Below are positions 1-64,000 of a stretch of 64,000 nt of DNA, piece after piece; the stretch's first letter is position 1, and each line of letters opens with the position of its first letter. This DNA is from a candidate division FCPU426 bacterium (GTDB lineage: Bacteria > Oederibacteriota > Muellerivitia > Muellerivitales > Muellerivitaceae): positions 32,001 to 96,000 of the forward strand of contig CAVYSE010000025.1 of assembly GCA_963771075.1 (NCBI GenBank), read 5' to 3'. The position numbers and the translations under genes were made by a program. The notes under the pieces were generated by a model. The model saw only the letters and a list, made by a program, of their open reading frames with translations, did no database searches and had not been told where the DNA came from.

Positions 1-3
1 CCG

Positions 4-31
4 CCGACTGGGAACTGTGGACTGTCGACTA
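4..31. repeat. Degenerate heptamer tandem repeat (4 units, nnnACTG/A) just downstream of the pgi stop; may continue beyond the window edge
   Basis: CCGACTG GGAACTG TGGACTG TCGACTA. Confidence 0.55.
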
Positions 32-34
32 TTT

Positions 35-1346
35 TTAGACGCCCTTGGCTTTTAATTGGGCCGCCAGTTCCTCATACCCCTTTTTTCCCAGCAGGGCGAA
101 CATGTTCTTCTTGTAGGCCTCGACCCCCGGCTGGTCGAAGGGATTGACCCCGAGCAGGGTGCCCGAAAGGCCGCAGGCCATCTCGTAGAAATAGAAGAGA
201 TACCCCAGGTTGAACTCATTGATGGAATCCAGGGTCAAGCGGATGACCGGCAGTCCCCCATCCTTGTGCGCCACGGCGGTGCCCCGCATGGCCTGCTCGT
301 TCACCCACGAAAGCTTCCTGCCGGCCAGGAAGTTCAAGCCTTCCCGGTCCTCCGGGTCCTTGGGAACGGTCACATCCTCGTTTTCCTTGGCGACCCAGAG
401 GATGGTTTCCAACAGGTCGCGGCGGCCCTCCTGAAGGTACTGGCCCATGCTGTGCAGGTCGGTGGTCAGGTCCACGCTGGCGGGGAAGATGCCCTTCCCT
501 TCCTTGCCTTCCGACTCGCCGTAAAGCTGCTTCCACCATTCCCCGACGTAATGCAGTTCCGGGCCGGAAATTGGCGAGCACCTCGATGGTCTTTCCCTTC
601 TGGTAAAGGAGGAAACGGGCGGCCGCGTAGCGGGCGGCGGGATTCTTGGCCATGTCGGCCAACTGGCAGTCCTTGGCGGCCGCCTGGGCTCCCTTCAGCA
701 GTTGGGAGATATCGAAACCGGCGATGGCGATGGGCAAGAGGCCGACCGGGGTCAGGACCGAATAACGCCCCCCCACGTCGTCGGGGATCACGAAGGTCGC
801 GTAGCCTTCCTGGTCGGCCATTCCCTTCAAGGCACCCTTCGCCTGGTCGGTCACGGCCACGATGCGTTTGCGGGCTTTCTTGGCCCCTACTTTTTTCTCC
901 ACCCAGGTTTTCAGGATGCGGAAGGCCACGGCCGGCTCGGTCGTGGTGCCCGATTTGGAAACCACGCAGATTCCCGTCTTCTTCGGGCTCAGGGTGTCGA
1001 GCAGTTTGGAGAAACCGGTGGGGGAAAGATGGTGGCCGGCGTAATGGATTTTTTCCGACCCGCCCAGGGCCTCAATCGTGGCCTTGGTTCCCAGGTACGA
1101 ACCGCCGATACCCACGCAAACCACGCTTTCCAGGTCCTCGAAGGCCTTGGCCGCCTTTTGGATGGCGGTCAGCTGTTTTTGCGCGTCGAAGGGCAGCTTA
1201 ATCCACCCCAGGAAGTCCGACCCGCGGCCGGATTTATTAAGGAGTGAATCCAGCGCGGCCTTGACCTGCGGGGCCAAGGCGGTCATTTGGGATTCGGGTA
1301 CCACGTCGTTTATGTAGGAAAAATCCAATCGCAGGGTCTGAGGCAT
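35..1346 (-). CDS. pgi: Glucose-6-phosphate isomerase, split by a single-base frameshift at ~560-565 (probably a sequencing artefact)
   Basis: N-part has [27 protein letters not shown]. After removing one base in CGGCCCGGAA it continues [19 protein letters not shown]...DLHSMGQY...[12 protein letters not shown]. Confidence 0.93.
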
Positions 1347-1531
1347 GGGGCGTCTCCTAATCGAAATGGGTGGGTTTGGATGGGCAGAAACAGTCCCTGA
1401 TTTAATCCCCTCCGGGGATTTCTTTCAAGGAAACTTTTCCGTTCTTAGCGGGCTGATTTCTTCCATGGAACGGGTGACAAGGTCAAGGATCATGGGGCGC
1501 ATAATGGGTTCGGGATGTCTCATCATCATCA

Positions 1532-3013
1532 TTATTTTTCCAGGTTTCGCACGTACAGGTCCAACCCTTCCGTAGCCACGCTTGAGGTGAAATTCACCTT
1601 CATGTAATCCTGGTCCAGTTCCTGGAGAAGCCAATCGGGGGGGGGCAAAACCTGGGGGGAGCGGGATAGGACGCAGTATTGGGGAGGATCGTTCTCGAAC
1701 CTGCCCTCCGCGTCATTCGCGTCCTGGGTTAGGAACCTTAAATGATTGATCACGGGGGTGCGCGCCACCGCCATGGGCAGTCCCGCATAGGCATAGAGGG
1801 AAGGCTCACAGGCCCAGCAAAAAAGCCGGTCGCCCGGTCCCGCGTTTTGCCGGATCAAGACTCCCATTTCCTTATCCGCCACATAGCGGGAGGTGGCGTA
1901 CTGGCAGTGTGAAAAGATCTTTTCTCCCACGCCGCCCAGGTTGAGCCAAGTGGCCAGGGCTACCCCTAAGGCCCAGCCGCAAAAAATTCCCGTTCGGAGG
2001 ATTCTTCGCTTCACCCCATCCTGAAACCCATAGGCCAAGGCCAGGCTGACCGGAGGTAAAAGCGCGATGAAATAATAGGAAAAGAAATAGGCGCTCAAGA
2101 AACAGGAAGCCAAGGCGCCTAAAAACCAAACCCCCAGGAAAAACCGGGGGGAGGGGGGGGCGGGCGCTGGGTGCTTCAGCGCGACGAAAAGAAGGAGTCC
2201 CAGGACCGGCAACCCATAAACCAGGAGAAAGAGAAGAAGCCACTGGGATTCAAATTGCCGGTAGGGCTGGGAATGCAGGAAAAAATCCCAACTGCCTGAA
2301 ACGTAATAATGATTGAACCGGGAGAAAGCGTTCCAGAACTCGGGAAAACGCCCATCCAGAAAAATCGGGAGAAGAACGAGAAAGCAGGAAAGGATCGCGC
2401 CGCCCGCCCATAGGGCCATCTTGCGGATTTCCCTCAAATTCGAGACCGCCAGGAAGGCGGGCAAAACAAGCGCGACGCTTTGTTTGGTTAAAAAGGAAAA
2501 GGCGAAAAGGGCCCCGGACAAAAAGAGGAAACCTCCCTGGGGGGAATGGGCGAGAACCAGGGCGGCGAGCAGGAAAGGCAGGCCCAGCAGATCGGCTTCC
2601 GCCGACCAGGGCTGGAGCAGGGCGGGAAAAAGGAACAAGGCGTAAACGAAGGCCGCGGCCCATGAAGCCGCCCGGTCATAACCCAGCCGGCGGCCCAAAG
2701 CGGCCAGCAGAATCGCGTTGAGGATATGGATGAAGCCGACGTATATCCGCAGGTGAACCTCATCCAAGGGCATGGCTCGCCCCAAAAGAAAATACTGGAG
2801 GAAAAGCCCGGGCGGTTTGTGGTCCCACAGGTCCCGGTAAAGGCGAAGGTCCTTCCCCATTTGAAGGGCGTAAAAACCGTAAAACCCCTCGTTATCGCCC
2901 AAGGGATAGGAGAGGCGGGGTTGGAGGGACAGGAAAACCAGGATTCCCAACGCGAGGATAGACAGAAAATTCCAGGCGCCCAGATGGCCCGGGCCCCCTT
3001 TTTCCTGCGTCAT
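1532..3013 (-). CDS. Polytopic membrane glycosyltransferase, GT-C/ArnT(PMT)-like
   Basis: N-terminal TM followed by DNEGFY and [12 protein letters not shown], many TM helices, TKQ motif, C-terminal soluble domain. Confidence 0.75.
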
Positions 3014-4674
3014 TGCGTCTTGAAATGTTCCACCATTTGCCGGAGTTCCTCGGCCATGGCGGAAAGTTCTTTGAAAGTGGCGGTCACCTGCTCCATGCTG
3101 GCCGTCTGTTCCTCGGTGGAGGCCGAGACCTCCTCCGTGGAGGCCGCCGATTCCTCTGAGACCGCATTGATGTCCTGGATGCTGGTGATAATCTTGCCGT
3201 AGCGCTGGTTCTGGACGGCGGTCAGGTCGGTGATGCTTTTGGTGAAGATCACCACGTTCTCAATCACCTCCACGATCTCATCCAGGGAACGTTCCATTTT
3301 CTTGATGCCTTCCCGGCTGACCTGGATCTCGTTGGCACTTTTTTCCATGGATTGCACGGCTTGCTGGGTATCGTTCTGGATCTCCTGGATGAGGTTGCCG
3401 ATCTCGTCGGTAGCCTTGCCCACCCGGTCCGCCAGGCTGCGGATCTCATCGGCCACCACGGCGAAACCCTTTCCCTGTTCCCCCGCCCGGGCCGCCTCGA
3501 TGGCGGCGTTGAGGGAAAGCAGGTTGGTCTGCTCGGATATGCCCGAAATGATCTCCACGACCCGGCCGATTTCCTTGCTTTTGGCCCCCAAGTGGTGGAT
3601 ACCCTCGGAATTCTGAAGGATCGTCTCGTTGAGGGTGGTGATCCGGTCAATGGTTCCCCGCGCCAGTTTTCCCCCCGCCTGGGCGGTATGGGTCGCCCGA
3701 TCGACCGCTCCCGCCGCTTCAGCGGCTTTTTTCTCCACTTCCTTCATGGTTTCCTGCATCTCCTGCATCAGGTGATGGACATCGGCGATCTTGGTGGCCT
3801 GGTCTTCCGCTCCCCGGGCGATCTGCTGGATGGTGGTGGAAACATCCTCGCTCATGGCGCTCACTTCCGCCGTGGAAGTGGTCATACCCTGCACCTGTTC
3901 GGATAGTTTTTGGGAATGCTCGCTGACCCGGGATACCATGGCCCGGATCTTTCCGATGAACAAATTGAACTGGGTTGCCAGGTCCCCCACCTCGTCACGG
4001 GATCGGACCTTGATCTGGTAGGTCAGGTCCGCCTCTCCCCGCGCCAGGGCGGTCATTTCGCCGCGGATGGCGTTCAACGGCCCCACCACGAAGTAAACCA
4101 GCAGGGACGTCAACACCAAGGTGACCATGAAGACCGCGATCGCCGCCTTGAGGATGGTTTCAATAATGAAGCTATGGATCTCCTTGTCCACGCTGGAGAG
4201 GGGGATCTCGATCCGGATGCCGCCCACCAGGGAGCCTTGCGCGTCCGTGAGGGTGGAGACGTAGTTCAGGACCATTCCCGAGGGCGTTGGGAGGGACCTC
4301 AGGGTCGGCTCCTTGCGGACCTGCACTTCGTTGATCTCGTGTCGCAGGTCGTCCAGGGACGCGACATAGCTTGGATCGCCCAAGTTATGGACATAGACCT
4401 TGCCCTGCGGGTCAAAAAGCGTAAAAGCATAGATCCCGTATTGGTCGGTCAGTTCCGAGACCAGTTGGGAGAGGGCGTTGAATTTCTCATTCTTGATATC
4501 CCTCGCGAATTCGGGGCTCAGCGCGCGGGTGGTGGTAAGGACCGACTGGATCTGGCGCTTGAAAAGCACCTGGCGCTGGTTGCTTACTTCCAAGTAGGCG
4601 AATATCCCCTCGATCAAAAAGACGCAAAGGGCCACGCAAGAGGCGATTTTAAACCAAAGCTTTCGGGTGATCAA
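3010..4674 (-). CDS. Methyl-accepting chemotaxis protein (2 TM, periplasmic sensor, HAMP, signalling domain)
   Basis: [15 protein letters not shown]; hairpin tip [37 protein letters not shown]. Confidence 0.95.
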
Positions 4675-4740
4675 AAGGGGCCTTTCCGATCCGATTCCAA
4701 GCCGGGATTTATTTTAACAGATGAAAACGTCCAAGTATTC

Positions 4741-4866
4741 ACCGCGAAGGCGCGAAGTAACCCATATTTGGAACGACAAAGCCCAAGATCCATTTAAAGC
4801 GGGCGGAACACCCCGGGCTCTCATCCATCGCGGGTCTAGTTGGGTCTTTCTTCGGGCCTTCGCGGT
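4741..4866. repeat. Inverted-repeat element with 17-bp arms (16/17 match); right arm lies in the last codons of the iscS-like ORF
   Basis: ACCGCGAAGGCGCGAAG (4741-4757) vs reverse complement of 4850-4866, ACCGCGAAGGCCCGAAG. Confidence 0.75.
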
Positions 4867-6062
4867 TCATCCATTGCTTTTTCCATTGTCTTTCGCGGCT
4901 CGTCCTCGTCCAAAAAGGAGCTCATCATTTCCAGTCCCCGGATGACCGAGGGAAGGACTTCCAGGCATTCGGTCAATTCCCCGCTTTGGGTATGGCGCCC
5001 GAAGCTGAACCGCAGGCCCTGTTTGGCCTCCCGGGAAGTGCGCCCCATGGCCATAAGAACATGGGAAGGGGGCGCGGAGCCGGCCGAGCAGGCGGAGCCG
5101 GAGGAAAGGGCGAAGCCCCTCGCGTCCAGGCTATGCACCAGGGTTTCCCCTTCCAGCCCCGGCAAGGTCACGTTCACGAGGCCCGGCACCCGTTGGCCTG
5201 GATCGGCGGGTCCATTGATCCGGGCGGTTGGAAACATTTCCAAAAGGCGGGATTGAAAGTCGCGGACCAAGGCCCTCAACCGGTCCGGCTCAACCCGATC
5301 CGCGCAAATCCGTTTGGCGGCCTCGGCGAGCCCCACGATACCCGCCACGTTTTCCGTGCCCCCCCGCCGGTCCCTTTCCTGGCCTCCCCCCTGGAGCAAC
5401 GGCACCAGTTCCAGTCCCTTGCGCTGGTAGAAAAAACCGGTCCCTTTCGGGCCGTAGATCTTGTGCGCCGAGACGGAAAGAAAATCGATGGATTGTTTTT
5501 CCAGGTCCAGGGGGATCTTGCCGTAGGCTTGGACCGCGTCGGTATGAAAGAGAACCTGATAGCTTCGGGCGATATCCCCGATCTCGCCCAAGGGCTGGAT
5601 CGTCCCGACTTCGTTGTTGGCGGCCATGATGGATATGAGGAAGGTCTCGCCCGGCCGGATGGCCTTTTCGACCTCCCGGGGATTGACCCGGCCCTGGGAA
5701 TCCACGCCCACCGCCGTCACGCTGAAACCGTGGTGGGTCAGATAGTCCACGCTTTCCAGGGCGCAATTGTGCTCAATGTTGGAAATGATCAAATGGCGGG
5801 ATCGGGATGGAGAAGCATAGGCCGCCCCCTTGAGGATCGTGTTCACCGATTCTGTCGCGCCCGAGGTGAAGACGATTTCCTTGGGGTCGCAAGCGAGGGT
5901 CTGGGCCACGGTCTCGCGGGACCGCTCCACCGCCGCCCTGGCCTCCCGGCCGTAACGATGCACGCTGGAGGGATTCCCGAAATCCTCCGTCAGGTAGGGC
6001 CGCATAGCCTCCAGGACCTTTTCATCCAGGGGCGTGGTGGCGGCATGGTCGAAATAATGCAT
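4836..6062 (-). CDS. iscS: Cysteine desulfurase, group I (IscS/NifS type)
   Basis: YFDHAATTP, FTSGATES, HTDAVQA, PLP lysine in SAHKIYGPKG, catalytic Cys in SSGSACS. Confidence 0.9.
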   Translation of the reverse strand: MHYFDHAATTPLDEKVLEAMRPYLTEDFGNPSSVHRYGREARAAVERSRETVAQTLACDPKEIVFTSGATESVNTILKGAAYASPSRSRHLIISNIEHNCALESVDYLTHHGFSVTAVGVDSQGRVNPREVEKAIRPGETFLISIMAANNEVGTIQPLGEIGDIARSYQVLFHTDAVQAYGKIPLDLEKQSIDFLSVSAHKIYGPKGTGFFYQRKGLELVPLLQGGGQERDRRGGTENVAGIVGLAEAAKRICADRVEPDRLRALVRDFQSRLLEMFPTARINGPADPGQRVPGLVNVTLPGLEGETLVHSLDARGFALSSGSACSAGSAPPSHVLMAMGRTSREAKQGLRFSFGRHTQSGELTECLEVLPSVIRGLEMMSSFLDEDEPRKTMEKAMDEPRRPEERPN

Positions 6063-6322
6063 GTTTATCCCCGTCTCAAGTTGGGCGCCAGTTTAACAGG
6101 GGGACAACCCAATTTCCCCTTTGAATACCAAAACCCAACTATCCCTGTTCTTTCTCAATTCTTTTAAGGAAACGGAAGTCTTTCACAACAATATTTGTAA
6201 AGGTTAACCCTTTTAAAACCGTTCTTTTATCGATTCTGAAAATTGCCTAAAAACATTTTCTGTGCAATCCCTTGGCTGGTAAACTTAATCCCTAATCGAT
6301 TTATGTTTCTCAAGGAGGATTT

Positions 6323-7087
6323 ATGAAAGGCTTGATTGGACTTTTAATTCTTTCCATGTTTGCCATTTCCTGCGGTAGTAGTAACAGCCCTACTTCCTCA
6401 AACAATAACCCAACCAACTACAATCCTTATTCCAGTCTCCTCCCTCCCACCGGCAACTATGTCCTTGGCGTTCTGGCCGGAAGCGTTATCAATTCCGGAA
6501 GTGGACCGACAACGAGCTTTAGCAGCGCCTTGGTGGAAATCGCCTGCAACCAGCAGCCCGTGACCGGCGCCACGGTGGTGTTAACCGCCCCTAGCGGTCC
6601 GGTGACCCTTCCCTTTTCATACGGAATAACCTTTACCTACAACGGGACTAATTATGGCTTCGCTGATTACGATATCTATTCTCCCGCGATGGCCTATACC
6701 CCTGGATCCACCTATACTTTGAGCGTCATTGATCCCTTGGGTTCTGTTTCCGCCTCGATGCCTGCACCCGGCGGGGTCGCTTGGTCAGGCGCGATTACGA
6801 CCACCTTGAAAGCCACCGCCGCTTATCCGGGAAACTATGATTCCGCGATCGTTGAGGAAGCTTCCCCGAACCCGGGTCTCATCTATACTTCCTTGACCAC
6901 CAGCGTCGGAAACCCCTTCAGCTACCCCACGACGGCTTTTTCGGTCGCATCCTCCCCCGCTACCTTTGACGTAACTTACAGCGCGGCGACCACCCAATTT
7001 GCCTTTAGCGGATCAGTCGCATCCGGATCGGCCTTCGTCTGGGACCAAACCACCACCAATATGTTCAATCATAGCTGTCTGAATTAG
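6323..7087 (+). CDS. Ser/Thr-rich lipoprotein of unknown function; last 5 codons and stop are supplied by the IS left end
   Basis: RBS AAGGAGG, signal peptide with lipobox-like FAISC. Confidence 0.8.
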   Translation: MKGLIGLLILSMFAISCGSSNSPTSSNNNPTNYNPYSSLLPPTGNYVLGVLAGSVINSGSGPTTSFSSALVEIACNQQPVTGATVVLTAPSGPVTLPFSYGITFTYNGTNYGFADYDIYSPAMAYTPGSTYTLSVIDPLGSVSASMPAPGGVAWSGAITTTLKATAAYPGNYDSAIVEEASPNPGLIYTSLTTSVGNPFSYPTTAFSVASSPATFDVTYSAATTQFAFSGSVASGSAFVWDQTTTNMFNHSCLN

Positions 7088-8342
7088 CCGAAATCAAAAC
7101 CAGCTTGTTTTGTAAGCAGAAAGACTTCCGACGTAGCTTTGAAAGGCTGGTTTAGCCAATCCCACAGGTTTCTACGGCTGAAAAGGTTCGTGGGCAGAAT
7201 ACTGCTCAAGGTATAAAGCGACCAAGCGAATTTCGATTTGAATTTCATGTAGCTGAGCATCAAGTAAGCAATCATGGCAGTCCACAATTGAGACAGCAGG
7301 GCGTTCAAGGAGGTTCCCACGAAGCTTTTAACCTTGAGCTGTTGCTTGAGGGTTTTGAAAAAGAGTTCGATCTGCCAACGGTCTTTGTAGACGGCGGCGA
7401 TGGTGGAAGCGGCCCATTGGAACTGATTGGTAACTAAGACGACTCGTTTTTTTGTTTTGGGATCACGCGCCACTACACGTCGCAGGGGGTAAGGGTATTT
7501 TCGGCGGGTGTTGAAGCCGATCATTCGGATGGTTTGATCCGCCAGGATGTTGGGGTGTTTTTTTTCATGGCGTTCAACCACCCGGAAAGCCGAGTTGGAT
7601 TTGAGACGAGTGACGAAGAAAACGCCTTGTTTTGTGAGGTTTTGGAGAAGGGTGAAATCAAGGTAACCCCGATCCATGACTAGGACATCGCCTTTTTCCA
7701 AGGGAACCAGCGGAAGGATTTTCTTTTCATGCAGCTTGCCGGTGGTTACACGTAGGAAGGTGGGCAGGTAGCCGGAGTGGTTGAACTTCACGTGAAGTTT
7801 GACGGCTCCTTTGGTTTTACGGAACATGGCCCAATCGAATAGTGACAAGCAAAGGCTGATGGTGGAGGCGTCCAGGGAATAGAGGGGATTCTTGAACCTG
7901 AACTTGTGATGGGGTGCCACCGTCTGACATTTGGACAGCATGAGGGAGAACAAGTCCTCAAAAAGGCTGGCGGGACGATGGGCGTTGGCGTAGGACAGGG
8001 TGGGTCGGGAGACGGGTTGGGCACCCATGTGATAGAGGTTGTTCCCTTGTGTGGCGAGCCCGGCTTCAATGCCCCGGAGCGCATCTTGTCCGGCCAGTTG
8101 GCCGTAGAGCATAGCCACAAAGTGGGACCAGGATGTAACGCCTCTTGCGTGGTACTCGGCCTGGTGCTTCAAAACCAGCTTTTGAAATTCATGTCTCGAA
8201 AAAAACTTGAGCATCTGGGAAAGGATTGTGGAAGAATGAGCCAAGGCCGGACCTCCTGGAATAATAAGGGTTTCGCACCCACTTATTATATTTCTCCGGG
8301 TTGGTTAGGCCTTTCTTGTTCGGGCTAATTTAGACACACATG
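7070..8342 (-). mobile_element. Complete IS4-family insertion sequence (1273 bp) with 18-bp imperfect TIRs and 9-bp target-site duplication
   Basis: TIRs CATAGCTGTCTGAATTAG (7070-7087) and reverse complement of 8325-8342, CATGTGTGTCTAAATTAG (14/18). TSD ATGTTCAAT at 7061-7069 and 8343-8351. Confidence 0.95.
7084..8244 (-). CDS. IS4-family DDE transposase with DUF4372-type N-terminus
   Basis: LDASTI, VMDRGY and YKDRWQIELFFKTLKQ (YREK-type signature); intact 386-aa ORF. Confidence 0.93.
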   Translation of the reverse strand: MAHSSTILSQMLKFFSRHEFQKLVLKHQAEYHARGVTSWSHFVAMLYGQLAGQDALRGIEAGLATQGNNLYHMGAQPVSRPTLSYANAHRPASLFEDLFSLMLSKCQTVAPHHKFRFKNPLYSLDASTISLCLSLFDWAMFRKTKGAVKLHVKFNHSGYLPTFLRVTTGKLHEKKILPLVPLEKGDVLVMDRGYLDFTLLQNLTKQGVFFVTRLKSNSAFRVVERHEKKHPNILADQTIRMIGFNTRRKYPYPLRRVVARDPKTKKRVVLVTNQFQWAASTIAAVYKDRWQIELFFKTLKQQLKVKSFVGTSLNALLSQLWTAMIAYLMLSYMKFKSKFAWSLYTLSSILPTNLFSRRNLWDWLNQPFKATSEVFLLTKQAGFDFG

Positions 8343-8371
8343 ATGTTCAATAAATAAATATTCAATCCGGC

Positions 8372-8412
8372 AATAAAGCCTTCCCCTTATTGGGAGAAGG
8401 CTTTATTTATTT
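8372..8412. terminator. Probable bidirectional intrinsic terminator between convergent genes
   Basis: AATAAAGCCTTC-CCC-TTATT-GGG-A-GAAGGCTTTATT followed by TATTT. Confidence 0.7.
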
Positions 8413-8502
8413 CAGGATTTTTAATCTTTGCCGTATATAACTTGGGTGATGTCTGAATCGTGAATGAGGTTAAGGGGCCGCCCTACCCTATCCTTTCAAA
8501 CC

Positions 8503-9090
8503 TCACCCTCGATGCTTTCTCGGGGAATCTTTCGACATCATGAGATGGTCCAGCAAACCCCGCCATTCCACTTCCTGGATTTCCACCAAAAGCCTGTAAA
8601 GGGGACTCGCGGGATTTTCCTTTCGGACCTGATCCACCAGATCCACAAAGGCCTCCGGTTCCCAACCCTTCGACATCTCCATTTTCCTGGCAAGCCCCGC
8701 CAGTTCGGGAATCGGAAGGCGGGCCATCTTCAACATGACCTTTTCATGGATAGCCTGGTGAACCGTTCCAGGAAGCCGCACCCGGTGATACCAATATTTT
8801 GAGTTTCCAGCATCCGGCTCCCGTCGGTGAAGTATGGCGTGGATCCAATTGCCCGCTACGCCTTCATGGTCCTGGGCGATCAAATGCGCCTCCTCAAACC
8901 CGTCGAAATACAAAAAGAAGGCGGCTTTCAAAAGAAGGGAGTTTTCCGGGTCCTGCCCGGTGGTTTCCATCGCAGAGACGGCTTTTAAACCCTCTCGGAA
9001 GGGTTCGCCTCTTTGTAGAAGGTCAAAAGGCCTGGGTTGGCCTTTGGGGACCAGGTCCCTGATCTTTTGAAGCGATGGGATAAAGGACAT
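8503..9090 (-). CDS. Conserved hypothetical protein
   Basis: ATG 2 nt after the upstream stop; motif AHLIAQD...WIHAILHRREPDAGNSKYW looks like a conserved family. Confidence 0.75.
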   Translation of the reverse strand: MSFIPSLQKIRDLVPKGQPRPFDLLQRGEPFREGLKAVSAMETTGQDPENSLLLKAAFFLYFDGFEEAHLIAQDHEGVAGNWIHAILHRREPDAGNSKYWYHRVRLPGTVHQAIHEKVMLKMARLPIPELAGLARKMEMSKGWEPEAFVDLVDQVRKENPASPLYRLLVEIQEVEWRGLLDHLMMSKDSPRKHRG

Positions 9091-9092
9091 CG

Positions 9093-10109
9093 TTAGGGGA
9101 CCAGGAGGACCTTGCCCAGGTTCTTGCGGTCTTCCAAGAACTGGTGGGCCTGGGCGGCCTCCGAGAAAAAATAACTGCGGTCCACATGGGGCTTGATCCA
9201 ACCGTCCTTGACGCCCTTTAGGATCTCAGCAAACCAGCCACGCGTTTTATCCGCCTCCTCCCAGAGATGGCCCAGGTTGACGCCAAAGGTGCCCCGATTC
9301 TCGTTCATGAGCGTAATGGGGTTATAGAGGGGAACCTGGGCCAGCATTTTGAGAAAAGCGAGCAGGGGCGGGGATTTTTTCTCCGAGGCGTTGGAGATCC
9401 CGAACATTCCGAGGCGCCCGGTGGGACGCAGGAGCCGGTAATTTGTTTTCCAGAACGACCCTCCCACGGGGTCCAAAATCAATTCCACGCCCTTGCCCTG
9501 GGTAATTTCCCTAACCCGCCTTGCCCAATCCTCCGATCGGTAATCGATGGGGTAGTCCAGGCCCAACCGGCGAAGGGTCTCGTGTTTCGGGGGGCTGGCG
9601 GTGCCCAAGGTCACCGCGCCGATACGCTTGGCCATTTGGAGGGCGGCCAACCCCACCCCGCCCCCCGCGTTGTGGATCAGGACCGTCTCTCCCTTGCGCA
9701 AGCTTCCCATGACCACCACCAATTGGTAAGCGGTCAGGTAATTGACCGGCAAGGCGGCCGACTGCTCAAAGGTGAGATTGGCGGGTTTCTCGAAAACCTG
9801 GTTTTGCGACAGGGTGACCCGCTCCGAATAACCCCCGAAACGGGTGAAGGCCACCACCGGTTTCCCCTCCCACTTGGGGTCCGAACCCTGGCCGACCGAT
9901 TCCACCAATCCTGATATCTCATAACCCACCACGCAGGGAGGCTTGGGAGCGTCGGGGTAAAGCCCCTTGCGGGCCATCAGGTCGGCGAAATTAAGCCCTG
10001 CGGCCTTGACCGCCACGGTCACCTGGCCCGGCCCCGGCGGCTCGTGTTCACTTTCCCGAAGCTGGAGGACTTCCGGTCCACCGTGTTTCGTGATCCATAT
10101 CTGTTTCAT
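9093..10109 (-). CDS. MDR-family NADPH:quinone oxidoreductase (VAT-1-like)
   Basis: GGPEVL, AGLNFADL, PCVVGYE, VLIHNAGGGVG, GKVLL. Confidence 0.9.
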   Translation of the reverse strand: MKQIWITKHGGPEVLQLRESEHEPPGPGQVTVAVKAAGLNFADLMARKGLYPDAPKPPCVVGYEISGLVESVGQGSDPKWEGKPVVAFTRFGGYSERVTLSQNQVFEKPANLTFEQSAALPVNYLTAYQLVVVMGSLRKGETVLIHNAGGGVGLAALQMAKRIGAVTLGTASPPKHETLRRLGLDYPIDYRSEDWARRVREITQGKGVELILDPVGGSFWKTNYRLLRPTGRLGMFGISNASEKKSPPLLAFLKMLAQVPLYNPITLMNENRGTFGVNLGHLWEEADKTRGWFAEILKGVKDGWIKPHVDRSYFFSEAAQAHQFLEDRKNLGKVLLVP

Positions 10110-10110
10110 T

Positions 10111-10674
10111 TTATTTTCCGACTCGTGTCAGGGTATTTTTATCCCGATGTTCAAACACTTCTTTTTGGCCCTTGATCTGGATATAGGTCACCTGCTCGTA
10201 ACTGAACCGGCCATCATCATGAAAAACCATTTCCAGGTCGAACCCCAGGGTTTGGAATTCCTTGTCCAAAAAAGGGTTGGAGCAAATTCCAAAGGTCTTG
10301 GAGCCGTAGGCTGCGGATAGCTTGAAACGCTTGGCGTCCGGTTCCACGTTTCCACCCGCGAGGACGGACATGCCCCGGGGTATGACGATGGCTTTCATCA
10401 ATTGCTTGGCCTGGGCGTCCCAGATCCAGTATCCGACCTCGTCATGGAAGGGATCGGCCTCCCCGAGACGCCAGGCCTGCGTGAAATAACGGAGCCCGGT
10501 CAGCTTTTGCTCGTGATTTTCGGCGGGCTTAAAAGGCTCCAGCGTCATCCTTTCCCGGTACGTGTTCTTCTCGGTTCCCCGGTCGTCCGAGGGAGCGGTA
10601 TCATCCCCTGTCCCCCCTTCCCAAATACCCGCCAAGTTCCTCAACGGGCCCAGGTTTTCACTCCAATCACCCAC
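10111..10674 (-). CDS. Heme-binding beta-barrel protein (nitrobindin/DUF1794 family)
   Basis: LGPLRNLAGIWEG, FHDEVGYWIW, C-terminal HRDKNTL; RBS AAGGAGG with GTG start. Confidence 0.82.
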   Translation of the reverse strand: MGDWSENLGPLRNLAGIWEGGTGDDTAPSDDRGTEKNTYRERMTLEPFKPAENHEQKLTGLRYFTQAWRLGEADPFHDEVGYWIWDAQAKQLMKAIVIPRGMSVLAGGNVEPDAKRFKLSAAYGSKTFGICSNPFLDKEFQTLGFDLEMVFHDDGRFSYEQVTYIQIKGQKEVFEHRDKNTLTRVGK

Positions 10675-10748
10675 GGGATACCTCCTTGCCAGGAATATGA
10701 AAACATTCGGCGATGTCGGGAAACTATTTCGGCTGTAAGGGAATCCCC

Positions 10749-11306
10749 CTATCCCTCTTCGGGCTTGGGCAAACTGCCGGGTTTTTCCCGATTGATCAGG
10801 TTCACGAAATAATCGATGAAGTATTTGTGTTGGAGGTACATGAACTCAAAGAGGGAATCGCGAAGTGGAAAATTTTCTTCGTTCCCCAGGCGGCGCAGGA
10901 CCTCCTTCACGCAATAGTACCTGGGCCCGGGCCCCTTGGGGTCGTCGTCGTTTCTCCAGAATATTTCCAGTTCCCCGACGATATAAAGGATCTCCACGCA
11001 TTTTTCCATGATCTGAGCGCCGTCCTCCAAAACCATTATTCCCTGGCGGCGGAGGGTTTCGACCACGTAATCATCCACCACATCCAATTGGTCCTCGGGC
11101 ATGAGGTTCTTTTCGATATTCTCCTCCTGCATGGTTTGAACCAGGTTGCACGCGCTGAGGGCCACTAAAAGTTTGAGCAGTTCGGCGGGGGGTACCGCCT
11201 GGGCCCGTTTGACCGACTTGAGAAGGATCAGGCTGTCCTGCAGGCCTGTTTTCTCGATTAGATCCTTGGCGATCCTGAGGCTGTCGCCGGTTTGTAATAA
11301 AAGCAT
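10749..11306 (-). CDS. Hypothetical protein
   Basis: 185-aa ORF with protein-like composition, collinear with neighbours. Confidence 0.65.
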   Translation of the reverse strand: MLLLQTGDSLRIAKDLIEKTGLQDSLILLKSVKRAQAVPPAELLKLLVALSACNLVQTMQEENIEKNLMPEDQLDVVDDYVVETLRRQGIMVLEDGAQIMEKCVEILYIVGELEIFWRNDDDPKGPGPRYYCVKEVLRRLGNEENFPLRDSLFEFMYLQHKYFIDYFVNLINREKPGSLPKPEEG

Positions 11307-11419
11307 TGCGGGTTACGCCTTCCAATCCGCACAGGAGTCATCCCGCGCGAAAAGCGACATAGGGTCAGGCTTCTCCCCTCCGGGGGGCGAAACCTTCACG
11401 TTTGATAACATCCTCTATT

Positions 11420-11864
11420 TTACTTGAAGGAGAGCGCTTCTTCCAAAATCTCGTCGGGTAGTCCCCATTCCCGGTAACCCTGCTTGACCTGCATTAAATA
11501 GCCCAGATTGGGTTGCCCTGGGAGGGCGGTCAGGTCGGAAAGCCGGTAACTGTGCGGCCCGAATCTTGTTCCCGTCGTCCATTTCCACCTCCACATCCAA
11601 AGGTTGGTAAGTCCCCTTTTCCACCGCTTCCGCCCGGTCCAAATATTGAATCATGACCTCATCCAGTTCATACAGGGTTCCTGGCACATACCGGGTGGGA
11701 TCAGGGACCAGGTTCACGACGGCCCCCTTCCGTTCCAGGGAATGCCCCATGAAAGCCAGCCGGTAACCCCGCAGGCGGGCCCGGGTATGAGGCCGGTTGC
11801 CCATAAGCCTTCTTTCCATTTGGGCCCGCAGGAGGCTGCTACCATAGGCGAAGTAAAAGGGCAT
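11420..11864 (-). CDS. Gamma-glutamylcyclotransferase family protein, frameshifted at ~11555
   Basis: YFAYGSSL, LRGYRLAF, VPGTLYEL, LDRAE. The alternative frame gives the family-like end PNLGYLMQVKQGYREWGLPDEILEEAL, stop at 11420. Confidence 0.82.
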
Positions 11865-12435
11865 TAAGGGTCGGGAGTGGGGGTTAGGGCAACACCCTCG
11901 GTTTGAGGGGACAACAAGGCGCCGGTAGCGGAAACCTCGCTTTGAAGCGTGACCACCAGGGGAGCCCCGTTTTGGCAGAGCTTGAGAAGGGCAAAACGGT
12001 CCGGTCCGGTGTTTCCCACCGCCAATACCGTTTGATCTCCCTCCCCATGGTTCAAATCGAAATCTTTCTTTAATAGCGTCCCCGGCAATGAGGCCCAAGG
12101 AGGCTCCACCTTCGCGATTTCCGCCGATAAATGCCCCTTCTGGTTCTCATTCCGGTTCGCGGCGGTTAGGAAAAATTTCCAATACCACTGGCTGGGTACC
12201 TTCATGATCAGGAAACGGCATTCGTCCCCGGCCATGACCAAATCATATTTCTTAAAGGGGTCCATCACCGCTGGGTTCTGGAAGGTTCCAGTGATCCCCT
12301 GCTTTTGATCCATAGCGGAAGAGGGTCCCCCCCGAGTTCCTTCGACAGTTCGGAGCAAGATGTGAGGAACGGCAGGATCAGCCCCCACACAAGGAGGATA
12401 ACCCTCCCCTGTTTTCGTTTGATAGAACATGTCAT
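11864..12435 (-). CDS. Lipoprotein of unknown function, frameshifted in a G7 run at 12327-12333
   Basis: Signal peptide/lipobox (ILLVWGLILPFLTSC) in ORF 12265-12450 joins the body of ORF 11864-12478 at the G run; RBS GGGAG. Confidence 0.68.
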
Positions 12436-12477
12436 GATCGATACTCCCAATCCCAGCTCGTTTCGATCCGAGAACCA

Positions 12478-14786
12478 CTAGTTATTCGGACGTTTATCAA
12501 CCGCCCAAGGGCCGTCGAAAAGTTCAATACCCCTCCTCCAGGCCGGGCGTACCCACGGGCTCGGAAACGGGGGTCACAACGTACTGCTTGGGTTCATAGG
12601 TCGTCAACTGGGCCAATGGAAAATAATGGCTTAAGATTTCATTGCATTTTTTTCCCGGCCAGGGCCATTCCGCAGCATCCCACCTGGCACAAGCCTACCC
12701 CGTGGCCCCAACCGCCCCCTTCGATGACGTATTCCAACGGCCATCCCTTGGCGTCATATTGGGGCTCGATCCAGATCAGGCTCGACCTTAAGCCGCCCAG
12801 GAACCTGCGGATGATGTCCCCATGCACGGTTTTTACCCCGCCCGTTCCTTCCACCCGGACCAGCTCGGCCCAGCCGGCCGCCGATCGTTTTTCCACCACC
12901 AGGCGCCGGATGCGCCCCGCCTCGGGAAGCCTTTTTTGCAGGTCCTTGACCGAAACGATGCTTTTCCACCGGTAGTTGGTATACCCCTTTAAGGTAGGAA
13001 GGTGGCAGTAGGCCGGGGGGCTTTCCCGGATCCAATCCCGCAGGCGGGTGGGCGAAAGTGGAAATTCCAACCCCGGGTTTTCATTTTCATCATAATCGGG
13101 CACACCCACCACGGGTTACTTAAAGCCCCAGGCTTCCTCATAATCCTGGGTGTGTCCCCCGCATTGGGCGGAAAAAGCCACCGCCACCACATGGCCGTCC
13201 TTGGTGAGGATCAGACCCGCGGTGGCGTTCACCGCCTGGTTGGTGCTTTCCTGCTCCGCCCGCAGGCCCCGGTAGACCTCGCAATGCACGCTGTCGCAAA
13301 CGTCAAAACCTTCCCCGTTGTGCCTGCCCAGCTTGGATAGCACATAGGTGCGGGCGACGATGGCCTGGGCCCGCAAGGCCTCCGTGGGCCAAAGATACGA
13401 CATCTCGGCGGGCAGAACCCCGGCCGTATAATCCTCCAGGGAAACCCGATTGATGACCTGGAACCCTTCCCCGGGCCGGGGGAAGATTTCCAGGATGCCC
13501 CGGTAGGCCCGGTCCTCCTCGCGGGCGTAAAAGTAACCCGTGTTGGAGGGTACCGCGTGGACCTCTAAAGGGACCCGGGTTTCCCGGGGGGTGAAATAAA
13601 GGCGGTGCCGGAAAGTGATCCAGGTTTTCCCGTGGTGGTCGACCAGGGTCCATTTTTCTTTCCCCGTCCCGTTCTTCGGCGGCGGGAGATAAAAAACCTC
13701 GTAATCACCCGCGGGCAGTTGGGTCACCGCCGTCCCGGCGGGTGTCGCCACTTCCAGGTCGGTGCCACATCGGAACAGCAGGTGCTTCAAACCGGTAAAA
13801 AGCCCCACCCGGATGGTGACCGGGGAGGAGGCGATGGGTGACTCCGGGGGCGCTTTCCAGTTTGCCCATTGCTGCAACCGGGCCACTTGGCGGTGCGTCA
13901 CAACGCTGGGGGCCATCTTGTTTTCCAAGACCGATTCTTTTTTCAATTCTGGGTCGTCTGGCTCGATGGCCAGGGCCTTATCGAACATTTCCACGGCTTC
14001 GGTGTGGCGTTTTTTCAGGGCGAACAACTCGGCGAGGTACCGGTAGGCTTTCTTGGTGCTCCCATCCCGTCGGAGCGCGGCCTGGTATTCGGCCAAGGCC
14101 CGGTCCGAATCGCCCAGGACCCGGCAAACCTCCGCCAACTCGTAACGAGCCAGCGAGTCGTCCGGTTCCAGGTGGGCTAAGTGGGAAAAGAGGTCCCGCG
14201 CCGATTCCAGTTGTTGCTGTTTCTTCTTTCCCAGGGGAACTTTTTTCTGTAAAGCCTGGAACATTCTCAAACGAGCCAAGCCCCAAAGGAGGTCCGGGTC
14301 GTCGGGATGGCTTTGCAAGAGGGTTTCAATGGGGCCTTCCGCTTCCCCCCACCGGCCCATTTGGGCCAAGGCCAAGGCCCAGCGGGCCCGCACGGTCCAA
14401 TCGTCTGTCCGGGATAAATAGTTTTGATAGGCGTCCAAGGCGCCTGGCCAATCCCCCTGACTTTTCCGAAGGTCCGCCAATTCCATATAAAGGGAAGCCT
14501 GGGTTGGGTCTTTTACCAAGTTTTGAAGGATGAAGTCCTGGGCTTGGTTTGCGTTTCCCTGAGCGAACAAGCGCCCCAATTGTAGCGCGATCGATTCGGC
14601 CCGGAGGCTATAGGGAAAAAGGCAAAGACCGAACCATAACATTAAATATCCGTTACGTCCTGGGACCTTCAACAAGGCTGGAATGAAATTTGAGATGGAA
14701 AAGCCCGTTCCCCAGTTAAGGAACGGAGGGGGACCGGCCTTACTTTTGGGCGTACTCAAGGCGTTTGGGCGCCAGGACCGATTCAT
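12478..14786 (-). pseudogene. TPR-repeat + SpoIID/LytB-domain peptidoglycan lytic protein with an in-frame TAA (13116-13118) and an A7 frameshift (12647-12653); true start probably ~14642-14672
   Basis: TPR helices, then YRG..E, LEDYTAGVLPAEM, EALRAQAIVARTY, DVCDSVHCEVY, GGGWGHGVGLCQVG, and after the shift EILSHYFP. Confidence 0.8.
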
Positions 14787-15240
14787 CCCGGGAGGACCAA
14801 TAGCCCGTATTGTCGATGACTTCCAAATTGGGAACGTAGCGCTTCTTCACGTAGTCCAACAGCTTGACCAGCGAGATATGGCCCGCGGGCTCGGCCTGGG
14901 GAAGCGTGGTGGAGGTATGGACCTGATGGAGAAGTTGGCGGACCAAGGGATTTTTACCGCGGCCGGCCGGCGCCTCGGTGCTTTTCTCGTAATAAATATG
15001 GGAAAGATAACCATCCTTGTCGAATGTTAATTGGAGGGGAGTCGAGCCCTTTTGCAGGGTCAACCGGATGCCCTTCAGGGTCAGCCGTCCCGCGGGGGTC
15101 TCGTCCTCATGGGAATAGGCATGGTCCACCATCTCGTGGGCCCATCCGGAAACTTGCGCGATCTCGCGGAACTCTTCCTGCAACTCGCGGACCAATTCAA
15201 GCGATTTGATTTTTCCGAAATAATGAACCGTGGTGGACAT
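14740..15240 (-). CDS. Conserved hypothetical protein
   Basis: Purine-rich RBS; motifs TVHYFG, H..LVKLLDYVKKRY, EVIDNTGYW. Confidence 0.75.
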   Translation of the reverse strand: MSTTVHYFGKIKSLELVRELQEEFREIAQVSGWAHEMVDHAYSHEDETPAGRLTLKGIRLTLQKGSTPLQLTFDKDGYLSHIYYEKSTEAPAGRGKNPLVRQLLHQVHTSTTLPQAEPAGHISLVKLLDYVKKRYVPNLEVIDNTGYWSSRDESVLAPKRLEYAQK

Positions 15241-15261
15241 CTTCCCCCTTTCTCCCTCAAT

Positions 15262-15645
15262 TTAACGACCGACTCGTTCCGTTATCACTTCCGTCCCGAT
15301 CGACGTTTCGTTCAGGATCGCCATCTCAAGCTGGCCGTTTTTCCCGACCGTTGGTTCCTCGGGCAGGTCCCGGAACAATTTCCGGATATTTTTTCCGGCC
15401 TTAAAGGAAACCTTTTTGTAGGGTGGAAGGGCGATGATAAGGTTTCGGCTAAGGTCCCGGCCCTTGCGGCCCGAAACGGTCTTTGTTTGAAAAACGCCAA
15501 AATTCCTGATCTCGATGCGTTGCCCGCTGATCAAAGCGTCTTCCAAGACTTTAACAATGCGGCGGACAACCACTTGCGCGTCAGGCTTGGCAAGTTTTGT
15601 GGTCTTCGCGACGATACCTACGATATCTTGTAGGACGACCTTCAT
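15262..15645 (-). CDS. HU/IHF-family DNA-binding protein (atypical arm, C-terminal extension)
   Basis: ALISGQRIEIRNFGVF...RKGR...VSFKAGKNIR. Confidence 0.85.
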   Translation of the reverse strand: MKVVLQDIVGIVAKTTKLAKPDAQVVVRRIVKVLEDALISGQRIEIRNFGVFQTKTVSGRKGRDLSRNLIIALPPYKKVSFKAGKNIRKLFRDLPEEPTVGKNGQLEMAILNETSIGTEVITERVGR

Positions 15646-15651
15646 GAGCGG

Positions 15652-15681
15652 ATTATACGAATTGCGTTAATTCCATGTCAA
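15652..15681 (-). promoter_or_regulatory. Consensus sigma70 promoter; predicted TSS coincides with the ATG (leaderless)
   Basis: TTGACA-N18-TATAAT-N6-ATG, no SD. Confidence 0.8.
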
Positions 15682-15740
15682 TAAAAGGAAAAATCGTTAT
15701 TTGTTTCAAGGGGGAAGCGAAACATCTCGGCCCAAAGGCG

Positions 15741-16106
15741 TTTTGGCCACCGATACATGGGTTTCACATAGTGGGAAAAGGAAAAGATGCCGAACAATGC
15801 ACTTGGGCTGACCAAGTAAATAACCCTTTGCCTCGGTGGGAGAGGGCATGCCGACCTTCCATGAAGCTTTTAAAGAGGTCGGTATCGTATCGATCACCAT
15901 CATTTAATGAATAGAGGATCGGCACATGCCAACCTTCTCCCCTCAAGGAAGAAGGTGAAAGAAGTCTAAACAGACTTCATTTTGAGCAAGTAACGCCAAA
16001 GCTTTTGTTACGAAAAGAGTCACTGGGGACTGAAAAAAGTGGAACTAATGCCTCTCAAGCTTTTTGTTGGTTTCATCCGATGAATCCCATGCATCTGTCG
16101 CAAAAA
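15741..16106. repeat. Composite intergenic element bounded by 26-bp inverted arms, with nested hairpin elements
   Basis: TTTTGGCCACCGATACATGGGTTTCA vs reverse complement of 16081-16106, TTTTTGCGACAGATGCATGGGATTCA (21/26). Confidence 0.6.
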
Positions 16107-16116
16107 TGATTAGGTC

Positions 16117-16812
16117 TTACGCGGTTTTTCGCCATCGGGAAAACCAGTAGGCCCCGATCCAACCGGCAAGGAAAGTGAAGAGGGCCACGGGTAAGAGATG
16201 GGCCATCCAAACATGGCCTGCTTCCATATTAGGGCAATGCATTTGAATCGTGAGGGAACCCATTAAGAAAGCAGAAGCGCCGCTCCAAGCACCCGTCCAA
16301 AGGGGATGGAAAGCCGCGTTTTTCGAGAGCTTCCAACCCAGGAGGACCCAGGGTAAAAGACCGATCAGGGAAACCGCACGGAAACAGGCCCAACCTTCCA
16401 ACAGTTCTTTCCAGGGGTCGAAGTGGCTGGCGCCATCGTTGAGAAGAAAGAAGGGGAGGGCATAAATAAGGACCAATATTAAAACCGAAATCGCCTTTCG
16501 GGCGGGCCCCTTTTCACGGCCAGGCAGGCTTGAGGCGATCGCTTCCCAAGCGGATAAACCCGCGCCCAGGAAAAGGACCAAGGCATAAAAAATTCCTCCG
16601 GGCCTGGACAGGAGGGTTCCCGAGGGATCCCGGCCCATGATCCAAAGAGCGACAAGGGATAACACCAGGGCCGTTCCAAGCCAGGCAAGCCATTGGATGA
16701 AAGCGGGGGTCACAGCGGGAGCCGCCTTCGATTCAGCCAAGATTTTCCCCACGAGCCCGTCATGAAACCGGCCCATATCCTGGACAGAACGGGTAGGTTT
16801 GGGTGTTTTCAT
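16117..16812 (-). CDS. NrsF/DUF1109-family membrane anti-sigma factor
   Basis: About 6 TM, SSLPG, W-A-C and HCP...H..H motifs; overlaps the sigma stop (ATGA). Confidence 0.85.
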   Translation of the reverse strand: MKTPKPTRSVQDMGRFHDGLVGKILAESKAAPAVTPAFIQWLAWLGTALVLSLVALWIMGRDPSGTLLSRPGGIFYALVLFLGAGLSAWEAIASSLPGREKGPARKAISVLILVLIYALPFFLLNDGASHFDPWKELLEGWACFRAVSLIGLLPWVLLGWKLSKNAAFHPLWTGAWSGASAFLMGSLTIQMHCPNMEAGHVWMAHLLPVALFTFLAGWIGAYWFSRWRKTA

Positions 16813-17402
16813 CGACTTTTCTCCGTCAAGATCTTGCGCAATTCCTTGTAACCCCGATGCGCCCGTACCTTTAAGGCCCCCACCGAAATGCCCAACTGGG
16901 CCGCCGCTTCTTCCAGGGTCAGTCCCCTCATCTTCAATAACTCGACGGCGACCCGATTATCCTGCGGCAGGGCTTGCAGGGCCTGGTGAAGCTCATCGCT
17001 CAAGCTATCGTCTTTTTCTTCCCGAGGATTCTCGGGCAGTTCTTCCGTCAACACTTCCCTTTGGGCGAATTTGCGGTTTTTTTTCATCGCGTCCAGCATG
17101 GAGTTGCGAGCAACCGTGAAAAGCCACGGGCCTAATGGCCTGCCGGGTTCGTAGGAATGCCGGGCCTTGTGCAGGGTTAAGAGCACTTCCTGGTACACAT
17201 CCGGAACCAGTTCCGGGTTGAAGACCCGACGCCGGACGAAGTTATAGAGAACGGGCCCGATCTCATCAAGGAATTGACGGTAACATTCCTGGTCCCCGGC
17301 CTGAATCTTCACCATCATCGCTTCCCAAGATACCCATTGTGCCTTATCCCAGGGGTCCGGTCCCTTTTTGGCCGAAGAATTTGTGATCCGGGGCATTGCC
17401 AC
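16809..17402 (-). CDS. ECF sigma-70 factor (ECF26/SigF-like)
   Basis: DVYQEVLLTLHKARHSY..RPLGPWLFTVARN; region 4 EAAAQLGISVGALKVRAHRG. Confidence 0.93.
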   Translation of the reverse strand: MAMPRITNSSAKKGPDPWDKAQWVSWEAMMVKIQAGDQECYRQFLDEIGPVLYNFVRRRVFNPELVPDVYQEVLLTLHKARHSYEPGRPLGPWLFTVARNSMLDAMKKNRKFAQREVLTEELPENPREEKDDSLSDELHQALQALPQDNRVAVELLKMRGLTLEEAAAQLGISVGALKVRAHRGYKELRKILTEKSR

Positions 17403-17419
17403 TGTTTATCCTTGTAATC

Positions 17420-17445
17420 TACGGTCTCAACGCGACAAAAGTTAC
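17420..17445 (-). promoter_or_regulatory. Putative autoregulatory ECF promoter
   Basis: GTAACT-N16-CGTA directly upstream of the sigma gene, close to the GTAACC-N16-CGAA consensus of the SigF/NrsF group. Confidence 0.72.
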
Positions 17446-17477
17446 ACCTTACGACAAAAGAAAGCCGTTTGCCTTCG

Positions 17478-17566
17478 AGGCTCGACATGCTTGGATGCAC
17501 AGGGTCTTTAACCAGAATCAAAAAAGACTTAAATTCTTATCCAATAAATCCCATGCATCAGTGGCC
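17478..17566. repeat. Copy of the CCAC-GATGCATGGG repeat family just downstream of the chdC stop
   Basis: 17539-17564 ATCCAATAAATCCCATGCATCAGTGG is 22/26 identical to 16075-16100; degenerate partner arm near 17479-17504. Confidence 0.6.
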
Positions 17567-17574
17567 AGTTTTTG

Positions 17575-18309
17575 TTATCCCAGCAAGTCCAAGGCTTGTT
17601 CCGGTTCCAACAGGCGGCAGGTATAGATGGGCGTGTCCCGGACCGTATATTTCGAACCTTGGGTTTCCCTCAAGGCCATGACCAGATCCAGGAAATCCTT
17701 GGGCTCATCCGACTCAAAGGCCACCACAAATTCCTGGTCGTCCAGCCCAAAGCTGTAGGTGGTGTTGAGCTTCACCGTGGGGAACATGGACCCGATCCGA
17801 ATGTGCTCATCCATGACCGATTGGCGTTCTTCCTTCGGCAAGAGATACCATTCGCGGGTTTTCACAAAGGGATAGACGAAGATGTACCTGTATTTCCCGG
17901 GAATAACCTGGTTGCGCGCCCCATCCTGTCCTTCGTGGGTGTGCTTGTCGATGTAGATACTCCTCTTGGTCATGGCCAAATAGGAGGCAGGTGTTTGGAG
18001 ATAGGGTCCCATGGGGCTTTTGATGATTTCCGCACTATGGCGCTGAAAACTGTCCAAGTTGTAGCTGATGCGCCACAGCATCAGGTCCACGTCCGCCCGG
18101 AATCCTACCGTGGAATAAGTTAAGAGGATCCCATCTTGTTTGAAGGATTCAAGAACCTTGACCAGCGATCTTTTGGCGTCTTTTCGATTGGAGTTGGAAA
18201 GCGCCCGAAAATCTTCGGAAACTTTATAAAAAGCGAAATTGACGAATTGCTGTTTTACCGGACCGGCGGGTTTACCGGCGGCAGGATGGGAGGATTGAGG
18301 CTCAGTCAT
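17575..18309 (-). CDS. chdC: Coproheme decarboxylase (ChdC/HemQ, chlorite dismutase superfamily)
   Basis: YPFVK, WY, MDEH, NTTYSFGLDDQEFVVAF; Leu rather than the catalytic Arg of true Cld. Confidence 0.8.
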   Translation of the reverse strand: MTEPQSSHPAAGKPAGPVKQQFVNFAFYKVSEDFRALSNSNRKDAKRSLVKVLESFKQDGILLTYSTVGFRADVDLMLWRISYNLDSFQRHSAEIIKSPMGPYLQTPASYLAMTKRSIYIDKHTHEGQDGARNQVIPGKYRYIFVYPFVKTREWYLLPKEERQSVMDEHIRIGSMFPTVKLNTTYSFGLDDQEFVVAFESDEPKDFLDLVMALRETQGSKYTVRDTPIYTCRLLEPEQALDLLG

Positions 18310-18517
18310 GGTTTCCCCTTCAAGTTTTATTTGCGGGCCGTATTGTAAGGGGGGAAACCCTTAAAAATCAAAAAGCAAACCCACTCGTCATTTAATTACC
18401 TCGGTATTCCGTCACTCTTTAACTAAATGCCTCTAAGCTTTTGGGGCCATGCAAGCTCCACATTGAACAGGGGGTCGCCGAAGGCGGCCCGTGGTAAAAA
18501 CCCATTTTTCTTAGCCC

Positions 18518-20137
18518 CTAAATCTCAATATCGAAATACTTGCAGATCTGGAAGTGGATCTGGTTCCAGGGAAAATCGTCATTACGGATGAGGGTATTCA
18601 GGTTGGAATCGTTTTGCGCCGGCCCATTGGCGTCGCTCCGGACCACTCCCCCGCATTCCAGGGAGGCCGCCCAATCCTCGTTGAAAAACCACTCCAAGCC
18701 CACCGCCGTAAAGAGGGTATTCAAGCGGATGGAGGTACCGCCCTGGCTGGAATTGTAAAAGGCGTATCCGCAAAGCAGGTAGGGACGCCAAACATCCGTT
18801 AGCACGTTCATACGCAAATCCACCTGGCTCGGTAGGAAGCCCTTGTCGATTCCTCCCTCCAGCTGCCAATGTCGGTCATCCGATAGGACCCCGAACTTAA
18901 ACACATTATCCAGGGCGCCGAATTGGGCTCCCAGCATGTAACCGTAATCGGTCGGGTTTTTGATGCTCTTGACTCCCTCGAAACTCTCGAAATATCCACC
19001 GCCATCCTTGGGAACCAGGGTCAGCAATCGCTTGTCTGGCCCGATACCCTGTCGGAGCCAAAGGTACATGTCGTCAATCACCGGGTCATGCTGGTCCAAC
19101 TCATGGTTGCTTCCCCAATCGATGGCGACCTGGGTGCAATCAATGACCGTCAAGCCCTCCAAAATCGTGGCCATACCGCCCCCCTGGCCCAGTCGTTTTT
19201 CTCCCGTCAAATATTGGGACAAGCCCAGGGCTTGGTCCTTCTCGTTGGAATAAACCAGGATGGGATGGCCCCGTTGGACGTAACGGTTCTTGAGGCCGTC
19301 CTCCTGAAGGTAAAGCCTAGTGAATTCCTTGGCGCTGATATCTGGCGCGATCAGGACGATGGATCCGATCTTGGAAATAAACTTGGGATTGATTTGGCCA
19401 AGCGCTTCGCAAAGCAGGTGGGTCCCCATGCTGTGGGCCAGAAGATCTACTTGGCCGGAGGCTGAATGGCCCAATACTTCTTCCAAAAATTCCACGCAAC
19501 GATCGATCTCTTCCTTACCCACCACCTTGGCCGTATCTTTTCGGTAATCCGACACGCTGATAGAGCCCCGGGAAGGCCAGCTATAGAGAATGGGGGTTCC
19601 CTCCAATTGAAGGTCATAGGCGATCTTCGCCATTCTCAGGGATGCGTTTTTAAAACTCGTCCCGAATCCATGGATAAAAACGAAAGTTTTGTTCGAACTT
19701 TCGGCACCACGGAGATCAGCCGTCGTTTCTCCGGTCCCGACAACGATGGATACGCCCGGAACAGGCAGCCCTTGGGGCTCCACAAACTCCAACCATTTCG
19801 AACGCGGATTCTTATTACGGCGGTAAGCGAGTTGAAGCGCGACCCGGCATTGGCCCCAATGGATTTGATTGTCCGCCTGATTGCCGTAATCCGCGCCCCG
19901 GGGCACCCGGTCCGTTCCATAAATCAGGGTCACGCAGGGAACAAGCCGTGGGTTCAATTCATCAGATTGGGACACGGGTTTATCTTGGGCCATAAGATCC
20001 GTCGAGCCATTCCGACCTAACCCAAATGAAGGGACCGCGAATACCGCAAACAAAACCAAGATCAGAAATAACCGTTTCAAACAAAATCCCAAAAGGAAAT
20101 TAAATTTGGCCACAGATATATGGTGATTTTTAAACAT
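18518..20137 (-). CDS. Secreted DUF900-type alpha/beta hydrolase with a C-terminal beta-barrel-like domain
   Basis: Signal peptide, YGTDR, FVFIHGF, YSWPS, AHSMG, APDI; C-terminal amphipathic beta-strands. Confidence 0.8.
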   Translation of the reverse strand: MFKNHHISVAKFNFLLGFCLKRLFLILVLFAVFAVPSFGLGRNGSTDLMAQDKPVSQSDELNPRLVPCVTLIYGTDRVPRGADYGNQADNQIHWGQCRVALQLAYRRNKNPRSKWLEFVEPQGLPVPGVSIVVGTGETTADLRGAESSNKTFVFIHGFGTSFKNASLRMAKIAYDLQLEGTPILYSWPSRGSISVSDYRKDTAKVVGKEEIDRCVEFLEEVLGHSASGQVDLLAHSMGTHLLCEALGQINPKFISKIGSIVLIAPDISAKEFTRLYLQEDGLKNRYVQRGHPILVYSNEKDQALGLSQYLTGEKRLGQGGGMATILEGLTVIDCTQVAIDWGSNHELDQHDPVIDDMYLWLRQGIGPDKRLLTLVPKDGGGYFESFEGVKSIKNPTDYGYMLGAQFGALDNVFKFGVLSDDRHWQLEGGIDKGFLPSQVDLRMNVLTDVWRPYLLCGYAFYNSSQGGTSIRLNTLFTAVGLEWFFNEDWAASLECGGVVRSDANGPAQNDSNLNTLIRNDDFPWNQIHFQICKYFDIEI

Positions 20138-20261
20138 ATTTTAAAATGCCTTTTCTTTGGCCTGTCCGGGCGTGCGAAGCTCATCCCATGAATCCGTTGC
20201 TGATTAACAATGATGACTTGCTTTTTTTATCCAAATCCCGCCCTCGAAGAGTCTCAAAGCG

Positions 20262-22331
20262 TCAAGGCGCTTTTACTTTCAAGGTACCTACTTGCGCAAA
20301 ACGGGGATCCCCGTCCAGCTTGATTCCCCTGGTCATGGGCCAAAAATCACTTCCATTCTTTCCCGTATCCAAGCTGAATTGCACCAACGATTGGCCCGCC
20401 CCACGGCCCATGAATTTTTCCAGGTTTTGGGCCGAAGCCCTTTCATAAAATTCCTTGCGGAACGACTCATGCCCTTCATGGATCTCGGGAAGAGTTTTTT
20501 GCAGGGCCACGACCATCCGGTAATTCCCCGGCGGGAAATCGGAGGGGATCATCAGTACCCTTTCCTCGTCATATACCCGGCCAGGCATTAAACGCGTAAA
20601 GGAGTAAAGAGGCGGATCGTGTATATCATGAAGCCAGAAAACCCCGTCCTTGAGAGGGTAGTTTCCCTTTTCGTCCAGGAAAAGGACCATGACCTGGCTT
20701 GTCCCATCCTCGCCTCCCGGTCCCCGGCGGGCCCAAAGGTAATGAAGGGTGAGGATGTCTCCCGCGGCCAATTCGGATGGGATCAATTCCACTTTCCTTA
20801 ACTCCACTTCGTTCCAGGCGGCCAGGGTGGGTTCTTTGGTCAGGGGGAGGATGGAAAGACCTGGAATGTTACCCGGCGCGACCCGGTAAAGGGGTCCCCA
20901 AGTCTCGAATGAAAAACCCGGAGGAAGGGGGTATTGCCGGGTCACGAAAAACTTCCGTCCCACACCAAGGGCATAATGGATGAGCGGGGCGATCTCGGAG
21001 GGCGGGGTTCCGGGTTCGATCAATTCCACGCCTTTATGAAACCCATAGGATTGCTGGTAGCCCGCCAGGGGGAAATACTCATTTTCCTCGCTGGGGTAAT
21101 AGAGGGCGTCCTTGCCCATGAGGGTCAATAGGTTGCGTGCGTAGTCCTCGGCGCTCCGGTCCATCTTGCGGTCCACGAGATGGCTGATGGAGAGTACCTG
21201 CGTGACCCCCCCCGCCAGAAGGTACAGCACAATCCATTTGGTTAAACGCGGGCGATTGTAGCGTCCAATCTCACGGGAAATTGCCCCTAATCCGTAAGCG
21301 GCCAACAAGCCCGAAACCGCCCAACTAAAGATAACCTGGTGGGATTCAAAAGTGGGAAATGGAATGGTGAAAACGAAAAGTGTCTCCAGGGCCGCCCATC
21401 CCATCGCGACAAACAAAAAGGCCGGCACCCGGTTTCGCAGGATGAGGACCGCGAAGAACCCCGTCACCGCCAGGACCACCCCAAAGGGCGTCAATTCATT
21501 CCAGTAATGGCCTGCCATTTGGCTCAAGACGGTCCAAACGTTCGCCGCCGAAACGGCTCCCACATAGTTGGAAAACTTCAGCGCCAGGACATGGCGGACG
21601 AAGGGGGCCCAATGGGTCAGGTCGGCAAAGGCAACGGAAGGTTTCAGGGCCGAGCGCAATGGCAGGTAGAGGGCGTTACTCCAACCTAAAATAAAGCAGG
21701 AACCTCCCACCAAGAATCTCTTGGCCATCCTCTCTCCGGAATTCCGGCCTTTCCATAAAAGAAATATCCCGGCGAAGGGCAGGACGAAAAAAAGGGTGGG
21801 GCGAAAAACAATACCCGCTCCCAAAACAAACAGGAAAAGAATCTCGCCGCGCCGGGACCACTTGGAGTCCCCTTCCAGGTCCAAAATCCAAAGGAGGAAA
21901 AGCGCCAAAAACAGGTACAGGGAATAAACCAGGGGAACGAGCGAATAACGCCACCAGGGAAGGCTGAGGCTCCAAATCACCGTAAGGAGGCCCATCCACC
22001 CATGCGTGCCGCGACGGGGGGACAACCGGCAGGCCAACCGCCAGAAAACAAAGGAAGCCAGGGCGGAACATAAGGCGGACAGAAAACCCAGCCTCCAGGC
22101 CGGGGTGTAAAAGGGTAGCAGCATGAAGCACTTGCCCAGGAGGTGGAAAAGGACCTGGCCCGAAGGATGGGAAATCCCCAAACAAGCTGTGGCCCCCACC
22201 ATTTCCCCCGAGTCGTACCAGCCGATAAAGGGGGACACCAGGAAGCCATTGAGAAAAAGAAGGCTGGGAAAAAGGACCGCCGGAAGGAGTTTCCCCCCGC
22301 GGCCGGGCGCGCCCTGGGCGGGAAGGGTCAT
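20262..22331 (-). CDS. DUF2723 (TMEM260-like) membrane glycosyltransferase
   Basis: DSGEM....LGISHPSG motif, YLPLRS, many TM helices, C-terminal periplasmic domain. Confidence 0.85.
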   Translation of the reverse strand: MTLPAQGAPGRGGKLLPAVLFPSLLFLNGFLVSPFIGWYDSGEMVGATACLGISHPSGQVLFHLLGKCFMLLPFYTPAWRLGFLSALCSALASFVFWRLACRLSPRRGTHGWMGLLTVIWSLSLPWWRYSLVPLVYSLYLFLALFLLWILDLEGDSKWSRRGEILFLFVLGAGIVFRPTLFFVLPFAGIFLLWKGRNSGERMAKRFLVGGSCFILGWSNALYLPLRSALKPSVAFADLTHWAPFVRHVLALKFSNYVGAVSAANVWTVLSQMAGHYWNELTPFGVVLAVTGFFAVLILRNRVPAFLFVAMGWAALETLFVFTIPFPTFESHQVIFSWAVSGLLAAYGLGAISREIGRYNRPRLTKWIVLYLLAGGVTQVLSISHLVDRKMDRSAEDYARNLLTLMGKDALYYPSEENEYFPLAGYQQSYGFHKGVELIEPGTPPSEIAPLIHYALGVGRKFFVTRQYPLPPGFSFETWGPLYRVAPGNIPGLSILPLTKEPTLAAWNEVELRKVELIPSELAAGDILTLHYLWARRGPGGEDGTSQVMVLFLDEKGNYPLKDGVFWLHDIHDPPLYSFTRLMPGRVYDEERVLMIPSDFPPGNYRMVVALQKTLPEIHEGHESFRKEFYERASAQNLEKFMGRGAGQSLVQFSLDTGKNGSDFWPMTRGIKLDGDPRFAQVGTLKVKAP

Positions 22332-24310
22332 GGGGCCTTTTCAAGCCTCTCGATATTGGACTCCACCTGCCCGGAAGGGTCCTTGACCCCCAAACTTTTG
22401 AGCATGTCCTGTGCCGCTTGGTAGGCCAGGAGGGCCTCCGCCTTTTTACCGCATTTTTCCAATGCTTCTCCCTTGAAGAGATAAGCTTTCAGTGAATTGG
22501 GAAACTCATCGATGCACTTCTGGGCAGGGCCGATGGCCTCCCTCGGTCGGCCCAGTTGGAGCAAAAGCCAGGCCTGATTGGTATAAACCATGGGAAGGCG
22601 GGGGCCATTTTTAACAAGCTGGGTTTCCAGGTCCAAGGCCTCCTCTAAGTTGCCGCGATTGACCAGGCTATGGATCTGGTTATTGCGGAATTCATACTCA
22701 TAAGGCGAACAATCAATGGCCTTTTGGAAATCCTTTTGGGCCTCCAGAAAATGTTTTTCCCTTTCGGAGACCAGGTTGTTTTGTTTTGCCCGGGCGTCTT
22801 CGATAACGCCCAAAAGATTCCAGCTTTGCCCATAGTTGGACCTTAAATAAAGGGCTTTGTTCTCCGCGGCCTCGGCCTGGTCCCACTTCCCCGCTTGAAA
22901 AAGCGAGGAAGCCTGCCGGTCCAACCTTCCCGCCGAATAATCGCGGTAGCTTCCCACGCCCAGGCTCCAAAACAGGAAAACCAATAGGATGGCGCTCCCC
23001 GCCAGGAAAGCCCGGAGGGAAAACCGAAATTCCGCCCGTAAATCCTCGGGTTCAGGCTTCTCGATCAAAGCGTAGGTCACGACCCCGAATACCACCAGAC
23101 GGTGGGACCATTCATGGAATGTGAAATCCACGAAATTGTGGGCGCACTCAAAAAGCATCAGATAAAAAGCCGTTTCCGCCGCGCGGGCGGTCGTGGACAA
23201 GGGTTGAAAAGCGCCGGTGTTCCGGACCCGGTCCCAAAAGCGCCGGATGACCGCCCAGAGGAACAACACAGTAAATCCCAAGGCCGGCCAGCCGCACTCC
23301 GCGGCCACCTGCAGGTACTCATTGTGGGCTGCGGGTGTGGTGGTGTTCCAAAGAAATTCGGGCCGGAATGAGGCGTAAACGGTTTGAAAGGTGCCGGGGC
23401 CGAATCCCCAAAGGGGCTGTTCCACGGCCATTTGCCATCCCGCGGACCAGAGGTCGAAGCGGAAAAAAGCCCTCGGGTCCATTTCCTGGGCGTTTAGTAA
23501 GCGATTGATCATCGAATAAACGCAAAAGGCCAGAAAAACGATGAAAAGGCCGAATAAGATCCAATGGCGGCTGTCCCACCCGTGCATCCGATCCTCGATC
23601 TCCTCCATGTGAAGGAGGCAAAACAGGACAACCACCAAAACCATCGCCACCAGGGAGCCCCGGCTTTCGGTCAACCCCCAAGCCAGCAGCAAAAGACACA
23701 AGGATAAGAAGGAAACTTTCCCACCCCGTATTTTTTTCAAGGTAAACCAGATGAGGGCGGCTCCCAGGAATCCTGCGGCGATATTTTGGTTTGGGAAAAG
23801 GCCTTCCCTTGGATAAATAAAATCGAACCGGCCGGCAAACAAGTCATGGAGCCCCGTGGACCCGATCAGATCGATCCCGGCCAGAAGGGCGGTCCAGAAA
23901 AAGAACTTCTCGAACCAATCCCAAATCCCAGGCCAGAATTTCCACATCGCCCGGAGGGAGTACCACCAAAGCAAAAGACAGAGGTAACTCTTAAACGCGT
24001 AAAAACTGTCAAAAGCCTGTTTGGAATTCTTGACCGAAAGGAGAACCCACCCCGATAAAAGCATCAAAAGGAAGTCGGGCAGGTCCAAAACCAAAAGGGA
24101 ACGGTTTTCTTGCCGGGCCCAGGAAGCCCCCAGGCAAAGGAAAAAAACAGCCAACGTGACCCAACGAATGGCACCGTCCTCCAAAGACCATGCCGGCACC
24201 GAGGTCAACGGCAAAAGGGTCACGAGGGGAATAAGGGCCAGGAATAAGATACCAACCAGTCGGCCGGTCAGGTCCGCGGCAAAGGTCGGGTGGGTCGGGG
24301 TGGTTCTCAT
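22328..24310 (-). CDS. O-antigen ligase (Wzy_C)-family protein with C-terminal TPRs
   Basis: FPNQN..AGFL, LTESRG, R..LW, PLWGFGPGTF, AHNEYLQ..AE.G; TPR tail. Confidence 0.87.
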   Translation of the reverse strand: MRTTPTHPTFAADLTGRLVGILFLALIPLVTLLPLTSVPAWSLEDGAIRWVTLAVFFLCLGASWARQENRSLLVLDLPDFLLMLLSGWVLLSVKNSKQAFDSFYAFKSYLCLLLWWYSLRAMWKFWPGIWDWFEKFFFWTALLAGIDLIGSTGLHDLFAGRFDFIYPREGLFPNQNIAAGFLGAALIWFTLKKIRGGKVSFLSLCLLLLAWGLTESRGSLVAMVLVVVLFCLLHMEEIEDRMHGWDSRHWILFGLFIVFLAFCVYSMINRLLNAQEMDPRAFFRFDLWSAGWQMAVEQPLWGFGPGTFQTVYASFRPEFLWNTTTPAAHNEYLQVAAECGWPALGFTVLFLWAVIRRFWDRVRNTGAFQPLSTTARAAETAFYLMLFECAHNFVDFTFHEWSHRLVVFGVVTYALIEKPEPEDLRAEFRFSLRAFLAGSAILLVFLFWSLGVGSYRDYSAGRLDRQASSLFQAGKWDQAEAAENKALYLRSNYGQSWNLLGVIEDARAKQNNLVSEREKHFLEAQKDFQKAIDCSPYEYEFRNNQIHSLVNRGNLEEALDLETQLVKNGPRLPMVYTNQAWLLLQLGRPREAIGPAQKCIDEFPNSLKAYLFKGEALEKCGKKAEALLAYQAAQDMLKSLGVKDPSGQVESNIERLEKAP

Positions 24311-24393
24311 GGATCGTTCAGGCCTTCAGGATTTGGTCACAAGGTCATTCTACTTCTTTCAGGAAAGGAGTCCACCCGGGAAAGACGCTCCTT

Positions 24394-25554
24394 TTATCGT
24401 CCCTGTTTGCCCTTGATAACCTCCTGATAGAGGGACTCGATTTGGGCCAACATTTCCTTGATCAGGTAGCTGCCCTTCAAACCCTTTCGGCCCTCCTGTC
24501 CCAGCCTCATTCCCAATTCCCGGTCGTTCAATATCCGGGAAAGGCTGTGGGCCATGCCCAGGACATCATGGGGCGGGTGAAGGAACCCTGATTGGCCGTC
24601 CCGCACGGCCTCGGGCGTGCCCGAGACATTGGTGGCAACCACAGGTTTTCCCGCCGCCATCGCTTGGAGTACCACCCGAGGCAATCCTTCATAAAGAGAG
24701 GTGAGCAGGAGGACGTCGGTGGCGGCCAACAGCTTCGCGACATCTTCTTTCCACCCCAACAAACGAAAATGGTTTTTCAGGCCGCGTTGCTCGATCTCCC
24801 TTTCCACTTTTTTCCGGAGGGGACCGTCCCCGGCCCAAAGCAGTAGAAATTCAGGGCAAAGGGTTTTGAGAACTGTCGCGGTTCGGACCACGTCCAGGGG
24901 GGATTTTTGATTTTTGAAGTTGGAGAGCACCAGGACCGCAAGCCGTTGGGCGGTACCATATTGATGTCGAGCGTCCTTCGTTCCCGATAAGGATAGGTGG
25001 TAAGCCCTTGGATCTATCCCGCTGTGGATGACCCGATATTGACTCTCTTTCCCCACACCCGCCGCCAGCCCAGTCCGGCGATTCTCATCGCTGACCGTGA
25101 TAATCCGATCGGTCAACAAAGCGGCCTGTCTTTCAAGAAATTGGTAGAATCCCCGAATTGGGGGGAATTGGCTGGGGTGAAAACCCCAGCCATGGACCGT
25201 ATGAACGACGTGGGGCACCCCCGCGGCTCGCGCCGCGAACCGGCCCAGGATGCCCGCCTTGGAACTGTGGGTATGGACCAAATCCACCTTTTCATCCCGC
25301 AAAACGCGCCGGAGGGCGCCATAGGCTTTCCAGTCCCAGGCGGGGGAAAGGGGATGCTTCAGTTCGGTCAAAAAATACACCTTCACGCCCGTGAGCTTGC
25401 GGGCTTCCTTATCGAGGAACCCACCCACTCCCGTCAGGAGTAGCACCTCGTATTTTTTCCGGTCGTGGTGGGCGCAACAATAGAGGGTGTTTTGCTGGGC
25501 GCCACCCAAATCCAGCCGGGTGATGAGATGGGCGATTTTAAGGCGGCGTGCCAT
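24394..25554 (-). CDS. Glycosyltransferase family 4
   Basis: GGAQ, VHTHSSKAG, HTVHG, EGLPRVVLQAMAAGKPVVAT. Confidence 0.92.
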   Translation of the reverse strand: MARRLKIAHLITRLDLGGAQQNTLYCCAHHDRKKYEVLLLTGVGGFLDKEARKLTGVKVYFLTELKHPLSPAWDWKAYGALRRVLRDEKVDLVHTHSSKAGILGRFAARAAGVPHVVHTVHGWGFHPSQFPPIRGFYQFLERQAALLTDRIITVSDENRRTGLAAGVGKESQYRVIHSGIDPRAYHLSLSGTKDARHQYGTAQRLAVLVLSNFKNQKSPLDVVRTATVLKTLCPEFLLLWAGDGPLRKKVEREIEQRGLKNHFRLLGWKEDVAKLLAATDVLLLTSLYEGLPRVVLQAMAAGKPVVATNVSGTPEAVRDGQSGFLHPPHDVLGMAHSLSRILNDRELGMRLGQEGRKGLKGSYLIKEMLAQIESLYQEVIKGKQGR

Positions 25555-26729
25555 CAGGGAGACTCAGGGCGCGTCAAGAGGCGCCTCAGGTGTCTCGGCG
25601 GGGGCTTCGTCTTGGGGCTTCTTGGGTTCCCCTTTTTCTTGGCCGACTCCGCCTTGCGGGCCGCCTTTTTGGCCTGCTTCTCGTCCGCTTGGGCGGCCTC
25701 GATCGCGGCATGGTCCACGCCCGTGATGGGCTGGATCTGGGCCTTGATAGCCTGTTCCTCGTCCTCGGCTTCAACATATTTTTTCAGCCAATCCCACTCC
25801 CGGGCCAGGCCTTCCCTTAAAGGCGTGTGGGGCTTCAAACCAAAAATCTTCTCGAGTTTCACCGTATCCGCGCGGGTGGAAATAACATCGCCCTTCTGCC
25901 GCTCCAGATAGGTTTTGGGGCACATCTTGCCGCTGATCTCTTCCAGTATCGCGACAGCTTCCATAAGGGTACAGGGGGACCCTCCGCCCACATTGACCAC
26001 CTGTCCCACCGCCTCTGGGTTTGTCAGCGAGGCGGCGATGATTTCCACCACGTCGTCCACGTAAGTGAAATCCCTCACCTGTTTTCCATCGCCATAGACC
26101 GTGAGGGCTGCGTCATGCAGGATGCTGTGACAGAAACGGTTGAAAGCCATGTCCGGCCTTTGGCCCGGGCCGTAAACGGAGAAAAAACGAAGGGAAACGG
26201 TAGGCACCTTGTATTCCTGGTGGTAGAGCTGGCAGAGGTTCTCGGCGGCCAGCTTGGTCACACCATAGGGACTGCGGGGTTTGCAGGCTATTTCCTCATG
26301 AAGGACGGCGGTTACCTCCCCGGAGGCCGGGGCGATATCGCCATACACGGAGGAGGAGGAGGCGTACACGAACCGCTTGAGCTTGTTGCTTTTGGATTCC
26401 TCCAAAAGCCGTTGGGTGACCTGCAGGTTGTTGGTGACATAGCGGTGAAAGGAGGCTCCCCAAGAACCCCGGACCCCGGGCTGGCCCGCCAGGTGGACCA
26501 CCGCCTCCGTGCCCTTCAGGACCTTGACCAAGGCCATGGTCGCCAGGTTGTCCTCCACCAGTTTGAACTGGGGATGCAGGAGGGTCTGGTAGAGATTCTT
26601 CTCTTTTTGGGCGCGGGAATAGTAAACGTCGAAATTGTCCACGCCCGTGATTTCATGGCCTTCTTTCAAGAGCCGGTCGACCAGGTGGGACCCGATGAAA
26701 CCCGCGCAGCCTGTCACTAAAATCTTCAT
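25554..26729 (-). CDS. NAD-dependent sugar epimerase/dehydratase (UDP-glucuronate/UDP-glucose 4-epimerase-like) with Lys/Ala-rich tail
   Basis: TGCAGFIG, HLAGQPGVR, ASSSSVYG, YGVTK, RPDMAF. Confidence 0.92.
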   Translation of the reverse strand: MKILVTGCAGFIGSHLVDRLLKEGHEITGVDNFDVYYSRAQKEKNLYQTLLHPQFKLVEDNLATMALVKVLKGTEAVVHLAGQPGVRGSWGASFHRYVTNNLQVTQRLLEESKSNKLKRFVYASSSSVYGDIAPASGEVTAVLHEEIACKPRSPYGVTKLAAENLCQLYHQEYKVPTVSLRFFSVYGPGQRPDMAFNRFCHSILHDAALTVYGDGKQVRDFTYVDDVVEIIAASLTNPEAVGQVVNVGGGSPCTLMEAVAILEEISGKMCPKTYLERQKGDVISTRADTVKLEKIFGLKPHTPLREGLAREWDWLKKYVEAEDEEQAIKAQIQPITGVDHAAIEAAQADEKQAKKAARKAESAKKKGNPRSPKTKPPPRHLRRLLTRPESP

Positions 26730-26801
26730 TTCGCGTGATGCTCCTTATCAAGAGTTTATTTTAAGAGTCAAAAGCCCGAAAGACGATCCTCCCGGGGCCG
26801 T

Positions 26802-27995
26802 TTAGAACGCCGCTTCCGACAATACCACCATCCTCAGATACTCGGTTTCGGGAACCCCCAAAAGAATGGGATGATCTTGCGGTTGGGAGACACGCTCCAC
26901 CAGGCGGAAGGACCTGCCGCTTTTCTCGATCGACTCCCGCAACACCCCTTCCAAAACGTTCCAGGGAAAATGATGGGAACAGGTGGCCACGATCAAAAAA
27001 CCGGCCGGGTTTAAGATTTCCATGGAAAGGGAGACGAGACGGATCAGGGCCAACCTGCCCTCGGGAATTTCATGGACGCTCTTGGCTAGGGGCGGGGGGT
27101 CCAAAAGGATCCCGTCAAATCTCTCGCCCGTCTTGCGTAGTTCCCGCAAATCCTTGAAGCTATCGCCCTTTTCAAAACGGGTCTTTCCCTCCACGCCGTT
27201 CGCCCTCGCGTTCTCCCGAGCCTCCTCCACCGCTTGCTGGGAGGATTCCAAACCCAGCACTTCCCTAGCCCCCCCGAGGGCGGCCAGGATGGAAGCGGCT
27301 CCCGTGTAACAGAACGCGTCCAGGACCCTTTTACTTTTTGATAGATCAGCGAATCTCTTCCTTCCCTCCCGGAAGTCCAGGTAGAACCCGCTCTTTTGTC
27401 CCTGGTCGGGACGAACCCGGAAAGTCGCTTTCCCCTCCTTGAAGGAAACTGGAAAGGTCCCAGGCTCCGTCAGCCATTCCTGGACTTCGGGCATGCCTTC
27501 CTTCTGGCAAGTTTCCCCCACACTCTTTTCGTAAACGAAAGGAAACCCTTGTTGAACCAGCGTATCCCTGACCGTTGGAAGGAAGGGTTTCAATCCCAGG
27601 CTGAAGCAGGAAAGCACGGCGGTCTTTCCAAAGCCGTCCACGATCAATCCCGGCAACCCATCTCCCTCCCCGAAAATCAGCCGGGCGCCATTGGTTTCGC
27701 CCGACGCGAGGAGGGGTCTCCGGAGGGCGATGGCTTCTTCCACGCGGGAGCGGATCAGGGCCTCATCCACCTCGGTTTTGAAATCCCGGGTCAGTAGACG
27801 GATAAGGATCTTAGAGGAAGGATTGGCTACGCCCCGGCCCAAGGGGATACCCTTGGAAGACATCACTTCCACCAGGTTCCCGGGCGAGAGGCTTTGGGGT
27901 GACTTTTCCACCTCGTTGGCGAAAACCCATGGGTGGCCCGTCAGGAGACGGTCTTCCTCCTTGGGTTTTAGTTTGACGCGGATGTAAACTGACAA
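26802..27995 (-). CDS. rlmI: Class I SAM-dependent rRNA methyltransferase, RlmI (m5C1962) family
   Basis: PUA GHPWVF, EGDGLPGLIVD, GQKSGFYLD, VLDAFCYTG, LDPP, TCS, HP..ETEYL. Confidence 0.85.
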   Translation of the reverse strand: MSVYIRVKLKPKEEDRLLTGHPWVFANEVEKSPQSLSPGNLVEVMSSKGIPLGRGVANPSSKILIRLLTRDFKTEVDEALIRSRVEEAIALRRPLLASGETNGARLIFGEGDGLPGLIVDGFGKTAVLSCFSLGLKPFLPTVRDTLVQQGFPFVYEKSVGETCQKEGMPEVQEWLTEPGTFPVSFKEGKATFRVRPDQGQKSGFYLDFREGRKRFADLSKSKRVLDAFCYTGAASILAALGGAREVLGLESSQQAVEEARENARANGVEGKTRFEKGDSFKDLRELRKTGERFDGILLDPPPLAKSVHEIPEGRLALIRLVSLSMEILNPAGFLIVATCSHHFPWNVLEGVLRESIEKSGRSFRLVERVSQPQDHPILLGVPETEYLRMVVLSEAAF

Positions 27996-28046
27996 AGGGT
28001 CCTCTTTCAGGGGATCAACGGGTCGAACTCCCCCGGGGGATAAAGA

Positions 28047-28616
28047 CTAGAATTTGAGGGTGAAGGCGGTTTGAGTCGGGCGGAAGGATTGAGCCAACTG
28101 AAGACGTACGGGGTCTTGAAGCCAGGCCTGGTTGGAACGCAAAAATTCGGTCTGGGCCCTTTGGTCCACCTCATAATCGTGGGGCATGATCAGGGTCCCC
28201 GCTACGATTCCCGCGCACAAGCCCAGAGCGCCCCCGATGAACATATTCGCGGTATAGGATCCGTCGCCGGCAGGGGTCAACTCATTTGCGGCGAAAAGAC
28301 CCAGTCCCAAACCGACCGCCCCGGATAAGATGATTTCGATCGAACGGGCGTCATTATTGACGCTGGGCCCCCGATCATGATTGTCCATTTGCCGGTATTC
28401 CTTGGCCTTGGAATCCCGGTCCAAGTCCCCCGCCCAGTCAAAAAGACCAAAGTGGTCGGGCCGGGTCTTGACCTCGTTGGGATCGTTGTTGCCGTTGTCA
28501 TCCTCCCAGAAAAGGGCGTGAGCCTTCGGAACCAGGGCCGGAATAAAAAGTCCCGATAAACACAGGGAGCAAAAGAGGATAAGGGCGGATTGGATCGTTG
28601 AACGTTTTAAAATCAT
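28047..28616 (-). CDS. Hypothetical exported/membrane protein; probably leaderless
   Basis: Signal peptide (AHA), Gly-rich TM pair, terminal F; TATAAT-N6-ATG upstream. Confidence 0.75.
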   Translation of the reverse strand: MILKRSTIQSALILFCSLCLSGLFIPALVPKAHALFWEDDNGNNDPNEVKTRPDHFGLFDWAGDLDRDSKAKEYRQMDNHDRGPSVNNDARSIEIILSGAVGLGLGLFAANELTPAGDGSYTANMFIGGALGLCAGIVAGTLIMPHDYEVDQRAQTEFLRSNQAWLQDPVRLQLAQSFRPTQTAFTLKF

Positions 28617-28666
28617 TCGAAAATTATACCTGCAATCGTTTTGAAGAAAAGAATAAAAACCTCGGC

Positions 28667-29821
28667 TTAAATCGAACCGGAGGAAACCCCCGTACGGGGG
28701 GCAAGCAAATCCTTTCCCTGGGGTTTTAGAATGATGCCTCCCCCCAGGACCCCATCCCCCTCATAAAAAACAGCGGATTGCCCCGGTGTCACCGCCCGGG
28801 CCGGGTCTTGGAGCACAACCCTGAATTTTTCCTCCACCTCGGGATGTAGGACCGCCGGCTGTTCCTGGGATCGGTAGCGGATCTTGACCATCACTTTTCG
28901 GGGTGACGTAATGGGCTCCCAAGCGACCCAATTCATCTCGCCCACTTCAAACTCCTTCACCAGGGTATCCGCGTCCCTGCCCACCACCACCGTCGCGTTC
29001 TCGGGGATAAGTTCCACAACGAAATAGGGCCCGCCCGACAAGGCCATGCCCTTGCGCTGGCCGATGGTGTATCCCGCGACGCCCTCATGTTGCCCGAGTA
29101 TGTTCCCTTGAACATCAATGATGTTGCCGGGAACAAAGGCCCGGGGCCGGTGGATTTTCACGAAGTCCCGGTAGCTTTTTTGGGTGACAAAGCAAATTTC
29201 CATGCTTTCGGGTTTCTCGGAGATGTTAAGCCCGAGGGACCGGGCTTTTTCACGCACCTGGGTTTTGGTGATTTCCCCCAAGGGGAACAAAAGATGTTCC
29301 AAAAGTCTTTGGCTGAGTTTATAGAGGACGTAGCTTTGGTCCTTGTCAGGGTCGGCGGCCTTGCGGATGCGCCAACGGCCGGTGGAAGGGTCCCGGTCCA
29401 AACGGGCGTAATGGCCTGTGGCCAATTTTTCACATCCCAAACTCAAGGCTTGTTTGAGAAGAAGGGGCAGTTTGGCGAACCGGTTGCATTCCACGCATGG
29501 GTTGGGGGTCAGTCCCTGCTCATACTCGTCCAAAAAACGGTCTACCACCTTGGCGCGGAAAACATCCAATCCCTCGTTCACGTAATGAGGGGCTCCCAGC
29601 TTTAGGGCCACGTTCCGGGCGTCTTGGATATCCTCCACCGAACAGCAGCGTTGGCCCTTGGGTTCCACCGTTTTCACGCTCACGGCCCCATTTTCCCCGG
29701 GCGTGATCTCACAGGGTAATATCTTGAGGGTCAGGCCCATGACCTCGTGGCCTTGTTCCTTCAATAACCCCAACACGGTGGAGGAATCGACACCTCCGCT
29801 CATGGCCACTCCGATTTTCAA
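28667..29821 (-). CDS. mnmA: tRNA-specific 2-thiouridylase MnmA
   Basis: AMSGGVDS, TPNPCVECN, ATGHYA, KDQSYVL, EICF, YTIGQRKG, TPGQSAVFY; TTG start after GGAG. Confidence 0.96.
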   Translation of the reverse strand: MKIGVAMSGGVDSSTVLGLLKEQGHEVMGLTLKILPCEITPGENGAVSVKTVEPKGQRCCSVEDIQDARNVALKLGAPHYVNEGLDVFRAKVVDRFLDEYEQGLTPNPCVECNRFAKLPLLLKQALSLGCEKLATGHYARLDRDPSTGRWRIRKAADPDKDQSYVLYKLSQRLLEHLLFPLGEITKTQVREKARSLGLNISEKPESMEICFVTQKSYRDFVKIHRPRAFVPGNIIDVQGNILGQHEGVAGYTIGQRKGMALSGGPYFVVELIPENATVVVGRDADTLVKEFEVGEMNWVAWEPITSPRKVMVKIRYRSQEQPAVLHPEVEEKFRVVLQDPARAVTPGQSAVFYEGDGVLGGGIILKPQGKDLLAPRTGVSSGSI

Positions 29822-29840
29822 TTTCAATCTCCATATTTTC

Positions 29841-29920
29841 ACCACAGAGGCACAGAAACCACACTTTTTAAATTCGACGTCTAATCCTTTGCTAATTCTG
29901 GTTCTCTGTGGCTCCGTGGT
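29841..29920. repeat. Inverted-repeat element filling the csd-mnmA spacer
   Basis: ACCACAGAGGCACAGA-AACCA vs reverse complement of 29899-29920, ACCACGGAGCCACAGAGAACCA (19/22). Confidence 0.8.
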
Positions 29921-31089
29921 TAATTTATTGTCATTTTTCTCAATGCTTTTATGGCAATAAGAATTTCTTTATACGAATTGTAGTAGCCAAAACTAAACCG
30001 CACAGTGCCGATGGGATAGGTCCCGAGCGTCCGGTGGGCCAGGGGGGCGCAATGGAGCCCCGATCGGGTGAGAATGCCGAACCTTTCGTCCAATTCATAG
30101 GCGACTTCCGAGGGGTCTTTCCCCTCCACATTCAAGGAAATCACCGCAACCCGGTCGGACGAGGGGGGCAGACCGTACAATTTCACCCCGGGGATCTTCC
30201 CCGCTTCCACGAGGAAAAGATTGGTCAGCGCCTCTTCTTTTTTTCGGACCTTTTCCACGCTGGTCCTCAGGAGGAACTCGACCCCCGCTTTCAATCCGGC
30301 CAGACCCCAGTAGTTCTGTGTGCCGCTCTCGAACTTGTCGGGCCATTGGGAGGGCTGTTCCTCCTGGTCGCTGTTGGAACCGGTGCCCCCCTCGATCAGG
30401 GAATCCAGGTTGACCTGCTGTCCCACGACAAGGCCGCCCGTGCCGGGAGGGCCCATCAAGCCCTTATGTCCCGTAAAGGCGAGAAAGTCGACCGGGTTAT
30501 CTTTCAGATTGATGGTCTGGCTTCCCGTGGTCTGGGCCGCGTCCACCAAATAGGCCACCCCTTTTTTGCGGCATATCTCCCCCACTTCCCGGATAGGGCT
30601 CAAGGTGCCGGTCACGTTGGACGCGTGGACCAAGCAGACCAGACGGGTGTTGACCTTGAGGGCTTCCTCGAATGAATAGGGATTGAACCTCCCCTGGCTA
30701 TTCGCCGAGACCAGGGTGTACTCGATATCCCTTTCCTTCTTCAACTTGTTCAGGGGCCGGATCAGCGCGTTGTGTTCCACGCCCGACAGGACCACATGGT
30801 CCCCTTTTTTGAGGAAGCCCTTCAGGGCCAGATTGATGGATTCGGTCACGTTTTTCGTGAAGAGGATGCGTTCCATCCGGGGGGCGTTGAATAGCTTAGA
30901 AAGGGCCAATCGGGTGGAGAAGACCAGTTCGTTGGCCTGGATGCCCCTTTTCGTGGCGGCCCGGCCATGCGAGACCCCTACCTCAGTGGCGTATTGGACG
31001 AGCGCCTTCAAGACCTGGTTTGGTTTTTGTCGGCTGGTCGCGGCGGCATCGAGATATATTTCCCGGCGGGTTTTCTTTTTCTTCGGCAT
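29920..31089 (-). CDS. Cysteine desulfurase-family aminotransferase class V (group II-like)
   Basis: YLDAAATS, HASNVTG, VDAAQ, TGHKGL, RSGLHCAP. Confidence 0.9.
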   Translation of the reverse strand: MPKKKKTRREIYLDAAATSRQKPNQVLKALVQYATEVGVSHGRAATKRGIQANELVFSTRLALSKLFNAPRMERILFTKNVTESINLALKGFLKKGDHVVLSGVEHNALIRPLNKLKKERDIEYTLVSANSQGRFNPYSFEEALKVNTRLVCLVHASNVTGTLSPIREVGEICRKKGVAYLVDAAQTTGSQTINLKDNPVDFLAFTGHKGLMGPPGTGGLVVGQQVNLDSLIEGGTGSNSDQEEQPSQWPDKFESGTQNYWGLAGLKAGVEFLLRTSVEKVRKKEEALTNLFLVEAGKIPGVKLYGLPPSSDRVAVISLNVEGKDPSEVAYELDERFGILTRSGLHCAPLAHRTLGTYPIGTVRFSFGYYNSYKEILIAIKALRKMTIN

Positions 31090-31164
31090 GGTGCCTCCTT
31101 GATGCGGGAGGCAAATTCTATCACATGGCCCGGGGAAATCCCGAAGGTTAGGCTCCGCCTTTAT

Positions 31165-32235
31165 TTAGTAATTGACGGGGCCGAAATATTGGATATTTCC
31201 AGCGGTGTTGGTAATGCCCAGGGTATTCGCGTCGTAATCCCCCACGTAAAAGTCGTTGTTATAAAAGAGAACTGCGGAAGGGCCGCCAAAAACGGTGGCT
31301 CCGGTTTGATTGCCGGTAAGTTCCGCCAAGAGGGTTCCGGTAGGGGAATAGACCTCCACCAGGCTGTTGTCGTAATCGGCTACCAGCAGGTTCCCGGCCC
31401 CATCCACAGCCAGGCTGTAAAACAGGGGGTCATCGTAATTAAAGGCATAAGCCGGGGGGGGCGGAAGGGCCCAGGTGGCCGCAGCGCTGAAGGACGAACC
31501 GGAAGACGTGAGCTTCCATATCAGGCCATTGTTTCCATCGGCGACATAAACGTTCCCCGACCCATCCAACGCCACGCCGATCGGGAATACGTCGTAGCCT
31601 TGATAAGAGGACGACCATTGGGCCAGGGGAGTCCCCGTCGCGCTGAATTCTTCCAGGAGTTCGTTTCCGAGATCGGCCACATAGACGTTGCCACTACTAT
31701 CCAGGGCGATTCCGCCGGGGTAGGAGAAGGTGTTGGAGTTGTAGGAGGTCCACATGGTCACAGGGCTATAGGTCGGGGCCGGGCCAAATTCGTAAACGGC
31801 TCCCACGCCGGTATTCGCGTTCCCCGAATCCAACACGTACATATTTCCCGAGGGGGAATTAATCGCCAGCCCATTGGGCCATTGGAAAGGGATGACCGTG
31901 GTTCCGGTGGAATAGGAAGACCATTGGGTGATCGCGCTGCCGCCCGTGGAACTAAAAACCTGAACTTGGCTGACGGAAGCCCCATCGCCCTCGGCGGCGT
32001 AGATCGACCCGTTGGCTTGGGCCAATCCGTTGGGTCCGTTGACCACCCATCCTCCCAGATAAGCCGGAGTCGCTTCCAGCGTGGGAACCGGTGTTAAATT
32101 GCTGTTTCCATACCGGTTTGGGTAGATGCCGTTACCATTGTTCGATGTGGGAGGATAGGAATTGCATGACAAGCTCAAGATTAATAACGGACCGATGAAC
32201 AGGGAATACAACTCAAAACTTTGTTTCATCCTCAT
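31165..32235 (-). CDS. NHL-repeat beta-propeller lipoprotein
   Basis: Lipobox LSLSC; repeats PGGIALDSSGNVYVAD, PIGVALDGSGNVYVAD, LAVDGAGNLLVAD. Confidence 0.87.
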   Translation of the reverse strand: MRMKQSFELYSLFIGPLLILSLSCNSYPPTSNNGNGIYPNRYGNSNLTPVPTLEATPAYLGGWVVNGPNGLAQANGSIYAAEGDGASVSQVQVFSSTGGSAITQWSSYSTGTTVIPFQWPNGLAINSPSGNMYVLDSGNANTGVGAVYEFGPAPTYSPVTMWTSYNSNTFSYPGGIALDSSGNVYVADLGNELLEEFSATGTPLAQWSSSYQGYDVFPIGVALDGSGNVYVADGNNGLIWKLTSSGSSFSAAATWALPPPPAYAFNYDDPLFYSLAVDGAGNLLVADYDNSLVEVYSPTGTLLAELTGNQTGATVFGGPSAVLFYNNDFYVGDYDANTLGITNTAGNIQYFGPVNY

Positions 32236-32262
32236 CCTCCCGCGAGTACCCTTTATTGTTTT

Positions 32263-32287
32263 GACGAAAACCGTCCCATAAAGTTAC
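32263..32287 (-). promoter_or_regulatory. Candidate ECF promoter for the NHL lipoprotein
   Basis: GTAACT-N15-CGTC about 28 nt upstream of the start. Confidence 0.45.
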
Positions 32288-32338
32288 GCGGAACCCGAAG
32301 AACCTGCCTGTTAAACCTTATTCTGGCTGATAATTGAT

Positions 32339-32731
32339 TTAGTCCCGGGCTGACTTGGGAAGGTCCACGACTTTCGCGGACTCCTCCATTTGGCAATTCC
32401 CCTCAAACGACGCGCCTTCCTCGATGATCAGCCTGGGCGTGGCCAGATCTCCCTCCACATGGGCGGTCGCCTCGATCTCCACCTTATCGCTGGCCGTGAT
32501 GTTTCCCTTCACTTTGCCCCCCACCAGGATGTTCCGTCCGATCAAATTTCCACGGATCATGGCCTTCTCGCCGACGATGATGCCCTCCTCGCAGGTGATA
32601 TTTCCGTAGATCTCGCCGTCCACATGGATGCTATTTTTGGAATTAAAATTGCCGCGCAGCGAGGCGTCCGGGCCGATCAGGGAATCCACCTTGCCCATGG
32701 CTCTGTTTTCCCCAAAACCGAATAGTCCCAT
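32339..32731 (-). CDS. Bactofilin (polymer-forming cytoskeletal protein)
   Basis: SLIG...G....IHVDG.I.GNI beta-helix repeats, LIIEEGASFEGNCQM. Confidence 0.92.
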   Translation of the reverse strand: MGLFGFGENRAMGKVDSLIGPDASLRGNFNSKNSIHVDGEIYGNITCEEGIIVGEKAMIRGNLIGRNILVGGKVKGNITASDKVEIEATAHVEGDLATPRLIIEEGASFEGNCQMEESAKVVDLPKSARD

Positions 32732-32868
32732 TTTTCCTCCTAAAAATAAAGTGGACTTAAAGTCTTAATAAAATTTGCCACATAGCACGTTAACGCAGTT
32801 TAGAACCTGAATAACCCTGAAAATAATAAAAAATGAAAACTGTGTCTCAGTGATTTAAGTGGTTTTTG

Positions 32869-33786
32869 TTAATCCAAATTCGGTAGGTATTTTTCCGGGT
32901 CCACGGGCACCCCATGGATCCGCACCTCGTAATGGCAATGGCTTCCCGTGCTCCGGCCGGTGGACCCCATGTAACCCACCACATCCCCACGTTTGACCGC
33001 CTGGCCCACCTTGACCTCTATTCGGGAATTATGGCCATAGCGGGTGCTGTATCCGTAACCATGTTCCACGACCACCACCCGGCCGTAACCCGATTCCCAA
33101 CCGGCATAGGTGACGATCCCATCCGCGGTCACCCGGATCGGCGACCCGACCTCGTTGGCGATGTCCACCCCGTAATGGTACCCCGGCTCACCCGAGAGGG
33201 GAGAGGCCCTTTTACCGAACCCCGAGGTGATCCAACCCTTGACCGGCCAAATGGAAGGGGTGGCGGCCAGGATGGATCTTTGACGGTCCAGGAAAGCGCT
33301 GATTTCCTTAAAGCTGGCTTCCTGTTGGATGGCCTTCTCGTTGGTGTCTTTCAGTGTGGCGGAGACGTTGCTCATCAACTCGTCGTTCTTTTTCTGGAGA
33401 AGGGCGTCGAACCGGGCTGAATCTTCCTCGGTGGGCCCGCCCAAACCGGAATAGGAGAGGATCTGCTTCCGGTTACCCAATTTCAATATTTTCCGGAACT
33501 GGCTGTCCAACTGGGCCATGCGGCTGAGCATTTCCCGGTTGGTCTCGATTTCCCCCAATATCTCCTGCATGTTGGCCTTGAAATTCCGGGTTTGGATGGC
33601 CGCTAATTGATAGTTGATGTCTTTCGATATGACATAAGCGGACCACCCCAGCAATAAACCCATTCCCAACACACCGAGATGAACCATGAAAAGGTGGGTT
33701 TTAACCTGAATAGGCCTTCGGCCGTCATGGGGTATGACCATGAAGGTCAGTTTCTTTTTAAAGTACGAATGGGAACGGTGGGACAA
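32869..33786 (-). CDS. Membrane-anchored coiled-coil M23 endopeptidase
   Basis: TM, coiled coil, PSIWPVKG, HYGVDIA, YGH, TGRSTGSHCHYEV. Confidence 0.92.
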   Translation of the reverse strand: MSHRSHSYFKKKLTFMVIPHDGRRPIQVKTHLFMVHLGVLGMGLLLGWSAYVISKDINYQLAAIQTRNFKANMQEILGEIETNREMLSRMAQLDSQFRKILKLGNRKQILSYSGLGGPTEEDSARFDALLQKKNDELMSNVSATLKDTNEKAIQQEASFKEISAFLDRQRSILAATPSIWPVKGWITSGFGKRASPLSGEPGYHYGVDIANEVGSPIRVTADGIVTYAGWESGYGRVVVVEHGYGYSTRYGHNSRIEVKVGQAVKRGDVVGYMGSTGRSTGSHCHYEVRIHGVPVDPEKYLPNLD

Positions 33787-33972
33787 GCTTTCCTCGGGTT
33801 TAAAATGTCAATAAAGGCTTTGGAAAAACGTTAAAAGCCTAATTCCAAAATAAGTGCCTCGCTGGAACCTGTCAATCGAATTGGCCCCTGCTTCAAGGTA
33901 ATTGATTTCCATCATCCGAGGGAAAGGGCTCCCAAAGCAAGGTCTACCATAAGCGGGGGGAAGGGGAAAAAG

Positions 33973-34731
33973 TTATTGAATGGAATGGCCGCCGGTAGAA
34001 AGGAACTTTTCAATCGCTCCCATGACAATCGAATGGTCGTAGTCCAGAGTGACCACGTGGTCCGACCGGTCGAGGTAAAGCAGGTGCTTCAAAGAAGATC
34101 CCAAACCCTGGTAGATGATTTCACCGTTTTTCGGCGGAACCATGGAATCCCTTCTGCCCTGTACGACCAGGGCTGGCGCTGTAATAGAACGCATTTCCTT
34201 CCGGACCCCATCCATCAGTTTTTTCAGCTCATACAGGCTTTGGGTGAACACGTAGGGATAGGTCAAATGGGGCGGCGCGGAAGGGTCCAATACCCCGCCC
34301 GTTAAATTCGAAGTGCGCCGCTGAAGGTGCCGGAAAAAGGCGATACCATTGAAGCGTATATCCCTGATCTTGACCGGGGCCGCGAGGGTGATTAGGCCCG
34401 CCACCGGATTCCGGGCCGCCAAGTGGAGGGTCAAGTCGCCCCCCATGGAAAGGCCCCCCACGAAAACTTGTTCACAACGGGAACGAAGGGCCCCATAGGC
34501 ATCTTGGGCGCTGGAAGCCCAATCTTCCCAGCGGGTCCGGGAAAGGTCCTCGGGGCTGGTCCCATGCCCTTCCAACCAGGGACCCAAGGTGCTGTAACCC
34601 TTGGGGCCGAGATGATCGCTGATAGGTTTGACTTCATCCGGAGTTCCGGACAACCCGTGCAGGAGCAGCAGGCCCACCGGTCCCGCCTTCACTTCGAACC
34701 CGGTCCTCATTTTCGGATGATGGGAGTCCAT
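33973..34731 (-). CDS. Carboxylesterase (Est/YvaK-like alpha/beta hydrolase)
   Basis: LLHGLSG, GLSMGG, D.MV, SDHVVTLD. Confidence 0.88.
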   Translation of the reverse strand: MDSHHPKMRTGFEVKAGPVGLLLLHGLSGTPDEVKPISDHLGPKGYSTLGPWLEGHGTSPEDLSRTRWEDWASSAQDAYGALRSRCEQVFVGGLSMGGDLTLHLAARNPVAGLITLAAPVKIRDIRFNGIAFFRHLQRRTSNLTGGVLDPSAPPHLTYPYVFTQSLYELKKLMDGVRKEMRSITAPALVVQGRRDSMVPPKNGEIIYQGLGSSLKHLLYLDRSDHVVTLDYDHSIVMGAIEKFLSTGGHSIQ

Positions 34732-35309
34732 ATCCCGGCGGTAACGTTCTGTTCCCTTTGGATCTCGGCAAGGATTTCGTCATCCGTCGGCCGGTCTTGG
34801 GGGTTTTTCCCCACGTATTTGTACCGGATCTTTTTGGTAGGATCGATGATGATGACGGTGGGGTGAGCAATGGGATGCCCGTTATGCCCCGCCTGGTTGA
34901 TTGCGCCGTAAGCCCCAATCAGGTTGAGTTTGACATCCGAAAGCAAAGTGAAAGGAAACCGCCATTGCTGGTTGAAACTGAGGCTTTCCTCGACCAGGTC
35001 CGTGCTGACGGCGTAAATGATGGAATGCAATTGAAGAAACCGGGAATAATCGTCTTTCAGCCCAAAAAGCTGGGTTTGACAAGCACCGCACCAATAACCC
35101 CGGTAGAAAAGAAGGACCAGGTAAGTGTTCGGGGGTACGCTGGTCAGGTGGGTCATTTGCCCGTTGCTGTCCAAGAGGGAAAAATCCGTGGCCATATCCC
35201 CCGGCGCAAGCCCGCCGGGTTTGGTCGTCACGGAGGGGGGAGCGCAAGAAAGGGGGCCCAGGAATAAACCGGTGAGAATACAGGCGGTCAATAGAATGCC
35301 CTTTACCAT
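34707..35309 (-). CDS. AhpC/TSA (peroxiredoxin-like) lipoprotein
   Basis: Lipobox PLSC, GD.A.DFSL, FYRGYWCGACQTQL. Confidence 0.85.
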   Translation of the reverse strand: MVKGILLTACILTGLFLGPLSCAPPSVTTKPGGLAPGDMATDFSLLDSNGQMTHLTSVPPNTYLVLLFYRGYWCGACQTQLFGLKDDYSRFLQLHSIIYAVSTDLVEESLSFNQQWRFPFTLLSDVKLNLIGAYGAINQAGHNGHPIAHPTVIIIDPTKKIRYKYVGKNPQDRPTDDEILAEIQREQNVTAGIWTPIIRK

Positions 35310-35427
35310 GATTCCATGTCCTTCACAATGAAATGGCCCAAGTTGCTGGGTTTAGAATAACCCCTAGGGGCAGTGAGTGCCAGCCTGAGCTTGGAGGTGT
35401 TGACTTATTTTCAGCCGCTTCCCAATA

Positions 35428-36231
35428 ATGAGCGCCATGATTTCCAGGATGATCCGCCTTTTCCCCCGAAAAACCTTTTCTTTTCCATTGGCATCGCTGG
35501 TTTTTTTTGCCGCCCTGTCCTGCATGGCCGCAAGTTCTCCTCCACCGCCTCCCGATTCCCAGGGATCGATCTTTATCCGTGAGAAAGTTGCCGATAAAAT
35601 CGCCTTCGAGTCCGCCTTCCAAGGCCTAAGAGATGAATTCAAGGACAATGGGTTCCTGGCCTATAGCCTTCACGCCGACCTTCAAAACCCCTCTTATTAC
35701 ATCCTGACGCTTCAATGTTCCAACTTGGAAAAGGGCCAAGCCTTTTTAAAATCAAAAAATTACCGGGCTTCGATGAAAAAGGCTCGGGTGACGGCACCCG
35801 TGGTTTGGTCCGGGTCGGATATCACACCCCGGGTTTACGATGTTCTTTCCCCCAAGCCCGCCGGCATCGTGATCGCACGCAACGACCTGAAATCCTACGA
35901 TTACTGGAAGGCCGTTTTTGACGAAGAGCATAACCCTTCCCACGGCGGCAAAAACCCGAACAAGGAAGAAGGCTATCACGAGCAAAGGAATTACAAGGCC
36001 AGCCAGTACAGCATCCACCGGGGCCTCGGCAAGCAAGACGTCGCATATGTAGTCCACCTGGCTTCGGACGTCTCGAAGGCTCCTGAATTCATGAGCTCAG
36101 CTCCCATGAAAGCGATGAAAGGGCCATTGGGTATTACTCGATTTGCGGTCTGGTATGGAGTGAACTTGGAACAAGGCGTTTTTACCGATAGCCCTACCAC
36201 AAAGCCCGCCATGGAGACACCCACCCCATGA
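35428..36231 (+). CDS. Exported protein with two tandem ABM/dimeric alpha+beta-barrel-like repeats; start may be ATG 35437
   Basis: Hydrophobic N-terminus; repeats REKVADKIAFESAF...AF and RNDLKSYDYWKAVF...EF; stop overlaps the next ATG. Confidence 0.72.
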   Translation: MSAMISRMIRLFPRKTFSFPLASLVFFAALSCMAASSPPPPPDSQGSIFIREKVADKIAFESAFQGLRDEFKDNGFLAYSLHADLQNPSYYILTLQCSNLEKGQAFLKSKNYRASMKKARVTAPVVWSGSDITPRVYDVLSPKPAGIVIARNDLKSYDYWKAVFDEEHNPSHGGKNPNKEEGYHEQRNYKASQYSIHRGLGKQDVAYVVHLASDVSKAPEFMSSAPMKAMKGPLGITRFAVWYGVNLEQGVFTDSPTTKPAMETPTP

Positions 36232-36566
36232 TCACCTTGAGGAAAAATACCGCGTCCTTCATGTGCCCGGTCCTCCTTGCGGTTTTACTTTCCCTCCTGG
36301 CGGTTGAAACCTCCCATCACCATGAGAAGCTGAAAGATAACGACCATTGTTCCGTTTGCGCCTGGCAGTTGACCGGATCGCAAGGGGTCACTGCTCCCGC
36401 TCCGCCTGTTCTCTTGCCGGTCCTACTCGTTCTGACGCTTTTCTTTTTCTTTCCCCTCCTCCAGGTCTTCAAGCTAATTCAATCCCGCGGAAGGTCTCCC
36501 CCCTCCTCCCCCTTTAAAGCTGACGATCAACGGCTTTTTTCGAAGCCGAATTTAAAAGGAGGACAC
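36228..36566 (+). CDS. DUF2946/CutF/CruR-like leader peptide (TM-HHH-CxxC-Pro-rich-RSPP); reads in frame into the next gene in this sequence
   Basis: MITLRK-hydrophobic-SHHHEKLKDNDHCSVC...APAPP...SRGRSPP. Confidence 0.72.
36504..36563 (+). promoter_or_regulatory. Anti-SD/SD sequestering stem upstream of the outer-membrane gene
   Basis: TCCTCC (36504-09) pairs with GGAGGA (36558-63); TTTAAA (36513-18) with TTTAAA (36551-56); inner hairpin CGGCTT/AAGCCG. Confidence 0.65.
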
Positions 36567-37695
36567 ATGTCCCGTTATTTAAAATTATTTTTCATCGCAG
36601 CGCTTTTGGGCTTCCCCCCATTCGGCCTGGCCCAAACCCGATCCATCATTTCCAATCTGGCGAATCCCGCCATTGGAATGAGCGCCCTTTTTCTTGGGCA
36701 GGAAGCCCCCAACCTGAGCCAATCCGGCCTCAACGGAATCCAGTTCCAGGAAGCCGAACTCAGCGTCATTTCCACGGTGGACCCTTACTGGACCCTGGCG
36801 GCCAACCTGGTCTTCGGGGCCAACTCCAATGACGGCATACCCGACACGGTGGAGGCGGAAGAAGCCTATGCCACCACCGACAGCATCCCGGATATCCAGT
36901 TGAAGGTCGGGGAAATGCGGGCCCAATTCGGCAAGCATGGTCTTCTGCACACCCACGCCTTTCCCTTCATCCAAGCCCCCATTGTCATGGGCAATTCCAT
37001 CGGTATGGAAGGTTTCAAGGACGCGGGAATCCAGGCGGCCTGGCTGACCCCCCTGTCATGGTTCTGCGAATTGACCGCGGGGGCCTACACCCCGGTGGCC
37101 GATGACGAAACGTGAGAACGGCGGGCAGGGCAATCACCCCTTGGATTTTAATTCCTCGTCCCATGACAACATCCCTTACCTAGTCCACTTGAAGAACCTC
37201 GTCGATGTGGACGAGGACACGACCATGGAGCTGGGAGCGTCCGATTTGACGGGAATGGGCGACGATGGCCTTCACCACGCGGTATACGGAGCGGACCTGA
37301 CGTTCCGCAACGTTCCCCTTCGGGAGTCCAACCAACACGGATGGATCCTCCAGGGGGAATACATCAAGAAGGTTTCCTATGAAGATAGCGTTTATAACCA
37401 GGAAACCGACGGGTGGTACGGGTCCTTCCAGGACCGCTTGTCCCAGGAATGGTGGACCGGCTTGCGTTACGAACAGTGTTTCAACACCACGCCCGACACC
37501 CAGGTGGACCCCACCGAGAACTCGCTAACCGGCCATGTCCAGCGGGTTTCCGCCGACATCGCGTGGCTGGCTTCGGAATTTTCGGAAGTACGGGCGGAGT
37601 ACAGTTACGCTTGGAACGACACGGGATCGGTGGATAACCGGGCGATGCTTCAATTTAATTACGTCATCGGCTTCCACCCGCCGCATTCGTACTAA
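36567..37695 (+). CDS. Putative outer-membrane metal-uptake beta-barrel protein, frameshifted at ~37110
   Basis: Strong SD, signal peptide, NPAIG, EAEL...VDPY, EEAY, FGKHGLLHTH, C-terminal IGFHPPHSY; two overlapping ORFs. Confidence 0.75.
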
Positions 37696-37698
37696 AGA

Positions 37699-37750
37699 CA
37701 GCTTTTAGCTGTTAGCCCTTGGCTAATAGCTAACTGCCAAAAGCTAAAAA
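37699..37750. repeat. Inverted heptamer array (TAGC / GCTAA units)
   Basis: CAGCTTT TAGCTGT TAGC ... GCTAATA GCTAACT GCCAAAA GCTAAAA; 37700-37716 vs 37729-37745 are 15/17 complementary. Confidence 0.72.
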
Positions 37751-37765
37751 CCTAAGGAGAAACAA

Positions 37766-38681
37766 ATGAAATCGCTCAAACAAATGATTTTCGCAGTTCT
37801 AACGGCGGTATTCGCCGTGCCGGCGTTCGCCGATTTGAAAGGTGGCCACTTCCCTCTCGGACCTGGCCTCCGTGGCCCAGTTCGTGGGAGGCTCCCACGT
37901 GACGGCCACCAGCCTCTGCAAGGGCTACGAAGACCCGCACTTCGTGCCCGCCAAGCCAAGCTTGATGAAGGCCATTCAGGACGCCGACGTTTTCGTGTCG
38001 GTCGGCCTGGAACTGGATGGCGGCTGGCTCCCCCTGGTCATTCCGGGAAGCCGAAACCCCAAGATCCAGCCGGGCGCCAAGGGTTTCATTGACGCCTCCG
38101 AGGGCGTGAACGTGCTGGAAAAACCCATCGGGACGGTCAGTCGGGCCGAGGGCGATATCCACCCCCTGGGCAACCCGCATTACTACACCGACCCGGCCAA
38201 CCTGGAAGTGGTGGCGGACCACTTGGCCCGGGTCTTTGGCGAACTAGACCCGGCCAATGAGGCCGATTACGCGGCCAACGCCAAGGCCTTCGACGAGAAA
38301 ATGGAGAAATCGCTCAAGGAATGGGAGGCGCAGATGAAGCCCTACCGAGGCTCTGCCCTTGTGGTTTTCCATGAGAACTTCGTTTATTTCGCCGAGCGTT
38401 TCGGGTTGAAGCTCTTCGGTACGGTGGAACCCAAGCCCGGCATTCCGCCCAACCCGCGCTACCTCACTGAAACCGCCGAGGCCATGAAAGCCGCAGGGGT
38501 CAAGGTGGTGATCTACCAGCCCTACCATGACGCGGATGCGTCCAACGTGCTGGCGAAAAAGGCGGGCGCCACGGCCTATGTGATCCCCACGGAAGTGGGG
38601 GGAACGCCCGAGGCGAAGGACGTCTTCACGAAATTTGACTTTATCGTGTCCACGCTCTCCCAAGCCTTCTCGCAAAAGTGA
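37766..38681 (+). CDS. Cluster A-I (ZnuA/TroA-like) metal ABC substrate-binding protein, frameshifted at ~37840
   Basis: RBS AAGGAG, signal peptide AFA in ORF 37766; body has EDPHF, GLELD, GDIHPLGNPHY, FHENF.YF, EPKPGIPP. Confidence 0.88.
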
Positions 38682-38689
38682 GGTAAAGT

Positions 38690-39514
38690 ATGTCGAATTT
38701 CTTTTCCGTGATGGCATTGCCCATGCTGGCGTGCCTGCTGTTGGTGTTGATCCTTCCCTCCTTGGGCCAGCATGTGCTGGCCCGGGGGGTCATCTTCGTG
38801 GACCTGGCCCTGGCCCAGATCGCGGCCTTGGGGCAAAGCGTGGCCTTCCTCCAGGGCGCCGAACCCCATGACCCGGCCACCTATTACTGGTCGTTCGGTT
38901 TCACCCTCTTGGGGGCGGCCCTCTTCAGTTTCCTTTGGGACCGGGGCCACTCCGTGCTCCAGGAAGCCTTCATCGGAATCGCCTTCGCTTTCGCGACGGC
39001 CACCTCCCTTCTCCTCTTGGCCAACTCGCCCCATGGGGCGGAGCACGTCCAAGGAACCTTGAGCGGGGAGGCCTTGGGATGGGTCACCTGGAAAGACATC
39101 GCGATCATGGCGGTCTTTTACGCCCTGGTGGGGGCTTTTCTTTATAAGAAACACAAGACCCTAATGCTTTGCTCCAGTGACCCGAAGGAAGCCGCCCGCC
39201 AGGGTATATCCTTGAAGCTTTGGGACTTCCTCTTTTATATGGCCTTCGGGCTGGTGGTTACCGACGCCGTCAGGGTTTCGGGAGTGCTGGCGGTCTTCTC
39301 GTTCCTGATCGTGCCCATTGTTTGCGCCAACTTGATGGGTCACAAGAGCCACCACCGGCTTTATTGGGCTTGGAGCATCGGGTTGGTGATATCGGTCTTG
39401 GGCTCGGTGCTTTCGTACGTGAAAGACTGGCCGATGGGCGCGACCGTGGTCTGCATGTTCGGTTTAGCGGTCATCGTGATTTCAATCGCCACAAGGATGA
39501 AAAACGCGGAATAA
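38690..39514 (+). CDS. Metal ABC transporter permease (ABC-3, ZnuB/MntB-like)
   Basis: GVIFVDLALAQIAALG, EAA-like loop DPKEAARQG, GVLAVFSFLIVP. Confidence 0.88.
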   Translation: MSNFFSVMALPMLACLLLVLILPSLGQHVLARGVIFVDLALAQIAALGQSVAFLQGAEPHDPATYYWSFGFTLLGAALFSFLWDRGHSVLQEAFIGIAFAFATATSLLLLANSPHGAEHVQGTLSGEALGWVTWKDIAIMAVFYALVGAFLYKKHKTLMLCSSDPKEAARQGISLKLWDFLFYMAFGLVVTDAVRVSGVLAVFSFLIVPIVCANLMGHKSHHRLYWAWSIGLVISVLGSVLSYVKDWPMGATVVCMFGLAVIVISIATRMKNAE

Positions 39515-39520
39515 AACCTA

Positions 39521-39651
39521 GTTTTATCCATCGATGCATAGGTTTCATGGGATAAAACAAACATTAAAAGTTGCAAAGGCTGCTTTGGCATTTCATAAAT
39601 AGAAAACCTTAAAGCCTTTGCCTATCCCAGCACATCCCTTGTATTCGCGGT
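39521..39651. repeat. Copy of the CCAC-GATGCATGGG family with a degenerate partner arm
   Basis: 39528-39553 CCATCGATGCATAGGTTTCATGGGAT is 20/26 identical to the reverse complement of 17539-17564; local perfect IR GTTTTATCC/GGATAAAAC. Confidence 0.55.
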
Positions 39652-39674
39652 TAATTGTCCTTGTTTTTTTAGTA

Positions 39675-39720
39675 AAACAAAAAAGCCGCCCCCCTTTCAG
39701 GGGGCGGCTTTTACTTTATT
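39675..39720. terminator. Bidirectional intrinsic terminator between the metal operon and tatA
   Basis: AAAAGCCGCCCCC-CTTTCA-GGGGGCGGCTTTT with A/T tails. Confidence 0.9.
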
Positions 39721-39726
39721 AAAGGA

Positions 39727-39999
39727 CTATGAAATTACCGACTTTGGCGGATCGGCGGGCTTGTTCTCGACCGGCTGCGTTGGAGCAGCTGCAGCAGGCG
39801 TTTGCGCCTGGATTTGGGCCTGGGGGGCAGGTTGGGGAGATGTATTCGGCGAATTGGAGGTCGTATCCCCGTTCGCGGCCTTTTTAAATTCCCTGATCGC
39901 CTCGCCCATGGCCTTGGCCAAATCGGGCAATTTTTGAGGCCCGAAAAGCAACATCGCCACAATGAATAGAAGCAACAACTCCCCGAAACGTCCGCCCAT
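39727..39999 (-). CDS. tatA: Twin-arginine translocase subunit TatA/E
   Basis: ELLLLFIVAMLLFGPQKLPDLAKAMGEAIREFKKA; RBS AGGAG. Confidence 0.92.
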   Translation of the reverse strand: MGGRFGELLLLFIVAMLLFGPQKLPDLAKAMGEAIREFKKAANGDTTSNSPNTSPQPAPQAQIQAQTPAAAAPTQPVENKPADPPKSVIS

Positions 40000-40184
40000 G
40001 TGAATCTCCTGAATGAAAGTGTGTTTATTGTAGAAACTCGGCCCGGCGAAGTAAAGATGTACTCAGGTTCAAAATTTTAAAATGTTCTGATTCTCCCGCT
40101 TTTTCCAACCCTATTTTAGCAGGCCAGCCGGGTTTGGATTATGATCATTCTAACCTAAAATAACGAAATCCCAGAGGAACACGA

Positions 40185-42464
40185 TTGAATCCTTTCAAAA
40201 CATCTACCGTGGTTTCCCGACCCGAAAGTTCTCGATACCTTTCCCCACCATTTCTCTTGTTATATCTCTGCTTGAGTCTCGCGGCTTATTTCCAATGTTT
40301 AATCTTGGGGGGCACTTTTTTCGACGGGGATCTGTTGCGGAATACGGCGATATTCTGGCCTTTCCTGAAAGAAGCCCTCGCCAAAGGTACCATCCCACTT
40401 TGGAACCCATTCCTTCTCGCGGGCCAGCCCTTTTGGTCCGACCCGGATTTCGGTTCTTCCTATCCGCTCCTCTATCCTTTTCTTTTTTTCCCCATTCATT
40501 ACGGCCTTGCTTTGTTTTTATCTTTCCACCTTTTCTTGGCGATGGCGGGGACCCATGTTTGGGCACGAAAAATGGGGCTCTCAGCTTTCGCCGGTTTCTG
40601 GACCACACTTTCATTCACTTTTTGCGGACTATTCACCATGGAGATTTGTTATCCGACCATCTTCTCCGCCCTTTCCTGGCTTCCCTGGTTTCTGGCATGC
40701 CTGGAAACACACGTCCAAACCCGGGATTCTCGTTCAGCACGTAATGCCGGCTTCGCCCTCTCGCTGTTAACTCTAGCCGGCAGCCCTCAAATTTTTCTGG
40801 GCGCCGTCTACCTTGGATTCTTTTATTTTCTTTCCCGAGGCGGTTTTGCGGGTCAAATAAATAACGGGCCGGTTTCCTTCCGGGGAATGACGCGATCTTT
40901 TGTTTCTTTTCTTTGGGGTTTCACTCCGGGGCTGCTGGCCTGGATTCCCTTTTATGATTTCGCAAGGTTTTCCGACCGAATGTTGAGCAAACCCGACTAT
41001 GTAAGTTTCACCGGTTTGTCGCTCTCTCCCGGTGACTGGTATCGGTTCATGTTTCCGTTACGTCCAGTGGGTTTCGCGCTCAACGGGTCGCTTCCTGAAA
41101 AGGCCATTTTTTCCACCGAAACATATCTCGGTCTTTGGGTGCCCTTTTTCGCGTTGCTGGGACTATTTTCACCGGGTCAAAAACGCTTTAAGTTTATGAC
41201 CGCCCTGTTCTCCTTGTTCTTCTACTTGATCGCCTTTGGGGGAAACCTGCCGTTACACCCCTGGCTTTTTTCCAATGTTCCCGGTTTCGGGCTCCTTAGG
41301 GGACCCTTCCGGTTCGTCTTTATTTATCAGATCCTCACTTGCCTGCTCGCGGGACTGGGTTTTGAGTATTGGATCAAGCGTCCAGCGACTTCCAAAGGGG
41401 ATTCAAGAATTTGGAAGGCTATCGCATACCTGGCCTTTCTATGGGTTGGAGCATTTTGTTCCCGCTGGAATGAACCCGTGCTTTTGGGCCTGGCATCCAT
41501 TGCGGGTTTGGGACTGGTGGTTCTTGAACTGTTTCCCGGTAAACCGCGATGGGGCCTGGGGATCTTCTTTCTTGCCGTCCTAGCGGGCTCCCTGGTGGGA
41601 ACCTGGGATTTCCGTTCTTCCCGGCTGGGCGCCCAGGATGCCTTGGACATCCAAAAAGTCGCACCTTATTACCAACAGGTAGCGGAACAGATCGACGGAT
41701 CTCGTTTTTTTCAAGGGGATCATATTCCTTTTGCAGTGGAAACGGAAAAAAGTGTGATTCGAGAGGAACTACCGGCCAATGCGCCCTGTCTTTTCCACCT
41801 GAAGAACGCGGGAGGATACCGGCCCCTGAGTTTATTGGCGCGTGGACAACTTTACACGACTCCCTTCCCCACCTTTCTTCGGCTGATGGCGATCCAGGGA
41901 TTCGCCACCGGCAATGAAAAAGGAATGGTTCCCGGTTTTAACAGGCAGGCCTGGGGACCCGTCTTTTTTTATACCGCCCAAGAACCCCACCCGATGGTTT
42001 ATGCACCCCGACAATGGAGTGTCGTATCCGATTCAAGCCTTCGCCTGGCTCAAATGGGCGAAAAGGGATTTAATCCCTACGAACTATCCATCCTGAGCGA
42101 AGACCCGGGCAAGCCCGCGCCATTGGGTCATTCAAACACAATGGAATCGGTCCGGCTGATTGAGGAAAAGTTAGATCACCAGATTTTTCGAATCCGATTG
42201 ACGGCCCCAAGCTTGGTGGTTTTTTCCGAATCCAATTTTCCCGGCTGGAAAGCTTCACTGGACGGGGCTCCGGCCAATCTCCTCACCGCCAATCACCTCT
42301 TCCGGGGCCTATTCATCCCGGAGGGGGATCACGAGGTGCGTTTTGCGTTCCAACCCGTTTGGATGCGGCTGATGGTTTTTCTTTTCATGATTTGGCTGGT
42401 CATGGTGGTAATGTTTGTTTCCCCGATCTCAACAAAAATCCATCAATACAAAAACGAGACTTGA
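40185..42464 (+). CDS. YfhO-family membrane protein (GT-C fold)
   Basis: GD...IPLWNPFLLAGQPF, YLG, LRGPFRF, C-terminal SESNFPGWKA..DG...RG...EG.HEV.F.F. Confidence 0.85.
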   Translation: MNPFKTSTVVSRPESSRYLSPPFLLLYLCLSLAAYFQCLILGGTFFDGDLLRNTAIFWPFLKEALAKGTIPLWNPFLLAGQPFWSDPDFGSSYPLLYPFLFFPIHYGLALFLSFHLFLAMAGTHVWARKMGLSAFAGFWTTLSFTFCGLFTMEICYPTIFSALSWLPWFLACLETHVQTRDSRSARNAGFALSLLTLAGSPQIFLGAVYLGFFYFLSRGGFAGQINNGPVSFRGMTRSFVSFLWGFTPGLLAWIPFYDFARFSDRMLSKPDYVSFTGLSLSPGDWYRFMFPLRPVGFALNGSLPEKAIFSTETYLGLWVPFFALLGLFSPGQKRFKFMTALFSLFFYLIAFGGNLPLHPWLFSNVPGFGLLRGPFRFVFIYQILTCLLAGLGFEYWIKRPATSKGDSRIWKAIAYLAFLWVGAFCSRWNEPVLLGLASIAGLGLVVLELFPGKPRWGLGIFFLAVLAGSLVGTWDFRSSRLGAQDALDIQKVAPYYQQVAEQIDGSRFFQGDHIPFAVETEKSVIREELPANAPCLFHLKNAGGYRPLSLLARGQLYTTPFPTFLRLMAIQGFATGNEKGMVPGFNRQAWGPVFFYTAQEPHPMVYAPRQWSVVSDSSLRLAQMGEKGFNPYELSILSEDPGKPAPLGHSNTMESVRLIEEKLDHQIFRIRLTAPSLVVFSESNFPGWKASLDGAPANLLTANHLFRGLFIPEGDHEVRFAFQPVWMRLMVFLFMIWLVMVVMFVSPISTKIHQYKNET

Positions 42465-42475
42465 CTGGCGCGGGC

Positions 42476-44133
42476 TTAGAACGATTCCTTCCCCCCGGCC
42501 TTTTTCGTTATCAACTGGAATACATCAAAATACCCATGAAACACTTGCTTGCGGACAACCTGGGACCTACCCCTTTTTGCAAAATAGTCTTCCAATGGAC
42601 CGGGCGGGTCGCTGATCAGCCAAAAAATGTCCGGTCGATCCACCGTATCTTTCAGAAAATCACGGATATGGAACTGAGCGAGTCGCTCATCGCCATAGGG
42701 GGTTTTCTCAAACCACCACATCCAAAGGGCCCGGAAATCCTTCATACTGTCATCCGATTCAAAAATGGGGAACCCCGAAAAAGGGAAAGAGGATCCTGTG
42801 ATGATAAAAAGTTGATCCTGCCGGGGGGATAGGGCCTTCATGGAATCGAGAATGGCTTGACGCACTTGCGGGCCTGGCCGATTGCTCAAATAATCCGCCG
42901 AAAGGGTTCGGGAAGCGAAAAAAAACAATAAAAGAACGAGAGCCAACTTGAGTGATCTTCGGTCGAATGGGGCGGCTAGCGGGATCCCCTTTGCGGGAAG
43001 AAGAAACAATAATATGAGAATGGACAAGAATATCTGGGGCCAGAAAACCCGGGCCACGATCTTGTTTAAACAAAGCAGAAGGATATCCAAGAACAACGCC
43101 CAAACAACCGGCCCCCAGGAACCGCCTCCACCGATTCCATTCAGCGCCACGCAAACAAGCAAGCCCACCAGGAGAAATTGAACGACATTGTTTTGGGATA
43201 AACCCATGATCAAGTCCCATTTGACCCCGGGGTCCGCCGGGAGGAGGTCATCCAATCTTTTGAGGTTTTCTAAGCTAAAAGAAGGATTTTCGTAAAACCC
43301 CTTGATAAAAACCTGGTAGTCCTCCGGCGCCCAACCCACTGAGCGAAATGCCTTTTCTTGACGATCGAATTGGGTGATTTTCACTTCGCCGATGGAAAAA
43401 CGCTTATCGTAATATTCCCGGGCTTCCTTCCATCCGTCGTGGGAGGAAACATAGGATCGGTCAAAACCTACGCAGAGCAAGATGAGCAGGGCGGTGACAG
43501 AAAGAACGGCGAGCCGCTTTCGCTCCCCCCCGTTTCCCGGTCCTGGCGGAAAGCTTGATACAGGTAAAAGGATGAGGCCGCTATTGAAAAAAGGGAGGGT
43601 TCCAGGCGGATCAAGGAGGCACCAAAAATCAGAAAAGAAGCTAGTCCCAAGACGATAGGGCGGGGCCGACAGGGATTGGCCAAGAGGAAAATACCCGCCT
43701 GAACCGCCAGGAAACAATAAACCGTATATTGAGGCCAGGCATAGCAATGAAAAAAAACGGGTGTCCCGACGGCGAAAAAAACATATATCGCCCAGGGAGA
43801 CCTTTCTCTCGAAAAAAAAGCGGCCCCCAGGGCCCAGACGGAAATAAAAAAAAAGGAATACAACCCCCATCCATACCATGAAATATGGGGCAAAATCAGG
43901 TTCAGGTTTTTCAAAATGATCCCCAACAGCACATTCACGACGATGAGAAACTCGGAAGGCCGATCCACTAGCACGATTCCGCGGGTGATCCAATTCATCG
44001 CCATGTCATCGCTGGTTTGGAAAAAAGGCGTGAAAAACAACCACCCCAGGAAGAAATAGATGCAGGTAATGCCGAGGGAAGCCAAAAAGGGCCGCCGAAA
44101 GGGGAAAAGGAGGAGGGATTCTTTTTCTTCCAT
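42476..44133 (-). CDS. Polytopic membrane protein (glycosyltransferase-like), frameshifted in a G7 run at 43525-43531; probably leaderless
   Basis: ORF 43468-44169 (FQTSDD..M, TMs) joins ORF 42476-43993 at the run; TATAAT-N6-ATG at 44131-44145. Confidence 0.7.
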
Positions 44134-44296
44134 AGGGAAATTATAACCGTCCCGCAGAAAAAGAGTCACTTTCAGCCTTTCCCGCGTCTGGAAATTAATT
44201 TGACGACAGCCGTTTCAACTTTGAATTAAACTGAATTCTCAAAGCCGGGCTCTGCCGCGGCGTTGAAACGAATCAATTTCATCCAAAGGCTCTCCC

Positions 44297-45442
44297 TTGT
44301 CCACCGTCCCGGCGAAAGACCATTTCCAAATCGTCGATTTGACCCGCACTTTCGCCATCCTCACCGTCATGGCCCTCCATTTGAAACCCACCCTCTATCT
44401 TTCCAAGGAACCTTGGTTCCAGCGTTTTTGGCAGGCTTTTCAGCAAAATGGCATTTATGGCGTCATTATTTTTTTCGTGGTTTCCGGCTTCCTGATCACC
44501 CGCGTCTTAGCCGCGCGATCGCCCTCGCTCTTTCAAGCACGTTTCCCGGTTTTTTACGTCCAGCGCATCGGCCGAATCTTCCCCCTCTATTTCCTCGTGA
44601 TTTTCACCGGGGTTTGTGTCCTCTTGTTTTGTCCAGGGGGTTCCCGGAGTTTTTTATACTGTTTTGGAGACCCCCAGGTTCTCACCCATCCCCTCTTTTC
44701 ACTTTGCCTGGTCACCTTTAATTTCAACTGGTGGAGCGCCACTTCGGGAATTTCCCTCGCGGTTTTTTTTAGCGTACTGTGGTCCCTTTCCGTGGAGGAG
44801 CAATTTTACCTGGGCTATCCCTGGCTCCTTAAAAAGCTTGGCAACCTGCGGAATCTTCTATGGTGTTTGGGCGCGATGGTGGCCTTGGCGGTCACTTGGA
44901 GAGCGTTCATTTATCGCTTCGCCCGGAATGATTTCGGTTTAAGCACCCGCTTCACCTTCGGCGTCCTGGACTCTTTCGCCATAGGCATTTTATTGTTTGT
45001 CGTTTCGAACCTTTACGATCCCTGGCTGCGGGAGAGGAAAAACACCTGTCGCTTGATCTGCCTGGGCGGCTTGCTTTTGATTACGCTTATTTATTTTGGT
45101 TCCTTCGCCCTGGAAGGTACCAACTTGGTCTTTGCGCCCACCCTGATTTCCATGGGGGTTTTCGGCTTTCTCCTGGGAGGGCGGCATCTTCCTCTCTTGG
45201 AGTCGCCCTTCCTACGGTGCCTTTCCTGGCCCGGCAAGTACTGTTACGGCAATTACTTGTTTCACGGGGCCGTCCTTTATTTGTTGCACCCCGTCCTCGT
45301 CAAGCTCCATACCGCGCTAGCGTTTTTTCTGTTTGTGGGGATCACCACCTGCCTAGCCGCCCTCTCTTACCGATTCTTTGAGGCACCGGCGAACCGGTGG
45401 ATCCGCGAAAAATTATTATTTTTAAAAAATAACACCGTATGA
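44297..45442 (+). CDS. Acyltransferase family 3 (OafA-like O-acyltransferase)
   Basis: DLTR.FAIL.V..H, GV..FFVVSGFLIT, R..RIFPLY, WSLSVEEQFYL, SYRFFEAP. Confidence 0.92.
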   Translation: MSTVPAKDHFQIVDLTRTFAILTVMALHLKPTLYLSKEPWFQRFWQAFQQNGIYGVIIFFVVSGFLITRVLAARSPSLFQARFPVFYVQRIGRIFPLYFLVIFTGVCVLLFCPGGSRSFLYCFGDPQVLTHPLFSLCLVTFNFNWWSATSGISLAVFFSVLWSLSVEEQFYLGYPWLLKKLGNLRNLLWCLGAMVALAVTWRAFIYRFARNDFGLSTRFTFGVLDSFAIGILLFVVSNLYDPWLRERKNTCRLICLGGLLLITLIYFGSFALEGTNLVFAPTLISMGVFGFLLGGRHLPLLESPFLRCLSWPGKYCYGNYLFHGAVLYLLHPVLVKLHTALAFFLFVGITTCLAALSYRFFEAPANRWIREKLLFLKNNTV

Positions 45443-46923
45443 CCCAAAATCTTTCCAAAGCGCCAAGTCCATGGCGATGGATATTGGGAATGGTCATCCT
45501 CGTATCCCATTCCTCCGCGTGGTGCGATTCCTTGGAAGGGACCTGGCAGGGTCGGTTGGATCTGGGCTTGGCCAAGTTTCGGGTGGCCCTTGCGATACAA
45601 ATGGATTCACTTGGGAAAACCCGTGTTTTCTTCAACAACATCGACGACGGCATTTATGACGAACCCGCCGTTATCATTGATGATTCGGATCCCTTGCTGA
45701 AAATCAGGCTGGAGAAGAGTCAAATTTTGATCCTTGGATTTAAAAGCAATAAGCAATATTTATCCGGAACCTATCTCCAAGCGAATGGAAATTTCGAGAA
45801 GGAGGGGCTGGCCTCCCCTTTAACCTTGAGGGCCGGGAAGGATTACCTGTTTCCCAGGTTGGACAGCCGGGGAAATCCCCAAACCGGGTATACCTACCAG
45901 GCGCCCGTTGCGGTGGGAGATGGCTGGAAGATTGGGGATCTATCCGCAAAAGGCGCATTACTTTTCGAATCAGGTATTAAGAAGATTTTGGATGGGACCT
46001 TCCCTCACATCCACGGTGTTGCTGTGGCCCAAGGTGGACGGCTTTTGGCGGATGAGACATTTTACGGATATTCCTCACCGGATCCCCACCCGGTTCAATC
46101 CATCACCAAATCCGTTTTTTCCCTTCTATTCGGAATTGCCCGGGACAAAGGCTTAATTCAAACCAATCAAAAACTATTTGATTATTTTCCCGAGTACCTG
46201 TCCCAAAAAAGATGGGATCCCAGAAAGAACCAAATCACCCTGGAGCATCTGTTGACCATGTCCTCCGGTTTTGATTGTTCCGATTGGAATGATGCGCAAG
46301 ATTGTTCTTGGGGCATGGTAAAGTCGAATGATTGGCAGGACTTCGCCCTGTCCAAACCCTTGGTCCAGAACCCCGGGACCCAATTTGCCTACTGTGGAAC
46401 CTGCCTCTTGCCGCTCTCGGTAATTCTCGATAAGGTCAGCGGATTGAGCGTTCCTGAGTTTGCCCAGAAATATCTTTTTGATCCGCTGGATATCCATTCG
46501 GCCCAATGGGTCAACGCGCCTTCCGCCGGTACCACCGTCGTGCCCGTTTCTTTCGGCCTTTCTATGACACCGAGGGACCTTGCCAAAATCGGTCTCTTGG
46601 TCTTGCAGAAGGGTCTATGGAGCGGAAAACAGATCGTGTCGGAGGATTGGATCAAGCAATCCACTTCGCTTCAAGTTCCCCGTAACCAAACGAACAAAAA
46701 ATATGATTATGGCTATTTATGGTGGGAAACCGAGATGCCCGCCGGGGACAAGATGGTTAAAATCATCATGGGTTGGGGTGCGGGAGGCAATTATCTCTTC
46801 ATTGTGCCGGAGAAGGACCTGGTCTGCGTCGTCACCGCCGGGAATTACGGCGATTCAAAGACGGCCCAGGTTTCCCTGAAGTTGTTCCAGGATTACGTCC
46901 TGCCAGCCTTTTCCATGCCTTAA
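45439..46923 (+). CDS. Secreted serine hydrolase (beta-lactamase class C/6-aminohexanoate-dimer hydrolase-like) with an extra N-terminal domain
   Basis: QSITKS (SxxK), LLTMSSG, PGTQFAY, YGYLWW, GAGGN. Confidence 0.87.
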   Translation: MTQNLSKAPSPWRWILGMVILVSHSSAWCDSLEGTWQGRLDLGLAKFRVALAIQMDSLGKTRVFFNNIDDGIYDEPAVIIDDSDPLLKIRLEKSQILILGFKSNKQYLSGTYLQANGNFEKEGLASPLTLRAGKDYLFPRLDSRGNPQTGYTYQAPVAVGDGWKIGDLSAKGALLFESGIKKILDGTFPHIHGVAVAQGGRLLADETFYGYSSPDPHPVQSITKSVFSLLFGIARDKGLIQTNQKLFDYFPEYLSQKRWDPRKNQITLEHLLTMSSGFDCSDWNDAQDCSWGMVKSNDWQDFALSKPLVQNPGTQFAYCGTCLLPLSVILDKVSGLSVPEFAQKYLFDPLDIHSAQWVNAPSAGTTVVPVSFGLSMTPRDLAKIGLLVLQKGLWSGKQIVSEDWIKQSTSLQVPRNQTNKKYDYGYLWWETEMPAGDKMVKIIMGWGAGGNYLFIVPEKDLVCVVTAGNYGDSKTAQVSLKLFQDYVLPAFSMP

Positions 46924-46949
46924 ATGCAGTCCCCTTGGGGCAATCGGTC

Positions 46950-47252
46950 TTAACCCATAACCTCGGGAAGGGATTTCACTTTTTCCGGGCCGGGTTTCGC
47001 CCACCGCTTGAGCGAATAGACATTATCCGCCAGCTTCACCGTCAGGAACCTTGGGAAATGCAACTCAGTCATCTTGATTCGGATGATCTCGTGCATTTTT
47101 TCCACCGTCATTTCCGAATCCGTAAAACCCCCTAATTGATAACAACGGCGGCAGTAGGTTTCCGTAATGACGCCGTTTCTTTCCCTTCCCTTATCCGAGT
47201 CTTTCCTCAAGGGCGAGCCACAGCTTTGACAAACCGTTTTCGATTTAAACAT
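46950..47252 (-). CDS. Zinc-ribbon domain protein
   Basis: CQSCGSPL...YCRRCYQLGGF...LKRW. Confidence 0.85.
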   Translation of the reverse strand: MFKSKTVCQSCGSPLRKDSDKGRERNGVITETYCRRCYQLGGFTDSEMTVEKMHEIIRIKMTELHFPRFLTVKLADNVYSLKRWAKPGPEKVKSLPEVMG

Positions 47253-47395
47253 GGAATCAACCTTTCAGGACTTAACCGGCGGGCGAGGAGAACCTTGTGG
47301 GACCAAAGTGGCTCGTGTCGAATAGGTCCATTTCACTATAGGCTTTATCCCCAGGAAAAGCAGGGTTAAGACGCAAATAGTTGAAAAATAGATGC

Positions 47396-47414
47396 CCACG
47401 GGCAGAGCCCGTGG
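47396..47414. repeat. Perfect 8-bp GC hairpin (REP-like, or terminator stem downstream of polA)
   Basis: CCACGGGC-AGA-GCCCGTGG. Confidence 0.5.
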
Positions 47415-47482
47415 AACTCAAAGCTGGCGATTAGAACAGCCTTCGGACCTTAGAGCATCAGGAATTCTTATTCGGTTTTCTG

Positions 47483-50287
47483 TCAATGCGCCTCGAGCCA
47501 GTTCTTCCCCACGCCCACGTCCACCTTCAGGGGCACCTTGAGTTTCATGGCCCCTTCCATTTCCTTCACGATAATCTTTTTCACGTCCTCGACCTCTCCC
47601 TTGGGGGCTTCGAAGACCAGCTCGTCGTGCACCTGCAGAAGCATGGCGGTTTCCATCTTCTTCTGCTTCAACTTGGCGTGCAGGCGCACCATGGCGATCT
47701 TGATCAGGTCGGCGGCGGAACCCTGAATGGGGGTATTGACCGCCATGTGCTCAGCGGCGACCCTGAGCCCGGGGTTGGTGGAAAGAATTTCCGGCAAAAG
47801 GCGCTTGCGGCCCAGGATAGTGGAGACATAACCCTTTTCCTTCGCCGTTTCCACGCATTCGGTGGTGAACTTCTGGATGCCCGGGTACTTGGCCAGGTAA
47901 TCCTCGATGAACTTCTTGGCTTCCACCATGGAAACCCCGTTTTCCCTGGCCAAGCGCTGGGGGCCCATGCCATAAATGACCCCGAAATTGATGGTCTTGG
48001 CCTGGCCGCGCTGGGTGGAAGTGACCTGGTCCATGGCCACCCCGAAGATGAGGGATGCCGTGCGGCGGTGGACGTCCTCGTCCTTCTCGAAGGTCTCGAT
48101 CAGGTTCGGGTCGCCCGTGATGTGGGCGAGGACCCTTAGCTCGATCTGGGAATAGTCGGCGGAAATCAGCACATGCTTGGAATCCTTGGCCACGAAGGCC
48201 CCCCGGATGCGCCGCCCGAATTCGGAGCGAATGGGGATATTCTGCAGGTTCGGGTCGTTGGAACTAAGCCTTCCCGTGGCCGCCACCGCCTGGCTGTAGG
48301 AGGTGTGGATGCGGCCGTCCTTGGCGTTCGCCATTTGGGGCAGGACGTCGAGATAGGTGTTCTTGAGCTTGGAAAGCTGGCGGTATTCCAGCATCATGTC
48401 CGCGATAGGAACACCCTTGAGGGCCTCCAGCACATCCACGTCGGTGGCGTAGCCCGTCTTGGTCTTCTTGACCCGGGTTCCCCCGATTTTTTGTACCTGC
48501 ATCTTCTCAAATAGGATCTTTCCCAATTGCAGGGGGGAGCCGATATTGAACTCTTCCCCCGCTTCTTTGTAGATCTTCTTGGTGAGTTTTTTCAGCTCCA
48601 CATCCGCCTCGGCGGAAAGGTCCCCCAATAGCTTGGCATCAATAGCAATGCCCGAACGTTCCATGTCCTCCAGCACCATCACCAGGGGCAGTTCCACTTC
48701 TTCATACAACTTCTGCAGGCCTTCCTTTTTCAGGCGAGGGGCGAAGAGGTTGTGCGCGCGCAGGGTGAAGTCCACGTCCTCGCAGGCGTATTGGGTGATG
48801 TCCTCCAGGGGCACCTGGTCCATGGTGATCTCATTTTTGCCCTTGCCGATGAGGGCCTCGGTGGGAATCTTGGTGTAGTTGAAGTGTTTCAGGGCGATGG
48901 CGTCCAGGTTGTGCTGGCGGTAGGAGGAATCCAGCAGGAAGCTCTCGAGCATGGTGTCGAAGGCGAACCCTTTGGGCTCGATGCCGTGGCTCTTGAAGAC
49001 CGCCCAGTCGTACTTGCTGTTTTGGCCGCCCTTGGGGATCTTCGGGTTTTCCAAAAAGGACTTAAGGAGCTTGACGACCTTTTCCTTACTCAGTTCCTGG
49101 TTGAAGGGGATGAAGACAGCTTCCTTCTCTTTCCAGCAAAGGGATGCGCCCACGATATCCACCGTCAAGGGGTCGAGCCCCGTGGTTTCGGTGTCCACGG
49201 CCACCACATCGGCCTTGGCCGCGGCCGCCAGCGCCTTCTCAATTTCCTCCTCAGTCAAGAGGCTCTTGTACTTGTCCGATACGCGCTTCAACTGGGTCGC
49301 GGCAGGTTCGGTTGCCTCCTCTTTTTCCTTTTTTGTTTTTTTGGCTTTATTCCCCTTCTCAGTGGGTTCGGAGGGGCTCTCCAGGACTAGGTCGACCGTC
49401 CCGAACTGGGAGGCGTATTCCTCCACACGGGACATCATCCTGTTGAATTCCAATTCCTGGCAAAGCTCGTGAAGCGCCTTCATGTCGGGTTTTCCAAGAA
49501 CCAGGTCCTTGGGATTGTCGGGAATCGGCGAGTCGCAATCAATGGTCACCAGTTGCTTGGAAAGGTCGGCCATGGCCCGGTTCTTCAGGAGGGATTCCTT
49601 TAGCTTGGGCTTTTCGATTTTCTCGACGTTTTTGAAGAGGTTCTCCATGGTCCCGTATTCCTGGATAAGGGTGGTGGCGGTCTTTTCACCGATGCCCGGC
49701 ACTCCCGGCACGTTGTCCGAGGCGTCGCCCATGAGGGCCAGCACGTCGATGACCTGGTCCGGTTTCACTCCGAATTTTTCCATCACGTCCTTCTCGTCCG
49801 CCATCGACCAGTCGTTCGGCCATTTGGGCTTAAACATCTTCACGTCCGGCCCGATCAATTGCATGAAATCCTTGTCGCCCGATACGATCACGCTTTCGAT
49901 CTTTTCCTTTTTGGCCCGGTGCACCATGGTGCCGATCAGGTCGTCCGCCTCAAAGCCCGGCTTAACCAATAGGGGCAGGTTCAAGGCCTTGACCATCTTG
50001 AAAATGTAAGGGAAGCCGTTGGCAAGATCTTCGGGCATTTCCTCCCGGTTGGCCTTGTATTCCTTATACATTTTGTGCCGGAAGGTAGGCTCCTTAGAAT
50101 CAAACACGACCGCGAAATAATCGGGTTTTTGTTTTCGCAGTATCATCAACAGGGTGTCCACGAAACCGTAGACCGCCGAGGTGTCGAAACCCTTCGATGT
50201 CTTGCGAGGGTTCTTGATGAAGGCGAAATGGGCCCGGTAGGCCATCGCGGCTCCGTCCAAAAGGAACAACCGGGGTTTGGCGGCCAT
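47483..50287 (-). CDS. polA: DNA polymerase I
   Basis: 5'-3' exonuclease (LLDG..YRAHFA, FEADD, GDASDNVPGV), 3'-5' exonuclease DTET, polymerase motifs ADYSQIELR, KTINFG.IYG, QVHDELVFE. Confidence 0.97.
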   Translation of the reverse strand: MAAKPRLFLLDGAAMAYRAHFAFIKNPRKTSKGFDTSAVYGFVDTLLMILRKQKPDYFAVVFDSKEPTFRHKMYKEYKANREEMPEDLANGFPYIFKMVKALNLPLLVKPGFEADDLIGTMVHRAKKEKIESVIVSGDKDFMQLIGPDVKMFKPKWPNDWSMADEKDVMEKFGVKPDQVIDVLALMGDASDNVPGVPGIGEKTATTLIQEYGTMENLFKNVEKIEKPKLKESLLKNRAMADLSKQLVTIDCDSPIPDNPKDLVLGKPDMKALHELCQELEFNRMMSRVEEYASQFGTVDLVLESPSEPTEKGNKAKKTKKEKEEATEPAATQLKRVSDKYKSLLTEEEIEKALAAAAKADVVAVDTETTGLDPLTVDIVGASLCWKEKEAVFIPFNQELSKEKVVKLLKSFLENPKIPKGGQNSKYDWAVFKSHGIEPKGFAFDTMLESFLLDSSYRQHNLDAIALKHFNYTKIPTEALIGKGKNEITMDQVPLEDITQYACEDVDFTLRAHNLFAPRLKKEGLQKLYEEVELPLVMVLEDMERSGIAIDAKLLGDLSAEADVELKKLTKKIYKEAGEEFNIGSPLQLGKILFEKMQVQKIGGTRVKKTKTGYATDVDVLEALKGVPIADMMLEYRQLSKLKNTYLDVLPQMANAKDGRIHTSYSQAVAATGRLSSNDPNLQNIPIRSEFGRRIRGAFVAKDSKHVLISADYSQIELRVLAHITGDPNLIETFEKDEDVHRRTASLIFGVAMDQVTSTQRGQAKTINFGVIYGMGPQRLARENGVSMVEAKKFIEDYLAKYPGIQKFTTECVETAKEKGYVSTILGRKRLLPEILSTNPGLRVAAEHMAVNTPIQGSAADLIKIAMVRLHAKLKQKKMETAMLLQVHDELVFEAPKGEVEDVKKIIVKEMEGAMKLKVPLKVDVGVGKNWLEAH

Positions 50288-50402
50288 GGTCCTGCCTTTC
50301 GAAAAAATATTAAACTCACATCCAACGCATTCCACCCTTCCATTCAACATTGAGGGAGGGTGGTTTAGACCCGAATTCTCGGGTCTCCGGGTCCACAAGG
50401 GA

Positions 50403-50516
50403 ACGAAGCCACGAAGGCGCCAAGAAAGGCGATATTTTAGGAAACCAAGGCTCAGAAAACACGCCAGCGTTTTATAAATCTAAAGGTTTAAATCCAATCT
50501 CCCTTTGTGACTTCGT
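50403..50516. repeat. Inverted-repeat element with 8-nt-periodic arms
   Basis: ACGAAGCCACGAAGG vs reverse complement of 50502-50516, ACGAAGTCACAAAGG (13/15). Confidence 0.6.
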
Positions 50517-50529
50517 GTTGGCGGTAGGT

Positions 50530-51069
50530 TTAAAATTTTTTCACGAAGGGAACGGAATAAATTTCTTTAACCGGGTGGTATTCCGCCAGGGCCAAGCGGC
50601 TGTAACAGCCCTTCTGAGCGTAAGGCGTCTTCTGGAGGAAATCAAAGGCCTGGTTCAATTCTTTTTGCGTGAGCCCCATCCCCAGGGTACAATGGGGCAC
50701 CCATCGTCCCGGAAGGTAATAGGCAAGGGCTCCTTTCGCGAGGCCTTTTAATGAAAGATGGAGAAGACCATGCAGTTTTAATAGGACGGGCGTGACCACC
50801 GGGGCTAGAAAGAGAGCCCTTTCCTTTCCCGGGAAATTTCCCAAGCTGGAAAGTTCAAAGGGGATCGGGTTAAAACGTCGAGCCAATCGGGCCAATCGGG
50901 GGATGACCCTTGCAGAATTGAATTGCTCGAACACCGCCAGGGTTACGTGGGGGCTGGTGCCCGCGGCCTTGAGGATGGTGGGTATCTTCCTTTTCTCGAG
51001 TTGAAGGCCCAGCCTGCGAACGGACCTGTCGGTTTGCGGGTCAAATAAAAGCTCAATGGCAAAAGGCAT
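50530..51069 (-). CDS. 2H phosphoesterase (2'-5' RNA ligase superfamily)
   Basis: Two HxT motifs: PHVTL and PHCTL. Confidence 0.85.
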   Translation of the reverse strand: MPFAIELLFDPQTDRSVRRLGLQLEKRKIPTILKAAGTSPHVTLAVFEQFNSARVIPRLARLARRFNPIPFELSSLGNFPGKERALFLAPVVTPVLLKLHGLLHLSLKGLAKGALAYYLPGRWVPHCTLGMGLTQKELNQAFDFLQKTPYAQKGCYSRLALAEYHPVKEIYSVPFVKKF

Positions 51070-51081
51070 AGGGGTTTCTCC

Positions 51082-51122
51082 AAAAAAAAGGCCCCTTTTG
51101 GAATGATCCAAAAGGGGCCTTC
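51082..51122 (-). terminator. Intrinsic terminator after parAB and the small ORF
   Basis: Perfect 16-bp stem AAAGGCCCCTTTTGGA-ATGA-TCCAAAAGGGGCCTTT, ending in a T8 run on the minus strand. Confidence 0.85.
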
Positions 51123-51189
51123 ACTATATCAAAAACTGACGGGTTCGGGCAGGAACCCTAAAAACGTTTTTTGCCAGGCCTAAAAAAAA

Positions 51190-51474
51190 TCAGGCGGATA
51201 TACCGTATTTTTTCTTGGCCTCCGGTGTCATATTTTCAATATGTTCCAAGAGCAGGCGCGCGCGAATCCCTTTGGTCCTCCGCAATTCGCCGTCCATAGT
51301 CCCCTTCAGCCGGCCCTGCAACATGTCGGCCACTTTTCGAGGGGCATAGACGTAAATATCCACGCCATCATCTTTGTAGTTTCCGTAATCGTTCCGAATT
51401 ACTGCCATCGGCGCCAGTCTCTTCACCTCCCCTTCCATTTTTTTCGCCAGTATTTCTGCCGCGGTTTGAGGCAT
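51190..51474 (-). CDS. Small hypothetical protein
   Basis: RBS GAGGAGG, 94-aa ORF. Confidence 0.7.
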   Translation of the reverse strand: MPQTAAEILAKKMEGEVKRLAPMAVIRNDYGNYKDDGVDIYVYAPRKVADMLQGRLKGTMDGELRRTKGIRARLLLEHIENMTPEAKKKYGISA

Positions 51475-51568
51475 TGCTTCGCCCTCCTCAGGTTCGTCGG
51501 AATAGTTCTCCCACTCACGCTTTTCCGTTCGACCGTGAATAGAATCTTAAAAATTTATTCAGTGATTG

Positions 51569-52435
51569 TCAACGATACCCGGCTTTTCGGAATAGATTGA
51601 GGATCCGGTCCAGTTCGTCCAGCGAGTAATATTCCAAGGTGACGGTGCCCTTTTGCTTGCCACGGGTCTTGACCGTGACCTTGGTGCCCAACCAATCGCG
51701 CAAACTTTCCTCCAACTTGGCGATATTGGGGTCTTTCCCCTTGGAACCGGTTTTACTCCGGCGGGTCGGTCCTTTTTGGTTTTGGAGCCATTGCTCCACC
51801 TCGCGCACCGAAATGCCGTGATGGAGGATCTTATCCGCCCATTTTTTTTGCTCCTGCAGGGTGGGCAGGGCCGCCAGCACGCGGGCGTGGCTTGAGGTGA
51901 GTTTGCCCGAGGCCAAATAGGCTTGCACATCGGGGGCGAGTTTCAACAGGCGGAGGGCGTTGGCCACGGTGGCGCGGTCCTTGCCGACCTTCTGGGCGAT
52001 CTGCTCCTGCGTCATTTGGAATTCTTCCTGCAGGCGGTGGTACCCTTCCGCCTCTTCAATGGGATTGAGGTCGGAACGCTGGAGGTTCTCGATCAGGGCG
52101 ATCTCCAACGATTCCACGTCGGAAGCTTGGACTTCCATGGCGGGCAGGGTCAGGAGCCCGAGCTTTTGGGCCGCGCGCCAACGGCGCTCGCCGGCGATAA
52201 TTTCCCAGCCTTCCGCCCTCTTGCGAACCACGATGGGCTGAAGTATTCCTTTTTCCCTCACCGAATTCACCAAATCCTGCAGATCCTCGGGCCGGAAAAC
52301 CTTCCGGGGCTGCAGGGGATTGGGTCGGATCTTGGAGAGCGGTATCTGTTGGACTCCGCCCTTCCGTTCCTCCATGGGCTTTTTGGGAATGAGGGCTTCC
52401 AATCCTTTGCCTAGGGCTTTTTTAGTCACGGGCAA
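51569..52435 (-). CDS. parB: Chromosome partitioning protein ParB/Spo0J
   Basis: LGKGLEALI, NPLQPRKVF, IIAGERRWRA, ENLQRSDLNPIEEA, HTH. Confidence 0.96.
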   Translation of the reverse strand: MPVTKKALGKGLEALIPKKPMEERKGGVQQIPLSKIRPNPLQPRKVFRPEDLQDLVNSVREKGILQPIVVRKRAEGWEIIAGERRWRAAQKLGLLTLPAMEVQASDVESLEIALIENLQRSDLNPIEEAEGYHRLQEEFQMTQEQIAQKVGKDRATVANALRLLKLAPDVQAYLASGKLTSSHARVLAALPTLQEQKKWADKILHHGISVREVEQWLQNQKGPTRRSKTGSKGKDPNIAKLEESLRDWLGTKVTVKTRGKQKGTVTLEYYSLDELDRILNLFRKAGYR

Positions 52436-53183
52436 CCACCTCCTTCGTCAGGTTCAAATAGGCTTGGGCCCCGCTGGACCGAATGTCGTAAAGGATAATG
52501 GGCTTTCCGAACGATGGGGATTCGGAAAGCTGGACGTTTCGGGGGATCACCGTTTGGTAGATCTTTTCACCAAAAAACTTTTTCACTTCATCACCCACCT
52601 GGTTGGCCAGCCGGGTGCGGGCGTCGTGCATGGTCAATACCGCCCCCTCAATGGTCAACTCGGGATTAAGGCTTTCCCTCACCCGCTCAATGGTCTCCAT
52701 CAACGAGCTTAAGCCTTCCAGGGCGTAATATTCCGCTTGGATAGGGATCAAAACCGACCGCGCGGCGGTCAAGGCGTTCAGGGTCAGGAAACCCAGCGAG
52801 GGTGGGCAATCGATCAGCACGAAATCGAATGCCTCTTCCACCGATTCCAGGGATTTTTTCAGCCTCGACTCCCTCTCCTCCATGCCCACCAGTTCCACTT
52901 CCGCGCCGGTCAAATGCCCGTTGGACGGCACGCAAAAAAGCCTTTGAAGCTCGGTAGATTTAATAGCCTGAAGGATATCCGCGTCCCCCATCAAAACCTG
53001 ATAAATCGTGGGATCACACTCGTTTTTATCGATGCCGACGCCGCTGGTGGCGTTTCCCTGGGGGTCCAGGTCAATGAGGAGGGTCTTTTTCTCAATAGCC
53101 GCCAGGCAGGCGGCCAGATTCACGGTGGTAGTGGTTTTTCCCACCCCGCCCTTTTGGTTGGCGACACAAATGATCTTCTTCAT
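52422..53183 (-). CDS. parA: Chromosome partitioning ATPase ParA/Soj
   Basis: NQKGGVGKTTT, DLDPQGNAT, DCPPSLG, EYYALEG. Confidence 0.96.
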   Translation of the reverse strand: MKKIICVANQKGGVGKTTTTVNLAACLAAIEKKTLLIDLDPQGNATSGVGIDKNECDPTIYQVLMGDADILQAIKSTELQRLFCVPSNGHLTGAEVELVGMEERESRLKKSLESVEEAFDFVLIDCPPSLGFLTLNALTAARSVLIPIQAEYYALEGLSSLMETIERVRESLNPELTIEGAVLTMHDARTRLANQVGDEVKKFFGEKIYQTVIPRNVQLSESPSFGKPIILYDIRSSGAQAYLNLTKEVVARD

Positions 53184-53296
53184 GACCGTATCCTGGGTTT
53201 CATATTACAACTTTGTTTAGGAAGATGGGAAAATCGCTTCTTGGGGGCGTCACTATAACACCGGGTTGAAGACCGGGCAACGACGCCTTCGATTCC

Positions 53297-54265
53297 TTAC
53301 GGTTGACCGCCTTTGAAGAGCCCTTTAACTTGAATGGGTTTGAGAAAATAGCAGATGAGTCCAAGCAAGGAGAAAAGAACCGTACCAATCAAAAAGGTGA
53401 GAAAGGAATAGGCCAGGGCCTTATCGGGACTTAACCCGACCAGGCCGAACAGGATGATCAGCGAGCCTTCCCGGGTTCCCATCCCCAAGAAAGTGACCAG
53501 GGAGACGATGTTCACGACCGAGATGCAAAAGGCGATAAATGAGAACCCAATGATGGACAGTCCGATGGCATGGGCTAATTGCTCACAGCCCCAGAAATAA
53601 ATAAGGTAAGAAGCGGTCGTAAGAAGGATTGGAATCAAAACGGCGGGTTTGTAATAGGCCGTCATACCCTCATGGAACTCATCAAAAGCCTTGTCGGTAA
53701 TTTCCTTATGTTCTTGTTTCATCATGCGCTGGAAAACCGTTTTCAGGATGGTTCCGCCGATTTTTTGGTTGAAGGCCAGGACCGTGATGGCGAACAGTAT
53801 GACGAAAAACACCCAGACCATTTTGATCAAATTGGGGTCGACCGGCATGGGATAAAAAAGGATACCCGCCCCCCCCAGGATCAAAAGGATATAGAGATCA
53901 AACACCCGATCGACCAACACGCTCGGCATGGCCTTACCCACCGGCATTTTTAAATCTTCTTGGAGGTAAAAAATCTTGACGAAATCACCCACCCGGCCAG
54001 GGGTCACGTTTCCCCAAAAAAGACTGCCCATATAGATCAAAAAACAGTACCACACCGGATAGTTCTGACCCTGCATTTTGAGGAGGTAGCTCCATCGAAT
54101 ACCCTTCAAATAGACCATCGCGATGAAGGTCAGCAAGCATACGAAGCAGAGGGTCAGGTTCGCTTGCTTCAAAAGGAGCCAAGCGGAAGCGAGATTGTCT
54201 TTTTTAACAAAAAGAACGACCCCCAAAAGAACAAGACCGATAACAATGGGCAGGTATTTTTTCAT
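53297..54265 (-). CDS. Lysylphosphatidylglycerol-synthase TM domain / flippase-like protein (UPF0104)
   Basis: RW..LL, TPGRVGD..K, DRVFD, GMGTREG. Confidence 0.85.
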   Translation of the reverse strand: MKKYLPIVIGLVLLGVVLFVKKDNLASAWLLLKQANLTLCFVCLLTFIAMVYLKGIRWSYLLKMQGQNYPVWYCFLIYMGSLFWGNVTPGRVGDFVKIFYLQEDLKMPVGKAMPSVLVDRVFDLYILLILGGAGILFYPMPVDPNLIKMVWVFFVILFAITVLAFNQKIGGTILKTVFQRMMKQEHKEITDKAFDEFHEGMTAYYKPAVLIPILLTTASYLIYFWGCEQLAHAIGLSIIGFSFIAFCISVVNIVSLVTFLGMGTREGSLIILFGLVGLSPDKALAYSFLTFLIGTVLFSLLGLICYFLKPIQVKGLFKGGQP

Positions 54266-54312
54266 TTAGAAGTGAAACCTTTAGAAGAAATGGATCAGCT
54301 CAAGGCGGGTTA

Positions 54313-55731
54313 TTATATCCGAAGCATCTTCAGCCCGACACGGGCTTTTCGCAAAAGGTCCAGGGGGGAGTGGGTGTAGGCCATGTTCTTCATGACCATC
54401 CGGGGACGAAGGTAGAAAGATTTATAGGCGTATTTTAAAAGATCGACCAGCTCTTCCCTCTTCATGTTTTCTTCCCAAAGCCGCGGCTTGAAATCGGGAG
54501 TCGGATTTTTGGCGAACTCGGCCCAGTAATCCGAATCATATCGCCCTTCCTCCAGTGCCTTGTAATAAATGGCCGTGGCGGGAAAGGGGGTCAAGATGGA
54601 AAAATGCACGAAGTCAGGGTCCAGTTCCTTGGCGAACTGTATGGTGTGAAGGGCCATTTCCCGAGTCTCGCCTGGATTGCCGATCATGAAATAGGCCAAG
54701 GTCTTCATGCCATGGTCCCGGGTCGCCTTAAAAATTCGGCGGACTTGGTCCAAATCCAGGTCTTTTAAAAGGGTCGCCAGCACCTCCTCATTGCCCGATT
54801 CCACCCCGTAGTGGATCCGATCACAACCCGCTGAAGCCAGTTCTTTCAGCATTTCCTCATCCATGCGGTCGGCCCGGGCACGGATATCGAAGGCGATCTC
54901 CATTTTTCTTTTCTTGATTTCGGAACAGATGTCAAAAACCCTTTTTCGGTTTACGTTGAAGGTGTCATCGTATATGAAGAATTCCCGGATACCCATATTC
55001 ACGCAAGCCTCCATCTCATTGACCACGCAATTCGCCGTATGGCTGCGGAACCTTCGACCCATGGTGGGCCGGTCACAGAAAAGGCACCGGTAAGGACAAC
55101 CCCGGCTCGTAAACATGGTCGTGATGGGATTATGCTTGGCCAGGATGGAATAATATTTATGGATCGGCGTTAGTTCCCTGGCAGGATAGGGCAAATGATC
55201 CAAATCCTCCACGGGAGGCGCGGGGGGATTATCCTTAATTTGATCCGTAAGGGGATCCCGATAGGCCAAACCAAATACTTGGGTCAGGGGCAACAGCCCC
55301 TCCAGGGCACCGAGGAGTTGGGTGAATGCAAGTTCCCCTTCTCCCTTGATGGCGAAATCCACTTCTTTCATGGCCAGGGTTTCCCGCGCATAAATGTGGA
55401 CGTGGGGACCGCCCATGACCACCTTGCACTTGGGATTTGCCCGTTTGGCCGCCTGGGCCACCATGCGGGCGTCGATGACCGTAAAGGTCAGGGTTTGGAT
55501 CCCCACCACATCCGGCATGATTTCCCGAATTCGGTTTTCCACCTCTTCCTGGGATACCTCCTCGACTTGGCAATCCAGAACCAGGATCTCATGAGCGGTG
55601 CGGGCCTTCGCGTAACCGGCCACGTAAAGCAGGCCGAGGGGTGGGTTAAAACCCCTCTCCTCATCCACCACGGAGGGAATGTTCGTGGTGATCATGTTTT
55701 CGCTCGGCGGGTTGACCAGCAAAACCTTCAT
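54313..55731 (-). CDS. Cobalamin-binding radical SAM enzyme (class B methyltransferase-like)
   Basis: PPLGLLYVA, GGPH, GEGE, TSRGCPYRCLFC, DDTF, GVESG. Confidence 0.92.
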   Translation of the reverse strand: MKVLLVNPPSENMITTNIPSVVDEERGFNPPLGLLYVAGYAKARTAHEILVLDCQVEEVSQEEVENRIREIMPDVVGIQTLTFTVIDARMVAQAAKRANPKCKVVMGGPHVHIYARETLAMKEVDFAIKGEGELAFTQLLGALEGLLPLTQVFGLAYRDPLTDQIKDNPPAPPVEDLDHLPYPARELTPIHKYYSILAKHNPITTMFTSRGCPYRCLFCDRPTMGRRFRSHTANCVVNEMEACVNMGIREFFIYDDTFNVNRKRVFDICSEIKKRKMEIAFDIRARADRMDEEMLKELASAGCDRIHYGVESGNEEVLATLLKDLDLDQVRRIFKATRDHGMKTLAYFMIGNPGETREMALHTIQFAKELDPDFVHFSILTPFPATAIYYKALEEGRYDSDYWAEFAKNPTPDFKPRLWEENMKREELVDLLKYAYKSFYLRPRMVMKNMAYTHSPLDLLRKARVGLKMLRI

Positions 55732-55732
55732 T

Positions 55733-56596
55733 CTATCTCCCCCTCTTCACCAGCAGGTCCGCCAACAGCCCCAGGGCCGCCACCTGGAGGCCCGCCACCA
55801 ACCACAGTATGGTGACGCCGCTCAAGGATTGTCCATGGACCGCGGAGAATAAACCGCTCCCAATACCCGCCAACAAAAGAATACCGCTTAAAGGAATGAA
55901 AATCTTAAGCGGCTTGAAATACATAACGACCCTCAAAACTAACGAAAAAAAGTTGATGGTGTCCTTGATCGGGTGGATCTTCGAGGAACCGATGCGTTCC
56001 CGGTATTGGATGGGCAAGTAATGAACGATATAACCATGGCATTCCAAGGCCAAGGTCAGTGTGGTCGTAAAGGAGAATCCGTTGGGAAAAAGGCCCTCAT
56101 AACGCCCGGCGATTTTTTTGCGGAAAACTCTTAATCCCGAATTCAAATCCGGGATTTTTCGTTCGGCAAGGTAGTTCGCCCACCGGCCCAAAAGCCACTT
56201 CGGGAACCGGCGTAAAGGCGGAATGGCCGAGTTTGGCTTGACCCGGGCTCCCACCGCCATATCGGCGGTCTGGACCGATTCAAGGAGTGCCGGTAAATCT
56301 TCTGCCGGATAGGTTCCGTCGGCGTCCAGGATGGCGATGAGGTCGTACCGGGCCTGTCGAATTCCCGCCTTGAGAGAAGCCCCATAACCCCGGTTTTCTC
56401 CCATTTGAATGATCTGGGCCCCGGCTTTTTTCGCTTGCGACGCGGTTTCATCCCTGCTCCCGTCATCCACTACCAGGATTTCATGGGTAACACGGGCGGC
56501 CTTCAAATGTCGGCGTACTTCCCTGACCACCCCCGCCACCCCCCTTTCTTCGTTGTAAGCGGGAATGACGACTGAAACCGGCTCGCAAGGGGTCAT
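55733..56596 (-). CDS. Glycosyltransferase family 2 (polyprenol-phosphate glycosyltransferase-like, 2 C-terminal TM)
   Basis: VVIPAYNEE, VDDGS.D, NRGYG, LDADGTY, DLNSGLR. Confidence 0.92.
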   Translation of the reverse strand: MTPCEPVSVVIPAYNEERGVAGVVREVRRHLKAARVTHEILVVDDGSRDETASQAKKAGAQIIQMGENRGYGASLKAGIRQARYDLIAILDADGTYPAEDLPALLESVQTADMAVGARVKPNSAIPPLRRFPKWLLGRWANYLAERKIPDLNSGLRVFRKKIAGRYEGLFPNGFSFTTTLTLALECHGYIVHYLPIQYRERIGSSKIHPIKDTINFFSLVLRVVMYFKPLKIFIPLSGILLLAGIGSGLFSAVHGQSLSGVTILWLVAGLQVAALGLLADLLVKRGR

Positions 56597-56952
56597 TGGA
56601 GCTCCACCTTCATTTCCGTATAGTGTGGGTCGCCCTGGGCGGGGTAGAAGCTTACCCGTACCTTATAGGTCCCGGGCTTCACCCAAGGGGAAAAGGGAAT
56701 GGTGCCATAAAAGAACCAGATGTTTTTGTCCACATCCTTGGCAAAAACCAGGGTGGGACTGCCGAACGTCTCCACCACACCCACCACCTTGACCGCGTCC
56801 ATGGGAGCTTGTACCTTCGCCAAGGCAGGCTGTCCACGCTTAACCGGCATGGGTTTGATTTGGAGCGCCATCGTATCATCACGCACCCCGAGGGAGGCAC
56901 AGCCAGAAAATAGTCCCGTCAAAAGAAGCAAGAAAAACAAAATGTATCGCAT
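56593..56952 (-). CDS. Small lipoprotein
   Basis: MRYILFFLLLLTGLFSGC lipobox; TAGGAT-N7-ATG upstream. Confidence 0.78.
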   Translation of the reverse strand: MRYILFFLLLLTGLFSGCASLGVRDDTMALQIKPMPVKRGQPALAKVQAPMDAVKVVGVVETFGSPTLVFAKDVDKNIWFFYGTIPFSPWVKPGTYKVRVSFYPAQGDPHYTEMKVELQ

Positions 56953-57115
56953 GGGAACCATCCTAGGATATTTTGCGCAAAAAAGAACCGGCCCGAAGGG
57001 CAAAAAGAGGGGCTTATTAAATATTCAATTGTTCGAGGAATAGGAAACCCCAACGAAACAGGACAAGGGCAGGTGTGCCTGTTAGAAGAGCAAAAGGGCC
57101 CGGTAGAAAAAGCCT

Positions 57116-57700
57116 TTATTTCCCAGCCGGAGCGGGATTAGCCGCTTCCGTTTGCACGGCCGCCGCGCGCATGTTTTCCCGCTGCGCTTTCAATTGCTTG
57201 GCCTTTTCCATAAATTGGACCTTGGCCTGCCTTTGCTTGTTTTCTTCCCGCACTTCCATATAGACGAAAGCGTTGGCTTTTAAAAGCATGGTTTCCGCAA
57301 CATACGCCCCCACGCCGAAATTGACAAAAGCGGGCAGGAGAGCGGAAAGGGTCACCAAAGCAAGAAGCCAAAGGCTGGACATGGTTTGGGGAAGGCCTAA
57401 AAGGGGTTTTTGCATCATGGCCAAATAAACGACCCCCACCATCATTGCCACGATCACGATCAGGAAAAAGCCCAGCAGACGGTAGGTGGACCGGACTTTC
57501 TCATAAGTCATTTGCAGGTCCTCGGCATATTGCTTGATTGATTGTCCCCGTCCCTCTAGCTTTTCCTTCCATTGGTCGTCCCAAAGAAGGATCTTTCGCC
57601 GGAGGATCACCCCGAAGACCAGGACCGTAAAGGTCACCGTCCATGTCAGCAAAGATAATAAAAAAAACCCGATCGCTGATTCCACAGTGGGGTTTGTCAT
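57116..57700 (-). CDS. Hypothetical membrane protein (about 3 TM)
   Basis: RBS GGAGG, TM segments, charged tail. Confidence 0.75.
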   Translation of the reverse strand: MTNPTVESAIGFFLLSLLTWTVTFTVLVFGVILRRKILLWDDQWKEKLEGRGQSIKQYAEDLQMTYEKVRSTYRLLGFFLIVIVAMMVGVVYLAMMQKPLLGLPQTMSSLWLLALVTLSALLPAFVNFGVGAYVAETMLLKANAFVYMEVREENKQRQAKVQFMEKAKQLKAQRENMRAAAVQTEAANPAPAGK

Positions 57701-57728
57701 GCGTCCTCCATCCTTAATATTGGTTCGG

Positions 57729-58412
57729 TTACGAATGCATCAATTGAACGGTCGCGTCCAATAGTTCCAACAGCCTTTGTTTCACTTCGTTCCATTGGGG
57801 GCCCCCGTCCCCGTTCTGCTTGGCCTGCTGCCAGGCCATGACGAGCTGGGTAAGGATCTTATCCCCTTCGGCGATGAGGGCCATACGCACCGCCATCCGC
57901 CGGTTTTCTTCTTCTTGGGCGTAATCATCCTTGAGCCGGGCGAGCATCTGGGCCTGGGCTTCCGGGCCGGGCCCCTCAGCCTGAAGGGAGGCTCGGATCT
58001 CGGCTTCCACCTTTTGCCGGATGGATGTTTCCAAGACCTTGAACAGCTCGTTTTGATCCATCGCCGGTCCTACCGGAACGGCTCCCGAAGGAGGAGGATT
58101 AGGCGCAACCGAAGCGGGCGGTTCTTTGGGTAAATATTCCGCCCAATCGGTTTCACTGGCCAACTCGGTCTTGATGCCGCGGTTTTGGCCGAATACCAAT
58201 GGCATCCATTCGTCTATTTTTTCGTGGTAGACCTTCAGGCCCACCTCTATTTCCTTCAATTCCTCCGGCGTATGGGCCAAAAGCACCAGATTATACTTGG
58301 TCATATCTTTCGGAAGCGCGGACTTCAAGTGTTCGAAGAGGCGCGGCTCCCGGACTTGGACGACCTTGAGGAAGGCTTGCCATTCGTTTTGGAGTTCGGC
58401 ACTGCCGGGCAT
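57729..58412 (-). CDS. Hypothetical protein (N-terminal globular domain, Pro linker, helical C-terminus)
   Basis: RBS GAGGGAG, 227-aa ORF in an operon. Confidence 0.72.
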   Translation of the reverse strand: MPGSAELQNEWQAFLKVVQVREPRLFEHLKSALPKDMTKYNLVLLAHTPEELKEIEVGLKVYHEKIDEWMPLVFGQNRGIKTELASETDWAEYLPKEPPASVAPNPPPSGAVPVGPAMDQNELFKVLETSIRQKVEAEIRASLQAEGPGPEAQAQMLARLKDDYAQEEENRRMAVRMALIAEGDKILTQLVMAWQQAKQNGDGGPQWNEVKQRLLELLDATVQLMHS

Positions 58413-59977
58413 AGGGGCTCCCTCGGGGTCTCACTGATTTGTCGCAGCACTTTGGGGAACATGGGCAACAAATCCCCCGCCAACAGCCCGTCCAGACCCA
58501 TCCGCCGGGCCAGTCGTTCCCCGGCCAACCCGTGTAGGTAGACCCCGGCCGTCGCGGCGTCGAAGGGACTCAAACGCTGGGCCAACAGCCCACCGATGAC
58601 TCCCGACAGGACATCCCCCGTGCCGGCCGTGGCCAAGGCCCGATTGCCGGTCGGATTGATACGGATTTCACCCTTGGGGCTGGCGATGACCGTATGGCGC
58701 CCCTTAAGGACAAGCACCACATTATAGCCTTCGGCAATTTGCTTCGCAACTTTGAGCCGGTTTTGCTCCACTTCCGATATGCTGATTTTAAGAAGCCAGG
58801 CGGCTTCACCGGGATGAGGCGTTAAAACCACGGGAGCCCTGGCCGCCTTGAATATATCCAATTGTCCCCCCAACAGGTTGAGGGCGTCCGCGTCCACGAC
58901 CATAGGGAGCGGAAGTTTGGTCAAGAGTTCCCTGACCAATTGAGCGGTTTCCCGGTGACGGCCTATTCCCGGCCCGATGACCACCGAATTGACGTTGGTG
59001 CAAAGGTGTAAAATTCGGCCGGCCGCCCGCAGGGAAAGGAACCCTCCCTCCACCTCGGGTACCGGCGCTGTCATGGGTTCGGTGAGTTTGACCTCCAAAA
59101 TGGCGTTAAGGCTTTCAGGGCAAGCAACCGTGACCAGACCCGCCCCGATGCGCTGGGCTCCCAGGGCGCTCAAGGATGCCGCCCCCGTCAACCCCGTGGC
59201 TCCCGCCACCACCACCACCCTCCCCCGACTTCCCTTGTGGGTATAATCGTCATAATGAGGCAAAATCTTACGAACCGTTTCCCGTTCGGTTAATTCATGT
59301 TTAAGGAAAGAAGCGTTCAAGAGCTCCGATGGGAACCCGATCTCGGCCACTCTCCATTTCCCCAAAAAGGTCGGAGCGGTAGGCGAATAAAACCCAACCT
59401 TCGGCAAACCGAAGGTAACAGTCCTTTGGGCGCTCAATGTCTCTCCCAAAGGGGTTCCCGAATCGGCTGAGAGGCCGGAGGGGATATCCACCGCCACCAC
59501 CGGTTTTCCCAGACCCTTGACCAACCGGATCAAATCCTTGGCTAAGCCTTCCACCGGCCGGCTCAACCCGGTTCCCAGCAGGGCGTCCACTAGGAGATCG
59601 CATTCTTCGAGGGCCACCTGGATCGAGGGAAGTTTTTCAGATTCTTCCAAATATAGGATCGGCACTTTGGCGGCTTTGGCTTTTTGAAGTTGGCCGGCCG
59701 TCTCCTCCGCGAGTGACTCCGCGTCTCCCAGGACCACCGCGACAACGCTGGCTTTGGCGTTTTTCAAGAGGCGGGCCGCCACCAATCCGTCCCCACCGTT
59801 ATGCCCCTTGCCGCACAGAACCCCGACCGTGCGCTTGGAAAGCGGGGAATAATGCGTCTCTAATTCCCTGAACACTTCTGTTCCAGCGGATTCCATTAAT
59901 CGAGCGATCGACAGGCCATGGTCCTGGACGGCGGCCGCATCGATTTTATTCATGTCTTGGCTGGTGGCTAGTTTCAT
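58325..59977 (-). CDS. nnr: Bifunctional NAD(P)HX epimerase/dehydratase
   Basis: LMESAG, GKGHNGGDG, DALLGTG, DIPSG, HKG, VDADAL, TPHPGE, AGTGDVLSG; the 88-nt overlap with the next gene suggests a 3' frameshift. Confidence 0.93.
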   Translation of the reverse strand: MKLATSQDMNKIDAAAVQDHGLSIARLMESAGTEVFRELETHYSPLSKRTVGVLCGKGHNGGDGLVAARLLKNAKASVVAVVLGDAESLAEETAGQLQKAKAAKVPILYLEESEKLPSIQVALEECDLLVDALLGTGLSRPVEGLAKDLIRLVKGLGKPVVAVDIPSGLSADSGTPLGETLSAQRTVTFGLPKVGFYSPTAPTFLGKWRVAEIGFPSELLNASFLKHELTERETVRKILPHYDDYTHKGSRGRVVVVAGATGLTGAASLSALGAQRIGAGLVTVACPESLNAILEVKLTEPMTAPVPEVEGGFLSLRAAGRILHLCTNVNSVVIGPGIGRHRETAQLVRELLTKLPLPMVVDADALNLLGGQLDIFKAARAPVVLTPHPGEAAWLLKISISEVEQNRLKVAKQIAEGYNVVLVLKGRHTVIASPKGEIRINPTGNRALATAGTGDVLSGVIGGLLAQRLSPFDAATAGVYLHGLAGERLARRMGLDGLLAGDLLPMFPKVLRQISETPREPLCPAVPNSKTNGKPSSRSSKSGSRASSNT

Positions 59978-61491
59978 GGCGCCTCCTGGGGTTGATTTTC
60001 CATGTGGTAAGCAAAGGTAGTGAAAAACTGGGGCTCGAAGCGGAAGGCGGTGGCCTCACACCGGTTTTGAAGACCGGCATCCTCCATCACGTCCGTGAGG
60101 AGGGGCACTACCATGCTGCTTTCCTGGTGGATCACTCGACCGCCCAGGCCCTCGCGCATATGCTGGTCCACGAAGCCCAGTCTGGGCGTGTAAAAACTGT
60201 GGAGCAGCACATAGGACCCGGGTTCCGGGTTAAAGGGCAGAGTCACCAGGCGAATTTTCTTTCCCGACCAGAATTGGGTCTTGGGGATTTCGTCCGAGTA
60301 GATGACCGCCTCCGCCGGGAGGGTTTTTAGGAATTCCGCGGATCGCTTGACGTCCCCAAAGGAGTCGTTTTGTGAGATTTGCACCCCGGTGGAGTAGATG
60401 ACGCCCCAGGCGAGCATGACCGTCAAGGCCCCGTTCTTGATAAACATGCTGCGGACCGGTTTGGTCGGGTTTTCCCATCTTCCAAAGAAGAGCTCCATTT
60501 CATACCCCGCCGATACCAATACCAGCGGCAGGAATGGCAGCAGGTATCGGTCCTGGTAGGACACCGGGAAAAGCCTGGATAAAAAAAGCAGGAAATAAAT
60601 TTGAAGCAGGATTCGCCGGAAGGCCTGTCCTTCCGGGCCCTCCCGCCGGGCCATCTTGCCCAAACCCAGGAAGGACGCCCCGAGGATGAGAGGGGTGAAC
60701 ACATAAACGGGCTGTGTCAGGTAGGTGTAGAGGTGCTTGAAAAAATTCACCATGAGGAAAAAACGGTGGGGCAGAATCGGGTTGATCCCTGCCCCTTCTC
60801 GGTAGGCGTCCAGGATGAGCCCGAATTTGGGAATGAGGAAAGTCAGGGGCCCCGCCCAGGCCAGGGCCAAAAGTGCGCGTCTTTTCCAGCGTCCTTCGCT
60901 CCCCAGTTTTTCCGAAACGCTCCAAAGCCAGGGAATCAGTAAATACCCTTCCGGGCGGGTACAGGCTGAGGCCGCTCCCGCCAAGCAAGCCAGGAGCCAG
61001 GCTTGGGAGGAATTTTTTTCATGGGCCGAGGCGAGGCTTTCCAGGGCCGTCCAGAAAAAAAGGAGAAAAAGGGTATCGGGCATGACTTTCAAGGACCACT
61101 GCCAGAGCAGTGGGGCGAACAAGGCCATGGTGCAGACGATTCCCGTCATTTCGGAAGACATCCACCGGCGGGCGAAACGCCATAGGGGGATCAGAAATAA
61201 AGCGCTGGCCAGGGCCGCGAGGGCCCGTCCTCCCCAGACGCCATCCAAACCCGCCAGTTGGAAAAGGTGAAGCAGGAAAGGATAGCCTGGAAAAATCACG
61301 AAGCGGTCGTTGGGGACGAAATTCGGGGCGAAATAGGTAAGGCAATAGATCCCGTCCGTGGTTTCCGCCCTGGCGACCCTCAACATGGGAAGCCGGGTGA
61401 TCAGGGACATAAAGCCCAAAAACACGAACCATTGGGCGTCCGTTATCGTGCGGGGTTTCCAATTATTTCTTGAAGGCATGGCAATCCTCAT
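59974..61491 (-). CDS. GT-C/PMT-like polytopic membrane glycosyltransferase
   Basis: TDG.Y, PGYP, TRPEG, RYLLP motifs and many TM helices. Confidence 0.72.
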   Translation of the reverse strand: MRIAMPSRNNWKPRTITDAQWFVFLGFMSLITRLPMLRVARAETTDGIYCLTYFAPNFVPNDRFVIFPGYPFLLHLFQLAGLDGVWGGRALAALASALFLIPLWRFARRWMSSEMTGIVCTMALFAPLLWQWSLKVMPDTLFLLFFWTALESLASAHEKNSSQAWLLACLAGAASACTRPEGYLLIPWLWSVSEKLGSEGRWKRRALLALAWAGPLTFLIPKFGLILDAYREGAGINPILPHRFFLMVNFFKHLYTYLTQPVYVFTPLILGASFLGLGKMARREGPEGQAFRRILLQIYFLLFLSRLFPVSYQDRYLLPFLPLVLVSAGYEMELFFGRWENPTKPVRSMFIKNGALTVMLAWGVIYSTGVQISQNDSFGDVKRSAEFLKTLPAEAVIYSDEIPKTQFWSGKKIRLVTLPFNPEPGSYVLLHSFYTPRLGFVDQHMREGLGGRVIHQESSMVVPLLTDVMEDAGLQNRCEATAFRFEPQFFTTFAYHMENQPQEAP

Positions 61492-61871
61492 GGATTGGTT
61501 TCGAGAATCACGGTGGCGGTGGCGTCCCTTTTGCTATGGGCAATAGTCAAGGACAGGGCGGTTATGCGGCGGTCCAGCCGGAGTTTTTCGAAAATGCCGT
61601 GCAAATGAAGGGAGGGTCTCCCGGACGGGTCGCGCACGACCTCAATCTGACTCCACTTCCATCGGCCCCCGAACCCATGACTAAAGGCCTTGATGACGGC
61701 TTCCTTGGCGGCAAAACGCCCAGCCAGCGAGGGATAAGGTTCGGATTTCTTCAAACAGTAAGCGGCTTCCTGGGGAGTAAATAGGCGGTCGATAAAACGC
61801 TTTCCGAATTTCTTGTGGGCACTTTTGACCCGTTCAATCTCGATTAAATCCACACCCAAACCCACAATCAT
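61488..61871 (-). CDS. acpS: Holo-[acyl-carrier-protein] synthase
   Basis: GLGVDLIEIER, AGRFAAKEA..KA, G.P, LTIAH. Confidence 0.95.
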   Translation of the reverse strand: MIVGLGVDLIEIERVKSAHKKFGKRFIDRLFTPQEAAYCLKKSEPYPSLAGRFAAKEAVIKAFSHGFGGRWKWSQIEVVRDPSGRPSLHLHGIFEKLRLDRRITALSLTIAHSKRDATATVILETNP

Positions 61872-61953
61872 TCGTATACCTTTTAAAACAATGAAGTGGG
61901 CGTATTGTATCGGCGGGACGTACGGCCTGACAAGGGAGGAAGCTTCAAAGGTG

Positions 61954-62373
61954 TCAGGAACCGGCTTGTTTGGCCTCTTCGATGACTTTCAGGCGCCCCA
62001 GGGCCCTCTCCAGGCTGGACAAGGCTTCGGGATTGTTCTTCATTTCCTTCTTCGAGGACAACAAGGCCTGGGCTTTTTCCTTGGATTTCCGGGCCCGCTC
62101 GACATCGATTTCATCCGACTTTTCGTAAGCCTCGGCCAACACGGTCACCGATTTGGGGTTCACTTCCACGAACCCCTTTGAGACGAAATAAAACTCTTTC
62201 TTCCCTCCCGCGGTGACCTTGAGGGTGCCCGGCTTGATCGTGGCCATGATTGGCATGTGTTTCGCCATCACGCCGAATTGCCCCGCCGTTCCCGGCAGGG
62301 TGACTAGCGTGACATCGGCGGCAAACCCGGGCTTGTCCGGGGAGACCACCTGCAGTTTCAGGGTGTTGGACAT
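61954..62373 (-). CDS. atpC: ATP synthase F1 epsilon subunit
   Basis: VVSPD, PG..GQFGVMAKH.P, GFVEV, IDVERA. Confidence 0.96.
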   Translation of the reverse strand: MSNTLKLQVVSPDKPGFAADVTLVTLPGTAGQFGVMAKHMPIMATIKPGTLKVTAGGKKEFYFVSKGFVEVNPKSVTVLAEAYEKSDEIDVERARKSKEKAQALLSSKKEMKNNPEALSSLERALGRLKVIEEAKQAGS

Positions 62374-62388
62374 AAAAGTTCCCTTTCC

Positions 62389-64000
<1,612 letters not shown>

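Follow-up and report, generated by a model that had tools for sequence, protein, structure and literature searches.

The porin–znuA–znuB operon in the window, the 64,000-nucleotide stretch of DNA analyzed here, is preceded by a short leader that is best read, from its sequence comparisons, as a DUF2946-like arrest leader with a putative CruR-type input and CutF-type output in the service of zinc uptake. We propose, with moderate confidence, that a ribosome stalls at the leader RSPP motif, covers the anti-Shine-Dalgarno (anti-SD) tail and frees the porin Shine-Dalgarno (SD) sequence, such that the operon is translated when zinc is scarce. The nascent chain would be exported, and 44 residues would reach through exit tunnel and translocon and thereby place the HHH and CxxC motifs on the periplasmic side. 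When the metal, likely zinc, is scarce, the ribosome would stall at Arg-Ser-Pro-Pro and cover the last codons of the leader, unpairing the porin SD and allowing translation of porin–znuA–znuB. Binding of Zn2+ would fold the HHH–CxxC unit, pull the chain and release the arrest in accordance with the CruR logic. The released ribosome would terminate four codons further on, and the tail would pair again with the SD to turn uptake off, as a CutF/SecM-type output. A further layer may come from Rho, through the C-rich 3' half of the leader RNA. The leader, together with its paralogues, would hold in this lineage the place of the Zur boxes that lie before homologous Vibrio operons.

The core of this proposal is supported by an ORF with its own stop, by the invariance of the H/C/C/R/P/P residues, a fixed motif spacing, compensatory tail–SD changes and a zinc-type uptake context. 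A preliminary description of this DNA had already suggested an arrest leader with an anti-SD directly after its RSPP motif and a Zn/Mn-type importer as a target; the comparative data support that core idea, with the anti-SD in the final codons of the leader and an importer of the Zn type, and with corrections in the register of the stem and in a proposed alternative stem.

A conserved leader gene and an assembly error

The leader ORF lies on the forward strand, as do the features below unless noted, at 36228–36516 (ATG at 36228). It comprises 96 codons once a missing C is restored, ends with GRSPPLLPL-stop and is separated by 50 nt from the porin gene on the same strand. The preliminary description had found no stop, proposed either a leader–porin fusion or an error in the C runs and suggested inspection of the sequence data. 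The error is real. Contigs of both sequencing runs X1 and X3 carry one more C after 36497, in the run at 36498–36503 that lacks one C in this assembly, and the leader ORF therefore closes as SPLLPL* at TAA 36514–36516. The X3 contig spans 36371–36543 and the X1 contig begins 18 nt before the error; both runs come from the same study, and six further runs have no contig listed across this place. A search of sequencing runs gave no RNA dataset containing this DNA, a result that has no bearing on expression. A leader–porin fusion protein is ruled out because two runs contain the additional C and 30/30 relatives have separate stops. The apparent fusion is a one-base assembly error, and two other indel errors occur within the same 1.4 kb (37112–37113 and 37841).

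The other elements of the preliminary description are present, namely ATG 36228, HHH, CSVC, RSPP, TCCTCC (36504–36509), GGAGGA and the porin ATG at 36567. The leader begins with a basic N-terminus and a hydrophobic segment (36228–36314), a predicted export signal or anchor with a maximal KD19 of 2.32 in a KD scan (1.57–2.84 in 30 relatives). The His cluster HHH (residues 30–32; 36315–36323) follows, with H30 invariant and H32 present in at least 90% of 30 leaders, and then CSVC (residues 41–44; 36348–36359), whose two Cys residues are invariant. A second hydrophobic segment (36405–36461; KD19 2.56) is located ~10–30 residues N-terminal of the Arg residue of the RSPP arrest-type motif (36492–36503), which lies 44 residues after CxxC. 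A six-frame translation of the 4.39-Mb genome contains four instances of the pattern CxxC-(42–47 aa)-R[ASGDP]PP, three of which are this leader and its two paralogues, which exceeds a chance pattern.

A search for upstream ORFs before homologous operons, as suggested earlier, identified a conserved leader with RxPP and its own stop in 25/25 family porin–znuA–znuB loci and an own-stop leader in 30/33 fetched loci, with the stop 2–8 codons past the motif. In 30 leaders with a mean identity of 43%, H30, C41, C44, R89, P91 and P92 are invariant, and synonymous codons differ at these residues (both TGC and TGT occur for Cys). The CxxC-to-RxPP spacing is 44–45 in 27/30 leaders and 44 in this one. 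The leader of relative P0152 ends with QSRGRSPPLLPL, and leaders of the same genus end with LFPL*, LFPL* and TLPL*. On these comparative grounds, the leader is a conserved stand-alone gene.

The DUF2946 HMM (PF11162) gives this leader 15.1 bits and two paralogues 21.5 and 19.8 bits, below the cut-off of 23.7; 20/30 relatives match at E<=1, and the best (E 2.1e-5) is just above the cut-off. The comparison with DUF2946 leaders made earlier thus fails at the Pfam cut-off but holds for CxxC, RxPP near the stop, the motif spacing and the upstream position. The DUF2946 traits present are CxxC, RSPP followed by four codons to the stop, a hydrophobic N-terminus in the KD scan and a length below 150 aa, and the published CxxC-to-RAPP spacing is ~45 +/- 2 (PMC9426467). 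We consider these leaders a divergent fringe of the DUF2946 family as judged by profile and motif. Annotation misses such genes, which are short, carry no annotation and score under the Pfam threshold.

Is the motif suited to arrest? In PMC12992588, Ala and Gly are fully permissive and Ser, Asp and Pro partly permissive at residue x of the arrest motif, and the CruR stall has Pro3 in the P site. Every x in the 30 leaders (Ser 21, Ala 4, Gly 4 and Asp 1) falls within these residues. RSPP gives only partial arrest in ApdA/ApdP, and the motif by itself is insufficient (PMC12992588). Among the best 150 of 340 distant matches, the motif is RAPP in 89, RSPP in 40, RGPP in 6, RDPP in 4, HAPP in 2, RCPP in 1 and missing in 8, and its distance from CxxC is 43–47 in 141 of the 142 motif-bearing matches. 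Carriers of the leader include a cultured organism, Sulfurovum mangrovi. The leader is therefore likely a DUF2946-like arrest leader, with arrest as its predicted activity. It is very improbable that the ORF instead encodes a small metal-binding membrane protein with an accessory role, or a true leader–porin fusion, without regulatory arrest. The two hydrophobic segments would suit such a membrane protein, and the assembly has an open frame into the porin, but an ordinary accessory role leaves the invariant RxPP, its permissive x, the fixed spacing and the first position in the operon unexplained, and the fusion is contradicted by the contigs, the 30 relatives and the nearby indels described above.

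A predicted stem between the leader tail and the porin SD

The closing codons of the leader, together with its stop, form the anti-SD arm (36504–36518). Its 3' partner (36551–36563), assigned by sequence and folding, contains the SD GGAGGA (36558–36563). Between them lies an inner hairpin, CGGCTTT/GAAGCCG (36532–36549), found by alignment pairing and RNAalifold; 88.7% of its cells are paired in the family alignment, with double changes in 3/6 pairs. With a free tail, the minimum-energy fold of 36500–36575 in this genome (-17.9 kcal/mol, z -2.0) is a stem of TCCTCC:GGAGGA and TTTAAA:TTTAAA, and ~3.7–4.0 of the six SD bases pair with TCCTCC in the ensemble. The stem drawn in the preliminary description around the CGGCTT/AAGCCG hairpin is thus retained as the minimum-energy structure with a free tail, with a z-score of just -0.4 to -0.7 in wider flanks. 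The competing AAAGCTG/CGGCTTT stem of that description was dropped because it accounts for 0.1–0.9 of seven pairs in the ensemble and its AAAGCTG arm is unconserved in relatives.

The TCCTCC register likewise applies to this genome and not to the family, whose conserved arm lies 4 nt further 3' in the CCCCCTTT/TAA register. As a family anti-SD, TCCTCC was rejected, with 51% pairing compared with 86.5% in the shifted register. The conserved anti-SD, as defined by the alignment, corresponds to the final two sense codons and stop of the leader. None of 500 shuffles reaches the 86.5% pairing of this tail:SD helix, and slid controls yield 38–54%. One pair changes from G-C to U-A in six rows, corresponding to ~2–3 lineages on the tree, and only 10/25 tails exceed their synonymous shuffles at p<=0.05, the loci being kin. 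The RNAalifold consensus did not recover the tail:SD helix; it contained just the inner hairpin plus a short, invariant stem formed by the GRSPP codons. No Rfam covariance model matched near its gathering score within 35000–40000.

Would a stalled ribosome open this stem? In the family, the median cost of SD opening is 10.2, 8.5, 5.0 and 3.5 kcal/mol for a covered edge at R+12, +17, +19 and +21, respectively, and a drop of at least 2 kcal/mol is predicted in 21/24 loci. The effect depends on the assumed footprint edge because the arm is barely covered at edges +11 to +15, where the footprint reaches just the first 0–4 nt of the 8-nt arm. In this genome, the cost falls merely from 7.9 to 6.9 kcal/mol, and the predicted switch is weak because the freed SD is predicted to enter a GGAC/GUCC mini-hairpin (36561–36572) that spans the start codon and competes with the open state; loci L037, L053 and L054 have stronger predicted switches. 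Folding with and without a ribosome footprint, as proposed earlier, therefore favors SD release in the family and only a weak effect here (~1 kcal/mol). Outside the family, the drop is predicted in 9/35 scored, more distant loci, and most loci of the zrg-like class, with spacers of 150–190 nt, show none. The anti-SD output is thus not general outside the family. The tail varies with its partner, as TTCCGCTC vs GAGCGGAG in three Nitrospinota-titled loci and ATCCTCCTG vs CAGGGGGAT in six TonB-class loci.

The weak switch here, in most distant loci and in the zrg-like class raises the possibility, which we consider unlikely, that the same arrest leader acts mainly through Rho-dependent termination, as CruR does (PMC9426467), with the tail:SD stem secondary or limited to some lineages. 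Rho is present in the genome (716.5 bits), C far outnumbers G in the 3' half of the leader (53 vs 18 in 36390–36516; median C/G 2.5 in 30 leaders), and the RNA of 36405–36461 is a possible rut site. However, this C-richness is partly due to Pro, Leu, Phe and Ser codons, and the short leader–porin spacers (36–50 nt in 24/25 family porin-class loci) and the covarying helix argue against this reading.

Operon context and the metal probably sensed

A sigma-70-type promoter-like site, TTGACT-18-AATAAT (35400–35429; 10/12 matches), is weak by itself because two such sites were found vs 2.0 expected. Similar sites lie 7–29 nt before 16/30 relatives' leaders, a count reached post hoc by loosening a stricter pattern that gave 5/30. 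In most relatives, the site directly precedes the leader, whereas one gene intervenes in this genome (35428–36231; ORF with a weak ABM-like profile match and an uncertain start). The TGA of this gene overlaps the leader ATG (ATGA), and translational coupling is possible; the same gene precedes the leader at the same-genus loci L034, L035 and L046.

Downstream, the outer-membrane porin gene, an omr homologue (36567–37695), is split by one extra base at 37112–37113 that is absent from contigs of four runs, and the L034 porin is intact at 375 aa. An alignment-based model (pLDDT 86.6; 32 for the single-sequence fold) matches porin folds, and the omr label 'TonB-dependent receptor' does not fit this predicted fold. 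A cluster A-I solute-binding protein (SBP) of the ZnuA family (37766–38681; PF01297, 165 bits; one extra base at 37841) and an ABC-3, ZnuB-type permease (38690–39514), the sole PF00950 match in the genome, complete the operon, which has no ATPase gene and is closed by a bidirectional intrinsic terminator-like hairpin found by sequence scan (39681–39712). The SBP motifs DPHF, NPHY and FHEN align with three His positions of AdcAII-like chains, and the best PDB matches are of the AdcAII/ZnuA type. We take these three His residues to be zinc ligands; Mn-type cluster A-I SBPs have Glu as the third ligand. Of the Zn/Mn-type importer proposed earlier, the Zn type is thus supported and the Mn type is not.

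The Vibrio omr–znuAII–znuBII operon matches this one in all three genes and in their order, also without an ATPase gene (hhalign 99.7% for the porin vs V. campbellii omr; SBP E 8e-39), and in V. parahaemolyticus these genes are induced 1034-, 543- and 283-fold under zinc limitation (PMC9817125). The homologous V. campbellii operon lacks a leader and has two perfect Zur boxes, which points to zinc, whereas the operon described here carries a leader and no such box. The Vibrio-type box TGTTAT-N3-ATAACA was found at <=2 mismatches in 0/30 leader promoters, was absent from 35101–36227 and had no perfect match in this genome, although the host's box may differ. No perfect palindrome is common to more than 3/29 leader promoters. 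The Zur HMM NF008646 exceeds its cut-off in 0/31 family genomes, but just 1/14 controls passes, which makes this result uninformative on the presence of Zur.

Leader copies number 62 across 28/31 family genomes, and paralogues head TonB and zrg-like operons. Some precede ABC–FtsX–DUF3299 genes, like the Zur-controlled zrgCBE of the Vibrio zrgABCDE operon (PMC9817125). This context points to the leader as a likely zinc sensor. We give little weight to the alternative that its CxxC motif serves to sense Cu, Ni, Co, Mn or the thiol state of the periplasm. CxxC is the copper motif of CruR (PMC9426467), CutF-like proteins with His-only motifs precede HupE/UreJ Ni/Co genes, no NCBIfam equivalog model reaches its cut-off for the SBP (AztC scores highest at 95.6 bits, followed by MntC at 65.8), and a divergent AhpC/TSA gene, assigned by profile match, lies at 34707–35309. 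In contrast, two target operon classes have Zur-controlled, zinc starvation-induced Vibrio homologues, the SBP matches are of the AdcAII/ZnuA type with three aligned His residues, and the first genes downstream of the 62 copies (five without assignment) include no identified copper chaperone or oxidase.

The sign of the response could also be reversed, as in CutF: metal arriving in the periplasm would bind, induce the stall and turn the operon on. Such a logic has been demonstrated for the sole DUF2946 member with an anti-SD stem, and a weak RSPP motif might require a ligand. We regard it as quite unlikely because metal induction is the wrong sign for an importer and the target homologues are induced several hundred-fold by zinc limitation (PMC9817125).

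More tentatively, and as a possibility rather than an expectation, paralogous, exported His3-CxxC leaders may sense zinc where the chain leaves the translocon and gate all three types of zinc-uptake operon in this lineage (porin–ZnuAB, TonB receptor and zrg-like) as a zinc regulon run by arrest rather than by a repressor, one that replaces Zur across several uncultured phyla, with zrgD/DUF2607 of gammaproteobacteria as the same device beneath Zur. The leader model would suggest a role for zrgD, whose function is given as unknown in PMC9817125. The DUF2607/ZrgD HMM (PF10795) had no match at E<=10 in the genome, none among the 30 leaders and none in two plasmid-collection records, and hhalign of the leader profile against the A. 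caviae leader gave a probability of 0.5, with no sequence homology found.

Comparison with known arrest leaders

The class of mechanism is already known. New here are the regulon-wide leader count, the exchange of Zur box and leader, and the variation of the tail with its partner. In the literature searched, metal-sensing arrest leaders were tested for copper only and a zinc version was not found; the supplements of PMC9973294 covered by the search do not mention ZnuA or DUF3299. A zinc version, if true, would make the same device a general periplasmic metal gauge, join the CruR input sign with the CutF output and offer a candidate answer to how zinc uptake is controlled in these bacteria without a recognizable Zur box.

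CruR (Bp2923) of Bordetella pertussis and this leader are both the first gene of a metal-uptake operon (PMC9426467). They share an export signal (predicted here), CxxC, an RxPP motif within a few residues of the stop, a CxxC–RxPP spacing of 44–45 here and 45 in CruR, and C-rich leader RNA in the presence of Rho. Since the target is an importer, stalling would turn the operon on and metal would turn it off, as in CruR. The two differ in the motif (RAPP in CruR, RSPP here), in the invariant His cluster before CxxC and the second hydrophobic segment of this leader, in the spacer (162 nt in CruR, ~50 nt with an anti-SD in the last codons here) and in the target, which is a Cu-linked TonB transporter for CruR and porin–ZnuA–ZnuB here. 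The copper ligand of CruR is CxxC, and its output is Rho-dependent termination (PMC9426467).

CutF of Rhodobacter capsulatus is likewise an exported leader with a Cys motif whose stalled ribosome opens an SD-hiding stem, as predicted here (PMC9973294). However, CutF has CxxxC, its stall is induced by copper and its target is a detoxifying oxidase (PMC9973294 / 10.1101/2022.11.11.516240; 10.1101/2025.02.05.636593). The CutF stem is described as intergenic, whereas the putative anti-SD of this leader is coding sequence and its target is an importer. In secM, a stem overlaps the end of the gene. ApdA/ApdP and SecM resemble this leader as small ORFs with an N-terminal localization signal and a motif near the C-terminus, and the RAPP peptides of ApdA/ApdP share RxPP with identical tolerated x residues (PMC12992588). 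Unlike this leader, they monitor Sec/YidC, precede secretion genes and have no metal ligands (PMC12992588).

The leader and its reading frame

The leader of the porin–znuA–znuB operon is a real and conserved gene. Its ORF of 96 codons, translated from position 36228, reads MITLRK...LLAVETS-HHH-EKLKDNDH-CSVC-(44 aa)-RSPP, with each motif at the position assigned to it in the preliminary description. As assembled, the leader frame remains open into the gene at 36567, which had been taken to reflect either a true fusion or an error in the C run. Contigs from eight sequencing runs were compared with the window, and the C run is spanned in two of them (X1 and X3, both from one study). Both contigs carry an extra C after 36497; the X3 contig (36371-36543) bridges the C run and is otherwise identical to the window, and the X1 contig starts at 36479, merely 18 nt to the left of the run. 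The corrected frame ends SPLLPL-stop, next to which the database relative P0152 has the C-terminus QSRGRSPPLLPL and three same-genus leaders end LFPL*, LFPL* and TLPL*. The extra C in two run contigs, together with the stand-alone leaders of relatives, which have their own stops, rules out a leader–porin fusion. The leader is misassembled by one base in the window and is almost certainly stand-alone.

The porin gene (36567-37695), the first gene 3' of the leader, and znuA are likewise frameshifted in the window assembly, and their frames are restored in run contigs with one base fewer at 37112-37113 (four runs) and at 37841 (one run), respectively. Because three indels (C run, 37112-37113 and 37841) lie within 1.4 kb, other broken genes of the window are suspect and may be artefacts. 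Past the porin come the genes of the znuAB pair (37766-39514), whose products match the ZnuA family of binding proteins (165 bits) and the ABC-3 permeases (95.6 bits), and a terminator-like hairpin at the 3' end of the operon. The permease is the only ABC-3 match in the genome (n = 1; 96.7% complete). An ATPase gene is absent beside znuAB in the window and in 31 relative loci; in a distant locus, L064, a LolD-type ATPase gene comes next.

The leader is kept across relatives. A search with the binding protein gave a match in 37 of 61 genomes, and the 33 best-scoring relative loci were taken for comparison. The upstream ORFs that the preliminary description had proposed to look for are present as stand-alone leaders 5' of the porin, with CxxC and RxPP retained, in 30 of the 33: 25/25 family loci (22 genomes) and 5/8 loci from the phylum's other families; of the three loci lacking a leader, one has just 413 nt of upstream sequence. 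The leader of one relative is identical to a protein that bears the label candidate division FCPU426, which probably places the window in this phylum. H30, C41, C44, R89, P91 and P92 are invariant at a mean identity of 43%, and codon choice varies at these residues. The CxxC-to-RxPP spacing is 44 (n = 20), 45 (n = 7) or 41-42 (n = 3), and the stop lies four codons past RxPP in 23/30 leaders. When 1.84 billion representatives were searched with the leader profile, 340 matched; among the best 150 of these, [RH]xPP lies close to the C-terminus in 142 and the spacing is 43-47 in 141. The x residue of RxPP is S in 21 leaders, A in four, G in four and D in one. For the arrest peptides ApdA/ApdP, a passage of PMC12992588 describes A and G as fully permissive at x and S, D and P as partly so, and places the two prolines of the CruR stall in the P and A sites. 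We infer that natural x variation fitting this tolerance is the strongest sign of arrest, through which the leader very likely regulates in cis.

Several features surround the leader. The gene at 35428-36231, which is conserved and has a weak ABM-like match, sits between promoter and leader in the window's genus, overlaps the leader start (ATGA) and has a homologue 3' of the permease in locus L042. An AhpC/TSA gene (34707-35309, reverse strand) diverges from the operon promoter; genes of this type are also among the DUF2946 operon members described in part of PMC9426467. The porin/znuA gap (37694-37750) contains a short imperfect inverted repeat, AGCT/TAGC-rich, which draws contigs from many unrelated places and is probably a dispersed intergenic repeat. 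In L051, L059, L036, L052 and L054, the -10 box ends just 7-11 nt 5' of the leader ATG, and these leaders may therefore be translated from leaderless mRNA.

Predicted structure at the SD

The TCCTCC:GGAGGA stem proposed from the sequence is the favoured fold of the window genome when the tail is free, but it is just 51% paired across the family alignment. This alignment comprises the window, whose row is offset by the missing C, and 24 family loci, with L044 (90-nt insertion) excluded. A helix that joins the SD arm to the final two leader codons and the first stop-codon base is 86.5% paired over the 25 rows, and one of its pairs changes from G-C to U-A in six rows (approximately two to three lineages on the tree), both counts being inflated by kinship among the loci. 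The entire structure scores above 500/500 shuffles and slid controls, and the tail scores p<=0.05 in 10/25 and p<=0.1 in 16/25 loci against synonymous shuffles. RNAalifold did not predict the tail:SD helix on the family alignment. The AAAGCTG/CGGCTTT stem, previously suggested to compete with the anti-SD stem, is minor in the predicted ensemble.

Ribosome cover was modelled in 24 loci (L040 removed as a near-duplicate) by shifting the boundary of the covered region along the mRNA. Counted from the motif Arg, the median SD-opening cost falls from 10.2 kcal/mol (R+12) to 8.5 (R+17), 5.0 (R+19) and 3.5 (R+21), after which it is flat. Relative to the P-site codon, R+17 to R+21 is +11 to +15, which we take to be the leading edge of the ribosome. 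An opening of the SD under cover is predicted in 21/24 loci, where the cost falls by at least 2 kcal/mol, but is small in the window itself (7.9 to 6.9 kcal/mol) because the freed SD is predicted to fold with GGAC/GUCC across the AUG.

Paralogous leaders and the metal

The source genome contains two further leader copies, 10 kb apart (locus L067, G000:C11). The copy at L067:3966-4265 carries RAPP and precedes a zrg-like operon (ABC ATPase-FtsX permease-His-rich protein-four DUF3299, with MerC), and that at L067:13634-13924 carries RSPP and precedes a TonB receptor-ExbB-ExbD-TonB operon. Outside these three leaders, six-frame translation of the genome gives one match to the motif pattern. The family holds 62 copies in 28/31 genomes, located before a porin (26), TonB receptor (19), ABC-FtsX-DUF3299 operon (10), MerC (1) or DUF3299 (1), with five unassigned or cut.

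Folding covered 24 of the 36 non-porin copies. In six TonB-class loci (L102, L103 and L108-L111), the tail ATCCTCCTG pairs, instead of with the SD, with CAGGGGGAT about 42 nt past the leader stop. When the tail is covered, the CAGGGGGAT strand is predicted to re-pair further 3', a downstream AAAA(G)TCCC being the alternative partner; CAGGGGGAT resembles an SD that has decayed and now serves as a relay strand. The L104 tail pairs with an SD 114 nt away, and an SD switch is not clear in the folded zrg-like copies. At L124 (G001:C32:5918-7244), two identical leader–TonB receptor operons lie in divergent orientation, through either inverted duplication or misassembly. Because Rho is encoded in the source genome and the 3' half of the leader is C-rich, a CruR-type (Rho) output may operate.

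The porin is modelled as a β-barrel (pLDDT 86.6) that matches general porins such as OprP, OmpC and ChiP. The porin profile matches the Vibrio campbellii protein heading the omr-znuA2-znuB2 cluster (99.7%), and the binding protein matches that of the cluster (E 8e-39). Passages of PMC9817125 name this cluster, report its 1034-, 543- and 283-fold induction in V. parahaemolyticus under Zn limitation, and place zrgE (DUF3299) and zrgD (DUF2607) in the Zur regulon. Two perfect TGTTAT-N3-ATAACA boxes lie immediately 5' of V. campbellii omr (0/200 shuffles), and a leader ORF was not found in that region. The box is absent from all 30 leader promoters. The two Fur-family genes of the source genome score best as Fur and PerR, both below cut-off. 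A Fur-family gene close to the leader in two family genomes (G013:C63:7727-8098 and G012:C29:38619-39008) could encode a local Zur-like regulator. On balance, we lean towards the full model, in which the leader would sense zinc, stalling would turn expression on and the anti-SD would be the output.

Distribution and relation to known arrest leaders

A GTDB genome scan gave 136 porin relatives, of which 80 were kept; removal of nine family loci, three duplicates and three short-flank loci left 65. A CxxC-(43-46)-RxPP leader is present in 44/65, under titles that include Eisenbacteria, Krumholzibacteriota, Nitrospinaceae, Poribacteria, Latescibacterota, Fibrobacteraceae and Bdellovibrionota. The SD cost drops in just 9/35 scored non-family loci, and three Nitrospinota-titled loci have another tail/SD arm, TTCCGCTC versus GAGCGGAG. 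A TGCRAC-N3-GTTGCA palindrome, a candidate metal-regulator operator, stands directly 5' of the gene in 3/21 leaderless and 0/44 leader loci; in these three (L184, L191 and L204, Bdellovibrionota-titled) it is 29-45 nt 5' of the porin start. In Sulfurovum mangrovi, the same porin operon follows a leader of the form HHH-CxxC...HAPP, and the spacer between them is longer. In Aeromonas caviae, an unannotated gene 5' of zrgA, in the zrgD position (L132:2042-2356), encodes signal-H..HxH-CTLC-(44 aa)-RAPP; its tail is complementary to the zrgA SD region, and a weak Zur-like box lies one gene further upstream. Relatives of the gene carry the label DUF2946 or DUF2607, and homology to the family leader profile was not found. 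This gene suggests that ZrgD/DUF2607 may be an arrest leader.

CruR, as described in parts of PMC9426467, has CxxC, RAPP, a spacing of 45, an importer target, a stall relieved by copper and a Rho output. CutF is exported, stalls upon copper induction and uses an anti-SD stem (sections of PMC9973294 with its preprint and a 2025 preprint). The leader has the motif and spacing features of DUF2946 proteins but falls below the Pfam cut-off, and is predicted to work like them. Neighbours named in the survey passages of PMC9426467 and PMC9973294 are Cu, Ni/Co, RND and TonB genes. The word "zinc" has no occurrence in the main texts of PMC9426467, PMC12992588 and two CutF preprints, and a zinc-linked arrest leader was not found in the literature searched, chiefly open-access, although the survey supplements may list such neighbours. 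A zinc-linked leader would be a variant on the known kind of arrest leader represented by CruR and CutF.
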